64,000 bases of DNA from SAR86 cluster bacterium. GTDB taxonomy: Bacteria; Pseudomonadota; Gammaproteobacteria; Magnimaribacterales; TMED112. This document shows positions 1-64,000 of this stretch, in pieces (within the stretch, counting starts at the first letter, position 1; every line of letters starts with the position of its first letter). Location: positions 3,145 through 67,144 of the forward strand of contig QOPH01000003.1 in NCBI GenBank assembly GCA_003331635.1. The letters are read 5' to 3'. Under the pieces are notes generated by a model that had not been told where the DNA came from, did no database searches, and worked only from the letters and a program-made list of their open reading frames with translations. Position numbers and translations under genes: made by a program.

Positions 1-2
1 TT

Positions 3-1025
3 TTTTTAGGAATTTTAACTTTTCTACTTTCAATTTTGGGCTCTTTTATAGTGAGGTCAGGCGTGCTTAACAGCGTTCATACATTTGCAGCCGATCCAAC
101 ACGTGGTATTTATTTATTAAGCATCTTTTCATTGTTTTCATTTATATCTTTTGTTGCTTTCTTTTACAAAACAAATAATTTGAGCAGCAAGTGGCCTAAT
201 CTTTTTTCAAGAACTTATTTAATTCTTTTGAATAATTTAATTATGATGACAATTCTTTTAATCGTATTTATTGGAACTTTATATCCACTATTCTATGAAT
301 CAATTTATCAACAACCTCTGAGTGTTGGCCCAAAATATTTCTCAGACTTAATTACACCTCTTGTAATTGCTTTAATTAGTATTTTCTCATTCGAAATTTT
401 TCTTGGGGCGAAAAATAAAGGCTTGATTCTAGTCTCTTTATTTTTAATTGTTCCATTATTATTTTTCATATATGGTTTTGTAAAAAATATCGGCATTCTC
501 TTTACAGGATTAATACTTATAGTTTTTATATTAAGAGGCGGGTATAAAATTGTTTTTGATAAAAGTAATAGGGAATCACATAAAATATTAGGACACTTTT
601 CAGTAATATTATTAACCTTTAGTGTTCTTTGTAATCATTTTTATTCAAAAAATGTTGATCTTAAACTAGCACCAAATGAGATGATCCAAGTATTCGATAG
701 AACAGTTTCATTTGAATCTATAGAGCTTGAGAATGAGGATAATTTTGACTCAATTAAAGCTAATTTTTTGATTGATTATCAAGGAAATGAGTCTTTGATA
801 CAAAGTGAAAGAAGAATATACAGGATAGGCGGACAAATAACCTCGGAAACAGGTATTAGTCCTAGCTTTTTAAGGGATTATTTAATAGTTTTAGGTGATA
901 GATACTCCGATGGCTCTTGGACACTATCCTTTTCTATAAAGTATGGAATTATGACAATTTGGCTATCCTCTGTACTGTTGATGATATCAATGCTTTATGG
1001 AATTATTAAAAGATCAAATGAATAG
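3..1025 (+). CDS. ccmF: Cytochrome c biogenesis heme lyase CcmF, C-terminal part (5' end outside window)
   Basis: Frame is open from base 3 (FLGILTFLLSILGSFIVRSGVLNSVHTFAADPTRG). SVH.FA.DP.RG and GTLYP motifs, multiple TM helices, upstream of ccmG/ccmH. Confidence 0.92.
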   Translation, partial: FLGILTFLLSILGSFIVRSGVLNSVHTFAADPTRGIYLLSIFSLFSFISFVAFFYKTNNLSSKWPNLFSRTYLILLNNLIMMTILLIVFIGTLYPLFYESIYQQPLSVGPKYFSDLITPLVIALISIFSFEIFLGAKNKGLILVSLFLIVPLLFFIYGFVKNIGILFTGLILIVFILRGGYKIVFDKSNRESHKILGHFSVILLTFSVLCNHFYSKNVDLKLAPNEMIQVFDRTVSFESIELENEDNFDSIKANFLIDYQGNESLIQSERRIYRIGGQITSETGISPSFLRDYLIVLGDRYSDGSWTLSFSIKYGIMTIWLSSVLLMISMLYGIIKRSNE

Positions 1026-1527
1026 AATTTTTATTGTTATTCTAAGTTTTTTAATCATTGGCATGATTTATCTATTTTCTTATTCATTGTCCAAACCAGA
1101 AATCTCAAGGATTAATAATCAAACCGGAAAGGACTTACCTGAATTTAAAAATCTAGTCGACTTAAATCAAGAAATTTTTGATCAAGAAGAGATACTTAAA
1201 GGAAAAGTTTTATTAAATGTGTGGGCTAGTTGGTGCATTACATGCAAAGTAGAGCATCCTTTTTTAAAAAAAATCTCAGAAGAAAAAAATCTAAAAATTG
1301 TTGGTATCAACTACAAAGACCAACTCAGTGATGCAATTTCATATTTGGAAGATAATGGAGACCCTTACGATAATTCAATCTTTGACTTAGGTGGTGATTA
1401 CTCTCTGAAACTAGGCGTAATTGGTGCTCCAGAAACATTCTTAGTAATCGATGGAAAAATAGTTAGTCATAGGGTTGGAGAGCTGAATAGAAAAATTTGG
1501 GAGAGGGAATTTGAAAGTTTTTTTTAG
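1018..1527 (+). CDS. ccmG: Thiol:disulfide interchange protein CcmG/DsbE
   Basis: N-terminal TM anchor, LNVWASWCITC thioredoxin motif, GAPETF. The ATG at 1018 overlapping the ccmF stop is more likely than the ORF-track start at 997. Confidence 0.9.
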   Translation: MNRIFIVILSFLIIGMIYLFSYSLSKPEISRINNQTGKDLPEFKNLVDLNQEIFDQEEILKGKVLLNVWASWCITCKVEHPFLKKISEEKNLKIVGINYKDQLSDAISYLEDNGDPYDNSIFDLGGDYSLKLGVIGAPETFLVIDGKIVSHRVGELNRKIWEREFESFF

Positions 1528-1894
1528 TCTAGTTCTTCTTAGTTCAAGCCTCATTTTTGCAGAAAAACTTTATTCAAATTTAACAGAAGAAGAAATTTTA
1601 CGTCTTGATACAATTTCAGAAAATATAAGATGCCCTAAATGTGATTATGGAAATATAAATAGTTCAAATGCTCCAATTTCAAAAGATCTTAAAAAAGAAA
1701 TTTCATATTTGATTAGTAATGGGAAGTCAGATAAAGAAATCTATGATTTGATGAGAGAAAGGTATGGAAATTACATTATTTTGAATGAAGAAATTGGTAA
1801 AAATAATTTGCTTATTTATCTTCCATTAATTGTTTTAATTCTGTCTATTGGCCTTGTAACCATCTATACTATTAAAAAACGAAATGAGACTTAA
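1511..1894 (+). CDS. ccmH: Cytochrome c biogenesis protein CcmH (short form, no TPR/CcmI part)
   Basis: Signal peptide, IRCPKC motif, 'ERYGNYI', C-terminal TM helix, ccm context. Confidence 0.88.
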   Translation: MKVFFSLVLLSSSLIFAEKLYSNLTEEEILRLDTISENIRCPKCDYGNINSSNAPISKDLKKEISYLISNGKSDKEIYDLMRERYGNYIILNEEIGKNNLLIYLPLIVLILSIGLVTIYTIKKRNET

Positions 1895-4088
1895 AAGCTT
1901 AAAACTCTCTGGATTTAAAAGTTTCGTTGATCCGATTCAAGTAGACTTCCCTGGAATAATGTGTGGCATTGTTGGTCCAAATGGTTGTGGAAAGTCAAAC
2001 ATAATTGATGCAATCAAATGGGTAAAAGGAGAGCTGTCAGCGAAAAGTCTTCGTAGTGAAAGTCTTCAAGATGTAATTTTTAATGGCTCAGATAATAGAA
2101 AGCCCGTAAGCCATTGCTCTGTTGAACTCTTTTTTGATAATTCTGAAAATTTTTTGGGTGGAGAATATCTCAAATTTGATGAAGTGAGTGTTAAAAGAGA
2201 AATGGGAAGAGATGGCCAGTCAACTTATTTTATAAATAATGCTTCAGCAAGAAGAAGAGATGTTCAAGATTTATTCCTTGGGACAGGGTTAGGTGCGAAT
2301 AGTTATGCAATTATTGAGCAAGGAATAATATCTAGTCTAGTTAGTGCAAAGCCAGAGGAGCTGAGAAGTTATGTGGAAGAAGCTGCTGGAATAACAAAAT
2401 ACAAAGAGAGAAAAAGAGAAACTGAATCAAGAATAAAAAGAACTTCAGAAAATATTGATAGACTCAAAGATCTTGAGGATGAAGTAAAAAGATCTATAAG
2501 GAGACTTAATGCAGAAGCAAATTTAACTACTAAATACAAAAAACTTAGAGAGAAAGAGAAAGAACTTTCAAAATTTTTAATCAACTATGAAATCAATGCA
2601 TTAACAGATCAGCTTAAATCTGCTGAGAAAGAAAATAAAAGTACTGAAGATGGAATAGAAAAACTTGATGGGGAAAGATTAGCTTTCACTTCAAAAAGAG
2701 ATGTGAGTAAAACAAAGCTAATGGAGGGTCTAAAAGATTTAGAGGATCAGCAGAGAGTATTTTTTGAACTGGGTGCAAAGATTTCATTAATAGAGGAGAA
2801 AGAAAAGTCATCAAATGTAAGAATTTCTGAATTAGAGCTTGAACAAGAAAAAAATAAAAAGAATTTAGCTGATTTAAGCGATGATGGTAGAGCTTTCGAA
2901 ACATCATCTGCTGAATCTGATGTTGAAAAAGTAATAGAAAGTGAAGTTTCTATTGAAATCAAAAAGTTTCAAGGAAAGGTTGATGAAAGCGTATTCGAAA
3001 TTTTGAAACAGTCATTAATTAAATTTTGGAAAAAAGGTTTTGACTTTGGAAAAGGAAAGGGTTCTGACAATTCAGAAACTATTAACTCTCTTAAAGAACA
3101 ATTTGTTGAGAGAAACAAAGCAATCATCAAAGAAATTGAGGGCATAAAAGAAGATCTTAAAAATGAAAAATCTGGACTTTCTGATCTTGTCGAAAATAGA
3201 AAGGAGCAAGAAGGAAAAATTACTACCCTTAGAGCAAATCAGGATAATTTAAATGAAGAAGTCAGAAAATTTGAGGCAGAAATCACAAGACTTGAAACAC
3301 AGAAGGAAGCAATATCACAAAAAAGAAACGAAGAAGAGGTTAATAAAAGAAGTTTAGAAAACGAAATCAAGGAAAAGACTGAGAAACTTAATACTTATAA
3401 AGATGTGAAAGATATTCAAGGAGAAAAAGAGGACATAAATATCGAATTAGAAAGGCTGCAACAGAAAATTATGAATCTAGGGCCTATCAATTTTGCAGCC
3501 CCTGAAACACTAGAAGCGGAAAAGCAAAGAAAAGAGGTCTTAACTAGTCAGATTGAGGAATTAGTTGAATCATTATCAAAACTAGATGAGGCAATTAAAA
3601 AGATAGATAGAGAATCTAATAAGTCTTTCAATGATTGCTTAAATTCAACTAATAAGTTTCTAGAGGAAATTTTCCCAAAACTTTTTGATGGTGGATTTTG
3701 TAAATTGAATCCTGTTGATAGCTCTGAAGACTCTGGATTAATTTTAATGGCTAGATTGCCTGGAAAAAAGAATACAAAACTATCTCAGTTATCAGGTGGT
3801 GAAAAGGCATTAACAGCTCTTGCTTTAGTTTTTTCATTGTTTTCTATAAATCCTGCTCCATTTTGTTTGCTAGATGAGGTCGATGCACCATTAGATGATG
3901 AAAACACTGTAAGGTTTATTAATTTAGTGTCTGAAATGTCTTCTAAGGTCCAATTTATTTTTGTAACACATAATAAAATATCAATGGAAAAAAGCACTCA
4001 TCTCCTTGGAGTGACTATGAGAGATCTAGGAGTTTCAAAAGTTGTTTCTGTGGACGTAGAACAGGCAATGGAGCTTACACAATCTTGA
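1884..4088 (+). CDS. smc: Chromosome segregation ATPase Smc, unusually short (734 aa), no recognisable hinge
   Basis: Walker A GPNGCGKSN, Q-loop IIEQG, EEAAGI, LGPINFAA, signature LSGGEKA, Walker B LDEVDAPLD, H-loop FVTHN, and smc-zipA-ligA synteny. Confidence 0.9.
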   Translation: MRLKSLKLSGFKSFVDPIQVDFPGIMCGIVGPNGCGKSNIIDAIKWVKGELSAKSLRSESLQDVIFNGSDNRKPVSHCSVELFFDNSENFLGGEYLKFDEVSVKREMGRDGQSTYFINNASARRRDVQDLFLGTGLGANSYAIIEQGIISSLVSAKPEELRSYVEEAAGITKYKERKRETESRIKRTSENIDRLKDLEDEVKRSIRRLNAEANLTTKYKKLREKEKELSKFLINYEINALTDQLKSAEKENKSTEDGIEKLDGERLAFTSKRDVSKTKLMEGLKDLEDQQRVFFELGAKISLIEEKEKSSNVRISELELEQEKNKKNLADLSDDGRAFETSSAESDVEKVIESEVSIEIKKFQGKVDESVFEILKQSLIKFWKKGFDFGKGKGSDNSETINSLKEQFVERNKAIIKEIEGIKEDLKNEKSGLSDLVENRKEQEGKITTLRANQDNLNEEVRKFEAEITRLETQKEAISQKRNEEEVNKRSLENEIKEKTEKLNTYKDVKDIQGEKEDINIELERLQQKIMNLGPINFAAPETLEAEKQRKEVLTSQIEELVESLSKLDEAIKKIDRESNKSFNDCLNSTNKFLEEIFPKLFDGGFCKLNPVDSSEDSGLILMARLPGKKNTKLSQLSGGEKALTALALVFSLFSINPAPFCLLDEVDAPLDDENTVRFINLVSEMSSKVQFIFVTHNKISMEKSTHLLGVTMRDLGVSKVVSVDVEQAMELTQS

Positions 4089-4732
4089 TTGATAATCCTT
4101 ATATTCAATATTCAATTTACATTATTTTTGGATTAATAATTCTTGCACTAATTGCCATAAAGGCCTATTCAATCTTCAAAAATAAGAATGGTTTGAAATT
4201 TTCAAAAGACTTAAATAAAAATAAAAAAAATGATGAAGGGAGCGTAACTCCAATAAATCAGAATTCTAGCGGAGGACCTCCTGAACAAATACAAATAGAT
4301 TTCAGTGCCAAAACAATCTCCTTGATTCTGAAGGCAAGAATCAATACTACTCCGATGTATGAAATCTTGAAAGCGAAGTTAAATAGTGCAGGCCTTAACG
4401 AAAAAAAACACCCAACAGAAGATGGGTATTTTTTTACTTCAAAACATGATGAAGGTGACAACAAGTTTTATGTCCTTAATCTTAAAACTCCCGGTACATT
4501 TTTAGAAAATCAGGAAGTAGAGGCAATAAACCTAACTCTTGAAATGCCTAATAGTATTAAAAAGAAAACTGAAGGATTGACTGTTTTCAATGAAATGATT
4601 GATTTAGCAAATTCAATCAAAAGTAACTTTGATATGGGACTTTTTGATGAGAATTTAAATAAAGTAGATGCTCAAACTTTGGAATATCTTAGAGAAGAAG
4701 TTTCACAAATAGATATGGGATATGGCACCTGA
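4085..4732 (+). CDS. zipA: Cell division protein ZipA-like
   Basis: N-terminal TM helix, short linker, C-terminal domain with 'F.VLNLKTPGTF' and 'FNEMIDLANSI....D.....LD.QTLEYLRE' pattern. Lies between smc and ligA. Confidence 0.7.
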   Translation: MIDNPYIQYSIYIIFGLIILALIAIKAYSIFKNKNGLKFSKDLNKNKKNDEGSVTPINQNSSGGPPEQIQIDFSAKTISLILKARINTTPMYEILKAKLNSAGLNEKKHPTEDGYFFTSKHDEGDNKFYVLNLKTPGTFLENQEVEAINLTLEMPNSIKKKTEGLTVFNEMIDLANSIKSNFDMGLFDENLNKVDAQTLEYLREEVSQIDMGYGT

Positions 4733-6698
4733 AGAAGAAATAAATAAGTTAAAAGCGGAACTTGAACGTCATAATAAGCTTTATCATCAAGACGATAATC
4801 CAGAAATATCTGATGCAGAATACGATGCTTTATATCAAAGATTTAAAGATTTAGAGACAAAACAAAACAAGAAAAAAAAACTATCACCAACCGATAAAGT
4901 CGGCGCAAAGCCTGCTAGAAATTTTGAAAAACATGATCACATCAAGCCAATGCTTTCTTTAAATAATGTCTTTAATGAAGAAGAGTTTGAAAAATTTGAA
5001 GAAAGGGTTCTAAAAAGGGTTGGAAACCAAGAAATAATTTATTCAATTGAGCCAAAATTTGATGGTATTGGAGTATCGCTTACCTACGAAAAAGGAAAAT
5101 TATCCAAGGCTGTAACGAGAGGTGATGGCATAACAGGTGAAGTGATTACTGAAAATGTTAAAACCATCAAACATATACCACTTACTCTAAAAGATTATCC
5201 AGAAGTAATTGAAATAAGGGGAGAGGTATTTTTTAGACTAAAACACTTTAAAAATATAAATGAAGAAATTGAGAGAAAAAATGGAAAGAAGTTTTTGAGC
5301 CCAAGAAATGCTGCGGCTGGAACTCTTAGAAATCTTGATAGAGAGGTTGTTGCAAGCAGACCACTAGATGTATTTTTTTATGGTTTGGGTGGACATAGCA
5401 GTGATTTTACAAAGCGAAATCAGAAAGATTTTTTAAATTTTCTTAAAGAAAATAATTTTTCAACTAATGAATTTACAAATTTTTCTTATAGAAGTGGGGT
5501 AAAAGATCATGTCGATAAAATTTTGTCTTCTCGTGAAGGTTTAGATTACGAAATTGATGGAGCGGTAGTTAAAGTAGATGATTTTTCCAAACAAGAAAAA
5601 CTTGGCTTTGTGTCTAAGGCTCCAAGATGGGCCGTAGCGTGGAAATTTCCAGCAACAGAAAAGGTTTCCAAAGTAAAGAAAGTTCTTTTTTCTGTAGGCA
5701 GAACAGGAGTAATTACACCTTTTGCAACAATTGAACCAGTACTAATTGCTGGTGCAAATATTTCAAATATTTCTTTGCATAATATGGATGAATTAAAACG
5801 TCTTGAAATAATGGATAATGATAGTGTTCTTGTCAGGAGAGCAGGAGATGTTATCCCACAGCTTGTTAAGGTAAATAAAGAGTTACGCTCAGGTGATGAA
5901 ACTCCAGTAAAAATTCCAGACAAATGTCCATCATGTGAATCAGAACTTTTTCTTGATGGTCCTTTCTTGAAATGTGGTGCTGGAATGAAATGCAAAAAAC
6001 AACTCTTTGGTTTTTTTGAACATTTTGTTTCGAGAAAGGCGATGAATATTGAGGGTCTTGGATACAAAATAAATAAAACTTTAATCAATTTAGGATATAT
6101 GAAATCAGCTGCAGATTTATTCAGATTAAAAAAATATGAAAGTGAGCTTAAATCACTAGAAGGCTTTGGTGAGAAATCAATTGAGAATCTTTTTCAGAGC
6201 ATTGAGAGCTCAAGAGAGCCAAGTCTTGCAATGTTTATATATTCGCTTGGCATACCAGAGGTTGGTGAGACAACCGCATCTAGTTTAGCGAGATACTTTA
6301 AAACTTTTTCTAATTTTAAAAATACAAATCTAGATGAATTGTTACAAATGGATAATATTGGAGATATTGTTGCTCAAAAGATTATAAATTTCCTTTCTAC
6401 TGATCCGATTGGTATTGATGATTTAGTAAATGAATTAAGCATTAAAGATTTTGTGGTTACTGAAGATAGCCATTTAGATAATAAAAAGATTGTTATTACA
6501 GGTACTTTTGAAGGGTATAGTAGAGAAGAGTTGAAAGATATAATTAAAGATAAAGGCGGCATTCCATCAAGCAGCGTGAGTTCAAAAACAAATTATTTAA
6601 TTTGTGGCGAAAATCCTGGCTCTAAATTAAGAAAGGCAGAAGAATTTGGCATAGAATTAGTTAAAGAGGAAAACTTAAAAGAGTTTTTAAAAATATGA
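4722..6698 (+). CDS. ligA: NAD-dependent DNA ligase
   Basis: EPKFDG adenylation motif, TRGDG, EIRGE, PRWAVAWKF, Zn finger CPSC..C..C, HhH repeats, C-terminal BRCT. Confidence 0.97.
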   Translation: MAPEEEINKLKAELERHNKLYHQDDNPEISDAEYDALYQRFKDLETKQNKKKKLSPTDKVGAKPARNFEKHDHIKPMLSLNNVFNEEEFEKFEERVLKRVGNQEIIYSIEPKFDGIGVSLTYEKGKLSKAVTRGDGITGEVITENVKTIKHIPLTLKDYPEVIEIRGEVFFRLKHFKNINEEIERKNGKKFLSPRNAAAGTLRNLDREVVASRPLDVFFYGLGGHSSDFTKRNQKDFLNFLKENNFSTNEFTNFSYRSGVKDHVDKILSSREGLDYEIDGAVVKVDDFSKQEKLGFVSKAPRWAVAWKFPATEKVSKVKKVLFSVGRTGVITPFATIEPVLIAGANISNISLHNMDELKRLEIMDNDSVLVRRAGDVIPQLVKVNKELRSGDETPVKIPDKCPSCESELFLDGPFLKCGAGMKCKKQLFGFFEHFVSRKAMNIEGLGYKINKTLINLGYMKSAADLFRLKKYESELKSLEGFGEKSIENLFQSIESSREPSLAMFIYSLGIPEVGETTASSLARYFKTFSNFKNTNLDELLQMDNIGDIVAQKIINFLSTDPIGIDDLVNELSIKDFVVTEDSHLDNKKIVITGTFEGYSREELKDIIKDKGGIPSSSVSSKTNYLICGENPGSKLRKAEEFGIELVKEENLKEFLKI

Positions 6699-7297
6699 TA
6701 AGAGCAATATTATCAAGCATTCTGTTAATTCTTCTAACTACATGTTCAAATGAAATTCCATTAAATCAGGATGATATTTGTAAGATGCTTGACGATAACC
6801 CATCATGGAAAAAGCCACTTTTAGATACTGAGAAAAAATGGGGAGCAAAACCAAGCACTGTAATGGCAATTATAAGGCAGGAGTCTTCATTCAATTCAAG
6901 GGCTGCACCTGACAGGGAAAAAATTCTTTGGGTTTTTCCTGGAAAAAGACCTTCCTCAGCAAGAGGGTACTCTCAAGCAGTAAAATCTACATGGGAAGAT
7001 TATCAAAACGAAACTGGAAACAATTGGGCAAGGAGGGCAAGTTTCAAGAATTCAGTTGATTTTATTGGCTGGTACCTTTCAAAAGCAAGATCATCAGGAA
7101 TACAAAACTATGAGGTAGAAAAATTATATTTAGCCTACCATGAGGGTTATGGTGGTTATAAAAGAGGGACATTTAAAGAAAAAGATTGGCTCTTGTCAGT
7201 TGCAAAAAAAGTAAAACTTAACGCAGCAAAATATGAAAGACAACTAAAAAACTGTGAGATTGCAGTCAAAAAAAGAAGCTGGAATATATTTGATTAG
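6695..7297 (+). CDS. Lipoprotein with lytic transglycosylase (SLT-like) domain
   Basis: Lipobox LLTTC, AIIRQESSF catalytic Glu motif, GYSQA, LYLAYHEG. Confidence 0.8.
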   Translation: MIRAILSSILLILLTTCSNEIPLNQDDICKMLDDNPSWKKPLLDTEKKWGAKPSTVMAIIRQESSFNSRAAPDREKILWVFPGKRPSSARGYSQAVKSTWEDYQNETGNNWARRASFKNSVDFIGWYLSKARSSGIQNYEVEKLYLAYHEGYGGYKRGTFKEKDWLLSVAKKVKLNAAKYERQLKNCEIAVKKRSWNIFD

Positions 7298-10176
7298 ATT
7301 TTTCTAATTTGAAAACCGTTTTCTTGAGCAGTTTTTTCAAAATTAGGGTTAATGATAGAGAAAACTGATTTTTTTCTGTCCTTTAAATTTTTTGCAGCCT
7401 CTACAATTTCATCTGTTTTGATTTCTAAAATATTATTTCTATATGCAGACCTATCCTTTTGGGACTTCCCTTCCAGATTTAATCTGTAATCCTTAAAAGC
7501 TTCTCCTGCTGGAGAGGAAGGTTTATCGATATCTGATAAAACTGAAAGCTTTGCCTCTAAAAGAATTTCTTCACTGAAATCACCTTTTAAAGCCCATTCT
7601 AATGAATCTTCAAAATCTTGAATTGTGTCTATGAAGCGAGGATCTCTATATGAAAACATTTTAAATGTTCCAGAGAAAGGATCATAAACTGCTCCACCAC
7701 CATATGCTCCTCCTTGTTCTCTTACTCTTTTATGAAGATATTCATTTCTTAAGAGACTGGATAAAAGAAGATACTTTGCAGATTCCTTTGGATCATAAAT
7801 CGGTGCATCCATCGATAACGCTGAGAAATTTACTTGTGTATTTATAGGCATTGCAATTTTGTGAAATTCTTGTTTAAAAGGAAGTTCAACTTTTGAATCA
7901 CCTTCCATTTTGAAATTTAAGGATCTAATATCTTTTACTTCATCTTTAGTTAGTAGAACATTTGATACAAACATCAATTCATTTGCAGAGCTCTTGTTTG
8001 CGTCGAAAAACTTAACTTGTTTTTCAAGTTCAGCTTTAAGCATTTCCTCATTATTTGAAACAAAAGGCGCAAATTTATAAAGAGAACTAAGTCCAGAGCT
8101 TAATTCTTGCATGAGAGATAATTTATTGTGACTTGAAGATGCTGCTAACATCGCAAATCTATGTCCATTTTCAACAATTGTTTGCTGAAGGCCCATAAAA
8201 TTTTGAAAAACTAATTCTTTAATTCTCTTATCGTTATCAAATTTTGTTTCATTAAGAATCTCAAACATCAATTTTGTAACTTCAAGCGAGTTCTCTGGTA
8301 ATGATTTGGAAGAAAGAGAAAGTTTGCCTTTTATCTCTTCATTCTTATCAAGATAAAAATGCGAAGACGCATTTATTCCGCCTGATATTTTTGAAATTGC
8401 TTCCTGAAGTTTTAAGTAGTCCTTATTTTTAGTGTCAATTCTTCCTAAAAGTGATGACAAGATCATTAAATCACCTACTTGATCAAGTCCCTCAATGTTT
8501 ACATCTCTGGTAATCGATTGATATGTAAGTCCGTTGGTTGGTTGTTCATAGAATGTAGGAGAGTATCCAAAAGTAACAAGTTTCTTTGATTTAGGATAAG
8601 TTAAATTTTTTGGGACATCTGATAGTTCAAGTTTTGGTAAAACATCTTTATTAGGTTTTGCGTTTTGTCTATCTGCAAGGATTTTTGATTCATTTACAAG
8701 CTCTAGCTTTTCTTTGCTGCTCATTGATGCTTTCAAGTTATCAAGAATTTTTCTTAGTTCAGATTCTTTCTTATTTATAAGCTCAAGATCAGGCATCATC
8801 TCAAGATTTACACGATGTTGGTTATCTACGAAGTTTCTTTTGACAATATTTTGTAGGTAATTCTTCTTCTTAGCATTCTCTTTGAGTCTTTTTAGTGCTT
8901 CATCAACATTTGAAAGGACAAGTGGATCTGACTTATATAGAGATCCAGGTGCAAGCGAAAGAAGAATTTGTAATCCATAAGGCAATGATCCTGCAGAAAT
9001 TTCTCTTCTGTTTAACTCTAATTGATAAAGAGCTGCGTCAATTTGCTCATCCTTGAAGCCATTTTTCACTATATCTGCAAAAGTTTTGTCAATCAGTGCA
9101 TTAAATTTTGATTGGGAGTTTTCTTCACTTCCTTCAATACCGCATATGAACATTAAATGCCTCATGCTATCTTCTAAGCCTAGAATCTGAGCAGGTGATT
9201 TACCTATATCATTCGACTCTAATGCCTTGTAAAGTGGCGTTGCAGAATTTCCTAGTAAAAGAAGAGCAACAAGATGAGATTCTAATAATTCATCTATATT
9301 GGAACTTTCACCCAAAACCCATGCACAATAATTTTGATGACTACTTTGCTCTTTTGATACTGGGTTGAAGACTTCCTCAGCATTCACACTTTTCGCAAAC
9401 GACTTTTGAGGCTTTACTATTTCAATTTTATCTTGTGAGATATTTTCGAATTTATTTTTTAATTTATCTGTTATAAATTTTTGAATCTCTTTTGCATCAA
9501 TGTCTCCCCATGTGAAATAAGTAGCATTAGACGGATGATAAAATTTACTATGAAAATTCTTGAGATAATCATGAGTTAATTCAATTATTTCTTTTGGCTC
9601 TCCACCGCTATTGTGTCTGTAAGTCAGATCTGGAAACAAATTTTTTGTTAAAGCCTGCCATGTTACACTTGAAATATTACTCATTGAGCCCTTCATTTCA
9701 TTAAACACAACACCTTTATATTCCAGATCAGAGCTGCTTTTATCTAGCTTTGAAAATTCGAGTCTGTGTCCTTCCTGTTTAAAATCTTCTTCTTCAAGAA
9801 TGGGGAAATAAGCTGCATCTAGGTAAACATCCAGAAGATTGTAAAAATCTTTTTTATTTTGAGTAGCAAAAGGATAAGCAGTCCAATCACTAGATGTAAA
9901 TGCATTCATAAAAGTGCTCATTGACCTTCTGAGCATCATGAAAAAGGGATCTCGTACCTTAAATTTTTCAGAACCACATAGTGTTGTGTGTTCAAGGATA
10001 TGAGCTACACCTGTTGAATTTTCAGGGATTGTACGAAACATAACCATGAAAACCAGTTCTTTTGAATCATTTTTGAGGTGAATGTGTTCAGAGCCGTAAT
10101 CATCAAGCAAATACCTCTCTGCCTCGAATCCTAGAGATTTATTTTGTTTTTTATCTAAAAGTTTAAAACCACGCAT
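7294..10176 (-). CDS. M16C (presequence protease/insulinase-like) zinc metallopeptidase
   Basis: Inverted zincin HILEH, 'FMNAFTSSDWTAYPFA', 'GVVFNEMKG', 'REQGGAYGG', 'SYRDP'. Confidence 0.93.
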   Translation of the reverse strand: MRGFKLLDKKQNKSLGFEAERYLLDDYGSEHIHLKNDSKELVFMVMFRTIPENSTGVAHILEHTTLCGSEKFKVRDPFFMMLRRSMSTFMNAFTSSDWTAYPFATQNKKDFYNLLDVYLDAAYFPILEEEDFKQEGHRLEFSKLDKSSSDLEYKGVVFNEMKGSMSNISSVTWQALTKNLFPDLTYRHNSGGEPKEIIELTHDYLKNFHSKFYHPSNATYFTWGDIDAKEIQKFITDKLKNKFENISQDKIEIVKPQKSFAKSVNAEEVFNPVSKEQSSHQNYCAWVLGESSNIDELLESHLVALLLLGNSATPLYKALESNDIGKSPAQILGLEDSMRHLMFICGIEGSEENSQSKFNALIDKTFADIVKNGFKDEQIDAALYQLELNRREISAGSLPYGLQILLSLAPGSLYKSDPLVLSNVDEALKRLKENAKKKNYLQNIVKRNFVDNQHRVNLEMMPDLELINKKESELRKILDNLKASMSSKEKLELVNESKILADRQNAKPNKDVLPKLELSDVPKNLTYPKSKKLVTFGYSPTFYEQPTNGLTYQSITRDVNIEGLDQVGDLMILSSLLGRIDTKNKDYLKLQEAISKISGGINASSHFYLDKNEEIKGKLSLSSKSLPENSLEVTKLMFEILNETKFDNDKRIKELVFQNFMGLQQTIVENGHRFAMLAASSSHNKLSLMQELSSGLSSLYKFAPFVSNNEEMLKAELEKQVKFFDANKSSANELMFVSNVLLTKDEVKDIRSLNFKMEGDSKVELPFKQEFHKIAMPINTQVNFSALSMDAPIYDPKESAKYLLLSSLLRNEYLHKRVREQGGAYGGGAVYDPFSGTFKMFSYRDPRFIDTIQDFEDSLEWALKGDFSEEILLEAKLSVLSDIDKPSSPAGEAFKDYRLNLEGKSQKDRSAYRNNILEIKTDEIVEAAKNLKDRKKSVFSIINPNFEKTAQENGFQIRKI

Positions 10177-10228
10177 CTTGAATTTATTCTAGGGAACTAA
10201 TATATATATTATGAGTCATAAATAAAGT

Positions 10229-10750
10229 ATGTTGAGAAAAATTTTAACAATTATATTTTTAGCCACTCTAGGTGGATGTAGTTCAAATCCTGTGAGCACT
10301 GAAAGGTTAAGTGATTTTGACATACAAGATTACAGCACATTCCAAGTATCAGCATTTGCTCAATCAGGTGATGTAAGAGTAAGTCCATTTACATCTGAGC
10401 TATTAGAAGTAGAGCTAGTAGATGAGTTGCAAGCTTTAGGACTATCTTTGAAAAAAGAAGCTGAAATTGCTTTTAAAATCTCTCTTTCTATTGATGAAGA
10501 TACTTTCAGAAGTTCAAGGTTTTATGCAAGAAGAGGGGCTTACTATCCATATTATGATCCTTTCTATAATGATTTCTACAACGATCTTGATAAATCATTT
10601 CTAAGAGTTACAGCTTATTCTGTCGAAACTGGAAAAACTCTTTGGACTGGTATAAGACCGATCAAAAATGTAAGAAATGAATTAAGACTTTCTGAAGAAG
10701 AAGTGAGCAAATATATAGATAGCTTTATGCTAGAACTTCTCAACAGTTAG
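10229..10750 (+). CDS. Lipoprotein, DUF4136-like
   Basis: Lipobox LGGC, 'DFDIQDYSTF', Tyr/Pro-rich middle segment, 'TGKTLWTG'. Confidence 0.6.
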   Translation: MLRKILTIIFLATLGGCSSNPVSTERLSDFDIQDYSTFQVSAFAQSGDVRVSPFTSELLEVELVDELQALGLSLKKEAEIAFKISLSIDEDTFRSSRFYARRGAYYPYYDPFYNDFYNDLDKSFLRVTAYSVETGKTLWTGIRPIKNVRNELRLSEEEVSKYIDSFMLELLNS

Positions 10751-11328
10751 GGTACAAGCCAGACACTCTTAACTTCACCATTAGCATTCCAAGAAAACCT
10801 GCATCTCCTATGTCCACTTCTCTGTAAGTAAAGAAATTCAAGAATATTATAGTTGAAATTTAATGTACAAAAATTCTTATATCCATCTTCAACATTAATT
10901 GATTTGATATCAAAATCTACATCTTTTGGATTTTCAATTTTTGCACTTGAGCCTTCTTTAACGGAATAACATTTTTTCGAAATTGCTTGAGAGGATTTCC
11001 AACTTTTCTGTGTATCTTCATTTTGGTAATTTATTTTTGTTTCTCCTATAAGTCTTATTTGCACTTTAAGATTCGGATCATAGCCAATAACCGTTGTTTT
11101 ATTATCTTTTTCTAATTCTTTAATCTTGTTTGATCTGAAGTCAGAATGGAATCTCAAGATTCTTTTTTTTTCGTTAAATTCCCTTAAAACCATGACTCGG
11201 GATTCGATTTCTCTATCGCATAAAGAACTTAGTACAAGAGTATGAAAAAGTGAATCACGATTTTTTACACCATCTTGAAGAATAAAATTTGCTCTTTTAA
11301 GCACTTCCTCTTTTTTATTCATATCCAT
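10747..11328 (-). CDS. Pyridoxamine 5'-phosphate oxidase-like FMN-binding protein
   Basis: 'HTLVLSS', 'SRVMVLR', 'FHSDFRSNKI', 'QIRLIG', 'HRRC.F' pattern of split-barrel flavoproteins. Confidence 0.8.
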   Translation of the reverse strand: MDMNKKEEVLKRANFILQDGVKNRDSLFHTLVLSSLCDREIESRVMVLREFNEKKRILRFHSDFRSNKIKELEKDNKTTVIGYDPNLKVQIRLIGETKINYQNEDTQKSWKSSQAISKKCYSVKEGSSAKIENPKDVDFDIKSINVEDGYKNFCTLNFNYNILEFLYLQRSGHRRCRFSWNANGEVKSVWLVP

Positions 11329-11384
11329 GAGTTGAGTCTAATGAAATTTGAGATAAACAGAAAGATATAGACTAAAATACCTAT

Positions 11385-13094
11385 ATGCAAAATCTAAGGA
11401 TTTTACTAATTTTGTTAGCGCTGCTGTCTTGTTCGAATGAAGAAGAGAAAAGAGATATTTCATCTGTTTCAAGAGGTGAAAATAATGAAGATCTTTCACT
11501 TCTAAGCGAGGATTTCCAGGAAAAAATTTATTCTCCATTACCTAATTTGCATGTTGCTGTGGGCTATGGATTGGCGAACAGTATTTTAGTTGTTGGTGAT
11601 GGTGAAAGTCTGATAATCGACACGATGGGAGGAATAGAAACAGCTAATAGAGTGATAAAAGATATGGGTGATTTAAATCCTAACACAGAAATTAAAATTG
11701 CTTATACCCACTTCCATGCTGACCATACTTTAGGAGCTGGAGCTTTCAAGGAAAATTTCCAAATCAATGGTGTTATTGGTCATAGAGATCTTGAGGCAGA
11801 GTTTGAAAATTTTATGGGTATAAAAAGAACATTAATCGGCGAAAGATCACAAAAGATGTTCGGTTTGATTTTAAAAGATAAAAACTTTTCAGATGGAATT
11901 GGAATAAAGCTTGAGGCAGGAGTTGATACATCAGGCTATCTGAAACCAGATATAGTATTCGATAAAACACATTCTGAAGAAGTAGGTGGTCTAAAAGTAG
12001 ATTTCATTCATGCACCAGGAGAGACGGATGATCAAATTTTTGTTTGGATTGAAGAAATGAAGACATTGTTTTCTGGAGACAATATCTACAAAGCATTTCC
12101 AAATATTTATACAATCAGAGGCACGTCTTTTAGAAGTTTTAGATCTTGGTATCAGAGCATAGAAAAAATGATTGCACTTGAGCCAGAGGTTTTAGTGCCA
12201 AGTCACGGCGTCCCAATATTAGGTAAAAAAAATATTTTAGAAATTCTTAAAAACTATAGAGATGCAATTAAGTATGTGCATGATCAGACAATGCGTAAAC
12301 TTAATCTTGGAGGTAACCCAATAGATGTTGCGCAATCAATTAAATTGCCAAAAAGCTTAAGAGAAGATCCTTACTTGTTTGAACTATATGGCTCAGTAGA
12401 ATGGAGTTCAAGAAATCTATTTAATGGCTATTTTGGATGGTTTGACGGTAATCCCTCGAATTTACATCCTTTGGAAAAGAAAGAATTTTCATCAAGGCTT
12501 AGAGGGCTAATTTCTGATGAAAAATTACTTGAAGAAATAAAAGTTTCTTTTGAGAAAAAAGATTATCAATGGACGCTTTTTTTAACTGATTTATTTTCTG
12601 AAGAAAATATAGAGGTAAGAAATCTTAGAGCGGAAACTCTCAGAGTTTTAGGAGAGGAGGCTTATAACCCTAATGCAAAAAGCTACTATCTTAGTGAATA
12701 TGCCGCAATTTCTGATATAGAAACAAGTAAAGGATTTGTGACTGCTGAATCAAGCATTACAGATAAGATGCTTCGCGAACTTAGTATTTTAATGTTTTTA
12801 GATATTATGGCTACTCGTCTAGACCCAAAGGACACTGAGGAGCTGAGTGAAACTGTGAAAATTAAATTTAATGATTTAAATGAGATTTGGGAACTAAGAT
12901 TGCATAATTCAGTGCTGACCTATAAACAAGTAGCAACCCTTGATGATATAGATATTGAAATGGAATCGCTGACGTTTAAAAAACTTTTAACACAAAAATT
13001 AAATCCTGTTGTAGATATTTTGTTGTCTAGCAACTTAGCAACAGGAGAAAATAAAGCAGGCTTTCTAGGATTTGTTGCAAGGTTCAGAAATTAA
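11385..13094 (+). CDS. Alkyl/aryl-sulfatase (SdsA1/BDS1-like metallo-beta-lactamase fold), lipoprotein
   Basis: Lipobox LLSC, THFHADH, HAPGETDD, FPNIYTIRGT, VPSHG, dimerisation-domain 'YFGWFDGNP', SCP2-like C-terminus. Confidence 0.88.
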   Translation: MQNLRILLILLALLSCSNEEEKRDISSVSRGENNEDLSLLSEDFQEKIYSPLPNLHVAVGYGLANSILVVGDGESLIIDTMGGIETANRVIKDMGDLNPNTEIKIAYTHFHADHTLGAGAFKENFQINGVIGHRDLEAEFENFMGIKRTLIGERSQKMFGLILKDKNFSDGIGIKLEAGVDTSGYLKPDIVFDKTHSEEVGGLKVDFIHAPGETDDQIFVWIEEMKTLFSGDNIYKAFPNIYTIRGTSFRSFRSWYQSIEKMIALEPEVLVPSHGVPILGKKNILEILKNYRDAIKYVHDQTMRKLNLGGNPIDVAQSIKLPKSLREDPYLFELYGSVEWSSRNLFNGYFGWFDGNPSNLHPLEKKEFSSRLRGLISDEKLLEEIKVSFEKKDYQWTLFLTDLFSEENIEVRNLRAETLRVLGEEAYNPNAKSYYLSEYAAISDIETSKGFVTAESSITDKMLRELSILMFLDIMATRLDPKDTEELSETVKIKFNDLNEIWELRLHNSVLTYKQVATLDDIDIEMESLTFKKLLTQKLNPVVDILLSSNLATGENKAGFLGFVARFRN

Positions 13095-13097
13095 ATT

Positions 13098-13310
13098 ATG
13101 GATAAGATTCTAAATGAGACTTTTTACAAAGTTTTCTTAATTGTTTGTTTAGTTCCAGCTGTAATATTAATTGGTAAAGCATTTTTACTTGTTTCACCTG
13201 TTATTTTTTGGATTCTCTCATACATGGCTTTTAAAAAAGGAAGCCAAAAGGAAGCAATTATGTGGTTAATTTTTGCTGTTTTAGGTTTAATCCTAGCTTT
13301 TGTCATATAA
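13098..13310 (+). CDS. Small hypothetical membrane protein (70 aa)
   Basis: Hydrophobic ORF filling the gap between the sulfatase stop and the tRNA. Confidence 0.55.
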   Translation: MDKILNETFYKVFLIVCLVPAVILIGKAFLLVSPVIFWILSYMAFKKGSQKEAIMWLIFAVLGLILAFVI

Positions 13311-13325
13311 AATAACGTTTCAGCT

Positions 13326-13410
13326 GGGGATGTGGTGGAACTGGCAGACACGCTGGATTTAGGTTCCAGTGCCGTAAGGCGTGGGGGTTCGACTCCCTCC
13401 ATCCCTACCA
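13326..13410 (+). tRNA. tRNA-Leu(TAG)
   Basis: GGGGATG/CATCCCT acceptor stem, CTGGA-TTTAGGT-TCCAG anticodon arm, long variable arm, GGTTCGACTCC T-arm, encoded CCA. Confidence 0.96.
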
Positions 13411-13435
13411 TTTTTATTAGAAACTTAATTTAATT

Positions 13436-13452
13436 TAACAAATTATTTGTTA
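13436..13452. promoter_or_regulatory. Palindrome TAACAAA-tta-TTTGTTA, possible operator
   Basis: Perfect 7-bp inverted repeat about 20 nt upstream of the 13473 start. The region is AT-rich, so it could be chance. Confidence 0.3.
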
Positions 13453-13472
13453 CTCTTTCCTTAGGAGGAAAT

Positions 13473-13778
13473 ATGTACGTAAAACTTACACAAAAATGTG
13501 ATTCATTTGCGAAATGGATGGAAATGGCGCTTGAAAATGGCCACCGTCTTCAAAAACATGGTGGAACAATTATCTTTGCCGGAACTGAGAAGGATGATGA
13601 TACAAGTATGTTTGCCATCATCCATTATCAGAGCATGGAAGGTCTTAAATCATTCAAAGAGGATCAGGAGTTTACAGATATTAGAGCTGCAGCAGGAGCA
13701 CATGTTGAGACTACAGAAGCAATAATTCTAAACGAAAATCCTTTGGTTAATTTTCCAGAGATTAATAAGAATCCATAA
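13473..13778 (+). CDS. Small dimeric alpha/beta-barrel-like protein (DUF3764-like)
   Basis: Strong RBS AGGAGG. Sequence pattern 'F..WM.......RLQKHGGTIIFAG....DD..MFAIIHY.S.E.L..F...E....R..AG'. Confidence 0.7.
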   Translation: MYVKLTQKCDSFAKWMEMALENGHRLQKHGGTIIFAGTEKDDDTSMFAIIHYQSMEGLKSFKEDQEFTDIRAAAGAHVETTEAIILNENPLVNFPEINKNP

Positions 13779-13811
13779 AATGTTGGAGGAATTATTTCCT
13801 CCTGCATTTTT
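13777..13811. terminator. Probable bidirectional intrinsic terminator
   Basis: AAAATG-tt-GGAGGAA-ttat-TTCCTCC-tg-CATTTTT stem-loop directly after the stop codon. Confidence 0.7.
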
Positions 13812-13897
13812 CTAAGCACATCTTCAATAAACTCCTTACCTAAACCTTGTTTAAGTATAAATAATTCATATAATATCTTATAAATAAAATTTATATT

Positions 13898-14506
13898 ATG
13901 AATATATTTGAAAATAATTCTCTACATACACTTTCCGATAGGTTTGCCTATTCAATGACCATTTTCTTTAGGTTTATAGCAGATACTTTTTTTGCAAAAA
14001 GATATGGCCACAGGGCAGTAGTGCTCGAAACTATTGCGGGTGTTCCAGGCATGGTCGCAGGTATGTGGATGCACTTTAAAAGCTTAAGATCCATGAAAGT
14101 TGGCTATGGCAAACATATAAGAGAAATGTTGGCAGAGGCAGAAAATGAAAGAATGCATTTAATGTTCTTTATCGAAATTGCTAAACCAAATATATTTGAG
14201 AGAAGTTTAGTGCTATTTTCACAGTTTTTGTTTGGCGCATTTTACTTCTTTATGTATGTTTTCTTCACCAAAACAGCCCATAGAATGATAGGTTTTTTTG
14301 AAGATGAAGCAGTTAAAAGTTACTCGGAGTATTTGAAGATGATTGAAAATGGTGAAATTGAAAATGTTAAAGCACCTCAAATAGCTATTGAATACTACGA
14401 TTTGAAAAGTAATGCTCGACTAATAGATCTTGTTAAATGTGTTAAGGCAGACGAAGAGCATCACAGTGAAGTTAACCATAAATATGCAGATGAGGAGATA
14501 GGATGA
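13898..14506 (+). CDS. aox: Alternative oxidase (ubiquinol oxidase, diiron)
   Basis: LETIAGVPG, EAENERMHL, FFEDEAV.SY, ADEEHH. All diiron carboxylate ligands are present. Confidence 0.95.
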   Translation: MNIFENNSLHTLSDRFAYSMTIFFRFIADTFFAKRYGHRAVVLETIAGVPGMVAGMWMHFKSLRSMKVGYGKHIREMLAEAENERMHLMFFIEIAKPNIFERSLVLFSQFLFGAFYFFMYVFFTKTAHRMIGFFEDEAVKSYSEYLKMIENGEIENVKAPQIAIEYYDLKSNARLIDLVKCVKADEEHHSEVNHKYADEEIG

Positions 14507-14934
14507 AGAAAGTATTAATTGGCTTAATAATGACACTAGCAGCTAGTTTAAGTGCCGCAGAACATGAAGTGAAAATGCTAAATTTTGGTGATGGTGGATC
14601 AATGATCTTTGAACCAGGATTTTTAAAAGTAAATAAAGGAGATACTATCAACTTTAAATCTGTTGATTTAGCACACAATTCAGAATCAGTAGAAGGGCTC
14701 ATTCCTGATGGAGCAAGTCCGTGGAAAGGTGAAATTAATGAAAACATTAGCGTTACCTTAAATGAAGAGGGAGTATATGTTTATCAATGCACACCACATC
14801 TAATCTTAGGGATGATTGGAGTAATACAGGTAGGTGAAGCAGTAAATTTAAATGAGGTTAAAGCTAATGTTGGAAAACTAACATTTGCTGTGAATCCTGA
14901 AAGGTTATCAAACTATCTAAATCTAGTAGAATAA
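14503..14934 (+). CDS. Pseudoazurin (type 1 copper cupredoxin)
   Basis: Signal peptide, 'HEVKMLN...MIFEPGFL', HNSES and CTPH..GM copper ligands. ATGA overlap with aox. Confidence 0.88.
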   Translation: MKKVLIGLIMTLAASLSAAEHEVKMLNFGDGGSMIFEPGFLKVNKGDTINFKSVDLAHNSESVEGLIPDGASPWKGEINENISVTLNEEGVYVYQCTPHLILGMIGVIQVGEAVNLNEVKANVGKLTFAVNPERLSNYLNLVE

Positions 14935-14940
14935 TTTCTG

Positions 14941-15087
14941 ATGGACAACAAAGATTTAGAAAAGTTAACAGAGCATTTTTTTGAAAAGTGCCCAACAGAG
15001 GCACGAAATTTTTTTCATCAAATCTTAGATAAGCTTGAAAAAATAGAAGATAAAATAAGTGCTTTAGAGAATAAAACTTCCAAATAA
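14941..15087 (+). CDS. Small hypothetical protein, 48 aa, not in the ORF track
   Basis: Manual translation MDNKDLEKLTEHFFEKCPTEARNFFHQILDKLEKIEDKISALENKTSK*. It fills the gap between neighbouring genes and has a C-terminal heptad pattern. Confidence 0.5.
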   Translation: MDNKDLEKLTEHFFEKCPTEARNFFHQILDKLEKIEDKISALENKTSK

Positions 15088-15102
15088 TTCAATTAAATTT
15101 AT

Positions 15103-15747
15103 ATGAAAATATTAGTTGCTGGTTCAACTGGACTCGTTGGCAAAACACTCATTAGTGATTTCCTCCAAGAGCATGAAGTAATTGCAATCTCAAGAAGACC
15201 TTTTAAATTTCCAAAGAATGTTAAGCAAGAGCTTATAGATTTCAATAAAGATTTTAGTGTAAAACCTGCAGATCATTTCTTTATATGCTTGGGGTACCCA
15301 TTGGAGCTTTTAGATCTTGTTTACATGCGCGATAAAATTAAACCTAAATTTGAAGAAGTTGATTTTGGATTGGTCATTAAACTAGCTAAGATGGCGCTTG
15401 ATGTAGGAATAAAAGATATATCTGTAATTTCTTCGGTTATGGCAGATAAAAACTCCCTTAATCACTACCTTAAGATAAAAGGAGAGATGGAAGAAGAAAT
15501 TAAAAAGTTATCATTTAATAAAATTAATATATTTAGACCAAGTCATCTTTTAGGAGAAAGGGAGAATAAAATTGGCTTAGATGTACAAATTTTTGAAAAA
15601 GTAACAAATATCTTTGGGCAAGTACTGCCATCACAGCTAAAAGATTTTAAGAATGTAGAAGCGAGGACTCTTGCAAAAAATATGGTAACTGAGGCATTTA
15701 ATAATAAAACAGGTGTGAGTTACTTCTCACATAAAGATTTTAATTAA
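15103..15747 (+). CDS. NAD(P)-binding oxidoreductase, YraR/TIP30-like
   Basis: VAGSTGLVG, 'FICLG', 'VISS..AD..S.N.YLK.KGEME', 'IFRPSHLLGER'. Confidence 0.82.
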   Translation: MKILVAGSTGLVGKTLISDFLQEHEVIAISRRPFKFPKNVKQELIDFNKDFSVKPADHFFICLGYPLELLDLVYMRDKIKPKFEEVDFGLVIKLAKMALDVGIKDISVISSVMADKNSLNHYLKIKGEMEEEIKKLSFNKINIFRPSHLLGERENKIGLDVQIFEKVTNIFGQVLPSQLKDFKNVEARTLAKNMVTEAFNNKTGVSYFSHKDFN

Positions 15748-16334
15748 AGAAAGTCTGGCATTTCCCTAAATGCTTCCTTGCCAAAAAACATTTCCTTCCC
15801 AACAAAAAAAGTTGGTACTCCGAAAACACCCATTCCGTATGCTTTAGACGTATTGTCTATAAGCTTTTGTTTAATTTCAGGAGTTGCAGCTTGTTCTAAA
15901 ATTTCCTCACCATTGATTTTATTCTGCAATAAATAATTTTTCAAAATCTCAATATCATTAAAGTTTTTCTCCTCTTCCCACATTCCCTTGGCTATACAGT
16001 CTACATATTCAGCAAAATTTCCTCTCTCTTGTGCTGCTAAAGCCCCTCTTTGAATATTCAGTGTATTAATTGGGAAATGAGGATTCATTTTAAATTTTGT
16101 TAATTGATGGAATTTTGCAAATCTTGTGATTTCTTGACCAAAATAATGATTTTTGAGAGGTATTTCTGCATTAGCAATCATAGGAGGTTTGTTATTTGAT
16201 AATTTAAAAATACCTCCTAGCAAGCAAACAAAATAATCAAATTTCACATCATATTTTTTCTCAAAACTAGGAATTACTTTATGAGATAAATATGCATTTG
16301 GACTCCCGATATCAAAAATGAATTTTATTTGCAT
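15744..16334 (-). CDS. 2-hydroxychromene-2-carboxylate isomerase / kappa-class GST (DsbA family)
   Basis: FIFDIGSPNAYL, 'NPHFPINT', 'GVFGVPTFFV...FFGK'. Confidence 0.85.
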   Translation of the reverse strand: MQIKFIFDIGSPNAYLSHKVIPSFEKKYDVKFDYFVCLLGGIFKLSNNKPPMIANAEIPLKNHYFGQEITRFAKFHQLTKFKMNPHFPINTLNIQRGALAAQERGNFAEYVDCIAKGMWEEEKNFNDIEILKNYLLQNKINGEEILEQAATPEIKQKLIDNTSKAYGMGVFGVPTFFVGKEMFFGKEAFREMPDFL

Positions 16335-16375
16335 TCTCTCATTCTAACCTTATTGGTATAATTCAATTACAATTC

Positions 16376-17104
16376 ATGAAAGATAAGATAGTTTTAATAA
16401 TCGGAGCTGGTCCAGGATTAGGCTCATCTCTAGCACAAAAATTTTCACAATCTGGATATCATGTTTTTGCATCCAGAAGAGAAAGAAATAAAAAAGCTCT
16501 TCAAAATCTTGCAAAAGGCATAAATAAAAAAGGCTTTAAATGCACACCATACCCAATAGATGCAAGAAATGAAGTAGAAATTCAAGAACTCTTTAAAACT
16601 GCTGCTAAACAGGGAAAGATTGAATGTGTAATTTTCAACATTGGTGCGAATGTATTTTTTCCTATAAGCAAAACAACTTCTAGAGTATTTAAAAAGGTTT
16701 GGGAAATGGCTACATTTGCAGGTTTTCTAACAGGAAAAGAAGCAGCTAAATATATGTTGAAAAATAAAAAGGGAACAATCATTTTTACGGGAGCAACAGC
16801 ATCGATGAGAGGCAGCTCAGGATTCAGTGCTTTTGCGTCAGCAAAATTTGGATTAAGAGCAGTTGCTCAATCAATGGCAAGAGAACTTGGCCCTAAAGGG
16901 ATTCATGTTGCTCATACTGTAATTGATGGAGCAATTGATCATCCTTGGATTAAAGAAAACTTTCCAGACATTTATAAATTGAAGAAACAAGATGGAATTT
17001 TAAAACCTGATGAAATTGCTCAGGTCTATCTTGATTTGCATAATCAAAAAAAGTCTGTTTGGACACATGAAATTGATCTTAGACCATACATGGAAAAATT
17101 CTAA
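16376..17104 (+). CDS. Short-chain dehydrogenase/reductase
   Basis: GAGPGLG, 'FTGATASMRG', 'FASAKFGLRAVAQSMARELGP'. Confidence 0.9.
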   Translation: MKDKIVLIIGAGPGLGSSLAQKFSQSGYHVFASRRERNKKALQNLAKGINKKGFKCTPYPIDARNEVEIQELFKTAAKQGKIECVIFNIGANVFFPISKTTSRVFKKVWEMATFAGFLTGKEAAKYMLKNKKGTIIFTGATASMRGSSGFSAFASAKFGLRAVAQSMARELGPKGIHVAHTVIDGAIDHPWIKENFPDIYKLKKQDGILKPDEIAQVYLDLHNQKKSVWTHEIDLRPYMEKF

Positions 17105-17141
17105 AACTGTTATAATAGTGATTTAAAAAAAAGGGATTATT

Positions 17142-20100
17142 TTGAGCAAGGGAATATCTTTAGATGATAAATATAAAAAAAGAGATGGAACTGTATTTCT
17201 TACAGGAATACAGGCACTTGTCAGGTTGCCTCTTATTCAAAAAGAACTAGATATTCAAAGAAATCTAGATACTGGGGGATTTATTTCTGGTTACAAAGGC
17301 TCACCTCTTGGTGGTTATGATTTAGAGCTACATCGTGCAAAAAAATTTCTAGATCAAAATGATATCTTCCATCAACCCGGTCTTAATGAAGAATTAGGTG
17401 CAACCGCTGTTTGGGGCTCACAACAGGGAGAATTTCATGGAAGAGGACTTAAAGATGGTGTATTCGGAATCTGGTATGGAAAAGGTCCAGGCATGGATCG
17501 TTCTATGGATGTTTTTAAACATGCAAATGCAGCAGGATCCTCTATATTTGGTGGAGTACTAGCAGTTGCTGGAGATGATCATGCAGCCAAGTCTTCAACA
17601 TTACCTCATCAATCAGACCACAACTTTATGAGTGCTTTCATGCCTTATTTGTATCCAAGTGGAGTCAGTGAAATTGTAAGGTTTGGTTTGTTAGGTTTTG
17701 CAATGAGTAGATACAGTGGCTGTTGGGTAGGTTTAAAAATCGTATCTGACGTAGCAGATTCTGGTAGGACTTATGATACTTCAATAGAAAACGAAGAGAT
17801 CATTGTACCTAGCGGTGCATTTTTAGGAGAATACAAAGACTTACCAAGAAATATCCTCTTTTCAGACACTCCCAGAGAGCAAGATTTTAGACTGCAGAGG
17901 GCAAAAGGTTTTGCTGCACAAGAATTCGTTAGGGCAAATCAAATTGATAAAGTAATTTGGAAGAACAATAACGCAAAACTCGGAATAATTTCTGCAGGCA
18001 AATCATATAACGATGTCCTCGAAGCCTTCAGATGGCTTGGAATAGATGAAGAAAAAGCAAAAAGCATGGGTATTGCTTTATATAAAGTTGGAATGCCATG
18101 GCCTCTTGAACCACAGGGCATAAGAGAATTTTGTAGAGGTCTTGATACTGTTCTAGTTGTTGAAGAGAAAAGAGAATTAATTGAACACCAAGTAAAATGG
18201 CAGCTATACAATTGGAAAGAAAACGTAAGACCGACTGTTATTGGAAAACAAGATGAAAATGGAAAGTGGTTACTGCCTGCAGAAAATGACCTTCCAATGC
18301 AAACAATAATTGAAGTTATTGCTGAAAGGATTTCAAAATTTAACAGCGATAGCGCAGTTATTAACCAGCTTGACTGGTTTCAAAAACGAAATAAGTCACA
18401 AGAAAATATAAATGCTCCACTAAATCGAAAACCATTCTTTTGCTCTGGTTGCCCTCACAACACTTCATTAATGGTTCCTGAGGGAAAACGTGCATTAGGT
18501 GGAATTGGGTGCCATTACATGGCAGTAAATACTGTGAAAGGGACAGAATTTTTTACTCAGATGGGAGGTGAGGGAACACCTTGGATAGGAATATCACCCT
18601 TTTCAAAAGAAAAACATATTTATGCAAATCTTGGTGATGGAACTTACAAACATTCGGGTATTTTAGCAATTAGAGCTGCTCTTGATGCTGAAGTTAATAT
18701 CACATACAAAATACTCTATAACGATGCTGTTGCAATGACAGGAGGCCAAGAAATTGGAGATAATTGGAATGTTGATGGAATTATTAAGCAAGTTTTAGCT
18801 GAAGGTGTAAAGAAGATTTCAGTTCTTTCGCAAGATCCAAAAAAGTATAAGTATTTATCATCAAAATACGTGAAGAGTGTCCATCGCGATCACATTATTA
18901 GTGAACAGGTAAACCTTAGCAAACATAAAGGTGTAAGTGTTTTAATATTTGATCAAACATGTGCAGCTGAAAAAAGAAGAAGAAGAAAAAGAGGCCAAAT
19001 GCATGATCCTCTGCAAAGAATAATGATAAACCCAGATGTGTGTGAGGGTTGTGGAGATTGCTCAATGCAATCCAGCTGTGTATCAATTGAGCCACTTGAA
19101 ACAAAACTTGGAAGAAAAAGAAAAATTAATCAATCCACTTGTAACAAAGATTACACATGTCTTAAAGGTTTCTGTCCATCTTTTGTCTCTGTAGACGCTC
19201 AACTTCAAGCAAGAACAACATCACATAAAATAGATGGACTTCCAGATCCAAAACATAAAGTTTCTGATGGTGTTTCCAATATTATTCTTACTGGAATTGG
19301 AGGAACTGGTGTTTTAACAGTATCGGCAATAACAGCTATGGCTGCTCATTATGAGGGTAAAGAATCAACAATATTAGATATGACAGGACTAGCTCAGAAA
19401 GGGGGAGCAGTTTGGTCTCACATAAAAATCTATGAAAAGAATGTAAAAACATTTAGCCATAAAATTGCACCTGCCTCAGCTAACCTTTTCTTAGCATGTG
19501 ATGCAGTGGTCGGAACAAAGCCAGAAATTCAAGAAGTTTTATCTGATAAAAAAACATACTCGATTATTAATTCAGATACTATTCCAGTTGCTGATTTTGT
19601 AACCAATAGAGATTTAGATTTTAAGGATGATGAAGTTTTAAAAGTAATTGATAAAACTACTAAAGATATTAATATCACAGTACCAGCAATTAAGATTGCA
19701 GAAAATTTATGTGGCGATGCAATTGCAGCAAATATTATGATGCTTGGCGCAGCTTATCAGCTTGGTCATATTCCACTAAAAGAAGAGAGTATTAAATATG
19801 CTATTAAGTTAAATGGCATTGGTGTAGAAAAAAATATCTATAGTTTTAATCTCGGAAGACTTTATGCATTCAATCCAAAAGATAAGATTTTTAAATTCTT
19901 AAATTCATTTAAAGAGAAAGAACAAACCACCGAGAGTGTTCTTAAGGACAGACTTGAAAGGCTAGCTATTTACGATAAAAAAGAAATAGATTTCTTCAAT
20001 AGCAAAGTTAATTTTACGAAAGACTTAATTAAGAATGAATTAGAAACAGAAGAGCTATTAAAGAAAACCATAAAAGAAATTTACCGTGTTATTGCAGTTA

Positions 20101-20540
20101 AAGATGAGTATGAGGTTGCAAGAATGCATCTTGAAACATCAAAAGAAATGGTGAGCAAACAATTTGGTGAGTGGAAAAATTTAGGTTTTTATCTATCGCC
20201 ACCTTTTATGTCATTTATTAAAGACAAAAGAACTGGTCGACCACTTAAAATTAAAATTCCAGGTACTTTCGCAATACCGATGTTTAAACTTCTCAAAAGC
20301 TTTAAGTTCCTAAGAGGTAGTTTTTTTGATCCTTTCCAAATTACACATGATAGAAGAAGGGATAATGCACACAGAAAAATATTTTTTAGTGAGTTAGACA
20401 AAATTACCAAAACTCCATCAGGTCTAAGGGGAAAATATCTTGAGGCACTAGTTGATAGCTCAAGTTCTGTAAGGGGTTATGGGCCAGTAAAAGATGAATC
20501 TTTTCAAGCTTTTAAAAATGCAATTAAGGGAGATAAGTGA
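17142..20540 (+). CDS. Indolepyruvate ferredoxin oxidoreductase family protein (alpha/beta fused)
   Basis: GFISGYKGSPLGG, 'GDDHAAKSST', FCSGCPHN, GDGT TPP motif, ferredoxin CEGCGDC and C..CLKGFCPSF, 'TGIGGTGV', 'DMTGLAQKGG', 'KDEYEVAR'. Confidence 0.92.
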   Translation: MSKGISLDDKYKKRDGTVFLTGIQALVRLPLIQKELDIQRNLDTGGFISGYKGSPLGGYDLELHRAKKFLDQNDIFHQPGLNEELGATAVWGSQQGEFHGRGLKDGVFGIWYGKGPGMDRSMDVFKHANAAGSSIFGGVLAVAGDDHAAKSSTLPHQSDHNFMSAFMPYLYPSGVSEIVRFGLLGFAMSRYSGCWVGLKIVSDVADSGRTYDTSIENEEIIVPSGAFLGEYKDLPRNILFSDTPREQDFRLQRAKGFAAQEFVRANQIDKVIWKNNNAKLGIISAGKSYNDVLEAFRWLGIDEEKAKSMGIALYKVGMPWPLEPQGIREFCRGLDTVLVVEEKRELIEHQVKWQLYNWKENVRPTVIGKQDENGKWLLPAENDLPMQTIIEVIAERISKFNSDSAVINQLDWFQKRNKSQENINAPLNRKPFFCSGCPHNTSLMVPEGKRALGGIGCHYMAVNTVKGTEFFTQMGGEGTPWIGISPFSKEKHIYANLGDGTYKHSGILAIRAALDAEVNITYKILYNDAVAMTGGQEIGDNWNVDGIIKQVLAEGVKKISVLSQDPKKYKYLSSKYVKSVHRDHIISEQVNLSKHKGVSVLIFDQTCAAEKRRRRKRGQMHDPLQRIMINPDVCEGCGDCSMQSSCVSIEPLETKLGRKRKINQSTCNKDYTCLKGFCPSFVSVDAQLQARTTSHKIDGLPDPKHKVSDGVSNIILTGIGGTGVLTVSAITAMAAHYEGKESTILDMTGLAQKGGAVWSHIKIYEKNVKTFSHKIAPASANLFLACDAVVGTKPEIQEVLSDKKTYSIINSDTIPVADFVTNRDLDFKDDEVLKVIDKTTKDINITVPAIKIAENLCGDAIAANIMMLGAAYQLGHIPLKEESIKYAIKLNGIGVEKNIYSFNLGRLYAFNPKDKIFKFLNSFKEKEQTTESVLKDRLERLAIYDKKEIDFFNSKVNFTKDLIKNELETEELLKKTIKEIYRVIAVKDEYEVARMHLETSKEMVSKQFGEWKNLGFYLSPPFMSFIKDKRTGRPLKIKIPGTFAIPMFKLLKSFKFLRGSFFDPFQITHDRRRDNAHRKIFFSELDKITKTPSGLRGKYLEALVDSSSSVRGYGPVKDESFQAFKNAIKGDK

Positions 20541-20954
20541 TTGCATAAAGTAGAAGAAAAATTTTTTGTATCTGGCCAAATTTTTCCAAGCGATATAAAA
20601 AATCTAAAAGAACAAGGCTTTCAGACTATTGTTTGTAATAGACCTAATGGAGAAGAAGAGAGCCAACCTATCTATGAAGAAATAGAGAAAACGTGCAAAG
20701 AAAATGATATCAAATGCTTTTTTATTCCAATTTCACCAGGTGAAATAGATCCAGCAAAAGTTTTTGAACTTAATTCTATTATTCAGAAAGAAAAAAAGAC
20801 TTTGGCTTATTGCAGAACTGGAAATAGAAGTATTACTCAATGGGCTTTTGCAAATGCAAAAGATCTTGATGCCGAAATAATATTAGATAAGTGCAAAAGC
20901 GCCGGGTTTGATTTAAGCAATCTTAAAGAAGTTCTATTAGCAATCAAAGGTTAG
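20541..20954 (+). CDS. TIGR01244/DUF442 family sulfurtransferase/phosphatase-like protein
   Basis: 'IVCNRPNGEE..QP' and AYCRTGNRS (CX5R). Confidence 0.85.
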   Translation: MHKVEEKFFVSGQIFPSDIKNLKEQGFQTIVCNRPNGEEESQPIYEEIEKTCKENDIKCFFIPISPGEIDPAKVFELNSIIQKEKKTLAYCRTGNRSITQWAFANAKDLDAEIILDKCKSAGFDLSNLKEVLLAIKG

Positions 20955-21244
20955 TGTCTCTTTGAAATTGATAAATATAACCAAACTAATGGAATTATTA
21001 TTAAGCATCCTGCTGTTATATTTATTGTAAGAAGAAGAGGAAAATCAACTATTGCGCCTAGAAAGTCAGATAAAGTGTTTCCTAGAAGCGCTCCATAAAT
21101 GGCTCCATGTATTCCGCTCCCTCGAAAATATCTATCAATATCAATACCAAGGAGAGTTGAAAATCCAAGAACGCCGTTATCAATCAGACCATAAACTAAT
21201 CCATCATAGTTATATTCTGAAAAAAACTGAATGAGACCATCCAT
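20951..21244 (-). CDS. Small membrane protein, TMEM65/VIT1-like pattern
   Basis: 'GLIDNGVL...GIDID...GAIYGALLGNTLSDFLG'. Overlaps both neighbours. Confidence 0.6.
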   Translation of the reverse strand: MDGLIQFFSEYNYDGLVYGLIDNGVLGFSTLLGIDIDRYFRGSGIHGAIYGALLGNTLSDFLGAIVDFPLLLTINITAGCLIIIPLVWLYLSISKRH

Positions 21245-21630
21245 TAAAAAATCCTATTTCTCAATTTCCTTAAAGCACTAACTAAAAATACAAAATATAC
21301 AATCTCAAAAGCTGTGAAGTACCCTATAAAGGGAGAAGTATATTCACCGTAGATAAGTGAAATAATTCTTCCTAGAAGTATTCCTGATATTAAAAATAAT
21401 AAAATAGTAAAGAAAGTTTTTTCATTTCTAGAATTCATCAAAGTAACAAAAGCTAAGATGCCCACCAAAAAATTTATACCGCCATATACAGCTCTAATTT
21501 CAGCGGAGCCCAAGTCAGTATTTATTGTAAGACCCACTGCAGTTACGTAACTACTTGGATCAAAAAGGGCCCATCCTCCCAAGAATCCATAAGTTGCTGC
21601 AGTGAAACCAAGAAAAATCTTATTAATCAT
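21244..21630 (-). CDS. DUF4345 family membrane protein
   Basis: 'AEIRAVYGG', 'GRIISL...G', four TM segments. Confidence 0.75.
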   Translation of the reverse strand: MINKIFLGFTAATYGFLGGWALFDPSSYVTAVGLTINTDLGSAEIRAVYGGINFLVGILAFVTLMNSRNEKTFFTILLFLISGILLGRIISLIYGEYTSPFIGYFTAFEIVYFVFLVSALRKLRNRIF

Positions 21631-21875
21631 TACATTGCATTTTTATTTAGTAATTCTATATTACCACCAGTAGCCATAACATTGTCAGTATAAGTTTTTT
21701 CAGTAACGGAATTGTAAAGAGTATAAGTTTTTTCAGTAACGAAATTGGAAAGGTAACCTGGACCTATTAATCATTACATTACATTTTTATTTAGTAATTC
21801 TATATTACCACCAGTAGCCATAACATTGTCAGTATAAGTTTTTTCAGTAACGAAATTGTAAAGGTAACCTGGTCC
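21621..21875. repeat. Nested imperfect tandem duplication (111-bp unit, plus internal 33-bp unit present three times)
   Basis: 21621-21764 repeats 21765-21875 with an extra 33-mer. The 33-mer occurs at 21687-21719, 21720-21752 and 21831-21863. Four substitutions. Confidence 0.93.
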
Positions 21876-24863
21876 TCCAGCCTTTGGACCAGTACCACTT
21901 AAACCTTGACCACCAAAAGGCTGCACTCCAACAACAGCACCAACAATATCCCTATTAAAATAAAAATTTCCAACATTTGCTGCCTCAAATATTCCTCTAG
22001 CCTTACTTACAATTCTGGAGTGAACGCCCATTGTTAGTCCATAGCCTGTATCGTTAATCTCATCGATGATTTGCTCCAAATTTCCACTCTTATATCTTAT
22101 AAAGTGTAAGATTGGACCAAAATTTTCCTCATCTATTTGATTAATGCTGTCTATTTCAAAAACAATTGGTGTGATAAATAAATCACTCTTGTTTTGCTTA
22201 TAATGATGTTCAATAGTTCTCTTAGCTGATTTTTTCAAAGCTGATATATGTGTCATCAATCTATCTTTTGAATTTTTGTTAATAATTGGACCAATATCAA
22301 CTTTTGGTAGGTTTGGATCTCCAATAGTATATTCTTGCAATGCTTCATTAAGATAATCCCAATATTCATCAGCAATTTCATCTTGAACATACAAAACTCT
22401 TAATGCACTACATCTTTGACCAGCACTTAAAAATGCTGATCTGATTACATCATCTATAACTTGCTCCTTGAGGGAAGATGAATCAACAATCATCGCATTC
22501 TGACCACCTGTTTCTGCAATAAGACTTTTTATAGGACCATTTGAGTCAGCAAGGTTCTTATTTATTTGCTTTGCAGCAAAACTTGACCCTGTAAAAACAA
22601 CACCGGCAATAAGAGGATTTTTAGTTAATTCATTGCCAATTTTTTTGTCACCAAGTACTAGTTTTAATGCTGATTTCGGCACACCAGATTCATGGAAGAT
22701 TTTTACAACCTCATACCCAATGATAGAAGTATCTTCAGCAGGTTTTGCAATAACATTATTTCCTGTTACTAGCGCTGCTGTAATTTGCCCCACAAATATT
22801 GCTAAGGGAAAATTCCATGGACTTATACAGAGGAATGTCCCTTTAGGAGCGTGTTCAAGATAGTTTTCTTCACCTGAAGGACCAGGCATTCTTTTTCTTT
22901 TGAAGATTTTTTTTGCCTGGGCATTATAGTAATTAATAAAATCAATTGCCTCTCTTAATTCTGCGTCGCAATCTTTCAACGTTTTTCCAGCCTCATTGAT
23001 CAAAAGATGGAAAAGCATTGCCCTATTGTTAGATAGCAACTCTCCAACCTTTGACAAAATCTCAATTCTTTTTTTCAAAGAAGTTTTCGACCAATCAGAA
23101 TTATCAAAATCTTCAAAAACATTCTTAATATCTTTTGTTTTTAAATAAGCAACTAAGCCAATTTCATTTTTTAATTCATGAGGAGAAAGTCTTTTCATAG
23201 ACTCCCCAGTAAATTGATGATTACCTACAATTGAAATAGCTTTATAATCACGCTTTCTCATATTTTTAACATCATTTTGCAGTGTTTGTATTTCATAAAG
23301 ATCACCAAAATCAAAACCTAAAGAATTATCTCTTCCTTTAAAAATTTCTTTTGGTCTTTTTACGTTATTAAGGAAAGTTTTATTTATTAACTGATCTTTG
23401 CAATTGAGAAGGGGATTTTTTACAACTTCAGTGATAGGAATTTTCTTATCTAAATACTTATTTACAAACGAATTATTTGCTCCATTCTCAATCAACCTTC
23501 TAACAAGATAAGGTAGCAATTCTTTTTTAGACCCAACAGGAGCATATATTCTCGTTGTTGGAAAATCTTTAAAGCATTTTTTAGCGTTTGTATAAACTAA
23601 ATCACCCATTCCAAAAATTCTTTGAAACTCAATTTTTTCTTCCTGCCCTTTAAAAATACTCATTATTGCAGCTATTGTATGAGCATTATGAGTAGCAAAA
23701 TAAGGCTTGAGATTTTTACTCTCTGAAATTACTTTAGCTGTGTGTAAATAATTCAAATCAGTGAAGGATTTTGCAGTAAAAACAGGTAAATCAATTGAAC
23801 CCTTTGTTTGATGAATTTTAATTTCCTGATCCCAATAAGCACCCTTTACTAATCGCATCATGAGTCCATTTCTTCGGCCTCCAAGATAATTAATGAATTT
23901 GACTACAGAAGAAGATCTTCTTCCGTAACCTTGAATTGCTAAGCCTAGCCCACCCCAATCTTTAAGCTTTTTATTTTCTGCAAGCTTTTCCACAATTTTA
24001 AGACTAAGTTCAAGTCTGTCTTGTTCTTCAGCATCAATTGTTAAGGCAATATCATGATTAGCTGCTTGTAAAGATAGCTCATAAACACTTTCATAAAGTT
24101 CATTCATAACTCTTTCTTCTTTTAATGCCTCATAACGTGGATGTAACGCTGAGAGTTTTATAGAAATTTCATGAAAAGATTTAGACAGAAGAGCATTTTT
24201 TTCTCCAACACACCTAATTGCATTTTCATAGGCTTCAAAAAAGAAATCTACATCAGATTTAGTTCGAGCCGCTTCACCAAGCATATCAAAAGAACATGGA
24301 GTATTTGGTGAATCAAACTTTATTAATGCTTTTTCAATACTTGTTCCTGAAACAAATTCTTCACTCAAAATATCCATTCCTTTTTTAATTGCCTCTCTTA
24401 AAACTGGCTCTCCAATTTTTGAAGTCATTCCAGACAGCCAGCTAATTGGATTTGAACCAATTTTTGGATCAAGTTCTACAACTTGTTCAGCCAAAAAAAG
24501 ACCAAATGTAGTTGCATTCACAAAAAGAGATGGAGAATTATTTAAATGATTTAGCCAGCTTTTGCCGCCTATTTTTTCTTCAATAATTTCATCACATGTA
24601 GAATTATCTGGAATCCTTAGAAGTGACTCAGCTAGGCACATAAGGGCAACACCCTCCTGATTACTTAATCCGTATTCAAGAAAAAAATTATCAAGCTTTG
24701 TCTTATTTCTATCGCCTCTACATTTTTTAACAATAGATTCAGCATTTATTGAAATCTCTTCATCATTTAACCAATTACTCTCATTGATGATTTTTTCAAT
24801 TAATTTCTCTTCATCAAAATACTTCAAGCTTTGAAGCTCTTTAAAATATTTATCGCTTGACAT
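21774..24863 (-). CDS. putA: Bifunctional proline dehydrogenase / P5C dehydrogenase PutA (no RHH domain)
   Basis: SFDMLGEAA, ISIKLSALHP, IDAEE, RLVKGAYWD, FATHNAHT, EFQRIFGMG, YLVRRLIENGAN, ETGGQN, SAGQRCSA, EENFGP, QPFGG.GLSGTGPKAGG. Confidence 0.97.
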   Translation of the reverse strand: MSSDKYFKELQSLKYFDEEKLIEKIINESNWLNDEEISINAESIVKKCRGDRNKTKLDNFFLEYGLSNQEGVALMCLAESLLRIPDNSTCDEIIEEKIGGKSWLNHLNNSPSLFVNATTFGLFLAEQVVELDPKIGSNPISWLSGMTSKIGEPVLREAIKKGMDILSEEFVSGTSIEKALIKFDSPNTPCSFDMLGEAARTKSDVDFFFEAYENAIRCVGEKNALLSKSFHEISIKLSALHPRYEALKEERVMNELYESVYELSLQAANHDIALTIDAEEQDRLELSLKIVEKLAENKKLKDWGGLGLAIQGYGRRSSSVVKFINYLGGRRNGLMMRLVKGAYWDQEIKIHQTKGSIDLPVFTAKSFTDLNYLHTAKVISESKNLKPYFATHNAHTIAAIMSIFKGQEEKIEFQRIFGMGDLVYTNAKKCFKDFPTTRIYAPVGSKKELLPYLVRRLIENGANNSFVNKYLDKKIPITEVVKNPLLNCKDQLINKTFLNNVKRPKEIFKGRDNSLGFDFGDLYEIQTLQNDVKNMRKRDYKAISIVGNHQFTGESMKRLSPHELKNEIGLVAYLKTKDIKNVFEDFDNSDWSKTSLKKRIEILSKVGELLSNNRAMLFHLLINEAGKTLKDCDAELREAIDFINYYNAQAKKIFKRKRMPGPSGEENYLEHAPKGTFLCISPWNFPLAIFVGQITAALVTGNNVIAKPAEDTSIIGYEVVKIFHESGVPKSALKLVLGDKKIGNELTKNPLIAGVVFTGSSFAAKQINKNLADSNGPIKSLIAETGGQNAMIVDSSSLKEQVIDDVIRSAFLSAGQRCSALRVLYVQDEIADEYWDYLNEALQEYTIGDPNLPKVDIGPIINKNSKDRLMTHISALKKSAKRTIEHHYKQNKSDLFITPIVFEIDSINQIDEENFGPILHFIRYKSGNLEQIIDEINDTGYGLTMGVHSRIVSKARGIFEAANVGNFYFNRDIVGAVVGVQPFGGQGLSGTGPKAGGPGYLYNFVTEKTYTDNVMATGGNIELLNKNVM

Positions 24864-24917
24864 AGCAGAGATATTTTAACTTTTCTTCTTGAAAAATGTT
24901 GGATTACTAAACCGTTT

Positions 24918-25823
24918 TTACTTTAGTTTTGCTTCTTGGAAAGATTCTTTTATTAAAGATTTAAGCCAAATATGGCCAGGATCATTATCATTTGATTTGT
25001 GCCATGCAAGAAAAAACTGTGAAGGCGCAACTTCGAATGGAAGAGTTTTAAAAGCAAGTTTATGTTTCTTAGCGAATGCCTTAGTACATGTCAAAACCAT
25101 ATCTAAATTTTTAAGTATTTCAGGTGTGATTAAGTAATGTTGCGCACGAAGAATTACTCTCCTTTCAACTTGTAATTTTGAGAGCGCATTATCAACTAAA
25201 GCTCCTCCAGTTCTTCTTCCTGAAATATGGATATGATCTAGTTCTAGATACTGATCAATAGACAAATTTTTTGAACTGGCTAAAGGATGATCCTTCCTAA
25301 ATCCACAGACAAATTCGTCTTCAAATATTATTTCTTTTTTAATGTCTGTTTCAGATGGAGGAAAAGGATCAACAGCAAAATTAACTTCATTTGCTGCCAA
25401 AGAATGAAGTAAATCTTCTCTCATTGTGTAATAACTCGATACCTTTACATTTGGTGCTACTTTCCTAATCTTTGTCATTAGAATTGGTAGCACTCGACCT
25501 TCAGAAACATCATTGAGTGATAAGCGAAAAGTTCTACTAGATACAGCTGGATCGAAAGACTCCGGCACCTCAATGCTTTTTTGAAGTATAGATAGGGCAT
25601 CTCTTACATGAATAATGATATTTTCAGTCTTTGCAGTTGGCTTCACTCCCTGACCAACTCTTATAAAAAGCTGATCATCAAAATATTCACGGAGTTTTGA
25701 GAGAGCACTACTTACTGCAGGTTGGGTTATGCCTACAATCTCACCTGCTTTTGTAAGACTGCCTTCTGTATAAATAGCATTAAATACTACTAATAAATTT
25801 AGGTCTAAATTATTTAACTTCAT
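24918..25823 (-). CDS. LysR-family transcriptional regulator (NodD/NahR-like)
   Basis: 'LDLNLLVVFNAIY...SLTKAG....ITQPAVSSALSKLREYFDDQLF.R' HTH plus substrate-binding domain. Divergent from the acyl-CoA dehydrogenase. Confidence 0.94.
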   Translation of the reverse strand: MKLNNLDLNLLVVFNAIYTEGSLTKAGEIVGITQPAVSSALSKLREYFDDQLFIRVGQGVKPTAKTENIIIHVRDALSILQKSIEVPESFDPAVSSRTFRLSLNDVSEGRVLPILMTKIRKVAPNVKVSSYYTMREDLLHSLAANEVNFAVDPFPPSETDIKKEIIFEDEFVCGFRKDHPLASSKNLSIDQYLELDHIHISGRRTGGALVDNALSKLQVERRVILRAQHYLITPEILKNLDMVLTCTKAFAKKHKLAFKTLPFEVAPSQFFLAWHKSNDNDPGHIWLKSLIKESFQEAKLK

Positions 25824-25830
25824 AAGTATG

Positions 25831-25846
25831 ATTTATAATTATAAAT
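25831..25846. promoter_or_regulatory. Probable LysR binding site
   Basis: Perfect palindrome ATTTATAATTATAAAT containing T-N11-A, 8 nt upstream of the lysR start in the divergent intergenic region. Confidence 0.5.
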
Positions 25847-25900
25847 GCAATTACATATTATAAATAACATTTATAGTATTTAAGAAATTTTTTTTATATA

Positions 25901-27124
25901 TTGAAAATGCAATTTGAAACCACAGAAAAAATCGATTTTTACCTTCCAAAAGTAAAGGAATTTGTTGAAGAAGTAGTTTTGCCTGTAGAAGCGAAAATTC
26001 ATGGAAAAGAAATACCTGAAAAAGACAGATGGAAACCACACCCAGAGTTAGAGGAACTAAAGAAAGAAGCACGTAAAAGAGGTCTTTGGAACCTATTTTT
26101 GCCAGATAGTGAATTTGGAGCTGGGCTATCAAATTTTGAATATGCACATCTAGCTGAAGAAATGGGGCGAACTGTTTTTGCTTCAGAAGCTATGAACTGT
26201 AGCGCACCAGATACTGGGAACATGGAAGTGCTGGTTAGATATGGTTCAGATGAACAAAAAGACACTTGGTTAAAGCCTCTTTTAAATGGCGAAATAAGAT
26301 CCGCATTCGGAATGACTGAGCCTAATGTAGCTTCCTCAGATGCAACTAATATGGAAGCAATGGCAGAACTGGTCAATGGAGAATGGGTAATAAATGGTGA
26401 AAAGTGGTGGACCTCTGGTGCAGGAGACCCAAGATGTAAATTAATTATTTTTATGTGCGTCACAAATCCAGAAAATGAGAGACATCAAAGACACTCAATG
26501 ATTCTAGTTCCTACAGATACTCCAGGTGTTGAAGTGCAAAGAATGATGCATGTCTTTGGATATGACGATGCTCCACACGGGCATGCACATATTAAATTCA
26601 ATAATGTGAAAGTGCCATATGAAAATGTTGTGCTGGGAGAGGGTAGAGGTTTTGAAATTGCTCAAGGAAGATTAGGTCCGGGCAGAATTCACCATTGTAT
26701 GCGTTCAGTTGGAGCTGCTGAAGTTGCTTTCGAGCTCATGTGTAAACGATCAATGGAGAGAACAGCATTTGGAAAAGAATTAGCAAAACTGGGCGGAAAT
26801 TATGATGTTATTGCTAATTCAAGGATGGAAATAAACCAAGCAAGACTTCTTACCTTGCATGCTGCATGGGCAATGGATAAGTACGGCAATAAAGTTGCTG
26901 CCAGCGAGATTGCACAAATTAAAGTTGTAGCTCCAAATGTTGCATGCGATGTGATTGATAGAGCGATACAAATGCATGGCGGAGGAGGTGTATCTCAAGA
27001 TTTTCCTTTAGCAAAGATGTACGCATTCATGAGATGCTTGCGGCTAGCAGATGGTCCAGACGAGGTCCACAGAAGAAGTGTTGCTAGATTAGAATTTGCA
27101 AAATTTTTACAAGAGTCAAAATAA
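25901..27124 (+). CDS. Acyl-CoA dehydrogenase (ACAD10/11-like group)
   Basis: '[13 protein letters not shown]', '[12 protein letters not shown]', '[21 protein letters not shown]', 'LADGPDEVH'. True start may be the ATG at 25907. Confidence 0.95.
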
Positions 27125-28203
27125 TGAAGGTTCTAAGAACTCCAGATCACAGATTTAAAAACCTCAAAGATTTTCCTTTTGAGCCTAACTATACGAATAT
27201 AAAGGATAAGAGCGGAGTTGAACTAAGAATTCATCATTTGGATGAAGGTCCCAAAGATGGACCCATTGTACTTTTGATGCATGGACAGCCAGTTTGGTCC
27301 TATCTCTATAGAAAAATCATTCCATACCTCACCAAAGCAGGAGTGAGAATAATTGCACCTGATTTAGTTGGATATGGTCGATCAGACAAACCAAGTTCAA
27401 TTGAAGATTACACATATCAAACCCAGGTTGATTGGATGAATACCTGGATTAGACAAAATGATTTCAAAAAAATAACATTTTTTGGCCAAGATTGGGGCGG
27501 TCTAATAGGATTAAGAGTTATTGCTGATAATGGTGACAGATTTTCTGGAGCTGTGATATCAAATACTGGCGTTCCTTTATCTCGAAATATGGATCCAGAA
27601 ACACATAGAAAAATAAAGGAATTTAAAGCTTCTAAACACGTTCCGACAACCAGTGAATTTGTTAGAGCTTTTAAAAAACCTGGCCCAATGGCTTTTGCTT
27701 ATTGGCAAAAATGGTCATTAAACAAGAAAAATTTTCCTGCTGGCCTACTCGTTGCACCGATGTTTGAAAGAAGAACAAGAATGAAAATGAAATTATCAGG
27801 TATATTTTATGAGTTAGGATTGGAAGGTATTTCTCCATTAGTTTCAGATGTAGAAAAAGCATACAATGCTCCCTTCCCAAATAGTTCCTATAAAATGGTT
27901 TGCAGGGCAATGCCCAGTCAAGTTCCTACTTTACCTGACGATGCAGCAGTCGAAGCACAAAAAAAAGCATGGAAATTTTTTGAGAAATTCGAAAAACCTT
28001 TTCTATGTGCTTTTGCAGATAATGATCCTATTACTCGTGGAATGGATAAGCCATTTTTGGAAAAGTGTCCAGGAACAAAAGGGCAAAAACATACTATCTT
28101 GAAAGGTGCAGGTCATTTTTGTCAAGAAACACAACCGAAAGAGATTTCAGAAATCATAGTTAACTTTATGAGTTCAAATGGAATAATTAATGGAAGTAAT
28201 TAA
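27124..28203 (+). CDS. Haloalkane dehalogenase (DhmA/DhlA-like alpha/beta hydrolase)
   Basis: 'KVLRTPD.RF..L.DFPF.P.Y', HGQPVWSYLYR, 'APDLVGYGRSDKP', nucleophile QDWGG, 'D.DPI', GAGHF.QE. Confidence 0.85.
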   Translation: MKVLRTPDHRFKNLKDFPFEPNYTNIKDKSGVELRIHHLDEGPKDGPIVLLMHGQPVWSYLYRKIIPYLTKAGVRIIAPDLVGYGRSDKPSSIEDYTYQTQVDWMNTWIRQNDFKKITFFGQDWGGLIGLRVIADNGDRFSGAVISNTGVPLSRNMDPETHRKIKEFKASKHVPTTSEFVRAFKKPGPMAFAYWQKWSLNKKNFPAGLLVAPMFERRTRMKMKLSGIFYELGLEGISPLVSDVEKAYNAPFPNSSYKMVCRAMPSQVPTLPDDAAVEAQKKAWKFFEKFEKPFLCAFADNDPITRGMDKPFLEKCPGTKGQKHTILKGAGHFCQETQPKEISEIIVNFMSSNGIINGSN

Positions 28204-28591
28204 TCAGCTATATCCCTCAAAAATACAAATAGAAGACTTCAAAAACTTTCCAACAGATAAGCCTATAAAAATGGTTAATTTGTTAAAGTTCAAAGATAAA
28301 GCAGTGTATGAAGACGGTCGAAAAACAGACTTATCAGGAGTAGAAGCCTACTCGATATATGCTACTGAAGTTGTAAATCATCTTGAAAAAGTCGGCGGCA
28401 AGACTTTATTTTTTGGTGAAGTAAAAGGACTTTTAATTGGTGAAGTTGAAGAGAGTTGGGAATGGGTAGCAATTGCAGAATATCCATCAGCATCCGCTAT
28501 GTATAAAATGTTCACTGATTCAGATTACAGAGAAAGCGAAAAACATAGAAGTGCAGGACTTCAAGGTCAGCTTAATATAATTACGCAATGA
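28190..28591 (+). CDS. DUF1330 family protein
   Basis: 'PIKMVNLLKF....Y.DG.....SG.EAY..Y', 'W..V.I.EYPS..A...M......Y.....HR.AGL'. Confidence 0.8.
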   Translation: MEVINQLYPSKIQIEDFKNFPTDKPIKMVNLLKFKDKAVYEDGRKTDLSGVEAYSIYATEVVNHLEKVGGKTLFFGEVKGLLIGEVEESWEWVAIAEYPSASAMYKMFTDSDYRESEKHRSAGLQGQLNIITQ

Positions 28592-29049
28592 CTAGACTTT
28601 TGCCGAGAGTAATTGATAACAATTATCAAGGGCCAAAGATAGCTTTATACTTTTTTATTATTTTCATGATTGTGAATACATGGAGAAGTTTTGTGCATTT
28701 CCTTGCAGAAGACGCCGGCATAAATTCAATAGCAAATATAATAACTTTTGAAGGTAATCCTGATCCAGATAATTTAATTAATTTATTTGGGTCTCTGTGG
28801 GGCGAAATGCAGGTTTTATTGTGTTTAATCAGCTGGATAGTGATCTTTAGATATAAAGCTTTTATACCCTTTTTCTATCTAATATGGCTACTGGAATGGA
28901 TACTCAGAGTAGGGGTTGTTGGAAAAATACATCCACTAGAACCGATTTATCAAACTGGAATTACCCCTGGCCAAGAATATGCATGGATAGTATTAGTTTT
29001 ATTGTCTTTATTTTTTATAATCTCTCTTTTTAAAGTTAAAACAACATGA
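28588..29049 (+). CDS. Hypothetical membrane protein
   Basis: Four hydrophobic segments, coupled to neighbours by overlapping stop/start. Confidence 0.65.
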   Translation: MTRLLPRVIDNNYQGPKIALYFFIIFMIVNTWRSFVHFLAEDAGINSIANIITFEGNPDPDNLINLFGSLWGEMQVLLCLISWIVIFRYKAFIPFFYLIWLLEWILRVGVVGKIHPLEPIYQTGITPGQEYAWIVLVLLSLFFIISLFKVKTT

Positions 29050-30101
29050 AAAAAATTCTAATAACAATTTTTGCACTGATTATTACTTTTGGTATTTTTA
29101 GCTCCTCATACGTTCAGAGCAACATACTTAATATGTTGATAAAGAGTGGACTTGAAAATAATCAGATATTTCCTAAAAAAGATAGTTTGTCAGTTTTAGT
29201 TTGTGGTTCCGGTTCACCATTAGGAACTGCTGTTGCACAAACTTGCTTGCTTGTAAAAGCAGGCGATAAAAAATATGTAGTAGATATTGGTAACGGGAGT
29301 GTGAATAATCTAATGACATGGAGTAGCGACCTATTAGATGATGTTAATGGAGTTTTGATTACCCACCTCCATTCAGATCATATAGCGGATTTGGGTGATC
29401 TAAATTTAGTCACATGGGTGACTAGAGATAGAAAGCAGCAATTAGAAGTTTTTGGACCAGAAGGCATCAATGATGTTGTTTCAGGATTTAATCTAGCCTT
29501 TTCTCGAGATAGTAATTTCAGATATTTGCATCATGGTAATCAAATTGCTGATCCAATAACTGCTGGCATGACTGCTAAAGAGATTTCAGATGGCTCTATA
29601 ATTTTTGAGGATGATAATTTAAAAATATCAGCCTTTAAAGTTTTTCATGAACCAGTTGAACCTGCTCTAGGATATAAATTTGAATATAAAGATAGAGTAA
29701 TAGTCATAAGCGGTGATACGAGGTACGATTCTGAGCTTATCAAATCTTTTAAAGGTGCTGATGTCCTTTTTTGCGAGGTAATCTCACCTGATGTAGTGGA
29801 CAGATTCATTAAGGTTGCTGAACAACAAAATGACGCGAAACTTAAAAAAATTCTTGTAGATATTCTTGATTATCATACTTCTCCTCTTGAGGCCGTAGAT
29901 TTGGCAAATGAAGCAGGTGTAAGGCACCTTGTTTATTATCATCTTACTCCTACACTAACAACTGAAATCAGGTTTTTATCTGATAAATTCTTTTTTGAAG
30001 GCGTCGATGAAGCTATTGAAAATTGGACAGCTTCAACTGACGGTACCATGGTAGTTTTACCTTCAAATTCAAAAGAAATTTTGATTAGTGAGATTAATTA
30101 A
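29046..30101 (+). CDS. RNase Z/AtsA-like metallo-beta-lactamase-fold hydrolase, membrane-anchored
   Basis: 'LVCGSGSPL', VVDIG.G, THLHSDH, HEPV.PALGY, ISGDT, DYHT, YHL.P. Confidence 0.82.
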   Translation: MKKILITIFALIITFGIFSSSYVQSNILNMLIKSGLENNQIFPKKDSLSVLVCGSGSPLGTAVAQTCLLVKAGDKKYVVDIGNGSVNNLMTWSSDLLDDVNGVLITHLHSDHIADLGDLNLVTWVTRDRKQQLEVFGPEGINDVVSGFNLAFSRDSNFRYLHHGNQIADPITAGMTAKEISDGSIIFEDDNLKISAFKVFHEPVEPALGYKFEYKDRVIVISGDTRYDSELIKSFKGADVLFCEVISPDVVDRFIKVAEQQNDAKLKKILVDILDYHTSPLEAVDLANEAGVRHLVYYHLTPTLTTEIRFLSDKFFFEGVDEAIENWTASTDGTMVVLPSNSKEILISEIN

Positions 30102-31185
30102 CAGAGTAAGAAATCTTAAAAATTTTATTGGCAGTATCATCTGATACTAATAAAGAACCATCATCATACATCAAAACTGAAGATGGCCTACCTAGAGAAG
30201 TTTCGCCATCCAGCCACCCATCAACAAAAACCTCCATAGATGTAATTTCATCATCTTTAAATTCTGCAAAAAGAACTCTGTAACCAACTTTCTTTGATCG
30301 ATTCCAAGAGCCACGTTGCGCAATAAATGCACCATTCTTATATTTTTCAGGAAACATATTACCTGTGTAAAAATCAATTCCTAATGGAGCAGTATGAGCT
30401 TGGAAGCCCCAAACTGGCTTTGTATAGTTAAAGTCATCAGGTGCGTTAAAGCTATCATCAGGAATATCATTTCCATGAAAATATGGAAATCCAAAATGTT
30501 CACCTTTATAAGAAACTTTATTGAGTTCACACGGAGGAATATCATCACCCATCCAATCTCTTCCGTTATCTGTAAAATACATTTTTTCAGTAATTGGGTG
30601 CCAAGCAAAACCAACGCTGTTTCTTACACCATCTGCATAAATTTCATAATTTCCATCATGAATCCTCAGGATAGAACCAAATCTTTCATCTTTTTCCTCA
30701 CACACATTACATGGAACACCCTCAGATAAATAAAGTTTGTCATCTGGACCAAAAGCTATCCATTTCCACCCATGCCACATTTTTTTTAATGGGTTAAACA
30801 TTTTCTTTCTTGGTAGGTTTTCAAAATAAATTTCTGATTTAATATCGCCAGTCATTAATGACCTTTCGATGTTATTGATTTTGATGATCTTATCTATTTC
30901 TGCAACATATAGGTCTCCGTTGTGAAGTGCAACACCAGTAGGTGAATTTAATTCCGTCAGTATTTCAATTCTTTCTTCAGGATTTGATTTTGGTAGCGCA
31001 TACACAACACCAGCTTCTTTAGTTCCAACAAACAGAAATTCATTGCCTAAGGCCATTTGTCTAGGATTTTTAATGTCGCTAGAGAAAACATCTACTTGGA
31101 AGCCCTCAGGTACTGAAAGTCTATCTGATAATGCAATTATTTGAGTTGAGAAAATCAAGATTGCTATTAATAAAATTTTTTTCAT
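30094..31185 (-). CDS. PQQ-dependent sugar/sorbosone dehydrogenase family beta-propeller
   Basis: Signal peptide, 'NPRQMAL', 'GVRNSVGFAWHP', 'TDNGRDW.GDD.PP.ELN', 'HTAPLG..FY.G..FP', 'GRP..V....DGSLLVSDD'. Confidence 0.87.
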   Translation of the reverse strand: MKKILLIAILIFSTQIIALSDRLSVPEGFQVDVFSSDIKNPRQMALGNEFLFVGTKEAGVVYALPKSNPEERIEILTELNSPTGVALHNGDLYVAEIDKIIKINNIERSLMTGDIKSEIYFENLPRKKMFNPLKKMWHGWKWIAFGPDDKLYLSEGVPCNVCEEKDERFGSILRIHDGNYEIYADGVRNSVGFAWHPITEKMYFTDNGRDWMGDDIPPCELNKVSYKGEHFGFPYFHGNDIPDDSFNAPDDFNYTKPVWGFQAHTAPLGIDFYTGNMFPEKYKNGAFIAQRGSWNRSKKVGYRVLFAEFKDDEITSMEVFVDGWLDGETSLGRPSSVLMYDDGSLLVSDDTANKIFKISYSVN

Positions 31186-31266
31186 ATGCCGTAAATATGT
31201 TAATCTTACATCGCTTTAAAAAGATTGTTCAAATAACTTTTGAGCAACTTATTAAATGGAGCAGAA

Positions 31267-33726
31267 ATGAAAAAAATCAATTTATTAATACTTATATTCA
31301 CAACTATTTTATTTTTTACTAATTCTCTAAGCGCAATGCCGAGGGGGGACGATGGTAAACCTCTTTCTCCAGAAGAAATGAAGAAGGTATTAGATGAGAT
31401 TAATGAATTTAAAACTGTTGAAGACTTTCTTGAAGATGGTGAATTTGAAGAAATTGATGGCTTTTTAAAACTTTATAAAGATTCTGAAAAAGATACATAC
31501 TTTTTAGAGCTTAGTGAAAGTGATTTAAATAAAGAGTTTCTCTACTTCGCCTATATTCTTAATGCTCCAACTGGTTCCGGTGTAATGTCAGGAGAAATGA
31601 AAGGCGACAGATTAATAGGTAATGGAATAGTACTAGAATTTAGGAAATTTAAGGATGGACTTGGTCTCTATAAGAAAAATACAAATTTTTCGAACGAAAC
31701 AGAAAATAATATTTCCAAAAGAAAAATGACTGCAATTTTTGATGCCTTTATTGGCAGATTCAAAAGTGTAGTTGAAGAGGAGGGAAGGTATCTTTTGCCT
31801 TTTTCAAAAGTTTTTCTATCCGAAATGCTTACCACTGTATCGCCAAATATTCCACCTGAATACAGAGATTTTCTTGAGCTCGATCTTGGTAAACCTGACC
31901 CAAGTAAAACTTTTGTCGAAAAAGTAAAGAATTATGAGAAGAATACTAATATCGAGGTAAATTTTGGATTTTTTAACCCAATGCCTTCAGGGTCATCAGA
32001 TATATATTCTGTAGCTGATGATAGATATACATCTGTCAAAATGAGTCATCTCTTTGTTGAAATGCCTGATGACAATTTTGTACCAAGACTAGCCGATGAA
32101 AGAGTAGGCTTCTATTCTGCAAGAATAACCGATTTATCCTCTTATGACTCTTATCCCGCAAGAGACGTGATTAATAAATGGAGACTTGTGAAAAAAGACC
32201 TAGAGGCAGAACTTTCTGAACCGGTTGAACCAATAGTTTTTTGGGTAGAAAATTCAACTCCTGAAGAAATTAAACCATTTGTTGTAGAGGGAATAGAAAG
32301 ATGGAATATAGCATTTGAAAGAGCTGGTTTTAAAAATGCTATTGTTGCCAAGATTCAACCTGATGACGCTGAGTGGGATGCGGGTGACGTTCAATATAAT
32401 GTTGTCAGATGGGCTCATTCACCAGAGCCTTCGGGTTTAGCTGGTTATGGGCCAAGTATTGCAAATCCAAAAACTGGTGAAATTATTGCTTCAGATATAA
32501 TGCTTGAATTTTCGGCGATTAAATCAGGGTATCTTTTGAGAAAGTTATGGGGATATGATGAAGAAAATGATCCTCTGGAACAATGGATCATTAATCTCAC
32601 ACTTCATGAAGTAGGCCACACTTTAGCTTTAATACATAACTTTAATGCAAGTTATCTTCATGGACCCAGAGAAATTCATGATGTATCAATAACAGGAAAT
32701 GCCACTTTATCTTCAATAATGGACTACGACCCTCCAAATATTGCTCCAGAGGGAGTTAAACAAGGCAGATTCTTTTCTATTGAACCTGGTGAATATGATA
32801 AATGGGCCATTGAATTTGGTTATAAGCCCAATATGACTGATGAAGAAAGAGAAACACTTCTATCCAAATCAGTTGAAGCTCCTTATATTTGGAACTGGGC
32901 ATATGGGATTGATCCAAGGTTTAGAACTTGGGATCTTTCAAATGATGTAATTACTTACACCTCTGAAAGATTCGATACTATTGATAAGAAAATAAAAGAG
33001 TTGGATGAAATATTTAATGTTGAGGGTGAGACTAAACATGATTTCACAAATGCTTTTTACAGATTAATGAGATCAAAAGGTAGGTTTATGGCAGGTGTGG
33101 CAGGTCACATCGGAGGAGTGTACGTTACTAGATCTCTAAATGGCCAAGGTATCAACACTTTTGAGCCTGTGCCATATGAAGTGCAAAAAGAAGCAATGGA
33201 ATTAATAGTGAAAAGATACCTTTCTAATGATGCTTGGGATTTTGATCCGGAAATTGTTAAGAATCTTCATACTGAGAAAAGACTTACAGATTTCGATCGT
33301 GATGACGTACCACAACTTCATGAAATGGTTTTAGAAATGCAAGGGCAAACATTAGTTGAAATTTTAAACCCTGAAGTAATGACAAGACTTATTGATTCAT
33401 CAAAATATGGCAACAAATATATGCCTTCAGAAGTTTTAGATGATCTCTTTAATGGTATCTTTGTTAGAGGAGAGGTGCCTAATACCTTTAAAAGAAACCT
33501 ACAATCAAATTATGTTGATGCTTTAATGGGCGCATTTGCACCTGCAATGCCAAGAGGTTCTCGTGGTGGCGGTGAAATTCCACAATACGATGAAATATCC
33601 AAAGCAGCAATTATGGGAAGTCTTGAAAAGATTCAAAAATTTACAAAATCTGGTGTAAGTGATAAAGATACAAAAACTCATTTCAGATATTTAAATAAAA
33701 AGATCTCGAAATTTTTAGATTCGTAG
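31267..33726 (+). CDS. Secreted zinc-dependent metalloprotease (EcxA/DUF4953-DUF5117 type)
   Basis: Signal peptide from the ATG at 31267, 'RLADERVGFY', 'PIVFW', HEVGHTLALIHNF, SIMDY Met-turn, 'YDKWAI.FGY'. Confidence 0.85.
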   Translation: MKKINLLILIFTTILFFTNSLSAMPRGDDGKPLSPEEMKKVLDEINEFKTVEDFLEDGEFEEIDGFLKLYKDSEKDTYFLELSESDLNKEFLYFAYILNAPTGSGVMSGEMKGDRLIGNGIVLEFRKFKDGLGLYKKNTNFSNETENNISKRKMTAIFDAFIGRFKSVVEEEGRYLLPFSKVFLSEMLTTVSPNIPPEYRDFLELDLGKPDPSKTFVEKVKNYEKNTNIEVNFGFFNPMPSGSSDIYSVADDRYTSVKMSHLFVEMPDDNFVPRLADERVGFYSARITDLSSYDSYPARDVINKWRLVKKDLEAELSEPVEPIVFWVENSTPEEIKPFVVEGIERWNIAFERAGFKNAIVAKIQPDDAEWDAGDVQYNVVRWAHSPEPSGLAGYGPSIANPKTGEIIASDIMLEFSAIKSGYLLRKLWGYDEENDPLEQWIINLTLHEVGHTLALIHNFNASYLHGPREIHDVSITGNATLSSIMDYDPPNIAPEGVKQGRFFSIEPGEYDKWAIEFGYKPNMTDEERETLLSKSVEAPYIWNWAYGIDPRFRTWDLSNDVITYTSERFDTIDKKIKELDEIFNVEGETKHDFTNAFYRLMRSKGRFMAGVAGHIGGVYVTRSLNGQGINTFEPVPYEVQKEAMELIVKRYLSNDAWDFDPEIVKNLHTEKRLTDFDRDDVPQLHEMVLEMQGQTLVEILNPEVMTRLIDSSKYGNKYMPSEVLDDLFNGIFVRGEVPNTFKRNLQSNYVDALMGAFAPAMPRGSRGGGEIPQYDEISKAAIMGSLEKIQKFTKSGVSDKDTKTHFRYLNKKISKFLDS

Positions 33727-33739
33727 CTAAATAGACCTT

Positions 33740-34423
33740 ATGACAAATAAAATTTCCTACGAAAGTTTAGGTCATGTAAATCATGGCTGGCTTGAAGCTA
33801 GACATCACTTCAGTTTTGGCTCTTATCAAGATCCAAACCGTACAGGATTTGGTGACTTAGTGGTAATAAACGATGACTTAATAGCTGCTCAGAGTGGTTT
33901 TGCAACCCACGGGCACGATAATATGGAAATTATTACTTATGTTAGGCAAGGGGCAATTACGCATGAAGATAGCCTTGGGAACAAAGGAAAGACAAATGCT
34001 GGAGATGTTCAAGTCATGAGTGCTGGTACCGGAGTAAAACATTCAGAACAAAATCTAGAGGATGAAACAACTAGCCTATATCAAATATGGATAAAACCTA
34101 ATGCTCTAAATGTTGAGCCTAGGTGGGATGCCATGGAATTTCCAAAAGAACATGTTGAAAATAAGCTAAATCTTATAGTTGGCGGGTCTGATGAAGCTCC
34201 ATTATTTATTCATGCTGATGCTGATATTTATGCAGGTAAAATAAAAGCTAAAAAAGAATTAAATCATAAGCTCAAAAGGTCAGGGTATGTATTAGCCTCT
34301 TTCGGAGCATTCGAAGTAAATGGTATAAAGCTAAAAAAAGGCGATGCTTTAGAGATAACAGATGCTGATGAGTTGAAGATAAGCACTCAAGAAGAATCAG
34401 AATTATTAGTTATTGACGTCTAG
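33740..34423 (+). CDS. Pirin family protein (YhhW-like)
   Basis: 'GWL.ARHHFSF', GFATHGHDNMEIITYV, HEDS.GN, 'MSAGTGV.HSE', 'LYQIWI.P'. Confidence 0.93.
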   Translation: MTNKISYESLGHVNHGWLEARHHFSFGSYQDPNRTGFGDLVVINDDLIAAQSGFATHGHDNMEIITYVRQGAITHEDSLGNKGKTNAGDVQVMSAGTGVKHSEQNLEDETTSLYQIWIKPNALNVEPRWDAMEFPKEHVENKLNLIVGGSDEAPLFIHADADIYAGKIKAKKELNHKLKRSGYVLASFGAFEVNGIKLKKGDALEITDADELKISTQEESELLVIDV

Positions 34424-34455
34424 TTTAATTCAAACAATATATAATTATAAAAAAT

Positions 34456-34532
34456 AGACCCGTAGCTCAGCTGGTTAGAGCGCTGTCTTGACATGGCAGA
34501 GGTCGTTGGTTCAAGTCCAATCGGGTCTACCA
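34456..34532 (+). tRNA. tRNA-Val(GAC)
   Basis: AGACCCG/CGGGTCT acceptor stem, TAGCTCAGCTGGTTAGAGC D-arm, CTGTC-TTGACAT-GGCAG anticodon arm, GGTTCAAGTCC T-arm, encoded CCA. Confidence 0.96.
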
Positions 34533-34537
34533 GTAGC

Positions 34538-35506
34538 ATGAGAACTAAACTAATTCTTAAATTATTTGTCATCATTTTAATATCCAGTTGTGGTGACGGA
34601 AGTGGGAACGATTCCAGCCAAAGCCCAATTAATCAAATGCCTCCTTCTGGAATTAGTCCAAATCAAAAAGGCACTTTAGACGGTTATTTGCAACATAATG
34701 ATATAAGAAGAGAATTTATTCTTTACGTACCTCAGTCATATAATCAAAGCAACCCTACCTCTGTAATTTTTAACTTTCATGGTTTTGGGAGTAATGCTTT
34801 TGAGCAAATGAATTATGGTGATTTTAGAAATTTAGCTGACGAGAATGGGTTTATTATTGCTCATCCTCAGGGTACAACAACCTATGGAAATGGCCCACAT
34901 TGGAATAATTGGAATGGTGATGGTGGAACAAGTAATCAAGATGATATTGGATTTATCGATGAATTAATATCCCTCTTGCAGACACTTTATAATATTGATG
35001 ACCAAAGGGTCTATTCAACTGGCATGTCTAATGGGGGATTTTTTAGTTATCACTTAGCATGTAATTTAGGAGCAAGAATTGCAGCTGTTGCATCTGTGAC
35101 AGGGACTATGTCCCCTCAGACTTATAGTAGCTGTTCACCAACTCGCCCTATTTCAGTAATGCAAATGCATGGCTTACAAGATTCCGTAGTTCCTTTTTTA
35201 GGCTTTCCTAGTCTTGGTTTATCCCAGACAGATTTAATGGAATTTTGGGCAGCTCATAACAACTGTAACTCACAACCAGACATTAGTTTAGTCGATGATC
35301 TCGCTCCAAATGATGGCAGCACTGGTATAAAAACTTCTTATTTAAATTGTGATAAAGGAACTAGTGTTGAATTTTTTCTCTTTGATGGGGCAGGGCATAC
35401 CTGGCCAGGTACTGGTAATAAGGCAGGAAGTAACTCGGTTAATATGGATATTGATGGAGTATCAGAAATTTATAATTTTTTTAAGAAAAATGTTTTAAAC
35501 CCTTAG
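34538..35506 (+). CDS. PHB-depolymerase/LpqC-like esterase, lipoprotein
   Basis: Start moved from 34493 (inside the tRNA) to the ATG at 34538. Lipobox ISSC, FHG.G, GMSNGG nucleophile, HG.QD, GAGHTWPG. Confidence 0.85.
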   Translation: MRTKLILKLFVIILISSCGDGSGNDSSQSPINQMPPSGISPNQKGTLDGYLQHNDIRREFILYVPQSYNQSNPTSVIFNFHGFGSNAFEQMNYGDFRNLADENGFIIAHPQGTTTYGNGPHWNNWNGDGGTSNQDDIGFIDELISLLQTLYNIDDQRVYSTGMSNGGFFSYHLACNLGARIAAVASVTGTMSPQTYSSCSPTRPISVMQMHGLQDSVVPFLGFPSLGLSQTDLMEFWAAHNNCNSQPDISLVDDLAPNDGSTGIKTSYLNCDKGTSVEFFLFDGAGHTWPGTGNKAGSNSVNMDIDGVSEIYNFFKKNVLNP

Positions 35507-36783
35507 GTCTCTTTAGAAAACTGTATTTCAAGTGCTTTTTTGTCAGCATCATAATGTTTCCCAGCTAGGTAATAACAAATTGGTCCTGTTAGCAAATAAA
35601 TTACTACAGAAGCGACTAAAACATGGGTATAGGGTTGGCTCACTCCCACATCAATCAGGTAGTCAATGCTTAGTCCGGCTGTGTAACTGCCAAGACTGTA
35701 ACCAACTAAGTTTATACAAAGCAGATTAAAAGCAACTACACTTCCCCTGATATTTGCCGGAACGACTTCTTGAATTGCAGAAAAAACTGGCCCATAGAAA
35801 CATCCAGTACTGAAGGCGCTACTAACAATACCAATCCAAAATATCACAGAAGTTGGATCTGCATATCTAGTAAATGCTAGAGGCATAAGCACAAAGGTAA
35901 GAATTAATAAGAACCAAGTTCTCGGTAAATTATATTTTTTCAAAGCCCAATCGCTCATAGCTCCACCAAAAACACTACCAGCTACCCCAAAAACTAGAAA
36001 TACCAATGAATTAATCTGTAGATAGAAATCTGCTTCAAATCCTTTATCTACTACTGCCCATCTAATATCAAATGCAGCTGCTCCTAATACAAAGTGATAT
36101 AGAGTTCCTGCTAATATTGTTAAGCCTAAAGATTTAGATTTTCCTAATACCTCAAAGAGTAGGGCAAGAACCTCTTTAAATGATCTTTTATTAGTTTCAG
36201 TCTTTTGTGGCAGTTTTGTTCTAGGGTGATCTTTTACAAATAACATTAATAAGCCAAGTGCAACACCAATCCCACCAAGCATGTAAAAAGAGCCTCGCCA
36301 TCCAATTACTGGACCCAAAAAGCCAGCAATTAAAAGAGCAACCCCAACTCCAACAGGCACACCCATATAATAAAAACCAGCAGCAAAACCGAGTCTTTGT
36401 TTGCCAAATCTATCTGCCAAAACTGACATCGTACTTGGCGTAATGCTTGATTCTCCTACTCCTATAAAAAATCTAGGAATTGCCAATTGGACAAAGTTTT
36501 TTGCTAAGCCTGATAAAGCTGTGAAAAAGCTCCAAATTATTACTCCACAACCTATTATTCTTGATCTATTAAAACGATCAGCTAATGAGCCAACAAAAAT
36601 TCCAGAGATTGTATATATCAGAGTGAATATGATTCCTGTAAGCAAACCAAACTCTGCGTTTGTTAGATTAAGGGCAGGAATAATATCATCTGAAAAAGCT
36701 ATCAGAAAATGTCTATCAGCAATATTTAGGATATTGAGTACAGTGACTAAAAGAAGGAAATATGTGTTATTTAATTTTAAGAT
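35503..36783 (-). CDS. MFS transporter (spinster-like), apparent non-canonical ATC start
   Basis: Frame is open upstream of the ORF-track TTG (36645) through TM1 'YFLLLVTVLNILNIADRHFL' to ATC at 36783. Motif A 'GSLADRFNRSRII' and 'GVGES' are present. Confidence 0.8.
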   Translation of the reverse strand: MLKLNNTYFLLLVTVLNILNIADRHFLIAFSDDIIPALNLTNAEFGLLTGIIFTLIYTISGIFVGSLADRFNRSRIIGCGVIIWSFFTALSGLAKNFVQLAIPRFFIGVGESSITPSTMSVLADRFGKQRLGFAAGFYYMGVPVGVGVALLIAGFLGPVIGWRGSFYMLGGIGVALGLLMLFVKDHPRTKLPQKTETNKRSFKEVLALLFEVLGKSKSLGLTILAGTLYHFVLGAAAFDIRWAVVDKGFEADFYLQINSLVFLVFGVAGSVFGGAMSDWALKKYNLPRTWFLLILTFVLMPLAFTRYADPTSVIFWIGIVSSAFSTGCFYGPVFSAIQEVVPANIRGSVVAFNLLCINLVGYSLGSYTAGLSIDYLIDVGVSQPYTHVLVASVVIYLLTGPICYYLAGKHYDADKKALEIQFSKET

Positions 36784-36786
36784 GCT

Positions 36787-37923
36787 TTACTCCATAAACG
36801 AGTTTAATCTTTCGTAAGCATCTATAAACTCTTCTTTAAATTTTTGTACTGTTTGTCCAGCTGTGAGCTTTTCATTAACAAGACCAATTCCTTGACCTAC
36901 CCAATAGGTGGCAAGTTTTTTTGCCCCCTCATGACCCACATCTGAAGCTTTATCAATCTTTGCTAAAGCGGGTTCGCTGACCATTGTCTGCAGAGGCATT
37001 GGTAAGGGATCCGGTGCATCAGGAGATTCCCATGCATCAGTCCAGTCAGATTTTAATTGTCTTGAATGCTTTCCTGTTCTGCTCCTTGATCTAACTGTTT
37101 GATCTGACGAAGCATGAAGCATTTTTTCTTTTACAACTTCAGAAGTTTCAGCTTCAGAGGTTGTTAAAAAAACAGATGCGCACCAAGCTCCTGATGCTCC
37201 CATTGCCATGGCACCTGCCATTTGCTCTCCTGTACAAATTCCACCTGCTGCCAAAATTGGAACATCTTTAATTGGCTGAATTGCCCTGTGAACTTCAGGA
37301 ACTAAAACCATAGTTGATACACTTCCACAATGACCACCACCCTCAGTTCCAGATACAACCAGAATATCTACACCTGCCTCTACTTGTTTAACAGCATGTT
37401 CTTTTTTCCCAACAAGCGCTGCAACAGGGACATTATTCTTTTTACAAAGATCTAACATCCACTTAGGTGGTACTCCTAGCGCGTTTGCATAAAGTTTTAC
37501 ACCGTGATCAAAGCCTATTTGTAGCATTTCAGTTGCTCCATCTTCTTTCATATTCGCACCCCAATTTGAATAATCTTGAGTTTGCTCTCTCAATCCATCA
37601 CTTTCAATTTCGTATTTATCTAAGACATCAGCTCTAAAATCACGATACTCTTGTGGAATCATTTCCGCTAAATCTTTGGGATCAGCACTTCCTTCTTTTC
37701 CAACAAAATTATTTGGTACAAGCAGATCTAGACCATAAGGTTTTCCATCTACATTTTGATCTATCCAGTTTAATTCTTGTTCTAATATTTCAGGAGTCAT
37801 TCCAACAGCTCCTAAGACACCCATGCCACCTGCTTTTGATACCTGAGCAACAACATCCTTACAATGACTGAATGCTAGCAATGGAAACTCTATATTAAGT
37901 ATTTCACAAATTTTTGACTTCAT
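36787..37923 (-). CDS. Nitronate monooxygenase / FabK-like flavoenzyme
   Basis: 'AFSHC.DVVA.VSKAGGMGVLG', 'GTEGGGHCG', 'LAAGGI..G..MA.AMA.GA.GAW..S.FL'. Confidence 0.88.
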   Translation of the reverse strand: MKSKICEILNIEFPLLAFSHCKDVVAQVSKAGGMGVLGAVGMTPEILEQELNWIDQNVDGKPYGLDLLVPNNFVGKEGSADPKDLAEMIPQEYRDFRADVLDKYEIESDGLREQTQDYSNWGANMKEDGATEMLQIGFDHGVKLYANALGVPPKWMLDLCKKNNVPVAALVGKKEHAVKQVEAGVDILVVSGTEGGGHCGSVSTMVLVPEVHRAIQPIKDVPILAAGGICTGEQMAGAMAMGASGAWCASVFLTTSEAETSEVVKEKMLHASSDQTVRSRSRTGKHSRQLKSDWTDAWESPDAPDPLPMPLQTMVSEPALAKIDKASDVGHEGAKKLATYWVGQGIGLVNEKLTAGQTVQKFKEEFIDAYERLNSFME

Positions 37924-37994
37924 TTTTTACCCCTTTTAGATAATTCTTGTATTGGTAAAGAATCCTAAAATTACATATTAATTATACCTTAACC

Positions 37995-38780
37995 TTATTT
38001 CCAGTTGGGTGGTCTTTTTTCTAGGAAGGCACTTATACCCTCTTGAGCCTCTTCACTTTGCAGAGTTTCAGCAATTTGCTTTTCTAAAAAATCCATTGCT
38101 TCATCAAAATCCTTAAATTCTTGTTTATAAAAAGCATTTAAACCTTTTTTCATTGCTTTTGGAGGTAATGCGGCTAGCTCATCAATTACTTCCTGAACCT
38201 TTTTGCCAATATCCTTTTCAGAATAAAACTCTGTTATTAATCCTTGTTCTTTTGCTTCGACAGCATTAATTTGGTTTCCTCTCATAATAAAATCTAAACC
38301 AGCTCTTCTGTTCATGACTCTAAATAAACCAGCCATTACCATAAAAGGCCATATACCTCTTTTAATTTCAGGCGCTGAAAACTTAACATGATCTGAAGCA
38401 AATACATGAGTAGCATTTGCTATAAGCAGTAAAGCACCTGCATAAACATTGCCCCTAACCTCAATAACTATTGGTTTACATAATTTTCTTATTGATTTGA
38501 CTATATCGGCTATACCTCCTTTCATATCAGGAATAAGGTCATTTTTTTCTTCTTTCATAACGCTCAAATCACCACCAGAGCAAAAAACATCACCATTAGC
38601 ACTAAATTTCACCACTCGGATTTCATGTGTTTTTTCGGCATAACTTAAGGCATACAACAGTTCATTTGTCATAGTAGGATTAATGGCATTTTTTTTATCT
38701 GGTCTGTTTAAGACAATTTCTAAGACGTTATTAGTTTGAGTGACTAACGTAGTTTTAAATTCTAAGTCATTAATTTGCAT
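37995..38780 (-). CDS. Enoyl-CoA hydratase/isomerase (AtuE/LiuC-like position)
   Basis: 'LNRPDKKNA', 'FCSGGDL', 'FSAPEIKRG', 'EG..AFLEKR.P.W'. The ATG at 38780 overlaps the atuA stop. Confidence 0.88.
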   Translation of the reverse strand: MQINDLEFKTTLVTQTNNVLEIVLNRPDKKNAINPTMTNELLYALSYAEKTHEIRVVKFSANGDVFCSGGDLSVMKEEKNDLIPDMKGGIADIVKSIRKLCKPIVIEVRGNVYAGALLLIANATHVFASDHVKFSAPEIKRGIWPFMVMAGLFRVMNRRAGLDFIMRGNQINAVEAKEQGLITEFYSEKDIGKKVQEVIDELAALPPKAMKKGLNAFYKQEFKDFDEAMDFLEKQIAETLQSEEAQEGISAFLEKRPPNWK

Positions 38781-40542
38781 ATTTTTCAACAAATTCTTTA
38801 GGACAGTCAATGAGCTTTGTACCTAGATATTCTCCAAGACTTTTGGCCTGCCCATCTTTCCTATTATTAGATGATACCCCATTTTCAAGTATTCCTTTGA
38901 CATAAAAATTTAGTGCAAAAATGTTAGGAAGTTCATATCTTTCAATTTCAAAACACTCAAGATCAGGTAATAATTTTTTTAATTGTTCTACGGTTAAAAA
39001 ATGGTAGAGATAAGAATAACTTGAAGCATCTTTTGCCCATACACCTAAATTTGCACACCCACCTTTGTCACCCGAACGTGTTCCAAAAATTCTTCCAAAA
39101 TTTATTTTTTCAATATCCTTTGAAACATATTCATCAATGTTGATTTTTTCTAAGTTAATTGGCTGTTCTTGATGCTTTTCGATTTCTATAACTTCAGATT
39201 CATTATTGAAATGAAGTTTTTCTTTCACATTCTTTGAATCAACTAAGGCAGGCCAATATGAAATAAAGGGCGAAGCTTGTTTAATTTCACTTTGAGCAGT
39301 CCATCCAGGGTAGTTGGCAAGAGCTAGTTCTATTACTTTTGCACTAAATATTCTGCCAACTTTTTCTGGTGATGAGGATTTAACATCAATCTTTAAAATT
39401 GCCATAGCCTCTTCATTAGTTAACGGCTCCTTCTTGTCTGTTCTAATTAATTGAATGGAGACATCATCGAATTCATCCTTACCTCCGAGAGAGCGGAACA
39501 ATTCATCAGTAAATATTCTCGCCTTCTCTTCAATGTCTAAACCTGTAACAATAAGCTCCATACTATTTTTATAGCCACCAGCCAGATTTATACATGCCTT
39601 GTGTTTGTTTGTTGGAGGAGATCCTTTGACGTTTGAAATAAATACTTTGTCATCACCTAAATCTTCAATTTTTAATGAGTCAAAGTGAGCTATTACATCT
39701 GGGCTAAGATATTTTGGGGATGAAATTTCATAAAGTAATTGAGCAGTAACTGTACCTGTTGACACCAATCCACCAGTCCCTTTGTGTTTATATATTTTAA
39801 AATTGCCTGATTCTTCAATTTCTGCAATTGGGAATCCGACATTTTGAAATGAGGGAACTTCTTTAAAAAATGAATAGTTGCCACCTGTAGCTTGAGCCCC
39901 ACACTCTATAATATGCCCAGCAGCCAGTGAACCAGCCAATTTATCATAGTCATCTCTAGACCAATTAAATTTCCAAGCTGCAGGCCCCATAACTAATGCT
40001 GCGTCTGTAACTCTCGGACAAATTACTATATCTGCACCCTCATCAAGAGCCTTTTTAATGCCCCAACATCCTAGATAATAATTTGCAGAAACTGCTGGAA
40101 GATTTTGATTGAATAGCGAAGCTCCAGTATCTAAATTTTTAAGCTCTTCTCCATTTTTTTTCAGCTCATCAAATTTATCCATAAAGTCATCACCATCTAT
40201 GTATGCAACTTTTAGATTTAGCCCCTCAGAATCAAGAATATTTTTAACTTCATCAGCCATACTTTTTGGGTTGAGTCCGCCAGCATTAGATACGACTTTA
40301 ATATTTTTTTCTGAACAAGAAGAGGCAATTTGTTTTAACTGCTTTAAGAAAGTTCCCACATATCCAGCTTTTTCTCCTCTTTGTATTTTTTGACCATATA
40401 GAATAGCCATGGTCAGCTCTGCTAGGTAGTCACCTGTAAGAACATCAATTGGACCACCATCAACCATTTCTTTTGCAGCAGATAGCCTATCACCATAGAA
40501 TCCACTACAGTTAGCAATTTTGATTGTATTTTTACTCATCAA
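38770..40542 (-). CDS. atuA: Acyclic terpene utilization AtuA family protein
   Basis: 'IANCSGFYGDR', 'DYLAELTM', 'NAGGLNP', 'GHIIECGAQATGGN', C-terminal 'RSGDKGG.ANLGV' and 'D.QAKSLG'. Confidence 0.9.
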   Translation of the reverse strand: MMSKNTIKIANCSGFYGDRLSAAKEMVDGGPIDVLTGDYLAELTMAILYGQKIQRGEKAGYVGTFLKQLKQIASSCSEKNIKVVSNAGGLNPKSMADEVKNILDSEGLNLKVAYIDGDDFMDKFDELKKNGEELKNLDTGASLFNQNLPAVSANYYLGCWGIKKALDEGADIVICPRVTDAALVMGPAAWKFNWSRDDYDKLAGSLAAGHIIECGAQATGGNYSFFKEVPSFQNVGFPIAEIEESGNFKIYKHKGTGGLVSTGTVTAQLLYEISSPKYLSPDVIAHFDSLKIEDLGDDKVFISNVKGSPPTNKHKACINLAGGYKNSMELIVTGLDIEEKARIFTDELFRSLGGKDEFDDVSIQLIRTDKKEPLTNEEAMAILKIDVKSSSPEKVGRIFSAKVIELALANYPGWTAQSEIKQASPFISYWPALVDSKNVKEKLHFNNESEVIEIEKHQEQPINLEKINIDEYVSKDIEKINFGRIFGTRSGDKGGCANLGVWAKDASSYSYLYHFLTVEQLKKLLPDLECFEIERYELPNIFALNFYVKGILENGVSSNNRKDGQAKSLGEYLGTKLIDCPKEFVEKYAN

Positions 40543-42476
40543 TCAATCTTAAGTAGGTTTGCACCACTTTCGACCTGATCTCCTGTTTTTACATACATTT
40601 CGGAAATTTTACCATCAGATACTGCTTTTACAGCATGTTCCATCTTCATAGCTTCAAGTATTAAAAGTGTCTCACCAGCTTTTACAGATTTATTTAATTT
40701 TGCATTAATCTTAATAATTTTGCCTGGCATAGGTGCTGTTAAGCTTCCTTCAGTAACTACCTCATTTGGATCATTAAAAGTTGGTAAAATTCTTAATATC
40801 AAATCCCCTTGACCAGAATTAATTGAAATACTTTCTCCAAATTTGGTGATAGCGGCATTTAGGATTGTTCCATCAATCTCACAGATTATTAAATTCTCAC
40901 TAACCTCAATCATTTCAATTTTTGAAAGTGAAATTCGTTCAAAGTGCTCTCTGTAAATTTCCAAAAAATTTCCAGTATTTGAATATTTGAAAATATACTC
41001 TTCATCATTTAATTGAAAGGATAGAGTAGACTTTGGCAATATTCCATTTGTCCAGTTTCTTGGTAAAAAATTAAGATTGCTATTATTAGTTTTTTGGTAA
41101 AATTGTAACCAAGCAATTGCAGCTTTCATACATCTATCCATATTTCCCTTATCCTTCAGAGGAAATAACTTCTTGTATTCCCGTTCAATAAAATCTGAGG
41201 TAGTTTTGCCGCTAAGAAATGATTTATTTTCTAGACATCCAATCAAAAAATCTTTATTTGTTATAACACCTGGTAGATGAATAGATTTTAGCTCTTTTGA
41301 TAAGATATTTGCTGATTCTTCCCTAGTCTCTGAGAACGAAATTACTTTTGCAAGCATGGGGTCAAAGTCTGGAGTAACTTTATCTCCTTTTTTGATTCCT
41401 GTGTCCCATCTAATATTTGCTGAGTTTGAAAAAGATAAGTTAGCAATAGTTCCAGTTTCAGGAAGAAAGTCATTATTGGGATTTTCAGCATAAAGTCTTG
41501 CCTCAATAGCATGGCCTTTAAAAACTATGTCTGATTGCTGGAATGAAAGTCTTTTTCCACTAGCAACCTTTATTTGTTCTTTAACAAGATCGATACCTGT
41601 TACCATTTCTGTAACTGGATGCTCAACTTGGAGACGAGTATTTACTTCTAAAAACCAAAATTCATTTGTATTTTCATCAAAAATAAATTCAACAGTTCCT
41701 GCAGATTTATAGTTTAATTTTTTAGCTAACTCAACAGCTGTACTTGTAATATTTTTTCTTAGGTCTTCAGTAAGCCTTAAAGAGGGACTTTCTTCTATAA
41801 TTTTTTGATGCCTTCTTTGAATTGAGCATTCTCTCTCACCAAGATGTATTACATTCCCGAAATTATCACCTAATATTTGAACCTCAATATGCCTAGATTT
41901 TTCAATGAACTTCTCTAAAAAGACTCTGTTATCTCCAAAACTTGATTTAGCCTCTCTTTTGGCTGCTGCTACAGAGTCATCAAGTTCTTTTGGTGAATTA
42001 ACTACTCTCATTCCTTTACCACCACCTCCTGCAGAGGCCTTTACTAAAATTGGATAACCTATTTTTTTGGCATCAGAGAGTTTAGAGGTTTTGCTGAGTG
42101 TTGGAATATTTTGTTTTACACAAAAATTTTTGGAATTAATTTTGTCTCCCATTAATTCAATTGTTTCTGCGTCCGGCCCAATCCAAACAATCTTTTCATT
42201 TTTAACTTTTTTGCAAAACTCTGCATTTTCAGATAAAAACCCATAGCCAGGATGTATTGCATCTACATTAAATTGCTTTGCTTTATTAATAATTTCATTT
42301 TGATCCATATATCCGTTATCGAGTTTAAATGCATGGTCAGAATTCTGAACATATACAGAGTTTTTATCAATTTCCACATACATAGCAACAGCTTCTAAGC
42401 CCATTTCTTTAATAGTTTTAATAATTCTGAGAGCAATTTCGCCTCTATTTGCTACAAGGATTTTTTTAAGCTTCAT
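40539..42476 (-). CDS. Acyl-CoA carboxylase biotin carboxylase/BCCP subunit (geranyl-CoA/methylcrotonyl-CoA type)
   Basis: ILVANRGEIA, HPGYGFLSEN, KASAGGGGKGMR, ERECSIQRRHQK, EVNTRLQVEHPVTE, biotinyl EAMKM. Confidence 0.94.
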   Translation of the reverse strand: MKLKKILVANRGEIALRIIKTIKEMGLEAVAMYVEIDKNSVYVQNSDHAFKLDNGYMDQNEIINKAKQFNVDAIHPGYGFLSENAEFCKKVKNEKIVWIGPDAETIELMGDKINSKNFCVKQNIPTLSKTSKLSDAKKIGYPILVKASAGGGGKGMRVVNSPKELDDSVAAAKREAKSSFGDNRVFLEKFIEKSRHIEVQILGDNFGNVIHLGERECSIQRRHQKIIEESPSLRLTEDLRKNITSTAVELAKKLNYKSAGTVEFIFDENTNEFWFLEVNTRLQVEHPVTEMVTGIDLVKEQIKVASGKRLSFQQSDIVFKGHAIEARLYAENPNNDFLPETGTIANLSFSNSANIRWDTGIKKGDKVTPDFDPMLAKVISFSETREESANILSKELKSIHLPGVITNKDFLIGCLENKSFLSGKTTSDFIEREYKKLFPLKDKGNMDRCMKAAIAWLQFYQKTNNSNLNFLPRNWTNGILPKSTLSFQLNDEEYIFKYSNTGNFLEIYREHFERISLSKIEMIEVSENLIICEIDGTILNAAITKFGESISINSGQGDLILRILPTFNDPNEVVTEGSLTAPMPGKIIKINAKLNKSVKAGETLLILEAMKMEHAVKAVSDGKISEMYVKTGDQVESGANLLKID

Positions 42477-44116
42477 AGTCTGAAAACTCCATATCCATCA
42501 GCACCTTTAATTAAATTATTGTCTGAGATTGAAAGTGAAAATCCTAAAACATTTCTAGTATCTCTTGGATCAATAATTCCATCATCAGTAACCATGCTGC
42601 TGGCTGAAAGAGCTAAAGATTCTTTTTCAGCTAATGTTTCAATCATTTCAACAAGCTGTTTATCAAGTTTTTCATCAAATTTTTCACCCTTTCTTTTTGC
42701 CTTTGCTCTTCTTACTAAAGACATCACACCTGCAAATTGTTTAGGCCCCATAACAGCTATTTTTGCTGATGGCCATGTGAACAAAAATCTATTATTAAAT
42801 GCTCTGCCTGACATAGCATAAGTTCCTGCACCATATGAAGCACCAATAATGAAGCTTATATGAGGAACATTTGAATTAGATACTGCATTTATAAGTTGAG
42901 AACCCTTTTTTATAATTGCTTGTCTCTCGAACTCTTTGCCAACAAGAAACCCTGTAACATTGTGAAGGAAGACAATAGGAGTATTCGTTTGGTTACAAAG
43001 CTGAATAAACGTTGCTGATTTTTCAGCTGTTTCAGGATATATGGGACCATTATTTCCTAAAATACCTATAGGATAACCAAAGACATTTGCCCAACCACAA
43101 ACCATAGAGCTATCGTAAAGATGCTTATACTCCTCAAATCTTGAATCATCAACAATTCTCATTATTACTTCGCGGATATCAACTTGAGTTTTTAAATCAT
43201 CACTGAATAAACCAAGAAGACCCTCTGAGTCAAAAGCAGGCTCACATGAAGTCTTTAAAGAGAAGTTAGTTTTCTTATTAATATTTAGATGATTAACAAC
43301 ATTTCTACAAATTCTAATTGCATCATTGTCATTCTCTGCTAAGTAGTCAGAAAAACCTGATATTTCAGAATGCATTTTTGCCCCACCTAGTGTTTCGTCA
43401 TCAGAAATTTCTCCAGTTGCCATTTGAACTAGGGGAGGGCCGGCTAGAAAAGCTTTAGATTGGTTTCTTATAAAAATGTTGTAATCTGACATTCCTGGCT
43501 GATATGCCCCCCCAGCTGTTGATGAGCCAAAGACTACAGAAATTACTGGAATTTTTAATTTTGATAACTCTGTCATTTCATAGAAAGACCTGCCTGACGA
43601 AGCAAAATGAGGATATTGAAGCTGTCTTGTTTCCGTTGCACCACCTTGGGCACCTCTTAAATCTGCACCTGCAGATTCAACAAAGTTGATAAATGGAATT
43701 TTATTTTCACGAGAAATTTGAATTGCTCTCATCCATTTTTCTTGGACATAAACTGTCATCGCACCACCCAAAACTGAGGGATCATTTGCAAAAATTACAC
43801 ACTCTTTACCAGCAACAAGACCAACTCCTACAACACAACCACCTCCAACTGTATAGCTGGTTCCGTGTGCGGCAAAAGGGGATATTTCAAGAAAAGGAGT
43901 ATCTGGATCTAAAAGGAGCTTAACTCTGTCTCTTACTGGGAGCTTTCCTTGTTTTGCTAACCTATCAAGGTGATATTGACCACCTCCTAGTTTAGCTTCT
44001 TTTAAAAGAGCATTAAGCTTCCCAATTTTTTCAAGCATTATTTCCTTATTTTTAATAAAGGAATCTGAGCTTTTATCAATTGATGATTTTAATTTAGGTG
44101 CGATATTTTTATACAT
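42473..44116 (-). CDS. Acyl-CoA carboxylase carboxyltransferase subunit (AtuC-like)
   Basis: 'RDRV.LLLDPD.PFLE', 'ESAGADL', 'GSSTAGGAY.PGM', 'LGGAKMH', 'GASYGAG.YAM.GR'. Confidence 0.92.
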   Translation of the reverse strand: MYKNIAPKLKSSIDKSSDSFIKNKEIMLEKIGKLNALLKEAKLGGGQYHLDRLAKQGKLPVRDRVKLLLDPDTPFLEISPFAAHGTSYTVGGGCVVGVGLVAGKECVIFANDPSVLGGAMTVYVQEKWMRAIQISRENKIPFINFVESAGADLRGAQGGATETRQLQYPHFASSGRSFYEMTELSKLKIPVISVVFGSSTAGGAYQPGMSDYNIFIRNQSKAFLAGPPLVQMATGEISDDETLGGAKMHSEISGFSDYLAENDNDAIRICRNVVNHLNINKKTNFSLKTSCEPAFDSEGLLGLFSDDLKTQVDIREVIMRIVDDSRFEEYKHLYDSSMVCGWANVFGYPIGILGNNGPIYPETAEKSATFIQLCNQTNTPIVFLHNVTGFLVGKEFERQAIIKKGSQLINAVSNSNVPHISFIIGASYGAGTYAMSGRAFNNRFLFTWPSAKIAVMGPKQFAGVMSLVRRAKAKRKGEKFDEKLDKQLVEMIETLAEKESLALSASSMVTDDGIIDPRDTRNVLGFSLSISDNNLIKGADGYGVFRL

Positions 44117-44190
44117 TTACGCAAATTATATAATAAATTTTTACTTAATTAAGAAAAAAAATTTTATAAACTTCGCATAATATTAAAGAA

Positions 44191-45669
44191 TTAATTAAGA
44201 TCTAAATATTGAATATCAAGAAGAGAATTTTTGATTTTTAAATCCTCTTGAAAAAGATTAACTTGCATGTTTATCTCTTTTATTTTGTCTAAATTCAATA
44301 GCTCTTTTTCTTCGCCAATGTCTGTTGTTAAATTAAAGAGAATTGGAACTTCATGCTCCATACGTTTAGGAGGAAGATTATAAGCACCCTGAGTAATGAA
44401 ATGAATTTTATGATTTTTGTATCTAAATGCTCTTAATTCAGAACCAACGAAGTAGGGTATTATTTGCCTTGGACTCTGTTCTAGGTATTTTAGTGTTTTT
44501 GATAAATCATAACTATCCTCTGGATAAAAGGGAGGTTCAATATCTGCCAAAGTCAATATTGTTGTGAAAAAATCTAATTGTGACCCAATATCTTTTACTA
44601 TTCCTGTCTTAATATTCGGCCCTTTAAAAATAGTCATAACTCTCATTCCTCCCTCAAAAGTAGTCCCTTTTCCATCTCTTAAAGGTTTTGCAGAACCAGC
44701 ATTATTTGGATAAAGAAGCCATGGTCCATTATCACTTGTAAAAATTACATACGTATTTTCTTCAATGCCAATATTTTTAATTTTCTTCATGATTTCTCCT
44801 ACGCTCCAGTCAATTTCTGCTAAAACGTCTGCGTATAAGCCTAGTTTTGTAGAGTCAACAAAACCATCTGATCTGAATAACGGTACATGTGGCATGCTAT
44901 GAGAAAGAAACAAAAAGAAACTCTTGTTATTTTTTGTAGATTTTTCGATAAATTTCAGACTTTCTTCTGTAAATCTTTTAGTGATCGAATGTTGATCAGC
45001 AGGTCTCTCAAGAGTTTTATCTGAAAATAATTTATTTGAATGTTTGATACTTTTATGTAAGGGAACATTCCAATCATCAATATTTGGATTTCTAATTTTT
45101 TCAACAATTTTAGGAGCAATTTCCCCATATTTTTCAAGAGCTAACGATGGATTCCTGAAGAGATATTCCAAGTCAATATCACCAACTTTCCAGTCCATAT
45201 CATTTGAATATGGAATTCCTACCCACTCATCAAACCCATGTCGAGTTGGCCAAAATTTTTTCTTGTCTCCCAGATGCCATTTTCCAAAAATACCAGTTGA
45301 ATATCCATTTTCATTCAAAACTTCTGGAAATGTGAGTTCTGAGTTAGGAATTCCTGTACCACTGCCTGGGAAAAATACCCCAATTGAATTGCCGTATAAA
45401 CCACTTCTTACAGGGAGTCTGCCAGTAAGTAAACCAGCTCTACTCGGAGTACAAACTGCTGATGATGCATAAAAATCAGTCCAAACCTGCCCACTATTCG
45501 AAAGTAAATCTATATTTGGAGTTTTAAGCCTTTTATCCTTATAGATTCCAACATCAGAGTAGCCCATATCATCTAAGTAAATAATGATGAAATTTGGTTT
45601 TGGATTATTTTCGGCATGAGAGAAAAAGCCTATAAAAAGCAAAATTAAGATTGCTATCTTTTTAAACAT
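44191..45669 (-). CDS. Formylglycine-dependent sulfatase (arylsulfatase-like)
   Basis: Signal peptide, DDMGY, CTPSRAGLLTGR, GKWHLG, PH.P, SDNG, GKG.T.EGG.RV. Confidence 0.94.
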   Translation of the reverse strand: MFKKIAILILLFIGFFSHAENNPKPNFIIIYLDDMGYSDVGIYKDKRLKTPNIDLLSNSGQVWTDFYASSAVCTPSRAGLLTGRLPVRSGLYGNSIGVFFPGSGTGIPNSELTFPEVLNENGYSTGIFGKWHLGDKKKFWPTRHGFDEWVGIPYSNDMDWKVGDIDLEYLFRNPSLALEKYGEIAPKIVEKIRNPNIDDWNVPLHKSIKHSNKLFSDKTLERPADQHSITKRFTEESLKFIEKSTKNNKSFFLFLSHSMPHVPLFRSDGFVDSTKLGLYADVLAEIDWSVGEIMKKIKNIGIEENTYVIFTSDNGPWLLYPNNAGSAKPLRDGKGTTFEGGMRVMTIFKGPNIKTGIVKDIGSQLDFFTTILTLADIEPPFYPEDSYDLSKTLKYLEQSPRQIIPYFVGSELRAFRYKNHKIHFITQGAYNLPPKRMEHEVPILFNLTTDIGEEKELLNLDKIKEINMQVNLFQEDLKIKNSLLDIQYLDLN

Positions 45670-47600
45670 TAATCCTTATAACTTAAGCCATGCCCATATT
45701 TGAATATAGGATTTTTTGTATCATCTGCTACATCAGGATTTTGGCTCTCAACTTCTTCCATAGATGATGGTATTTCAAAAGGTAATTTTCCTGACGGATT
45801 ATTATCTCCAAAAATAGTTTCAAGAATAACTTTATCTTGTACACCAAAAGTGCCTATAAGACCTAAGCTTTTTTCCTCTGCTGTTGTCAATATTGCTGGC
45901 CTATTTAAGTCTGAAATAATTATTAATTTTGACTCTTGTGAATACTTTTCAATTTTTGCATTAATTTCTTCATCATAATTCAAATCCATATTAGGAAACA
46001 TTGTGCTTAGCATGTTATCAAGAACCCTATCAATTCCAGATGGCTGGTTGCCGTTAAATACTGTGTTTAAGAATAAAAGGACATAATCCGCATTTTCGTG
46101 GCTATCAACAACATTTCCAAAATTTGCAGCCTCCTCTTTACTCATACCATCAACAAAGATATTTACGCTCTGAGGAAGTGGAAGTGTATTGTCTTTATTT
46201 GAAAGCAACACTACAGACTTCCGTTGCGCATCAAGGCCTTGTTCAATGTAATCTACTTTGTTGACAAGTTCTGAAACTAACCCCTCGTCAACAAAAGGAT
46301 CTTCGAATAAACCTAATTCAAATTTATTGGTTAAAATTCGTCTTACAGACACATCAATTCTTTCTTCACTAATTTTTCCCTCATTTACAAGATCAACAAC
46401 ATACTCTGGCTTATTTTCACCTCCATACTGATCTACACCTGCATTGATAGATTTTTCATATCTTTCACTTATGGAGAGATCATCAACTCCCCAATGCCTT
46501 CCTTCAATTACTCCCCAATCTGTACAAACAACACCTTCAAAATTCATCTGATCTCTTAACAGGTCTGTGAGAATATATTTATTAAAGGCCATTGCTACAT
46601 CTTCATCAGTTTGCCCTTTTGGTATTCCGTAATAGGGCATTACAACTTTCATTCCATTATCTATTGCTGCCTGGAAAGGCTTCAAATGGTAGTCAAAGTT
46701 ATTTCCTGGATAAATTTGATTTTCACCTGACTTTAGATGAGGGTCTAGTCCACCTTCTTGTGGCCCTCCACCTGGGAAATGCTTAACCATAGTATGAACA
46801 CTGCTTTTATCAATCTCATTTCCTTGAAATCCTTTTACATATGCAACTGTCATTTCAGACGAGAGGTCGGCATTAGAACCAAAAGTTCCAAAATTTCTTG
46901 CCCATCTTGGCTCTGTAGCCAAATCACTCATTGGATGAAGTCCTGTTCTAAAACCCATTGCACGATATTCAGCTGAAGCAATTTGTCCAAATTTAAAAAT
47001 TAAGTCTGTATCTCTTGTAGCCGCAAAACCAAGTTGTGATGGCCACTTAGAAATACCATCTAAGGAAAAAGCTGCTATGCCGCCTCCCCGAGGCACTTCA
47101 TGAAGGGGGTCGGTGCTGAATGTCACAGGAATCCCAAGTCTAGTTTCTTCCGCAACTTTTTGAAGCTGATTTAACCTTATTGCTATATCAATAGGTGCAG
47201 CTTCACCGTAAAAATTGAAGTGAGATATATGTTTTAAAGAAATAAATTCTTCCATTGAAACGCCACCACTCATTGCATCTAAAAAAGATTTGAATAAAGG
47301 GTCTGGCTTGATAAGAACGGGCGGATGAAACATTTGCCCAACCTTTTCTTCTAAAGTCATCTGCGAAAGTAAGTCTTCAACTCTAGATTCAACTGGTTGT
47401 CTCGAGTCCTCATATATATCTAACTCGCCATTTTTGTTTAGATCTCTGTATAGAAAGCTATCTTCTATTTTGTTTTCCACTTCACCACTTGAATTAAGTA
47501 AGACTTTAGCATGGCTTATGGGCTTTAAATAAATGTTTAAAGCCCACAAGAATGCTGCGACAACTAACAGATAGAGGGTATATTTACCTATTTTATTCAT
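45669..47600 (-). CDS. GH3 beta-glucosidase-like glycoside hydrolase
   Basis: 'MTLEEKVGQM', 'RLGIP...TDP.H', 'KHFPG.G', nucleophile VCTDWG, 'PSGKLPFE.P', 'FKYGHGLSY'. Confidence 0.93.
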   Translation of the reverse strand: MNKIGKYTLYLLVVAAFLWALNIYLKPISHAKVLLNSSGEVENKIEDSFLYRDLNKNGELDIYEDSRQPVESRVEDLLSQMTLEEKVGQMFHPPVLIKPDPLFKSFLDAMSGGVSMEEFISLKHISHFNFYGEAAPIDIAIRLNQLQKVAEETRLGIPVTFSTDPLHEVPRGGGIAAFSLDGISKWPSQLGFAATRDTDLIFKFGQIASAEYRAMGFRTGLHPMSDLATEPRWARNFGTFGSNADLSSEMTVAYVKGFQGNEIDKSSVHTMVKHFPGGGPQEGGLDPHLKSGENQIYPGNNFDYHLKPFQAAIDNGMKVVMPYYGIPKGQTDEDVAMAFNKYILTDLLRDQMNFEGVVCTDWGVIEGRHWGVDDLSISERYEKSINAGVDQYGGENKPEYVVDLVNEGKISEERIDVSVRRILTNKFELGLFEDPFVDEGLVSELVNKVDYIEQGLDAQRKSVVLLSNKDNTLPLPQSVNIFVDGMSKEEAANFGNVVDSHENADYVLLFLNTVFNGNQPSGIDRVLDNMLSTMFPNMDLNYDEEINAKIEKYSQESKLIIISDLNRPAILTTAEEKSLGLIGTFGVQDKVILETIFGDNNPSGKLPFEIPSSMEEVESQNPDVADDTKNPIFKYGHGLSYKD

Positions 47601-47614
47601 CGCGATAACTTAAA

Positions 47615-49864
47615 TTATTCTCCACCTATGGTGTACTTGAGGTTTACACCCCATAGTCGTTGATGATCATGATTTAAATACATTTGATCACCTAGAAGTC
47701 CACCTGATGTGTAGTTATTTACATAGAATTCATCCATTACATTCCTTGCAAATACCTCTATTGATAAGTTATTCATCATTTCATAACCTACAGATGCATT
47801 AAGTAGTCCAAAACTTTCAACAATACTATTTGGGTATTGATTCCAGCTACTTTGGAATTCATCTTGATATCTGTAAGAACCAGTAATGAACATATTATTT
47901 GCTACCATTGGAACATCATATCTAAACCCAACTGACATTTTGAAATCTGGAGAAAGCGGAACTTCACCACCTGCAAGATCTTGTGAACCACCTACACAAC
48001 CTAGTGCTTCTGTTTGGCCAGCATAGCATTGCGCACCATTCCATGAATCAACAACTGCATCTACTAAAGCTAAACCTGCGTTAACAGTAAGGTTTTCAGC
48101 AGGACTTCCAAAAAGGTCTACCTCTAGACCGCTTGTTGATATTTCTCCAACGTTAGCTAGCCTAAATTGTAGTAAATCTTCAATGAAGCTCTGTTGTTGA
48201 TAATCATCAAATGTAGAATCAAAGTAAGTAACAGCTAAAATCATACTGTCATTAAGTACTTTTGTTTTCATACCGACCTCAAAGTTTGTTGAAGTCTCTG
48301 GCTCAACTGAGCCTCTGGCAGCAACAGCCGGAGTCATTTCAAAAATTATGTCCCAACCAGGAGATTTATAACCTGTAGAATATGTAGCAAAATACATAGT
48401 ATCAACATCAGTATTGTATTTAAGACCTAATCTGCCTGAAACATTGCTCTCTTCTCCAGAGTCAGAACCTTTAAAAGAAGGGATATTTGGAATTATGATT
48501 GGACCTGTTGGTCTATCATAATCGTAGCTTAGTTCATCATTTGTATATCTTAAACCGGCAATCAAGCTTAAATTCTCAGATAATTCATATGAAGTATCGC
48601 CATACAAAGCCCAGTTTGTTGAGTCTACAGTAGTGTTAAAGAAACCCGTACCATCAAATCCAATAGCAGGCCAAGTCACTCTTCTATTAAAGTTTCTAAA
48701 CAGATCTTGTGTGAAATAGAAGAATCCTAAGGTGTAATCTAAACCATTCACTGATTCAAGATTTGTAAGTTGGAATTCCTGAGTAAACTGTTGTGTATCG
48801 GTGATACCACCATTTCTTTGAATACCTACTGTCCAAGCTGCATCCCAGTGATTATCTACATCTTGTTCTGTAGCAATGCTTGAGTTTCTTGAAGAAGTAA
48901 TAGATTTAAAAACATGATTGTCTAAATCTCTTGTAACTGTAAGAGAAATACCAGAGTGTTCCATTTCGTTAAATGTTGGATTATTCATACATGTTGAAAA
49001 ATTTTCCTCTTCAGAAGGTACAACCCCACAAGCAGCGTTTGTCGCAACTGGATCTCCATCAATAAAGCCAGGCGCGGGCATTGATCTAAGTGTTGAAGCG
49101 ATACCAGTTCTAAATTGATTTTCATAGTCAGCAGTCAGTAAAACTTCTGTCCCATCATCGAAATTCCATAGCAATTTGCCTCTGAACCCTTCAGAATCAT
49201 TACCATTCATCAACTCCTCTACAGAGCTATCAAGTTTGTGATATTCATTAGTTATAAAGCCATCACGAAACTTATTGAAAACTGTAAATCTTCCAGCAGC
49301 ATTTCCAAAAACAGGACCATTGAAAGCAGCAGTGAAGTTTCTTTCATTATTGCTACCTAATTGAACATATATATCGGTTGAAGCAACATCAGTAGGGTCC
49401 TTAGTAACAATATTAATTACACCACCCGATGCATTTTTTCCAAAAAGAGTTCCCTGCGGTCCTCGAAGAATCTCAATTCTTTCGATATCAACAAGGTTTG
49501 TTAAGAAGTTGTATGTTCTTCCAAGAACTACTCCATCAAGCACAGCTGAAACAGTCGGTTCAACTCCTGATTGAAATAATGAAGTACCTATACCTCTAAT
49601 GTAAATTCCGTCACCTCTCATACCAGCTGTTCTGTTATATGTCACGGATGGCGATGCTTGAACAATTTCTTGCACATATCCAGCTCTAGCAATTTCTAAA
49701 GCTTCACCTGATACAGTTGTCACAGAAACAGGAACATCAACATATCGTTCCTCTTTTTTCTGTGCAGTTACGATTACTTCTTCTACCCCTTCATTATTGT
49801 CTTGTGCAAAAATAAAAGAATTCAGTAGAAAAGCAATAAAGAATAAATTTCTTACTTTCAACAT
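47615..49864 (-). CDS. TonB-dependent outer membrane receptor
   Basis: Signal peptide from the ATG at 49864, TonB box EEVIVTAQK, plug 'DIERIEILRGPQGTLFGKNASGG.INI', beta-barrel patterning. Confidence 0.95.
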   Translation of the reverse strand: MLKVRNLFFIAFLLNSFIFAQDNNEGVEEVIVTAQKKEERYVDVPVSVTTVSGEALEIARAGYVQEIVQASPSVTYNRTAGMRGDGIYIRGIGTSLFQSGVEPTVSAVLDGVVLGRTYNFLTNLVDIERIEILRGPQGTLFGKNASGGVINIVTKDPTDVASTDIYVQLGSNNERNFTAAFNGPVFGNAAGRFTVFNKFRDGFITNEYHKLDSSVEELMNGNDSEGFRGKLLWNFDDGTEVLLTADYENQFRTGIASTLRSMPAPGFIDGDPVATNAACGVVPSEEENFSTCMNNPTFNEMEHSGISLTVTRDLDNHVFKSITSSRNSSIATEQDVDNHWDAAWTVGIQRNGGITDTQQFTQEFQLTNLESVNGLDYTLGFFYFTQDLFRNFNRRVTWPAIGFDGTGFFNTTVDSTNWALYGDTSYELSENLSLIAGLRYTNDELSYDYDRPTGPIIIPNIPSFKGSDSGEESNVSGRLGLKYNTDVDTMYFATYSTGYKSPGWDIIFEMTPAVAARGSVEPETSTNFEVGMKTKVLNDSMILAVTYFDSTFDDYQQQSFIEDLLQFRLANVGEISTSGLEVDLFGSPAENLTVNAGLALVDAVVDSWNGAQCYAGQTEALGCVGGSQDLAGGEVPLSPDFKMSVGFRYDVPMVANNMFITGSYRYQDEFQSSWNQYPNSIVESFGLLNASVGYEMMNNLSIEVFARNVMDEFYVNNYTSGGLLGDQMYLNHDHQRLWGVNLKYTIGGE

Positions 49865-49912
49865 AATTACCCCCATAATTTGTTTAAGTATTAATAAAAT
49901 TGTACTTATTTT

Positions 49913-51550
49913 TTATAATTTGACAATTTTTATTTCACTCTCTTTCCATCCATATCTAACAGCTTTAAAGTAAATTTTTTTGTTTTTCTTTACTTCAATT
50001 GGTTGAGAGTAAACTTCCCAATTTTTTCCATCATAGGAAAATCCAATTGATGCATCTTTACTTACATCACTATTCTTTAGATGTAATAAGCCATTCTCAA
50101 GAGAGTATAGTGGCTCTTTGGTTTGAGGTTGGGTATTTGCAGGCCAGAAAACTTCTATCAAATCTTCTTCCTCTAAATGCCCATGAAAATTATTTTTCTC
50201 TATCCACTGCTCCAGAACGTTTTCTAATAACAAAACTTTTTCTTTGTAATTGGGGTCATAGGCTAGGTTATTAATCTCAAAAGGATCCTTATTTAAATCA
50301 TATAACTGCAATTCAGGAATTAATTCTAGCCATATTTTTTGAATTTCATTAAGTTCATTGTTTTCATACATTTTTCTTAACTCTTTCATCGACATGAGGT
50401 TTTCTCTAAATGACAGCTTTTGTGCACCTACTATCCCCAAAGAATAGTTTTTAATAAATTTATAATCTTTATTACGGACTGCTCGTGTTTTGCCTTTAAA
50501 ACTATCTAGTCGATCTCTTGCTGCGAAAATATATTCATTTTTTTCATTTCCAAAAATTGATTTACCATCCATATAACTTGGAATTGAAACGCCGGCAAGG
50601 TCAAGAACTGTTGGTGCAATATCTAAAAAAGATACAATGTCATAAATTTTTTCACCTGGTTTTTGCCATGAAGAAAATTTTTGTGGAACAAGGATTATGA
50701 ATGGAACATTAATCCCAGTATCAAATAATTCTCTTTTATATCTCGGTAAGCCATCGCCATGATCAGAGGTAAAAATAATTATAGTGTCATCAAGAATATT
50801 ATCCTTTTTAAGCTGATCAATTATTTCTTTTACTTCAATATCAAGTATATAAATGTTGTTATAGGCTCTTGCAATATCCTTCCTTACTTCAGAAGTGTCA
50901 GGTAAAAAAGGAGGTACTACTACATTTTCAGGTTTTACTGGTGCCTTATATAGCATCTGTCTTGTTTGCTGCATTAGCTTAATTGCCTGAGTATCAACAG
51001 AATTCATTTTTCCTCTAAAGATCCCACTTTCATGTGTAATTATTAAATTGATCATTCCAAAAAAAGGCTCAGAATTTTTTCTATTCCTCCAACCAAATTT
51101 ATCTTTTTCTGAATTCCAAATTGTAAAAGGCCCACTCCCTGGAAAAATTCCACTAAATTGGTAATCAAGCTTGTCATTGGTAAAAGTGAAATACCCTTGT
51201 TTCCTCAAAATTTCCGGAAATGCCTTAATGTGTGCTTCTGGAACGGCTAGATAAGGAACGCTTCCTCCCGAACTAGTCCTCATATGCATCGAACCAATAG
51301 ATATTTGATTTTTACCTGTCAATAAAGCTGATCTGCTACAGGCGCATACTCCGGCAGTAGTAAAAGCATTCATATAAGAGGTGCCATTTTTTACTAGCTC
51401 ATCTAAATTTGGAGTAATTGCAGCTTTATCGCCTAGAGCATTAATTCTTAGGCTCATATCGTCTGCCATAATTACCAAGATGTTAGGTCTCTCGTCAGGA
51501 AAAATTACTTGAGCAAGTAAAACAAATAAGAATCTAGAGATTATTTTCAT
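49913..51550 (-). CDS. Sulfatase, N-sulfoglucosamine sulfohydrolase-like, with atypical CXCXR signature
   Basis: MADDM, GVCACSRSALLTG, 'SDHGDGLPRYKRELFDTG..VP', 'ARDR.D...G..RAVR'. Confidence 0.85.
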   Translation of the reverse strand: MKIISRFLFVLLAQVIFPDERPNILVIMADDMSLRINALGDKAAITPNLDELVKNGTSYMNAFTTAGVCACSRSALLTGKNQISIGSMHMRTSSGGSVPYLAVPEAHIKAFPEILRKQGYFTFTNDKLDYQFSGIFPGSGPFTIWNSEKDKFGWRNRKNSEPFFGMINLIITHESGIFRGKMNSVDTQAIKLMQQTRQMLYKAPVKPENVVVPPFLPDTSEVRKDIARAYNNIYILDIEVKEIIDQLKKDNILDDTIIIFTSDHGDGLPRYKRELFDTGINVPFIILVPQKFSSWQKPGEKIYDIVSFLDIAPTVLDLAGVSIPSYMDGKSIFGNEKNEYIFAARDRLDSFKGKTRAVRNKDYKFIKNYSLGIVGAQKLSFRENLMSMKELRKMYENNELNEIQKIWLELIPELQLYDLNKDPFEINNLAYDPNYKEKVLLLENVLEQWIEKNNFHGHLEEEDLIEVFWPANTQPQTKEPLYSLENGLLHLKNSDVSKDASIGFSYDGKNWEVYSQPIEVKKNKKIYFKAVRYGWKESEIKIVKL

Positions 51551-52164
51551 TATTCTTCATATTTTAAAGATTTGGCCTTTAGAAATGCCTTTCTTTTAAA
51601 TAAGTTTTCTGTCCATCTTGTTATATTTGGTTTCATTGCTTGTTCAATGCCAAGAGCTTCTGCTAAATTTATTGCGTAACTCACACATATATCAGCGATG
51701 GTGAATCGATTTGAGCAAAGAAACTCTCTATCAGCTAAACTACTTTCAAGAAGTTTTAAGCGTGAAACAAACCATCTGCTGTAACCTTCAACTGCACCAT
51801 CAGCAACACCAGGTTCTTGAAATTTATATCTTAGGACTACAGTTTGTGGAAAAGTAAGTGTCGCATCGGCATGAAAAAGCCAATTTAAATAATTTGGATA
51901 GTCAGCTTCATTAGGCTTTACTTGTAAATCTGAGGGGCCAAATTTTTCAACTAGATATTGGCACATTGCAACAGATTCAGTCATTTTTATATCTCCATCA
52001 ATCAGATAGGGAACAGTGCCTAGCATATTCACATCAAGATACTCTTTCTTAAAAACCCTTGGAGGGAATGGCATTATTTCAAGTTCATAATCAATATCAA
52101 GCTCTTCTGCCGTCCAAATTGGCCTTACTGATCTTGAATTTTCTGTGGCATAAATTTTAATCAC
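51550..52164 (-). CDS. Glutathione S-transferase
   Basis: 'SRS.R..W..EEL', 'LGTVP.L.DG...MTES.A', 'FTIADI'. Confidence 0.9.
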   Translation of the reverse strand: MIKIYATENSRSVRPIWTAEELDIDYELEIMPFPPRVFKKEYLDVNMLGTVPYLIDGDIKMTESVAMCQYLVEKFGPSDLQVKPNEADYPNYLNWLFHADATLTFPQTVVLRYKFQEPGVADGAVEGYSRWFVSRLKLLESSLADREFLCSNRFTIADICVSYAINLAEALGIEQAMKPNITRWTENLFKRKAFLKAKSLKYEE

Positions 52165-52237
52165 TGTTTAATTATACTATTTGAAGTAAAAAAAATTATT
52201 TTAAGAAATTTATGATAAGTTTGTAGTAGGAGTGTTT

Positions 52238-52963
52238 ATGAGAATTTTAGTACTTTTAATTATTTCATTTTTTTCTTTTTCACAGGAGGAACAATATCGT
52301 TCTGAATTTGCCTGGTGTAATTTAAAGGATGAAAATTCTATTGATGATGCAAAAAATATTGCAAGCAAATATGGTGAGTTTGTAGAAAGTGTAGGTTCGC
52401 AGTACGAACAATCATTTTTGGCTCCAATGCATGCAGGAGAATTTCAATACGATTATGTTCTGTGGGGAAGTTGGCCAGATGGGCAGTCCATGTATGAAGA
52501 GTGGGGATCGTACTTAAATGACTACGAAAAACCACCTGAAGTAGCAGACTGCAAAAAGTGGCGAGCCGTATATAATTTTTTAGTTGGCAAAAGTGAAATC
52601 TCATCTGAAAAGAAAGATGAGAAAAAACCTGTTCAGTTTGCTGCATGTAAATTTACAGCCTCTGGCAACAGTGAAAAACTATTTTCTGCTGCCAAACTTA
52701 ATGAATCTGAACTTATTGAATATGGTTTTAAAGGGTGGAAGCATCATTATCTATTTCCATATCTTGGATGGGAAGATGAATTTGAATTTGATTTTATTCA
52801 GGTATTTCACTGGGACTCATTCGAATCCAGAGCGACAATGGCACAGAAATACGTAGATTTTTCTTCAAAGTACCCTGAAAACTCAAAGAGATTTGACAAG
52901 ATTGCCAAATGCAGTGGGCAAAATAGCTTCTATGAAGAATTTATTTTTTCAAATTGGAATTAA
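52238..52963 (+). CDS. Secreted hypothetical protein with two homologous domains
   Basis: RBS AGGAG before the ATG at 52238, signal peptide, repeats beginning EFAWC and QFAAC. Confidence 0.7.
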   Translation: MRILVLLIISFFSFSQEEQYRSEFAWCNLKDENSIDDAKNIASKYGEFVESVGSQYEQSFLAPMHAGEFQYDYVLWGSWPDGQSMYEEWGSYLNDYEKPPEVADCKKWRAVYNFLVGKSEISSEKKDEKKPVQFAACKFTASGNSEKLFSAAKLNESELIEYGFKGWKHHYLFPYLGWEDEFEFDFIQVFHWDSFESRATMAQKYVDFSSKYPENSKRFDKIAKCSGQNSFYEEFIFSNWN

Positions 52964-52986
52964 TTAATGTGAGAAATGCTTGTTAA

Positions 52987-53691
52987 CTAATAAGCATTTC
53001 TTATTTTAACTTCTGAGCTACTGAAAGCTCTCTTTTCACCATCTAAGTGAACAATCATTCTTCCCGAAGTGTCGATGCATAAAAAAACAGCTTTTTTTTC
53101 ATCTGGCAAGATTAGTATTTCTTGATTCATATGGAAGCATTTTTTCTCCCACCTTTCTTTCCAGTCGCTTAGAAAATTATCCTCATTAATTTTTGATAAC
53201 TTTTTAAAAACAAATTTAATAAATTTTAATCTTTCCCCTTCATTTACTTTCAGATTTAGATCTCCCCAGTGAGCTTCTAGTGCATCCAGTTTTAGATTTA
53301 TTCCTACCCCAATTACGACAAAAAATTTACCATCGCTATTAACTGACTCAACTAAAATTCCACCAATTTTTTTATTTTTGTACACCAAATCATTAGGCCA
53401 CTTAAGTTGAATATCAATATCAAAGAAATCTTGTATTGCATCGCTTACTATTACTGCTGTTTTAATGGGTAAATTCTCTGAAAGAGCATCTTTTATGAAA
53501 CCAAATGAAAAATAAATATTACCTTCTTTACTATGCCACTTGTTTTGATTTCTTCCTCTTCCATTTGTTTGTGAATTGCTGGAAATAAGCACTGAAGAAT
53601 GTTTTTTTTCTTCTAATCTTTCTAAACAAATTTCGTTAGTAGAAGTTACTGAATGAAAGTGAACCTCTAAAATGCTAATTTGCTCTCCCAT
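52987..53691 (-). CDS. birA: Biotin protein ligase (no N-terminal HTH)
   Basis: 'STNE', QTNGRGR...W, LKWPND, KIGGILVE, GVGIN. Confidence 0.93.
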   Translation of the reverse strand: MGEQISILEVHFHSVTSTNEICLERLEEKKHSSVLISSNSQTNGRGRNQNKWHSKEGNIYFSFGFIKDALSENLPIKTAVIVSDAIQDFFDIDIQLKWPNDLVYKNKKIGGILVESVNSDGKFFVVIGVGINLKLDALEAHWGDLNLKVNEGERLKFIKFVFKKLSKINEDNFLSDWKERWEKKCFHMNQEILILPDEKKAVFLCIDTSGRMIVHLDGEKRAFSSSEVKIRNAY

Positions 53692-54370
53692 CCTTTAAAT
53701 GATAAGGGACATACACCAAATAAGTGAAAAACCATGCAGCAGGTATAAGTGCAAAGATATGATAAGGAGCATCCGGCATAAAGCTTGTAATATTGTCTCC
53801 ACTAGGTTTTTCTAAAATGTACCAATAATTAGTTTCTAGAGCAAAATTTAGTACATACATCAATGGCAAGAAAACAAAAGTTGTGTAAGTAATTATTTTG
53901 AGAAAGTCTTTAAAATATGGTCTTTGATCCATTAAGACCATTGCTACGGATACTCCCAAAATTATAAGCAAATGTCCATACATGTGATTTAGATATTCAA
54001 GAGATGGGAAGCCAAGCGCAGTATCAGGAGTTAATAAAGACATTCCTGCACCAACTATTCCCCAAAAATATGCAAACAAGAAAAATATTCTAGGGCCACC
54101 TAAAAGATAAATAGATATACACCAAGTTGAAAAAGCACACATATGGAGTGGAAGCGCATCTACCATTGCGTAATTTCTAACTTCAACTTTAAAAAATGGA
54201 TCGAAAATCTCATGAGAAATCATAAGAAAAGCAAGTGTATAGCGTAAAATCTTGATTGTCTTCTCGCTTGAACCTATGAAGAGTCTTGGTAAAAAAACTA
54301 TAACAAAAATGCAAAAAATAAATGTGAGGATGTGAGATGTGTCTAGTAAATTCAATGCCTGTGCAGTCAT
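53675..54370 (-). CDS. YwaF/TIGR02206 (TMEM164-like) membrane protein, copy 2
   Basis: LPLHMCAFS, YFWG, LLTPD, YGH, NYWYILEKP, FMP.APYH. Confidence 0.85.
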   Translation of the reverse strand: MTAQALNLLDTSHILTFIFCIFVIVFLPRLFIGSSEKTIKILRYTLAFLMISHEIFDPFFKVEVRNYAMVDALPLHMCAFSTWCISIYLLGGPRIFFLFAYFWGIVGAGMSLLTPDTALGFPSLEYLNHMYGHLLIILGVSVAMVLMDQRPYFKDFLKIITYTTFVFLPLMYVLNFALETNYWYILEKPSGDNITSFMPDAPYHIFALIPAAWFFTYLVYVPYHLKDGRAN

Positions 54371-56037
54371 TTTAAGTTTCTTATCATATCAGCTGCTTTT
54401 TCACCAATCATCATTGAAGGTGCATTTGTATTTCCACCCACTAGCGTCGGCATAATAGAAGCATCAACAACCCTTAGATTTTTAACGCCTTTTACTTTGA
54501 GCTCACTATCCACTACAGCCATTTCATCATTGCCCATCTTACACGTACCTACAGGGTGATATATTGTATCTGACCTTTCTCTAAGAGCATTGACTATAGC
54601 TTGATCATTATTAATGTCTATAGGATTTCTAATATTTTTATAATTACTTAACGGCTCAGTATTCATAATTTCCATCATTCTTTTATATCCATCTACCATT
54701 GTGTCAATATCGGATTGAACCGAAAGATAATTGGGATCAATTAAAGGATCTTCAAATGGGTCTTTGCTTGCAATTTTCACAGTTCCTCTTGATTCAGGCC
54801 TTAAAAGACACATATGACAGCTAAAGCCATTCCCCCATAGGTCTTGACGTCCATGATCTTCAACCATAGCTACTACAAAATGTAACTGAATGTCTGGAAT
54901 TTCCTTATCTTTTGATGATTTTATAAAAGCACCTCCTTCAGCTAAAGGCGAAGTAAACATCCCTTTCCTCTGAAAAATTAATTTCATAAATTCTATAGGT
55001 GCTCTAAAAGTAAACTTTAATGATTTGAAGAAACTACCTAAAAGCTCCCAGTCATCAACTCGATGCGTTGTAATATAGTCAAGATGATCTTGAAGGTTTT
55101 CACCAACTCCTTTTAAATCTACAAGACACTCAATATGTCTTGACGCTAAAAAATCTTTGTCACCTATTCCAGATCTCATTAAAAGGGTAGGGGAACCATA
55201 GGCACCACCACATAAAATAATCTCTTTGTTTGCTTCTAAAGAGAAATATTTGTCCTTACTTATACATTTAACTGATTTTGCTCTTAATTTTTCAAATTCA
55301 ATCTTTTCTACAGTAGTGTCTGTGAATATAGTCAAGTTTTCTCTATCTTTTATTGGGTTGAGATAGGCTACAGCACTACTGCACCTAAGACCATTTTTTT
55401 GGGTTACTTGATATATTCCAACACCTTCTTGATCATCACCATTGAAGTCGTTATTAAATTTATGAACTTTTGAACCTGCTTCAACAAAAAACCTTGTGAA
55501 TGGGTTGTCATGTCTTTGAGCAGCAACATTCAAGGGTCCGCCTTTGCCATGTAAATCATCTGAAAAAACTTCGTTATTTTCAGATTTCTTAAAATATGGA
55601 AGCACATCTTTAAAAGACCATCCTTCATTACCTAGTTCAGCCCAATGATCGTAGTCCCATTTGTGCCCTCTAACATAAAGCATGCCATTAACCGAGCTTG
55701 AGCCACCTAGAACTTTACCTCTAGGTTGGTACCCTTTTCTCTTTTCTTCATAACTTTGAGGAACTGAGTAAGTCCTTCCAAATGTGTCTGAAATTTTTGC
55801 AGGCCCCTCAGCTAATGTAACATCACTAAAATTTTTCTGTGGAACTGTATCGTACTCATAAATTAGGTTAGCTCCTCTTAAAAATGCATACATTGCAGGT
55901 ATATGAATTAAAGGATTTTTATCTTTCGGGCCAGTTTCAATCAGACAAACATTAGTTGCTTTGTCTTCCGTTAATCTATTGGCTAAGACACAACCTGCTG
56001 AACCGCCGCCAACAATTATGTAATCGAATTTTGTCAT
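54367..56037 (-). CDS. GMC oxidoreductase (AlkJ/choline dehydrogenase-like)
   Basis: DYIIVGGGSAGCVLANRL, PRGKVLGGSSSVNGM, GENLQDH, YHPVGTCKMG, GGNTNAP. Confidence 0.95.
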   Translation of the reverse strand: MTKFDYIIVGGGSAGCVLANRLTEDKATNVCLIETGPKDKNPLIHIPAMYAFLRGANLIYEYDTVPQKNFSDVTLAEGPAKISDTFGRTYSVPQSYEEKRKGYQPRGKVLGGSSSVNGMLYVRGHKWDYDHWAELGNEGWSFKDVLPYFKKSENNEVFSDDLHGKGGPLNVAAQRHDNPFTRFFVEAGSKVHKFNNDFNGDDQEGVGIYQVTQKNGLRCSSAVAYLNPIKDRENLTIFTDTTVEKIEFEKLRAKSVKCISKDKYFSLEANKEIILCGGAYGSPTLLMRSGIGDKDFLASRHIECLVDLKGVGENLQDHLDYITTHRVDDWELLGSFFKSLKFTFRAPIEFMKLIFQRKGMFTSPLAEGGAFIKSSKDKEIPDIQLHFVVAMVEDHGRQDLWGNGFSCHMCLLRPESRGTVKIASKDPFEDPLIDPNYLSVQSDIDTMVDGYKRMMEIMNTEPLSNYKNIRNPIDINNDQAIVNALRERSDTIYHPVGTCKMGNDEMAVVDSELKVKGVKNLRVVDASIMPTLVGGNTNAPSMMIGEKAADMIRNLK

Positions 56038-56744
56038 GCTTTTTTAAATTTGTCCCACAACAAGAAAGGTATGTATGTGATGAAAAAGACAATTAGTGCT
56101 AAGGGTGCAATGCCCAACATATGATAAGGAGCTTCAGGCATAAAAACTGCTAGAGAGTCTCCGGCAGGTTTATCCATTAAATACCAATAATTTGCATCTC
56201 CTCCAATTAAAATATTCACTGCGTAAATTGGTATTAGAAGAAGAATAGTTATAACTGCCATTCTCCAAAAATTTTGCAGATGTGGACGGTATTTTAAAAC
56301 AGTTAATGCAAAAAACACTCCCAATAAAATTTGGCCATGGCCATAGAAGAAGAAAAAGTATTCAACATCGGGCCACCCAAGTGTAAGATCTGGTGTCGCA
56401 AGCGCCATAGTTGCACCTCCTACACCCCAGTAGTAAGGGAGCTCGAAGAACATTTGATTTCTGCTTTTGCTTAACAAGAAAATACCTATAAGAAATGCAC
56501 TAAACGCACACATATGTAACGGAAGGTAAGTCTCCCAAGGTTTTTCAAAAACAAAAATGTATAAAAATGGCCTAATAATTTCAAAGCCTAAAAGAGAGAA
56601 ACCTATAATTTTTGTGACAATATTTTGAAGGGAAGTGCTGATGAAATTACTTATTAAACAAATCAAAACAATTATACCGAAGGTATAAGCAAGAGTCTCA
56701 ATGTGTTGTTCCCCAAAAAGTATAAATGGTTCAATCATAAGCAA
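56034..56744 (-). CDS. YwaF/TIGR02206 (TMEM164-like) membrane protein, copy 1
   Basis: LPLHMCAFS, YYWG, LATPDL, YGHG, NYWYLMDKP, FMPEAPYH. Confidence 0.85.
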   Translation of the reverse strand: MLMIEPFILFGEQHIETLAYTFGIIVLICLISNFISTSLQNIVTKIIGFSLLGFEIIRPFLYIFVFEKPWETYLPLHMCAFSAFLIGIFLLSKSRNQMFFELPYYWGVGGATMALATPDLTLGWPDVEYFFFFYGHGQILLGVFFALTVLKYRPHLQNFWRMAVITILLLIPIYAVNILIGGDANYWYLMDKPAGDSLAVFMPEAPYHMLGIAPLALIVFFITYIPFLLWDKFKKA

Positions 56745-56829
56745 AAAATTTATACAGAATAATCATACAGCTTATGTTGATACAAGCAAAATATAATTTA
56801 TGATGAATTATTAAATTATTTTAAGAACT

Positions 56830-57342
56830 ATGCCAAAAGATTGTCTTCTTTTAAATGGAAATGGTAAGCCTGTGAGCTATTTTCCTTTATCAACTTTAGA
56901 TTGGAAAACTGCTATCAAACTAATCTTTACAAGAAACATAGTTATTGTAAAAAATCATGAAGATTGGGTTGTGCGTTCACCATCAGTTACGGTAGAAGTT
57001 CCAAGCATAATTATGTTGAAGAGATTCCATAAATTTCAAAATTACGTAAAGTTCTCCAGGTCAAATGTCTATCTCAGAGACATGTATAAATGCCAGTATT
57101 GTTTAGATATTTTTGATGTAAATCAGCTTACATTAGACCATGTAATACCAAGATCTAAGGGGGGACAGACAGAATGGCAGAATATTGTTACATGTTGCAA
57201 ATCATGCAATACAAAAAAAGGTTCCAAAACTCTTAAGCCAATAATAGAGCCAAAAAAACCATCATTTGCTCATCTATTAAATGGACATAAGTTAAATAGG
57301 TCAGATTTTCCTGACAAATCTTGGGCTGACTATATTTTTTAG
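56830..57342 (+). CDS. HNH endonuclease (McrA-like, zinc-binding)
   Basis: 'LLLN....P.S..PLS...W..A', 'SR.NV.LRD...CQYC', LTLDHVIPRS.GG, CCKSCN.KKG. Confidence 0.9.
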   Translation: MPKDCLLLNGNGKPVSYFPLSTLDWKTAIKLIFTRNIVIVKNHEDWVVRSPSVTVEVPSIIMLKRFHKFQNYVKFSRSNVYLRDMYKCQYCLDIFDVNQLTLDHVIPRSKGGQTEWQNIVTCCKSCNTKKGSKTLKPIIEPKKPSFAHLLNGHKLNRSDFPDKSWADYIF

Positions 57343-57938
57343 TATTTTATAGAACACCCATAAGGCCTTGTGCTGCTACTTTCAATTTCTAATCCTGCGT
57401 TAAGATTTTGAATTGCTTCTCTAACAAAATTTACTCCCTTCGATAGATCCGTGCTAAAAAGAGCACCCATTGTCCCAAGGTTATCTATTGCACCCTGATA
57501 TTTAAGCATGCCATCTTCATCGATTACATACATATGAGGTGTAGTTTTAGCTACAAACTTTTTACCTACAGAACCATCCTCGTCAAGAAGAACATGATTA
57601 GGGGATGCATCTCTTGTTAGGGTAAGTTCCTTAGCTTGGTCTTGATCTATATATCCTTGTTTGCCTTTTGCAGAAGAAACAATAGAAAGCCAAATTACAT
57701 TGTCTTCAACTAATTCTTTTTGAAGTTTTTGCATGTTGCCAGTCTCATAGTGCCTTTTAACAAAGGGACATTCATGATTAGTCCACTCTAGGACTACTTT
57801 TTTGCCACGAAACTCCTCAAGGCTGATTTTTTTATTGTCTTGATTAATTAGTGAAAAGTTAGGTGCAGTTTCTCCAACTTTTGCAAGAGAAAAAATATTC
57901 ATTGCAAAGAAAATAATAAGAATAATTTTAGCTTTCAT
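57339..57938 (-). CDS. Exported peroxiredoxin-like redoxin (AhpC/TSA fold)
   Basis: Signal peptide, 'AP.F.L', VVLEWTNHECPFV, 'TTPHM', C-terminal YGCSIKY. Confidence 0.82.
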   Translation of the reverse strand: MKAKIILIIFFAMNIFSLAKVGETAPNFSLINQDNKKISLEEFRGKKVVLEWTNHECPFVKRHYETGNMQKLQKELVEDNVIWLSIVSSAKGKQGYIDQDQAKELTLTRDASPNHVLLDEDGSVGKKFVAKTTPHMYVIDEDGMLKYQGAIDNLGTMGALFSTDLSKGVNFVREAIQNLNAGLEIESSSTRPYGCSIKY

Positions 57939-59917
57939 TTTGTAACCTCCATTACATATTTTTCTGTTAAAACTTCATTTAAAATTATAGGCTGTTCTAG
58001 ATTTTTATTCCAAAATACATACACAGGAACACCAGATCTACGATATTTTTTTAATTCTTGGAAAATTTCATCACTTCTATTTGTCCAGTCAGCCTTGAAA
58101 TATTTTATATTTCTTTTATCAAATTCTTTTAATGTTCTCTCTGTCAATGCAACTCTCTCATTTACCTGACAAGTAATACACCAAGCTGCAGTAAAGTTAA
58201 TGAAATATGCTGAACCTTGATTTCTAAGGGAAATTTCTCTTTCTTTAGTCCAAGAGTTTTCATTAACCAAGGTTTCTACACCTTTCTGCTTAAAACCCCA
58301 GTCAAGAAAAATTATAGTTGAGAATAAAATTACTAAAGAACTTAAGTATTTAATTGGTTTTGAAATTTTGAGAGGTAAAAACCATATGAAAAAAGAAATG
58401 ACTAGCCAAACTATTAGTATTGTAAGAAGTGAGTTTGTCTCCACTTGGTTTGATAATACCCAAAATAACCAGATTGCTGTTCCAAACATTAAGAATGAAA
58501 AAAATTGTTTTAAATGTTTCATCCACTCTCCAGGTTTTGGTAAGAATTCAACAAGTCTTGGGAAAATTGCAATTAGAAAATATGGTAATGCAAATCCAAG
58601 TCCAAGGAATAGAAAAATTAGCATTGAAAAAGTATTAGATTGCACTAATGCATATCCTAGCGCTGCACCCATAAATGGGGCAGTACATGGTGAAGCAACT
58701 AAAACTGATAAAACTCCAGTCAAAAATGAGCCCGATGCACTAGAAGTATTATTAAAATTTTCTAGTTTTGTTAAGCTGTTGCCAAAATTGATATCTGTAA
58801 AAAGGATAAGCCCAATTACAAACATTAAAGTACTTAGAAAACCAACGATTATTGGAGATTGTAACTGATAGCCCCAACCAATATTTTCACCTGCTCCCTT
58901 CAATGCAATCAAAATTCCTGCAATACCTAAAAAAGTTGCTAAAACACCGAATACGTAAAGAGAAGCATTTAAAGTAATTGAGCTATTAGAATTTTGTGAA
59001 TTCTTAATGAGAGAAAAGGCCTTTAAAGCAATTACTGGCAGAACGCATGGCATTAGGTTAAGTATCAAACCTCCAATAAAAGCGAAAAATAAAGCTGTCA
59101 TTAAACTTATCTCGGCTAAAGAACTTTCTAAAACAGATGGTGTAATTTTAATTGTTTCATTAATTTCGCTAAACCCATTTTTTGAGGATATAACTCCAGA
59201 AATTTGTCCATCAAAAGTATCCAACATGGAAAGAGCTAGTGAGTTTTCTTGTGTTTGATTTTTAATTGAAATTTTTTGTGCAACTGAATAATCGATTACA
59301 CCATCTATGTATGGATAAAAATATGAGCTTTCATCGATTTGATCTGAAATTATCTCCAGGACGCCACTCTGGCTCGGAAAAACTATCTTTACCGGAGGTC
59401 CTCTTGTGGGAACAATAGATTTCCATCTCAAAAGCTCATTTGGGGCTTCTTTAATATTTAAAATCCCATTTTTTAACTCTAAAGAGAAAGAATCATTTTG
59501 TGGTATGCAAATATCATCACAAACTAAAAATTTTGTTTTTATTTCTATTTGAGAATCTTCTAAGTTATTTAGAGTTAGCTTAAAAGGAATAACCAAATCA
59601 TTTTTAAATCCATATGTCATGAGAGGAGGGTATGGAATCTTTTGAGGTCCAGGCCAGGTTATGTCAGAAATAACTAAATTAGAATTATTTTTATATTCAA
59701 ATACAGCAGGTCCTCCAGAATCACCGGCATTTAACCAATACGTATGCCAACCATCTTTTAAAGCGAATTTAAAACCCAGCTCGATTGATCCAGGTTGATT
59801 TATTAAATTGTTTTTACCTATAACAGAAAATGAAGAGTATTCATTTTGAACACTGCTTTGAACACTTATACCTAATATAACTAGAAGATATAAAAATAAT
59901 TTCGTTATAGATTTCAT
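57935..59917 (-). CDS. dsbD: Protein-disulfide reductase DsbD (ScsB-like architecture)
   Basis: N-domain 'GWH.YW..AGDSG' and CDDIC, TM cysteines MPCVLP and SPCTAP, C-terminal AAWCITC. Confidence 0.9.
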   Translation of the reverse strand: MKSITKLFLYLLVILGISVQSSVQNEYSSFSVIGKNNLINQPGSIELGFKFALKDGWHTYWLNAGDSGGPAVFEYKNNSNLVISDITWPGPQKIPYPPLMTYGFKNDLVIPFKLTLNNLEDSQIEIKTKFLVCDDICIPQNDSFSLELKNGILNIKEAPNELLRWKSIVPTRGPPVKIVFPSQSGVLEIISDQIDESSYFYPYIDGVIDYSVAQKISIKNQTQENSLALSMLDTFDGQISGVISSKNGFSEINETIKITPSVLESSLAEISLMTALFFAFIGGLILNLMPCVLPVIALKAFSLIKNSQNSNSSITLNASLYVFGVLATFLGIAGILIALKGAGENIGWGYQLQSPIIVGFLSTLMFVIGLILFTDINFGNSLTKLENFNNTSSASGSFLTGVLSVLVASPCTAPFMGAALGYALVQSNTFSMLIFLFLGLGFALPYFLIAIFPRLVEFLPKPGEWMKHLKQFFSFLMFGTAIWLFWVLSNQVETNSLLTILIVWLVISFFIWFLPLKISKPIKYLSSLVILFSTIIFLDWGFKQKGVETLVNENSWTKEREISLRNQGSAYFINFTAAWCITCQVNERVALTERTLKEFDKRNIKYFKADWTNRSDEIFQELKKYRRSGVPVYVFWNKNLEQPIILNEVLTEKYVMEVTK

Positions 59918-59925
59918 AAAGTATA

Positions 59926-59941
59926 GGGCGGTCTCCCGCCC
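59926..59941 (-). terminator. GC-rich hairpin between hsp20 and dsbD (terminator or mRNA stability element)
   Basis: Minus strand GGGCGG-GAGA-CCGCCC (GNRA loop) followed by UAUACUUU, 8 nt before the dsbD ATG. The U-tract is weak. Confidence 0.55.
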
Positions 59942-59946
59942 CGTAG

Positions 59947-60363
59947 TTATTTTACCTCAATTACACGAGGTTTTTTATGGTCAGGTACTACTCTTTCAAG
60001 GTTAACAGTAAGTAAACCATTTTTTATTGCAGCACCTAAAACTTCAAGATCTTCTGCTAAAGTAAATTTTAGCTTGAATGCTCTTTTGGCTATGCCTTTG
60101 TGCAATGCTTCTTCAGCAGAATCGTCCTCCTTAGGACCATCATGCTTAATTGTCAGCACTCCATCACACAGCTCAATATCAACATCTTTTTTATCGATGC
60201 CTGCTAGAGCAATTTCTATCTTAAACTTAAGCCCATCCTTAAAAATATTGTAAGGTGGGTAACCAGATTGAGACTCATTAGAAATTCTTTCGAGTCTATC
60301 TACGAGTGTTTCAAAACCTAAAACTCGGTTTGAAAACATTGGATCAGTAAAATTTATTAACAT
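59947..60363 (-). CDS. ibpA: Small heat shock protein IbpA/Hsp20
   Basis: 'GYPPYNI', 'IEIALAG', 'LHKGIAKRAF...F.LA', 'NGLL...LER.VP...KPR.I'. RBS AAGGAGG. Confidence 0.93.
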   Translation of the reverse strand: MLINFTDPMFSNRVLGFETLVDRLERISNESQSGYPPYNIFKDGLKFKIEIALAGIDKKDVDIELCDGVLTIKHDGPKEDDSAEEALHKGIAKRAFKLKFTLAEDLEVLGAAIKNGLLTVNLERVVPDHKKPRVIEVK

Positions 60364-60420
60364 AATGTCCTCCTTATAAGCGACTAGTTAATTAATTGCT
60401 GGCCTCACCCGAGCACCAAC
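60361..60420 (-). promoter_or_regulatory. ROSE-like RNA thermometer in the hsp20 5' UTR
   Basis: UCGCU motif with bulged G pairs with the SD (GUC-G-CUU/GAGGAC). An upstream hairpin GUUGGU-G-CUC-GGGU-GAG-GCCAGC is also present. Confidence 0.7.
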
Positions 60421-60469
60421 ATCATTTAATTTATAGATAAGTTTTAAAAAATCAAGCTTTTTTTTTATA

Positions 60470-60533
60470 AATGTAACCTATACTTCTCAAAATATTGATT
60501 TTTATTGAAATAATGAGTAGTATAAGTTACATT
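60470..60533. promoter_or_regulatory. 20-bp inverted repeat pair overlapping a sigma70-like promoter of the XRE gene
   Basis: AATGTAACCTATACTTCTCA (60470-60489) and TGAGTAGTATAAGTTACATT (60514-60533), 18/20 match. TTGAAA(60505)-N17-TACATT(60528). Confidence 0.6.
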
Positions 60534-60556
60534 ATTATTTAACAAGGAAAATATAC

Positions 60557-60814
60557 ATGGGTAAAAATCATAAAGATTTAGAAATCCTGCTAACGCTTAA
60601 AAGAAAAGAGGCTGGTATAACTCAGGCTGTTTTAGCAGAGGCTGTACAGGTATCACGTAAAAGTATCAATGCAATTGAGAATGGAATTTATATTCCCTCT
60701 ACAGTATTATCATTAAAGATTGCTACAATATTGAATTGTAAAGTTGAGGACTTATTTAAATTACATGAGGGAACTTTTCCTCTTATGATTAATCAAAGTA
60801 AATATGAGCAATAA
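60557..60814 (+). CDS. XRE-family HTH transcriptional regulator
   Basis: 'RKEAGITQAVLAEAVQVSRKSINAIENG.Y.PS..L.LKIA..L...VEDLF'. Confidence 0.9.
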   Translation: MGKNHKDLEILLTLKRKEAGITQAVLAEAVQVSRKSINAIENGIYIPSTVLSLKIATILNCKVEDLFKLHEGTFPLMINQSKYEQ

Positions 60815-61298
60815 ACTTAAAATATTTTTAACCTTTTCTTTAGTCTTTCTAACTAGCTGTGCTACTGGTGGATTCAAGCCAAACGTTGTGCCTAGAGATG
60901 CAGCAGGAAAATCTCAAATAGTCCTCTCAGGCACTGTTGTATCAGTCAAAGAGGTAATTATAGAGGGGGATAGGGATGTTGGAACTGCATCGGGTTCTGT
61001 AATTGGTGCAATCGTAACAGGATCAGCTGCAAAAAGATCAGCTGACGGTGATGGAGATACATCGGAGTTAATTGGTGGATTAGTTGGAGGGCTGGTTGGT
61101 TCAGTTGTTGGAAGTGAAGTAGGAGAGTCTCTATCAAGAAAGAAGGGGCTAGAGTTAATAATTCTTCTTGAAAATAATGGAAAAGAAATTTCAGTTGTGC
61201 AAGAAATATCAGAAGACCTAAACTATAATTTCCGTAAAGGAGATGAAGTTAGAATTATCAGGTCTGCCGGCAGAACGAGAGTAGTTCCACTTGAATAA
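60804..61298 (+). CDS. SlyB-like glycine-zipper outer membrane lipoprotein
   Basis: Lipobox LTSC, 'GTVVSV', glycine zipper GGLVGGLVGSVVG, 'VVQ......F..GD.VR'. Confidence 0.8.
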   Translation: MSNKLKIFLTFSLVFLTSCATGGFKPNVVPRDAAGKSQIVLSGTVVSVKEVIIEGDRDVGTASGSVIGAIVTGSAAKRSADGDGDTSELIGGLVGGLVGSVVGSEVGESLSRKKGLELIILLENNGKEISVVQEISEDLNYNFRKGDEVRIIRSAGRTRVVPLE

Positions 61299-61301
61299 GA
61301 A

Positions 61302-61736
61302 TTGCCAGAAGTAAATCTTTGGAATAAAGCGCTAGATATCCTATCAAGAAGGGAGCACTCCATTTCACAATTAAAAAGCAAAATTCAAAAGTTTCAGGAT
61401 AACGAAGAACAAATTCAAGAGCTTATAAATAAACTCATTGATAAAAATTTGTTATCAGATAAGCGATTTGCTGAATCTCTTATAAAATCCAAAAGTGAAG
61501 CAGGTTATGGCCCAAATTACATAGAACAACTTCTCCAGAAAAATTCAATCTCAAATAATGATTACGATTTATATTCGCTCAATATTGATTGGCATGCTAT
61601 TTGTAAAAATGTTGCAGAAAAAAAAATGGGTAACAAAAAACTTAATTACGAAGATAAGCAAAAGATTTTGAGATTTTTGTCCTACCGAGGTTTCACTTAT
61701 GAAATAATAAAAGGTTCAACAAATCTTGATATATGA
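61302..61736 (+). CDS. recX: Regulatory protein RecX
   Basis: 'ALDILSRREHS..QL..K', 'LSD.RFAES', 'GYGP..I...L..', 'RFL.YRGF'. Confidence 0.9.
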   Translation: MPEVNLWNKALDILSRREHSISQLKSKIQKFQDNEEQIQELINKLIDKNLLSDKRFAESLIKSKSEAGYGPNYIEQLLQKNSISNNDYDLYSLNIDWHAICKNVAEKKMGNKKLNYEDKQKILRFLSYRGFTYEIIKGSTNLDI

Positions 61737-63307
61737 CTTTAGCAACAAAATATAGACCAAAATCTTTTTCAGAAGTAATAGGACAAGATCATGCAGTGGT
61801 TGCTTTAAGAAATATTATTAAAAATCAAAAAATTCATAACGGTTATATTTTTTCTGGTACAAGAGGAATTGGTAAAACATCGCTTGCTAGACTATTTGCA
61901 AAAGCACTAAACTGCCATCAATATGATTTAGATAACGGCGATGTTTGCAATAACTGCCCTAGCTGCATAGATATACAAAATAACTCACATTTAGATTTAA
62001 TAGAAATTGACGCAGCATCAAATAGCAAAGTTGAGGAAATGAGAGAGCTGCTAGACAGCGTTCAATTCAGTCCTTCAAATGGGAAATACAAAATCTATCT
62101 TATAGATGAGGTTCATATGCTCTCTAAAAATGCATGGAATGCTATGCTGAAGACTTTAGAGGAACCCCCTGAACATGTTGTATTTTTAATGGCAACTACA
62201 GAGTCAGATAAAATACCTAAAACAATTATATCGAGATGCTTACAATTTAACTTAAAGATTGTTTCGGATAATTCTATTGCAGAGAACATAAAAAATATTT
62301 TTAAAAAAGAAAATATTTCATTTGATGATGGTGCAATAGATTTATTGGTTGAATTAGCTGGAGGATCAATTAGAGACTCAATTACTCTTGCAGATCAGGC
62401 TGCTTTTCAATGCAATAACAATATAACTGAGGCAGAGATGTCAAAATTTCATGGCCTAATAGATAAATCATCTGTAGATAAATTATTAAGTGATATTTCA
62501 GAAAATAATGTCGAGAACATTATCAACGAACTAAAACGTTTTTATGACCTCGATACAAACTATCAAATTCTTTTTGAGAGAGTTTTAGCTGAATTACATA
62601 AACAAATAATTCAAGAGATGTTAAAAGGAAATGATCCTCAGGATGCTCATTTATATCATCAATTTTTCAATTCTGGATTTAATGAGTCACAAATTTCTGG
62701 AAGAGCAAGAGAAGCATTTGAAATAAGTGTTTTGAAATGTTTATCATTCAGAGATAGCAGAAAAAACTCTACCGAAGAAATTAAAGACGATTCAAAAAAA
62801 AAGTCTGAAGACCAATCAATAGAACATTCCAAGAAAACTAAATCTAAAATACCAGAAAAGTCTGAGGAAAATATTGAAATAGAGGAATCAAAGCAAACAA
62901 ATGAAGAAAAAAAATTAGATCCTAAATTGTGGTTCGAAACTTTTGAAAGTCTTGATATTGTTGGGCCTACCAGAACTCATTTTGCAAATCTCGAGATAAA
63001 AGGATCATCCGATAACAAAGTAATTTTTATTGGAGAAAAGATGTTTGCAAAAAGAATAAAAGAAAATAATATTTCTGAATTAAAAAAATCCCTTGAAAAT
63101 GCAGGTTTTGGTAACCTTGATATAGAAATTGAGGAGATAGATAAGGTAATTGATACACCCTCAAATAACTGGAAGAAAAAAAGAAAAGAACAAATTGAAG
63201 ATTTTCAAAAAGAGATAATTAACAGCTCTCTTATTAAAAATTTACAAGAAAATTATGACAAGACTTTAAATAAAGAGAAACTAATAATTATTGACCATGA
63301 AGAATGA
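61733..63307 (+). CDS. dnaX: DNA polymerase III subunit gamma/tau
   Basis: 'LA.KYRP..F..VIGQ', GTRGIGKT, Zn module, IEIDAAS, IDEVHML, KTLEEPP, SRC, GS.RD. Confidence 0.96.
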   Translation: MTLATKYRPKSFSEVIGQDHAVVALRNIIKNQKIHNGYIFSGTRGIGKTSLARLFAKALNCHQYDLDNGDVCNNCPSCIDIQNNSHLDLIEIDAASNSKVEEMRELLDSVQFSPSNGKYKIYLIDEVHMLSKNAWNAMLKTLEEPPEHVVFLMATTESDKIPKTIISRCLQFNLKIVSDNSIAENIKNIFKKENISFDDGAIDLLVELAGGSIRDSITLADQAAFQCNNNITEAEMSKFHGLIDKSSVDKLLSDISENNVENIINELKRFYDLDTNYQILFERVLAELHKQIIQEMLKGNDPQDAHLYHQFFNSGFNESQISGRAREAFEISVLKCLSFRDSRKNSTEEIKDDSKKKSEDQSIEHSKKTKSKIPEKSEENIEIEESKQTNEEKKLDPKLWFETFESLDIVGPTRTHFANLEIKGSSDNKVIFIGEKMFAKRIKENNISELKKSLENAGFGNLDIEIEEIDKVIDTPSNNWKKKRKEQIEDFQKEIINSSLIKNLQENYDKTLNKEKLIIIDHEE

Positions 63308-63902
63308 CTCTGATCTGTTAAATGAATTAATAAATGCTTTAACTATTTTGCCTGGCGTCGGCATCAAATCTGCACAAAGAATGGCATTTAATTTGCTTGA
63401 AAAAAATAGGGATAAAGCCAAAAATTTATCTGATCTACTAAGGTTAGCAACCGAACAAATAAGAAATTGCAACCAATGTAGAAATTTAACTGAGCAAAGC
63501 ATCTGTAATATATGCAGTGATGAAAAAAGAGATCAAAATATGCTATGTATAGTTGAAAATCCTTCAGATGTACTTGCAATAGAAAATTCTGGAACCTTTA
63601 AGGGTAAATATTTTGTTTTGATGGGCAGACTTTCTCCAATAGATGGCTTGGGCCCTGGAGAATTAGGCATTCCTAAATTAATCCAACAAATTACTAATTC
63701 AAATATTAAAGAAATAATAGTTGCAACTAGTCCAACAGTGGAGGGGGACGCAACATCATTCTATATTAAAGATCAGATCACAAAAGAAGAAGTTAAAGTC
63801 ACTAGAATAGCCTATGGAGTTCCAATGGGAGGGGAATTGGAGTATGTTGATAATACTACTTTAGGCAGAGCTATTCAGGGTAGAAGAGAAATCAAAGAAT
63901 GA
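63291..63902 (+). CDS. recR: Recombination mediator RecR
   Basis: LPGVG.KSAQRMA, C..C..C.IC zinc finger, 'CIVE', 'GRLSPIDG', ATSPTVEG, 'GGELEY.D'. Confidence 0.96.
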   Translation: MTMKNDSDLLNELINALTILPGVGIKSAQRMAFNLLEKNRDKAKNLSDLLRLATEQIRNCNQCRNLTEQSICNICSDEKRDQNMLCIVENPSDVLAIENSGTFKGKYFVLMGRLSPIDGLGPGELGIPKLIQQITNSNIKEIIVATSPTVEGDATSFYIKDQITKEEVKVTRIAYGVPMGGELEYVDNTTLGRAIQGRREIKE

Positions 63903-64000
63903 GTATTAAATCTGATAATTGGATTATTGAACAGGCAGAAAAAAATCAGCTTATTAAACCTTTTGAAAAAGAGCAAATTAGAGAAGTTGATAATAAAAAA
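63899..64000 (+). CDS. dcd: dCTP deaminase, N-terminal fragment (runs off the window)
   Basis: Manual translation MSIKSDNWIIEQAEKNQLIKPFEKEQIRE matches the proteobacterial Dcd N-terminus. ATGA overlap with recR. Confidence 0.8.
   Translation, partial: MSIKSDNWIIEQAEKNQLIKPFEKEQIREVDNKK

What the first reader, a model, noticed from the sequence alone, without database searches (positions are those of the whole stretch)
1884..4088. Mini-Smc: canonical smc locus and intact ATPase head, but no hinge domain and roughly half-length arms
Seen: 734 aa in one uninterrupted frame with Walker A, Q-loop, signature, Walker B and H-loop all intact, in smc-zipA-ligA synteny. Coiled coil covers about aa 172-332 and about 399-590, with only ~65 non-coiled residues between. 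Established: bacterial Smc is about 1150-1200 aa, dimerises through a ~150-aa globular hinge with a GX6GX3GG motif, and its function in B. subtilis is sensitive to arm length. No hinge motif is visible here and over 400 aa are missing. Inference: a streamlined condensin with a different dimerisation mode and a much smaller ring, which would test loop-extrusion models. Not Rad50/SbcC (no CXXC hook) and the head is Smc-type, not RecN-type.
Basis: partly seen in the sequence, partly recalled or inferred. Interest (0 to 1): 0.72.

Follow-up and report, generated by a model that had tools for sequence, protein, structure and literature searches.

The report
Hinge-less half-length Smc of SAR86 bacteria
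The chromosome-organising Smc protein of the abundant marine SAR86 bacteria has lost its central hinge and the outer half of its arms, yet the gene is conserved, strongly constrained and (in relatives) still paired with its ScpA/ScpB partners, which makes it a natural test of what the hinge is for.

Summary
ORF 1884-4088 (+) encodes a 734-aa Smc with every ATPase motif intact, scoring above NCBI's Smc cut-off, in a ccmFGH-smc-zipA-ligA locus. The centre has no hinge: no Pfam or profile-profile match, an all-helical AlphaFold centre, and about 450 residues missing relative to canonical relatives.

It is not an assembly artefact or a decaying copy. Hundreds of independent contigs carry 733-736-aa orthologues, and dN/dS is 0.036.

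The organism is SAR86 (Magnimaribacterales, CHAB-I-7/TMED112 family). Every SAR86 orthologue recovered lacks the hinge; lengths are 727-736, 810, 822-827 and 995 aa, plus a probable 906-aa class.

One SAR86 single-cell contig carries both a hinge-less smc and scpA-scpB. So this is most likely still an Smc-ScpAB condensin with arms of about 24 nm. How two subunits are held together at the arm tip was not resolved.

"Hinge-less" ocean SMCs were reported in silico in 2025, assigned to Actinobacteria. The general idea is therefore published, but I found no description of the SAR86 case.

The parts
1884..4088 (+). smc coding sequence, 734 aa, hinge-less half-length Smc
   Evidence: ORF list; TIGR02168 724.8 bits, above the 567 cut-off; SMC_N 2.6e-61; Foldseek top hit 5XEI, an Smc head with coiled coil and joint
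1884..2378 (+). N-terminal half of the ATPase head (aa 1-165), with Walker A GPNGCGKS at nt 1974-1997 and Q-loop Q146
   Evidence: Motifs read directly; 73 of 165 positions identical across the SAR86 length classes aligned; dN/dS 0.007
2391..2879 (+). N-terminal arm helix, aa 170-332 (163 residues, about 24 nm); the neck part 166-222 is highly conserved
   Evidence: AlphaFold2 secondary structure; neck 16 of 57 invariant against 2 of 110 in the distal arm; dN/dS 0.03
2880..3068 (+). Arm tip that replaces the hinge, aa 333-395: loop, helix 341-360, loop, helix 368-390, Gly-rich loop. Family-specific motif FW(K/Q)xG(Y/F)xxGxG at aa 381-393 (nt 3024-3062)
   Evidence: AlphaFold2 (pLDDT 41-72 here); class alignment; hhalign against gammaproteobacterial hinges gives probability 0.2%; no PDB profile match; dN/dS 0.13, the highest in the gene but still purifying; 0 of 63 positions conserved across families
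3069..3476 (+). C-terminal arm helices, aa 396-531 (breaks at 430-431 and 504-514)
   Evidence: AlphaFold2; dN/dS 0.05
3477..3503 (+). Conserved break in the C-terminal helix (LGPINFAAPE, aa 532-540), taken to be the Smc 'joint'
   Evidence: AlphaFold2 loop 532-538; invariant G533, I535, N536, A539; best structural match is a head-plus-joint crystal structure
3504..4085 (+). C-terminal neck and head half (aa 541-734), with signature LSGGEK (nt 3789-3806), Walker B FCLLDEVD (nt 3861-3884) and H-loop H696
   Evidence: Motifs; 60 of 133 head positions invariant; dN/dS 0.016
1511..1894 (+). ccmH, upstream neighbour that overlaps the smc start; last gene of a ccmABCEFGH cluster
   Evidence: Pfam CcmH 3.1e-25; full cluster seen in independent contigs
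4085..4732 (+). zipA (215 aa, short), downstream neighbour that overlaps the smc stop
   Evidence: ZipA_C 1.4e-9
4722..6698 (+). ligA (NAD-dependent DNA ligase, 658 aa), which completes the smc-zipA-ligA arrangement
   Evidence: Precomputed Pfam ligase domains on the identical gene in L081; arrangement conserved in the recovered SAR86 loci (ligA missing only in L047 and in loci cut short)

Best explanation
This is the Smc ATPase of a SAR86 bacterium (order Magnimaribacterales, CHAB-I-7/TMED112 family). It is the orthologue sitting at the canonical smc locus; whether the genome holds another SMC-type system could not be checked. It descends from a canonical ~1170-aa gammaproteobacterial Smc through loss of the central ~450 residues, that is the distal half of both arm helices plus the hinge, at or before the origin of the order. 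What remains is the complete head, the neck (where the kleisin N-domain binds in characterised Smc), the joint, and about 163 residues of coiled coil per strand, capped by a short helix-loop-helix tip. Shown: it is intact, conserved and under strong purifying selection, and scpA-scpB are present in SAR86 genomes that carry a hinge-less smc. Inferred: it still works as an Smc-ScpAB complex, in which ATP-driven head engagement and the asymmetric ScpA bridge hold two Smc subunits together, acting on the chromosome with a rod about 24 nm long instead of about 50 nm. Also inferred, more weakly: the two short amphipathic tip helices give a weak, lineage-specific tip-to-tip contact, for example a four-helix bundle, in place of the hinge.
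For: Smc identity and intact motifs. All-helical centre in this protein and in the 827-aa class. No hinge homology. Colinear with a canonical Smc except for residues ~367-819. The nearest non-SAR86 relatives are 1150-1180 aa. 733-736-aa orthologues at 73-98% identity occur on hundreds of independent contigs and in SAGs and MAGs. Three separate metagenome assemblies carry an identical ccmG followed by a 734-aa smc, zipA and (in two of them) a full-length ligA. The gene order is conserved in the recovered SAR86 loci of every length class, and the genome labels map those classes onto the named SAR86 families (PMC11582366). dN/dS is 0.036 overall, 0.007-0.016 in the head, 0.03-0.05 in the arms and 0.13 at the tip. 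Neck and joint are far more conserved than the distal arms. scpA (PF02616), scpB (PF04079) and rluB lie at 150.9-159.7 kb of contig CACEVU010000001.1 (SAR86 SAG AG-404-K15); an 810-aa smc of the hinge-less class lies at 312.8-335.2 kb of the same contig. The same scpAB gene order is found on further contigs with SAR86-like composition. In B. subtilis the hinge can be swapped for an unrelated dimerisation domain, and some shortened arms remain functional (PMC5344682).
Against: No dimer model or experiment exists, so tip contact is conjecture. The tip is the least constrained region, shares no conserved residue across families, and its hydrophobic density is not clearly above that of the arms. 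A second SMC-type system (MukBEF, MksBEF or a paralogue) in the genome could not be excluded. In B. subtilis, arms of about 165 residues were not among the functional lengths reported. AlphaFold confidence is moderate overall and low at the tip.
Confidence: 0.7

Rival explanations
1. The arms are not joined at the tip at all. The complex is a kleisin-bridged head dimer with two free, short arms. DNA is held only in the head/kleisin compartment or clamped on the engaged heads, and the arms serve as levers or spacers rather than as a ring.
For: The tip has the weakest constraint (dN/dS 0.13) and no residue conserved across families. Tip helices differ in length between classes, 20+23 aa against 34+34 aa. 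Tip hydrophobicity is no higher than in the arms. ScpAB is retained and of ordinary size.
Against: Within the window's family the tip keeps invariant W, G and G residues and a GxxxG-like motif, and dN/dS is still well below 1. The zinc-hook replacement experiment implies that some tip dimerisation is needed (PMC5344682).
Confidence: 0.25
2. It is an accessory or repurposed paralogue, for example for repair or defence. A second full-length Smc or a MukBEF/MksBEF system elsewhere in the genome does the chromosome organisation.
For: The whole genome could not be searched. PADLOC gives a 220-bit match to 'mad3' and weaker LmuB/AriA matches.
Against: It sits in the orthologous smc-zipA-ligA position shared with full-length gammaproteobacterial smc. 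It scores as an Smc equivalog. Canonical hinge-bearing Smc proteins give the same PADLOC hits at 190-203 bits, so those hits are generic. There are no defence genes nearby. Genomes of this family are about 1.0-1.05 Mb (PMC11582366). For the published hinge-less cluster, no co-occurrence with a regular smc was found in single-cell genomes (PMC12153180).
Confidence: 0.05
3. Assembly artefact or in-frame deletion pseudogene peculiar to this contig.
For: None beyond the unusual length.
Against: Orthologues of the same length occur in hundreds of independent assemblies, single-cell genomes and two closed genomes. There is strong purifying selection.
Confidence: 0.01

Closest known systems
Canonical bacterial Smc-ScpAB condensin (e.g. 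B. subtilis Smc; NCBIfam TIGR02168)
   Same: Head with all ATPase motifs, conserved neck, joint, antiparallel coiled-coil arms, gammaproteobacterial smc-zipA-ligA locus, and ScpA/ScpB partners present in SAR86 genomes.
   Different: No hinge domain. Arms about half as long (163-residue N-helix against about 340). Total length 734 aa against about 1170.
Engineered Mini-Smc and Smc(zinc-hook) variants of B. subtilis (Burmann et al. 2017, PMC5344682)
   Same: Shortened arms can work, and the hinge fold itself is dispensable if another dimerisation module replaces it. Functional arm lengths followed a ~91-aa period, and 344 - 2x91 = 162, close to the 163-residue N-helix here and to the minor natural mode at 163 aa. 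This is arithmetic of mine, not a test.
   Different: Those constructs always kept a hinge or a zinc hook, and the shortest functional arms reported were 253-267 aa. Their survey of natural sequences was seeded on hinge alignments, so hinge-less proteins were excluded by design.
'Hinge-less' SMC cluster from Tara Oceans genes (Environ Microbiome 2025, PMC12153180)
   Same: Smc-type head, coiled coil, no hinge, no CxxC, very abundant in the ocean, no regular smc alongside it in single-cell genomes.
   Different: That cluster was assigned to Actinomycetes and branched with actinobacterial Smc. The protein here is gammaproteobacterial (SAR86), with zipA-ligA next to it. The paper gives no locus, partner, selection or arm-length analysis.
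Rad50/SbcC
   Same: ABC-type head with an antiparallel coiled coil and no globular hinge.
   Different: No CxxC zinc hook; NCBIfam Rad50/SbcC scores are far below their cut-offs; no Mre11/SbcD neighbour.
RecN
   Same: Short SMC-like protein without a hinge. That RecN dimerises through its coiled-coil tip is my recollection, not tested here.
   Different: TIGR00634 scores 28 bits against a cut-off of 408. The head is of Smc type, and the locus and partners are those of Smc.
MukB / MksB / JetC
   Same: SMC-class condensins that are also found in Gammaproteobacteria.
   Different: Only marginal P-loop matches to JetC models. No MukE/MukF-type neighbours.

Membership tests
Bacterial Smc (TIGR02168 / Smc-ScpAB) | Bipartite ABC ATPase head with Walker A, Q-loop, signature, Walker B and H-loop | tested here: met
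   Motifs read directly; SMC_N 2.6e-61
Bacterial Smc (TIGR02168 / Smc-ScpAB) | Whole-protein score above the curated equivalog cut-off | tested here: met
   724.8 bits against 567.35
Bacterial Smc (TIGR02168 / Smc-ScpAB) | Long intramolecular antiparallel coiled coil with a joint | tested here: met
   Helices 170-332 and 396-601 with the break at 532-538; top fold match 5XEI. The arms are about half the canonical length.
Bacterial Smc (TIGR02168 / Smc-ScpAB) | Central globular hinge dimerisation domain (PF06470, glycine motif) | tested here: not met
   No Pfam hit at E<=1; hhalign against 16 gammaproteobacterial hinges gives probability 0.2%; all-helical centre of 63 residues
Bacterial Smc (TIGR02168 / Smc-ScpAB) | Kleisin ScpA and ScpB encoded in the same genome | tested here: inconclusive
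   Met for SAR86 SAG AG-404-K15, where they lie on the same contig as a hinge-less smc, and for other contigs with SAR86-like composition. Not found, and not excludable, for the window's own family; absent from the 64-kb window.
Bacterial Smc (TIGR02168 / Smc-ScpAB) | Orthologous genomic position (smc-zipA-ligA in Gammaproteobacteria) | tested here: met
Rad50/SbcC | CxxC zinc hook at the coiled-coil apex; Mre11/SbcD partner | tested here: not met
   No CxxC; model scores far below cut-offs
RecN | RecN equivalog score (TIGR00634) | tested here: not met
   28.1 bits against 407.85
Hinge-less ocean SMC cluster (PMC12153180) | Smc-type head, no hinge, no CxxC, abundant in marine metagenomes | tested here: met
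   many Tara-derived members
Hinge-less ocean SMC cluster (PMC12153180) | Belongs to the same monophyletic, Actinomycetes-assigned clade | not testable with these tools
The present protein is from SAR86, a gammaproteobacterium, so it is probably a separate lineage.
Defence SMC-like ATPases (Lamassu LmuB, MADS mad3, PARIS AriA, Wadjet JetC) | A match specific to a defence model, plus partner genes of the defence system nearby | tested here: not met
   The mad3 hit of 220 bits is matched by canonical Smc controls at 190-203 bits; the neighbours are ccm, zipA and ligA

The most novel reading that the evidence does not exclude
SAR86 Smc has no tip dimerisation at all. An abundant free-living bacterium would then organise and segregate its chromosome with a kleisin-bridged pair of short, open-ended Smc arms. 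That would mean neither a hinge nor a closed SMC lumen is needed for Smc-ScpAB function, and that the arm acts as a mechanical element whose length is retuned quickly (727 to 995 aa within one order).
Probability: 0.25. Interest if true: 0.85.

Novelty: new member of a known kind. Interest (0 to 1): 0.62.

Why it matters
The hinge is treated as a defining part of SMC proteins. It is thought to act as the constitutive dimerisation site and, in several models, as a DNA-binding site or gate.

Here a whole order of very abundant ocean bacteria keeps a strongly constrained Smc, and at least in part ScpAB, without a hinge and with arms of several discrete lengths. That gives a natural series for asking three questions:
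- What is the minimal Smc machine?
- How does arm length matter?
- Is closure at the tip required at all?

A cultured SAR86 isolate now exists (HIMB1674, PMC11582366), and the proteins are small enough for straightforward biochemistry, so these questions can be tested. The case also shows that surveys seeded on hinge sequences have overlooked this class.

Tried and rejected
- **Misassembly or pseudogene:** rejected.
- **Hidden, divergent hinge:** rejected by profile-profile comparison, a PDB profile search and two structure models. Absence of a Pfam hinge hit is not decisive on its own, because full-length relatives of 1109-1160 aa also lack one.
- **Defence-system SMC-like protein:** rejected with canonical Smc controls.
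- **ScpA/ScpB inside the window or the smc-flanking loci:** none found, by motif regex, by Pfam on 18 ORFs of 164-301 aa (plus two of 138-144 aa), or by tblastn with SAR86 ScpAB-locus proteins.
- **SAR86 literature and supplements:** nothing on smc, scpA or scpB.
- **Hydrophobic density of the tip helices as a sign of a bundle interface:** inconclusive.
- **ScpA relatives in viral contigs:** none.
- **L094 and L144:** two low-GC proteobacterial scpA contigs from the metagenome scan do not resemble SAR86 in tetranucleotide composition, so they were not used.
- **Extending the window through its last gene (recR):** no exact match on record.
Full report
**The feature**

ORF 1884-4088 on the + strand encodes 734 residues. 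Its start overlaps the end of ccmH, and its stop overlaps the TTG start of a short zipA. ligA follows directly.

All ATPase motifs are present: Walker A GPNGCGKS 31-38, Q146, LSGGEK 636-641, FCLLDEVD 660-667 and H696. There is no CxxC.

- Pfam finds SMC_N at 2.6e-61 and no hinge even at E<=1.
- NCBI's Smc equivalog model scores 724.8 bits against a cut-off of 567.
- RecN, RecF, Rad50 and SbcC models score far below their cut-offs.

**Is the hinge really absent?**

A missing Pfam hit is not enough. Some full-length relatives of 1109-1160 aa also have no Pfam hinge hit, and a 1170-aa relative reaches only 7e-7. Three other lines settle the point.

1. BLASTP against that 1170-aa relative, whose hinge lies at 523-619, aligns window 1-369 to 1-366 and window 390-734 to 820-1170. 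About 450 residues are therefore missing, leaving only about 20 unaligned.
2. AlphaFold2 (mean pLDDT 73.6) gives one helix at 170-332, two short helices at 341-360 and 368-390, then helices from 396 to 601. Those are broken at 504-514 and at the conserved GPINFAAPE loop at 532-538. The centre has no beta structure. The best PDB fold match is an Smc head with coiled coil and joint, 5XEI.
3. A profile of the central 130 residues from 12 family members, compared with a profile of 16 gammaproteobacterial hinges, gives a probability of 0.2%. The same profile finds nothing significant among PDB sequences.

**Artefact or decay?**

Neither. More than a hundred 90%-identity clusters of 733-736 aa at 73-98% identity come from independent assemblies. 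Species-representative genomes give the same result. Three unrelated metagenome assemblies carry ccmABCEFGH, a 734-aa smc and zipA around an identical ccmG.

Nei-Gojobori dN/dS within the family is 0.036 for the whole gene. By region:

| Region | dN/dS |
|---|---|
| Head | 0.007-0.016 |
| Arms | 0.03-0.05 |
| Tip | 0.13 |

**Whose gene is it?**

The genome hits are SAR86 single-cell genomes and MAGs. The closest, at 97%, is AG-907-K13. SAR86 is the order Magnimaribacterales, with four families (PMC11582366). TMED112-labelled genomes in the window's length class place it in the CHAB-I-7/TMED112 family, whose genomes are about 1.05 Mb.

Smc length appears to track family. My mapping of length classes onto families rests on a few genome labels:

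| Smc length (aa) | Group |
|---|---|
| 727-736 | CHAB-I-7 and the D2472 ('Suzuki') family |
| 809-810 | the AG-339-G14 family |
| 821-827 | a fourth class, taken by elimination and composition to be Magnimaribacteraceae |
| 995 | SAR86E-type genomes |
| 905-906 | an abundant class with the same zipA-ligA neighbours, probably also SAR86 |

No representative tested has a Pfam hinge. An AlphaFold model of an 827-aa member is likewise all-helical in the centre, with tip helices of 34+34 residues instead of 20+23. The order ccmFGH-smc-(zipA)-ligA-SLT-M16 peptidase is kept in the recovered loci of every length class, so these genes are orthologues. The nearest proteins outside this group are ordinary 1150-1180-aa Smc. 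The simplest history is one central deletion at or before the origin of the order, followed by changes in arm length.

**Partners**

The window holds no scpA or scpB, and whole genomes cannot be read with these tools.

A metagenome scan for an AT-rich coding of the ScpA motif FEGPLDLLL produced contig L161, which carries scpA, scpB and rluB (Pfam 1.6e-30 and 8.2e-49). Its tetranucleotide composition matches the 810-aa SAR86 family.

A protein search seeded with that ScpA returned P0408. P0408 is encoded at 150.9-159.7 kb of contig CACEVU010000001.1 from SAR86 SAG AG-404-K15. That same 491,754-bp contig carries the hinge-less 810-aa smc at 312.8-335.2 kb.

The same gene order, dnaT-DAHP synthase-nadE-scpA-scpB-rluB-HAD-methyltransferase-pntAB, recurs on other contigs whose composition matches the 810- and 822-aa families. 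ScpA (270-279 aa) and ScpB (188-202 aa) are of ordinary size.

So hinge-less Smc coexists with ScpAB in at least part of the order.

**How it probably works**

Head, neck and joint are highly conserved across the SAR86 length classes: 16 of 57 and 17 of 61 neck positions are invariant. The distal arms (2 of 110 and 1 of 108) and the tip (0 of 63) are not. This pattern fits retained ATPase activity and kleisin binding.

I therefore read the protein as a working Smc-ScpAB motor with a rod of about 24 nm. ATP-engaged heads and the ScpA bridge would hold two subunits together. Whether the tips also pair is open.

- For pairing: within the family there are invariant W382, G385 and G391 in an FWxxG(Y/F)xxGxG motif, and dN/dS stays well below 1.
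- Against pairing: the tip is the least constrained region, it differs between families, and it is not unusually hydrophobic.

Experiments in B. subtilis show that the hinge fold can be replaced by a zinc hook and that arm function follows a ~91-residue period (PMC5344682). The 163-residue N-helix here equals 344 minus two periods and matches a minor natural mode at 163 aa. That is suggestive arithmetic, not evidence.

**What is known**

A 2025 paper reported an abundant 'hinge-less' SMC cluster in Tara Oceans genes. It was assigned to Actinomycetes, and no partner, locus or selection analysis was given (PMC12153180). The survey of natural arm lengths was seeded on hinges and so could not see such proteins. 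SAR86 genome papers do not mention smc.

The kind is therefore published, in silico only. The SAR86 lineage, its locus, its length series and its retained ScpAB appear to be undescribed in the searchable literature.

**Limits**

- No multimer prediction, read mapping or whole-genome search was possible.
- AlphaFold confidence at the tip is low.
- Family assignment of the scpAB contigs other than AG-404-K15 rests on composition and synteny.
- I could not test whether the published hinge-less cluster overlaps this one.

Noticed in passing
L064-L067 (SAR86E-type loci), smc at L064:10001-12985: The 995-aa Smc class equals the 732-aa class plus an extra, diverged copy of both arm segments: L026 residues 212-583 align to L064 329-713 at 38.7% identity, E 2e-70, while the flanks are 75-82% identical. 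The extra copy includes a second copy of the joint-like 'INLAAPDE' loop. Arm length therefore changes by matched blocks of about 131 residues on both strands between close relatives.
   Followed up: partly
L079:2367-5087, L080:877-3597; P0259 and P0270-P0388: A 905-906-aa Smc class with no Pfam hinge hit, also followed by zipA and ligA, is abundant in Tara and other marine metagenomes. One contig is 1.57 Mb. It aligns end to end with the 822-aa SAR86 class at 42% identity. It is probably another SAR86 lineage, but its taxonomy was not confirmed.
   Followed up: partly
L204:4001-6104 (contig CACEVU010000001.1, 150,910-159,725); L161:4532-6643: In SAR86, scpA-scpB-rluB sit in a conserved block dnaT-DAHP synthase-nadE-scpA-scpB-rluB-HAD hydrolase-methyltransferase-pntAB, about 160 kb from smc on the same contig.
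   Followed up: yes
L073:10001-11182: The smc ORF of a long-read MAG (LRMED-352) stops after 393 aa, although the match continues. This is most likely a sequencing frameshift rather than a real truncation.
   Followed up: no
window 4085-4732: ZipA is only 215 aa. [quoted passage not shown] A 157-aa ZipA follows the 906-aa Smc class. The linker region seems strongly reduced.
   Followed up: no
P0162 (990 aa), P0240 (1003 aa): Two short Smc representatives outside SAR86 keep a Pfam hinge (1.1e-5 and 4.7e-12). They are examples of shortening the arms without losing the hinge.
   Followed up: partly
window 52232-52963 (+) and 60804-61298 (+): Two ORFs, of 243 aa and 164 aa, have no Pfam match at E<=1e-4.
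   Followed up: no
window 53675-54370 (-) and 56034-56744 (-); 56830-57342 (+): Two TMEM164-family paralogues flank a 556-aa ORF. A small stand-alone HNH endonuclease gene of 170 aa lies next to them.
   Followed up: no
window 13898-14506 (+): An alternative oxidase (AOX, 2.7e-67) is encoded. The surrounding genes suggest lipid and aromatic-compound degradation: alkyl sulfatase, acyl-CoA dehydrogenase, enoyl-CoA hydratase and PutA.
   Followed up: no
L083:14638-15552: In one of the three independent assemblies of this locus, ligA is called as a 304-aa C-terminal fragment only. This could be an assembly or gene-calling gap, or a real variant.
   Followed up: no
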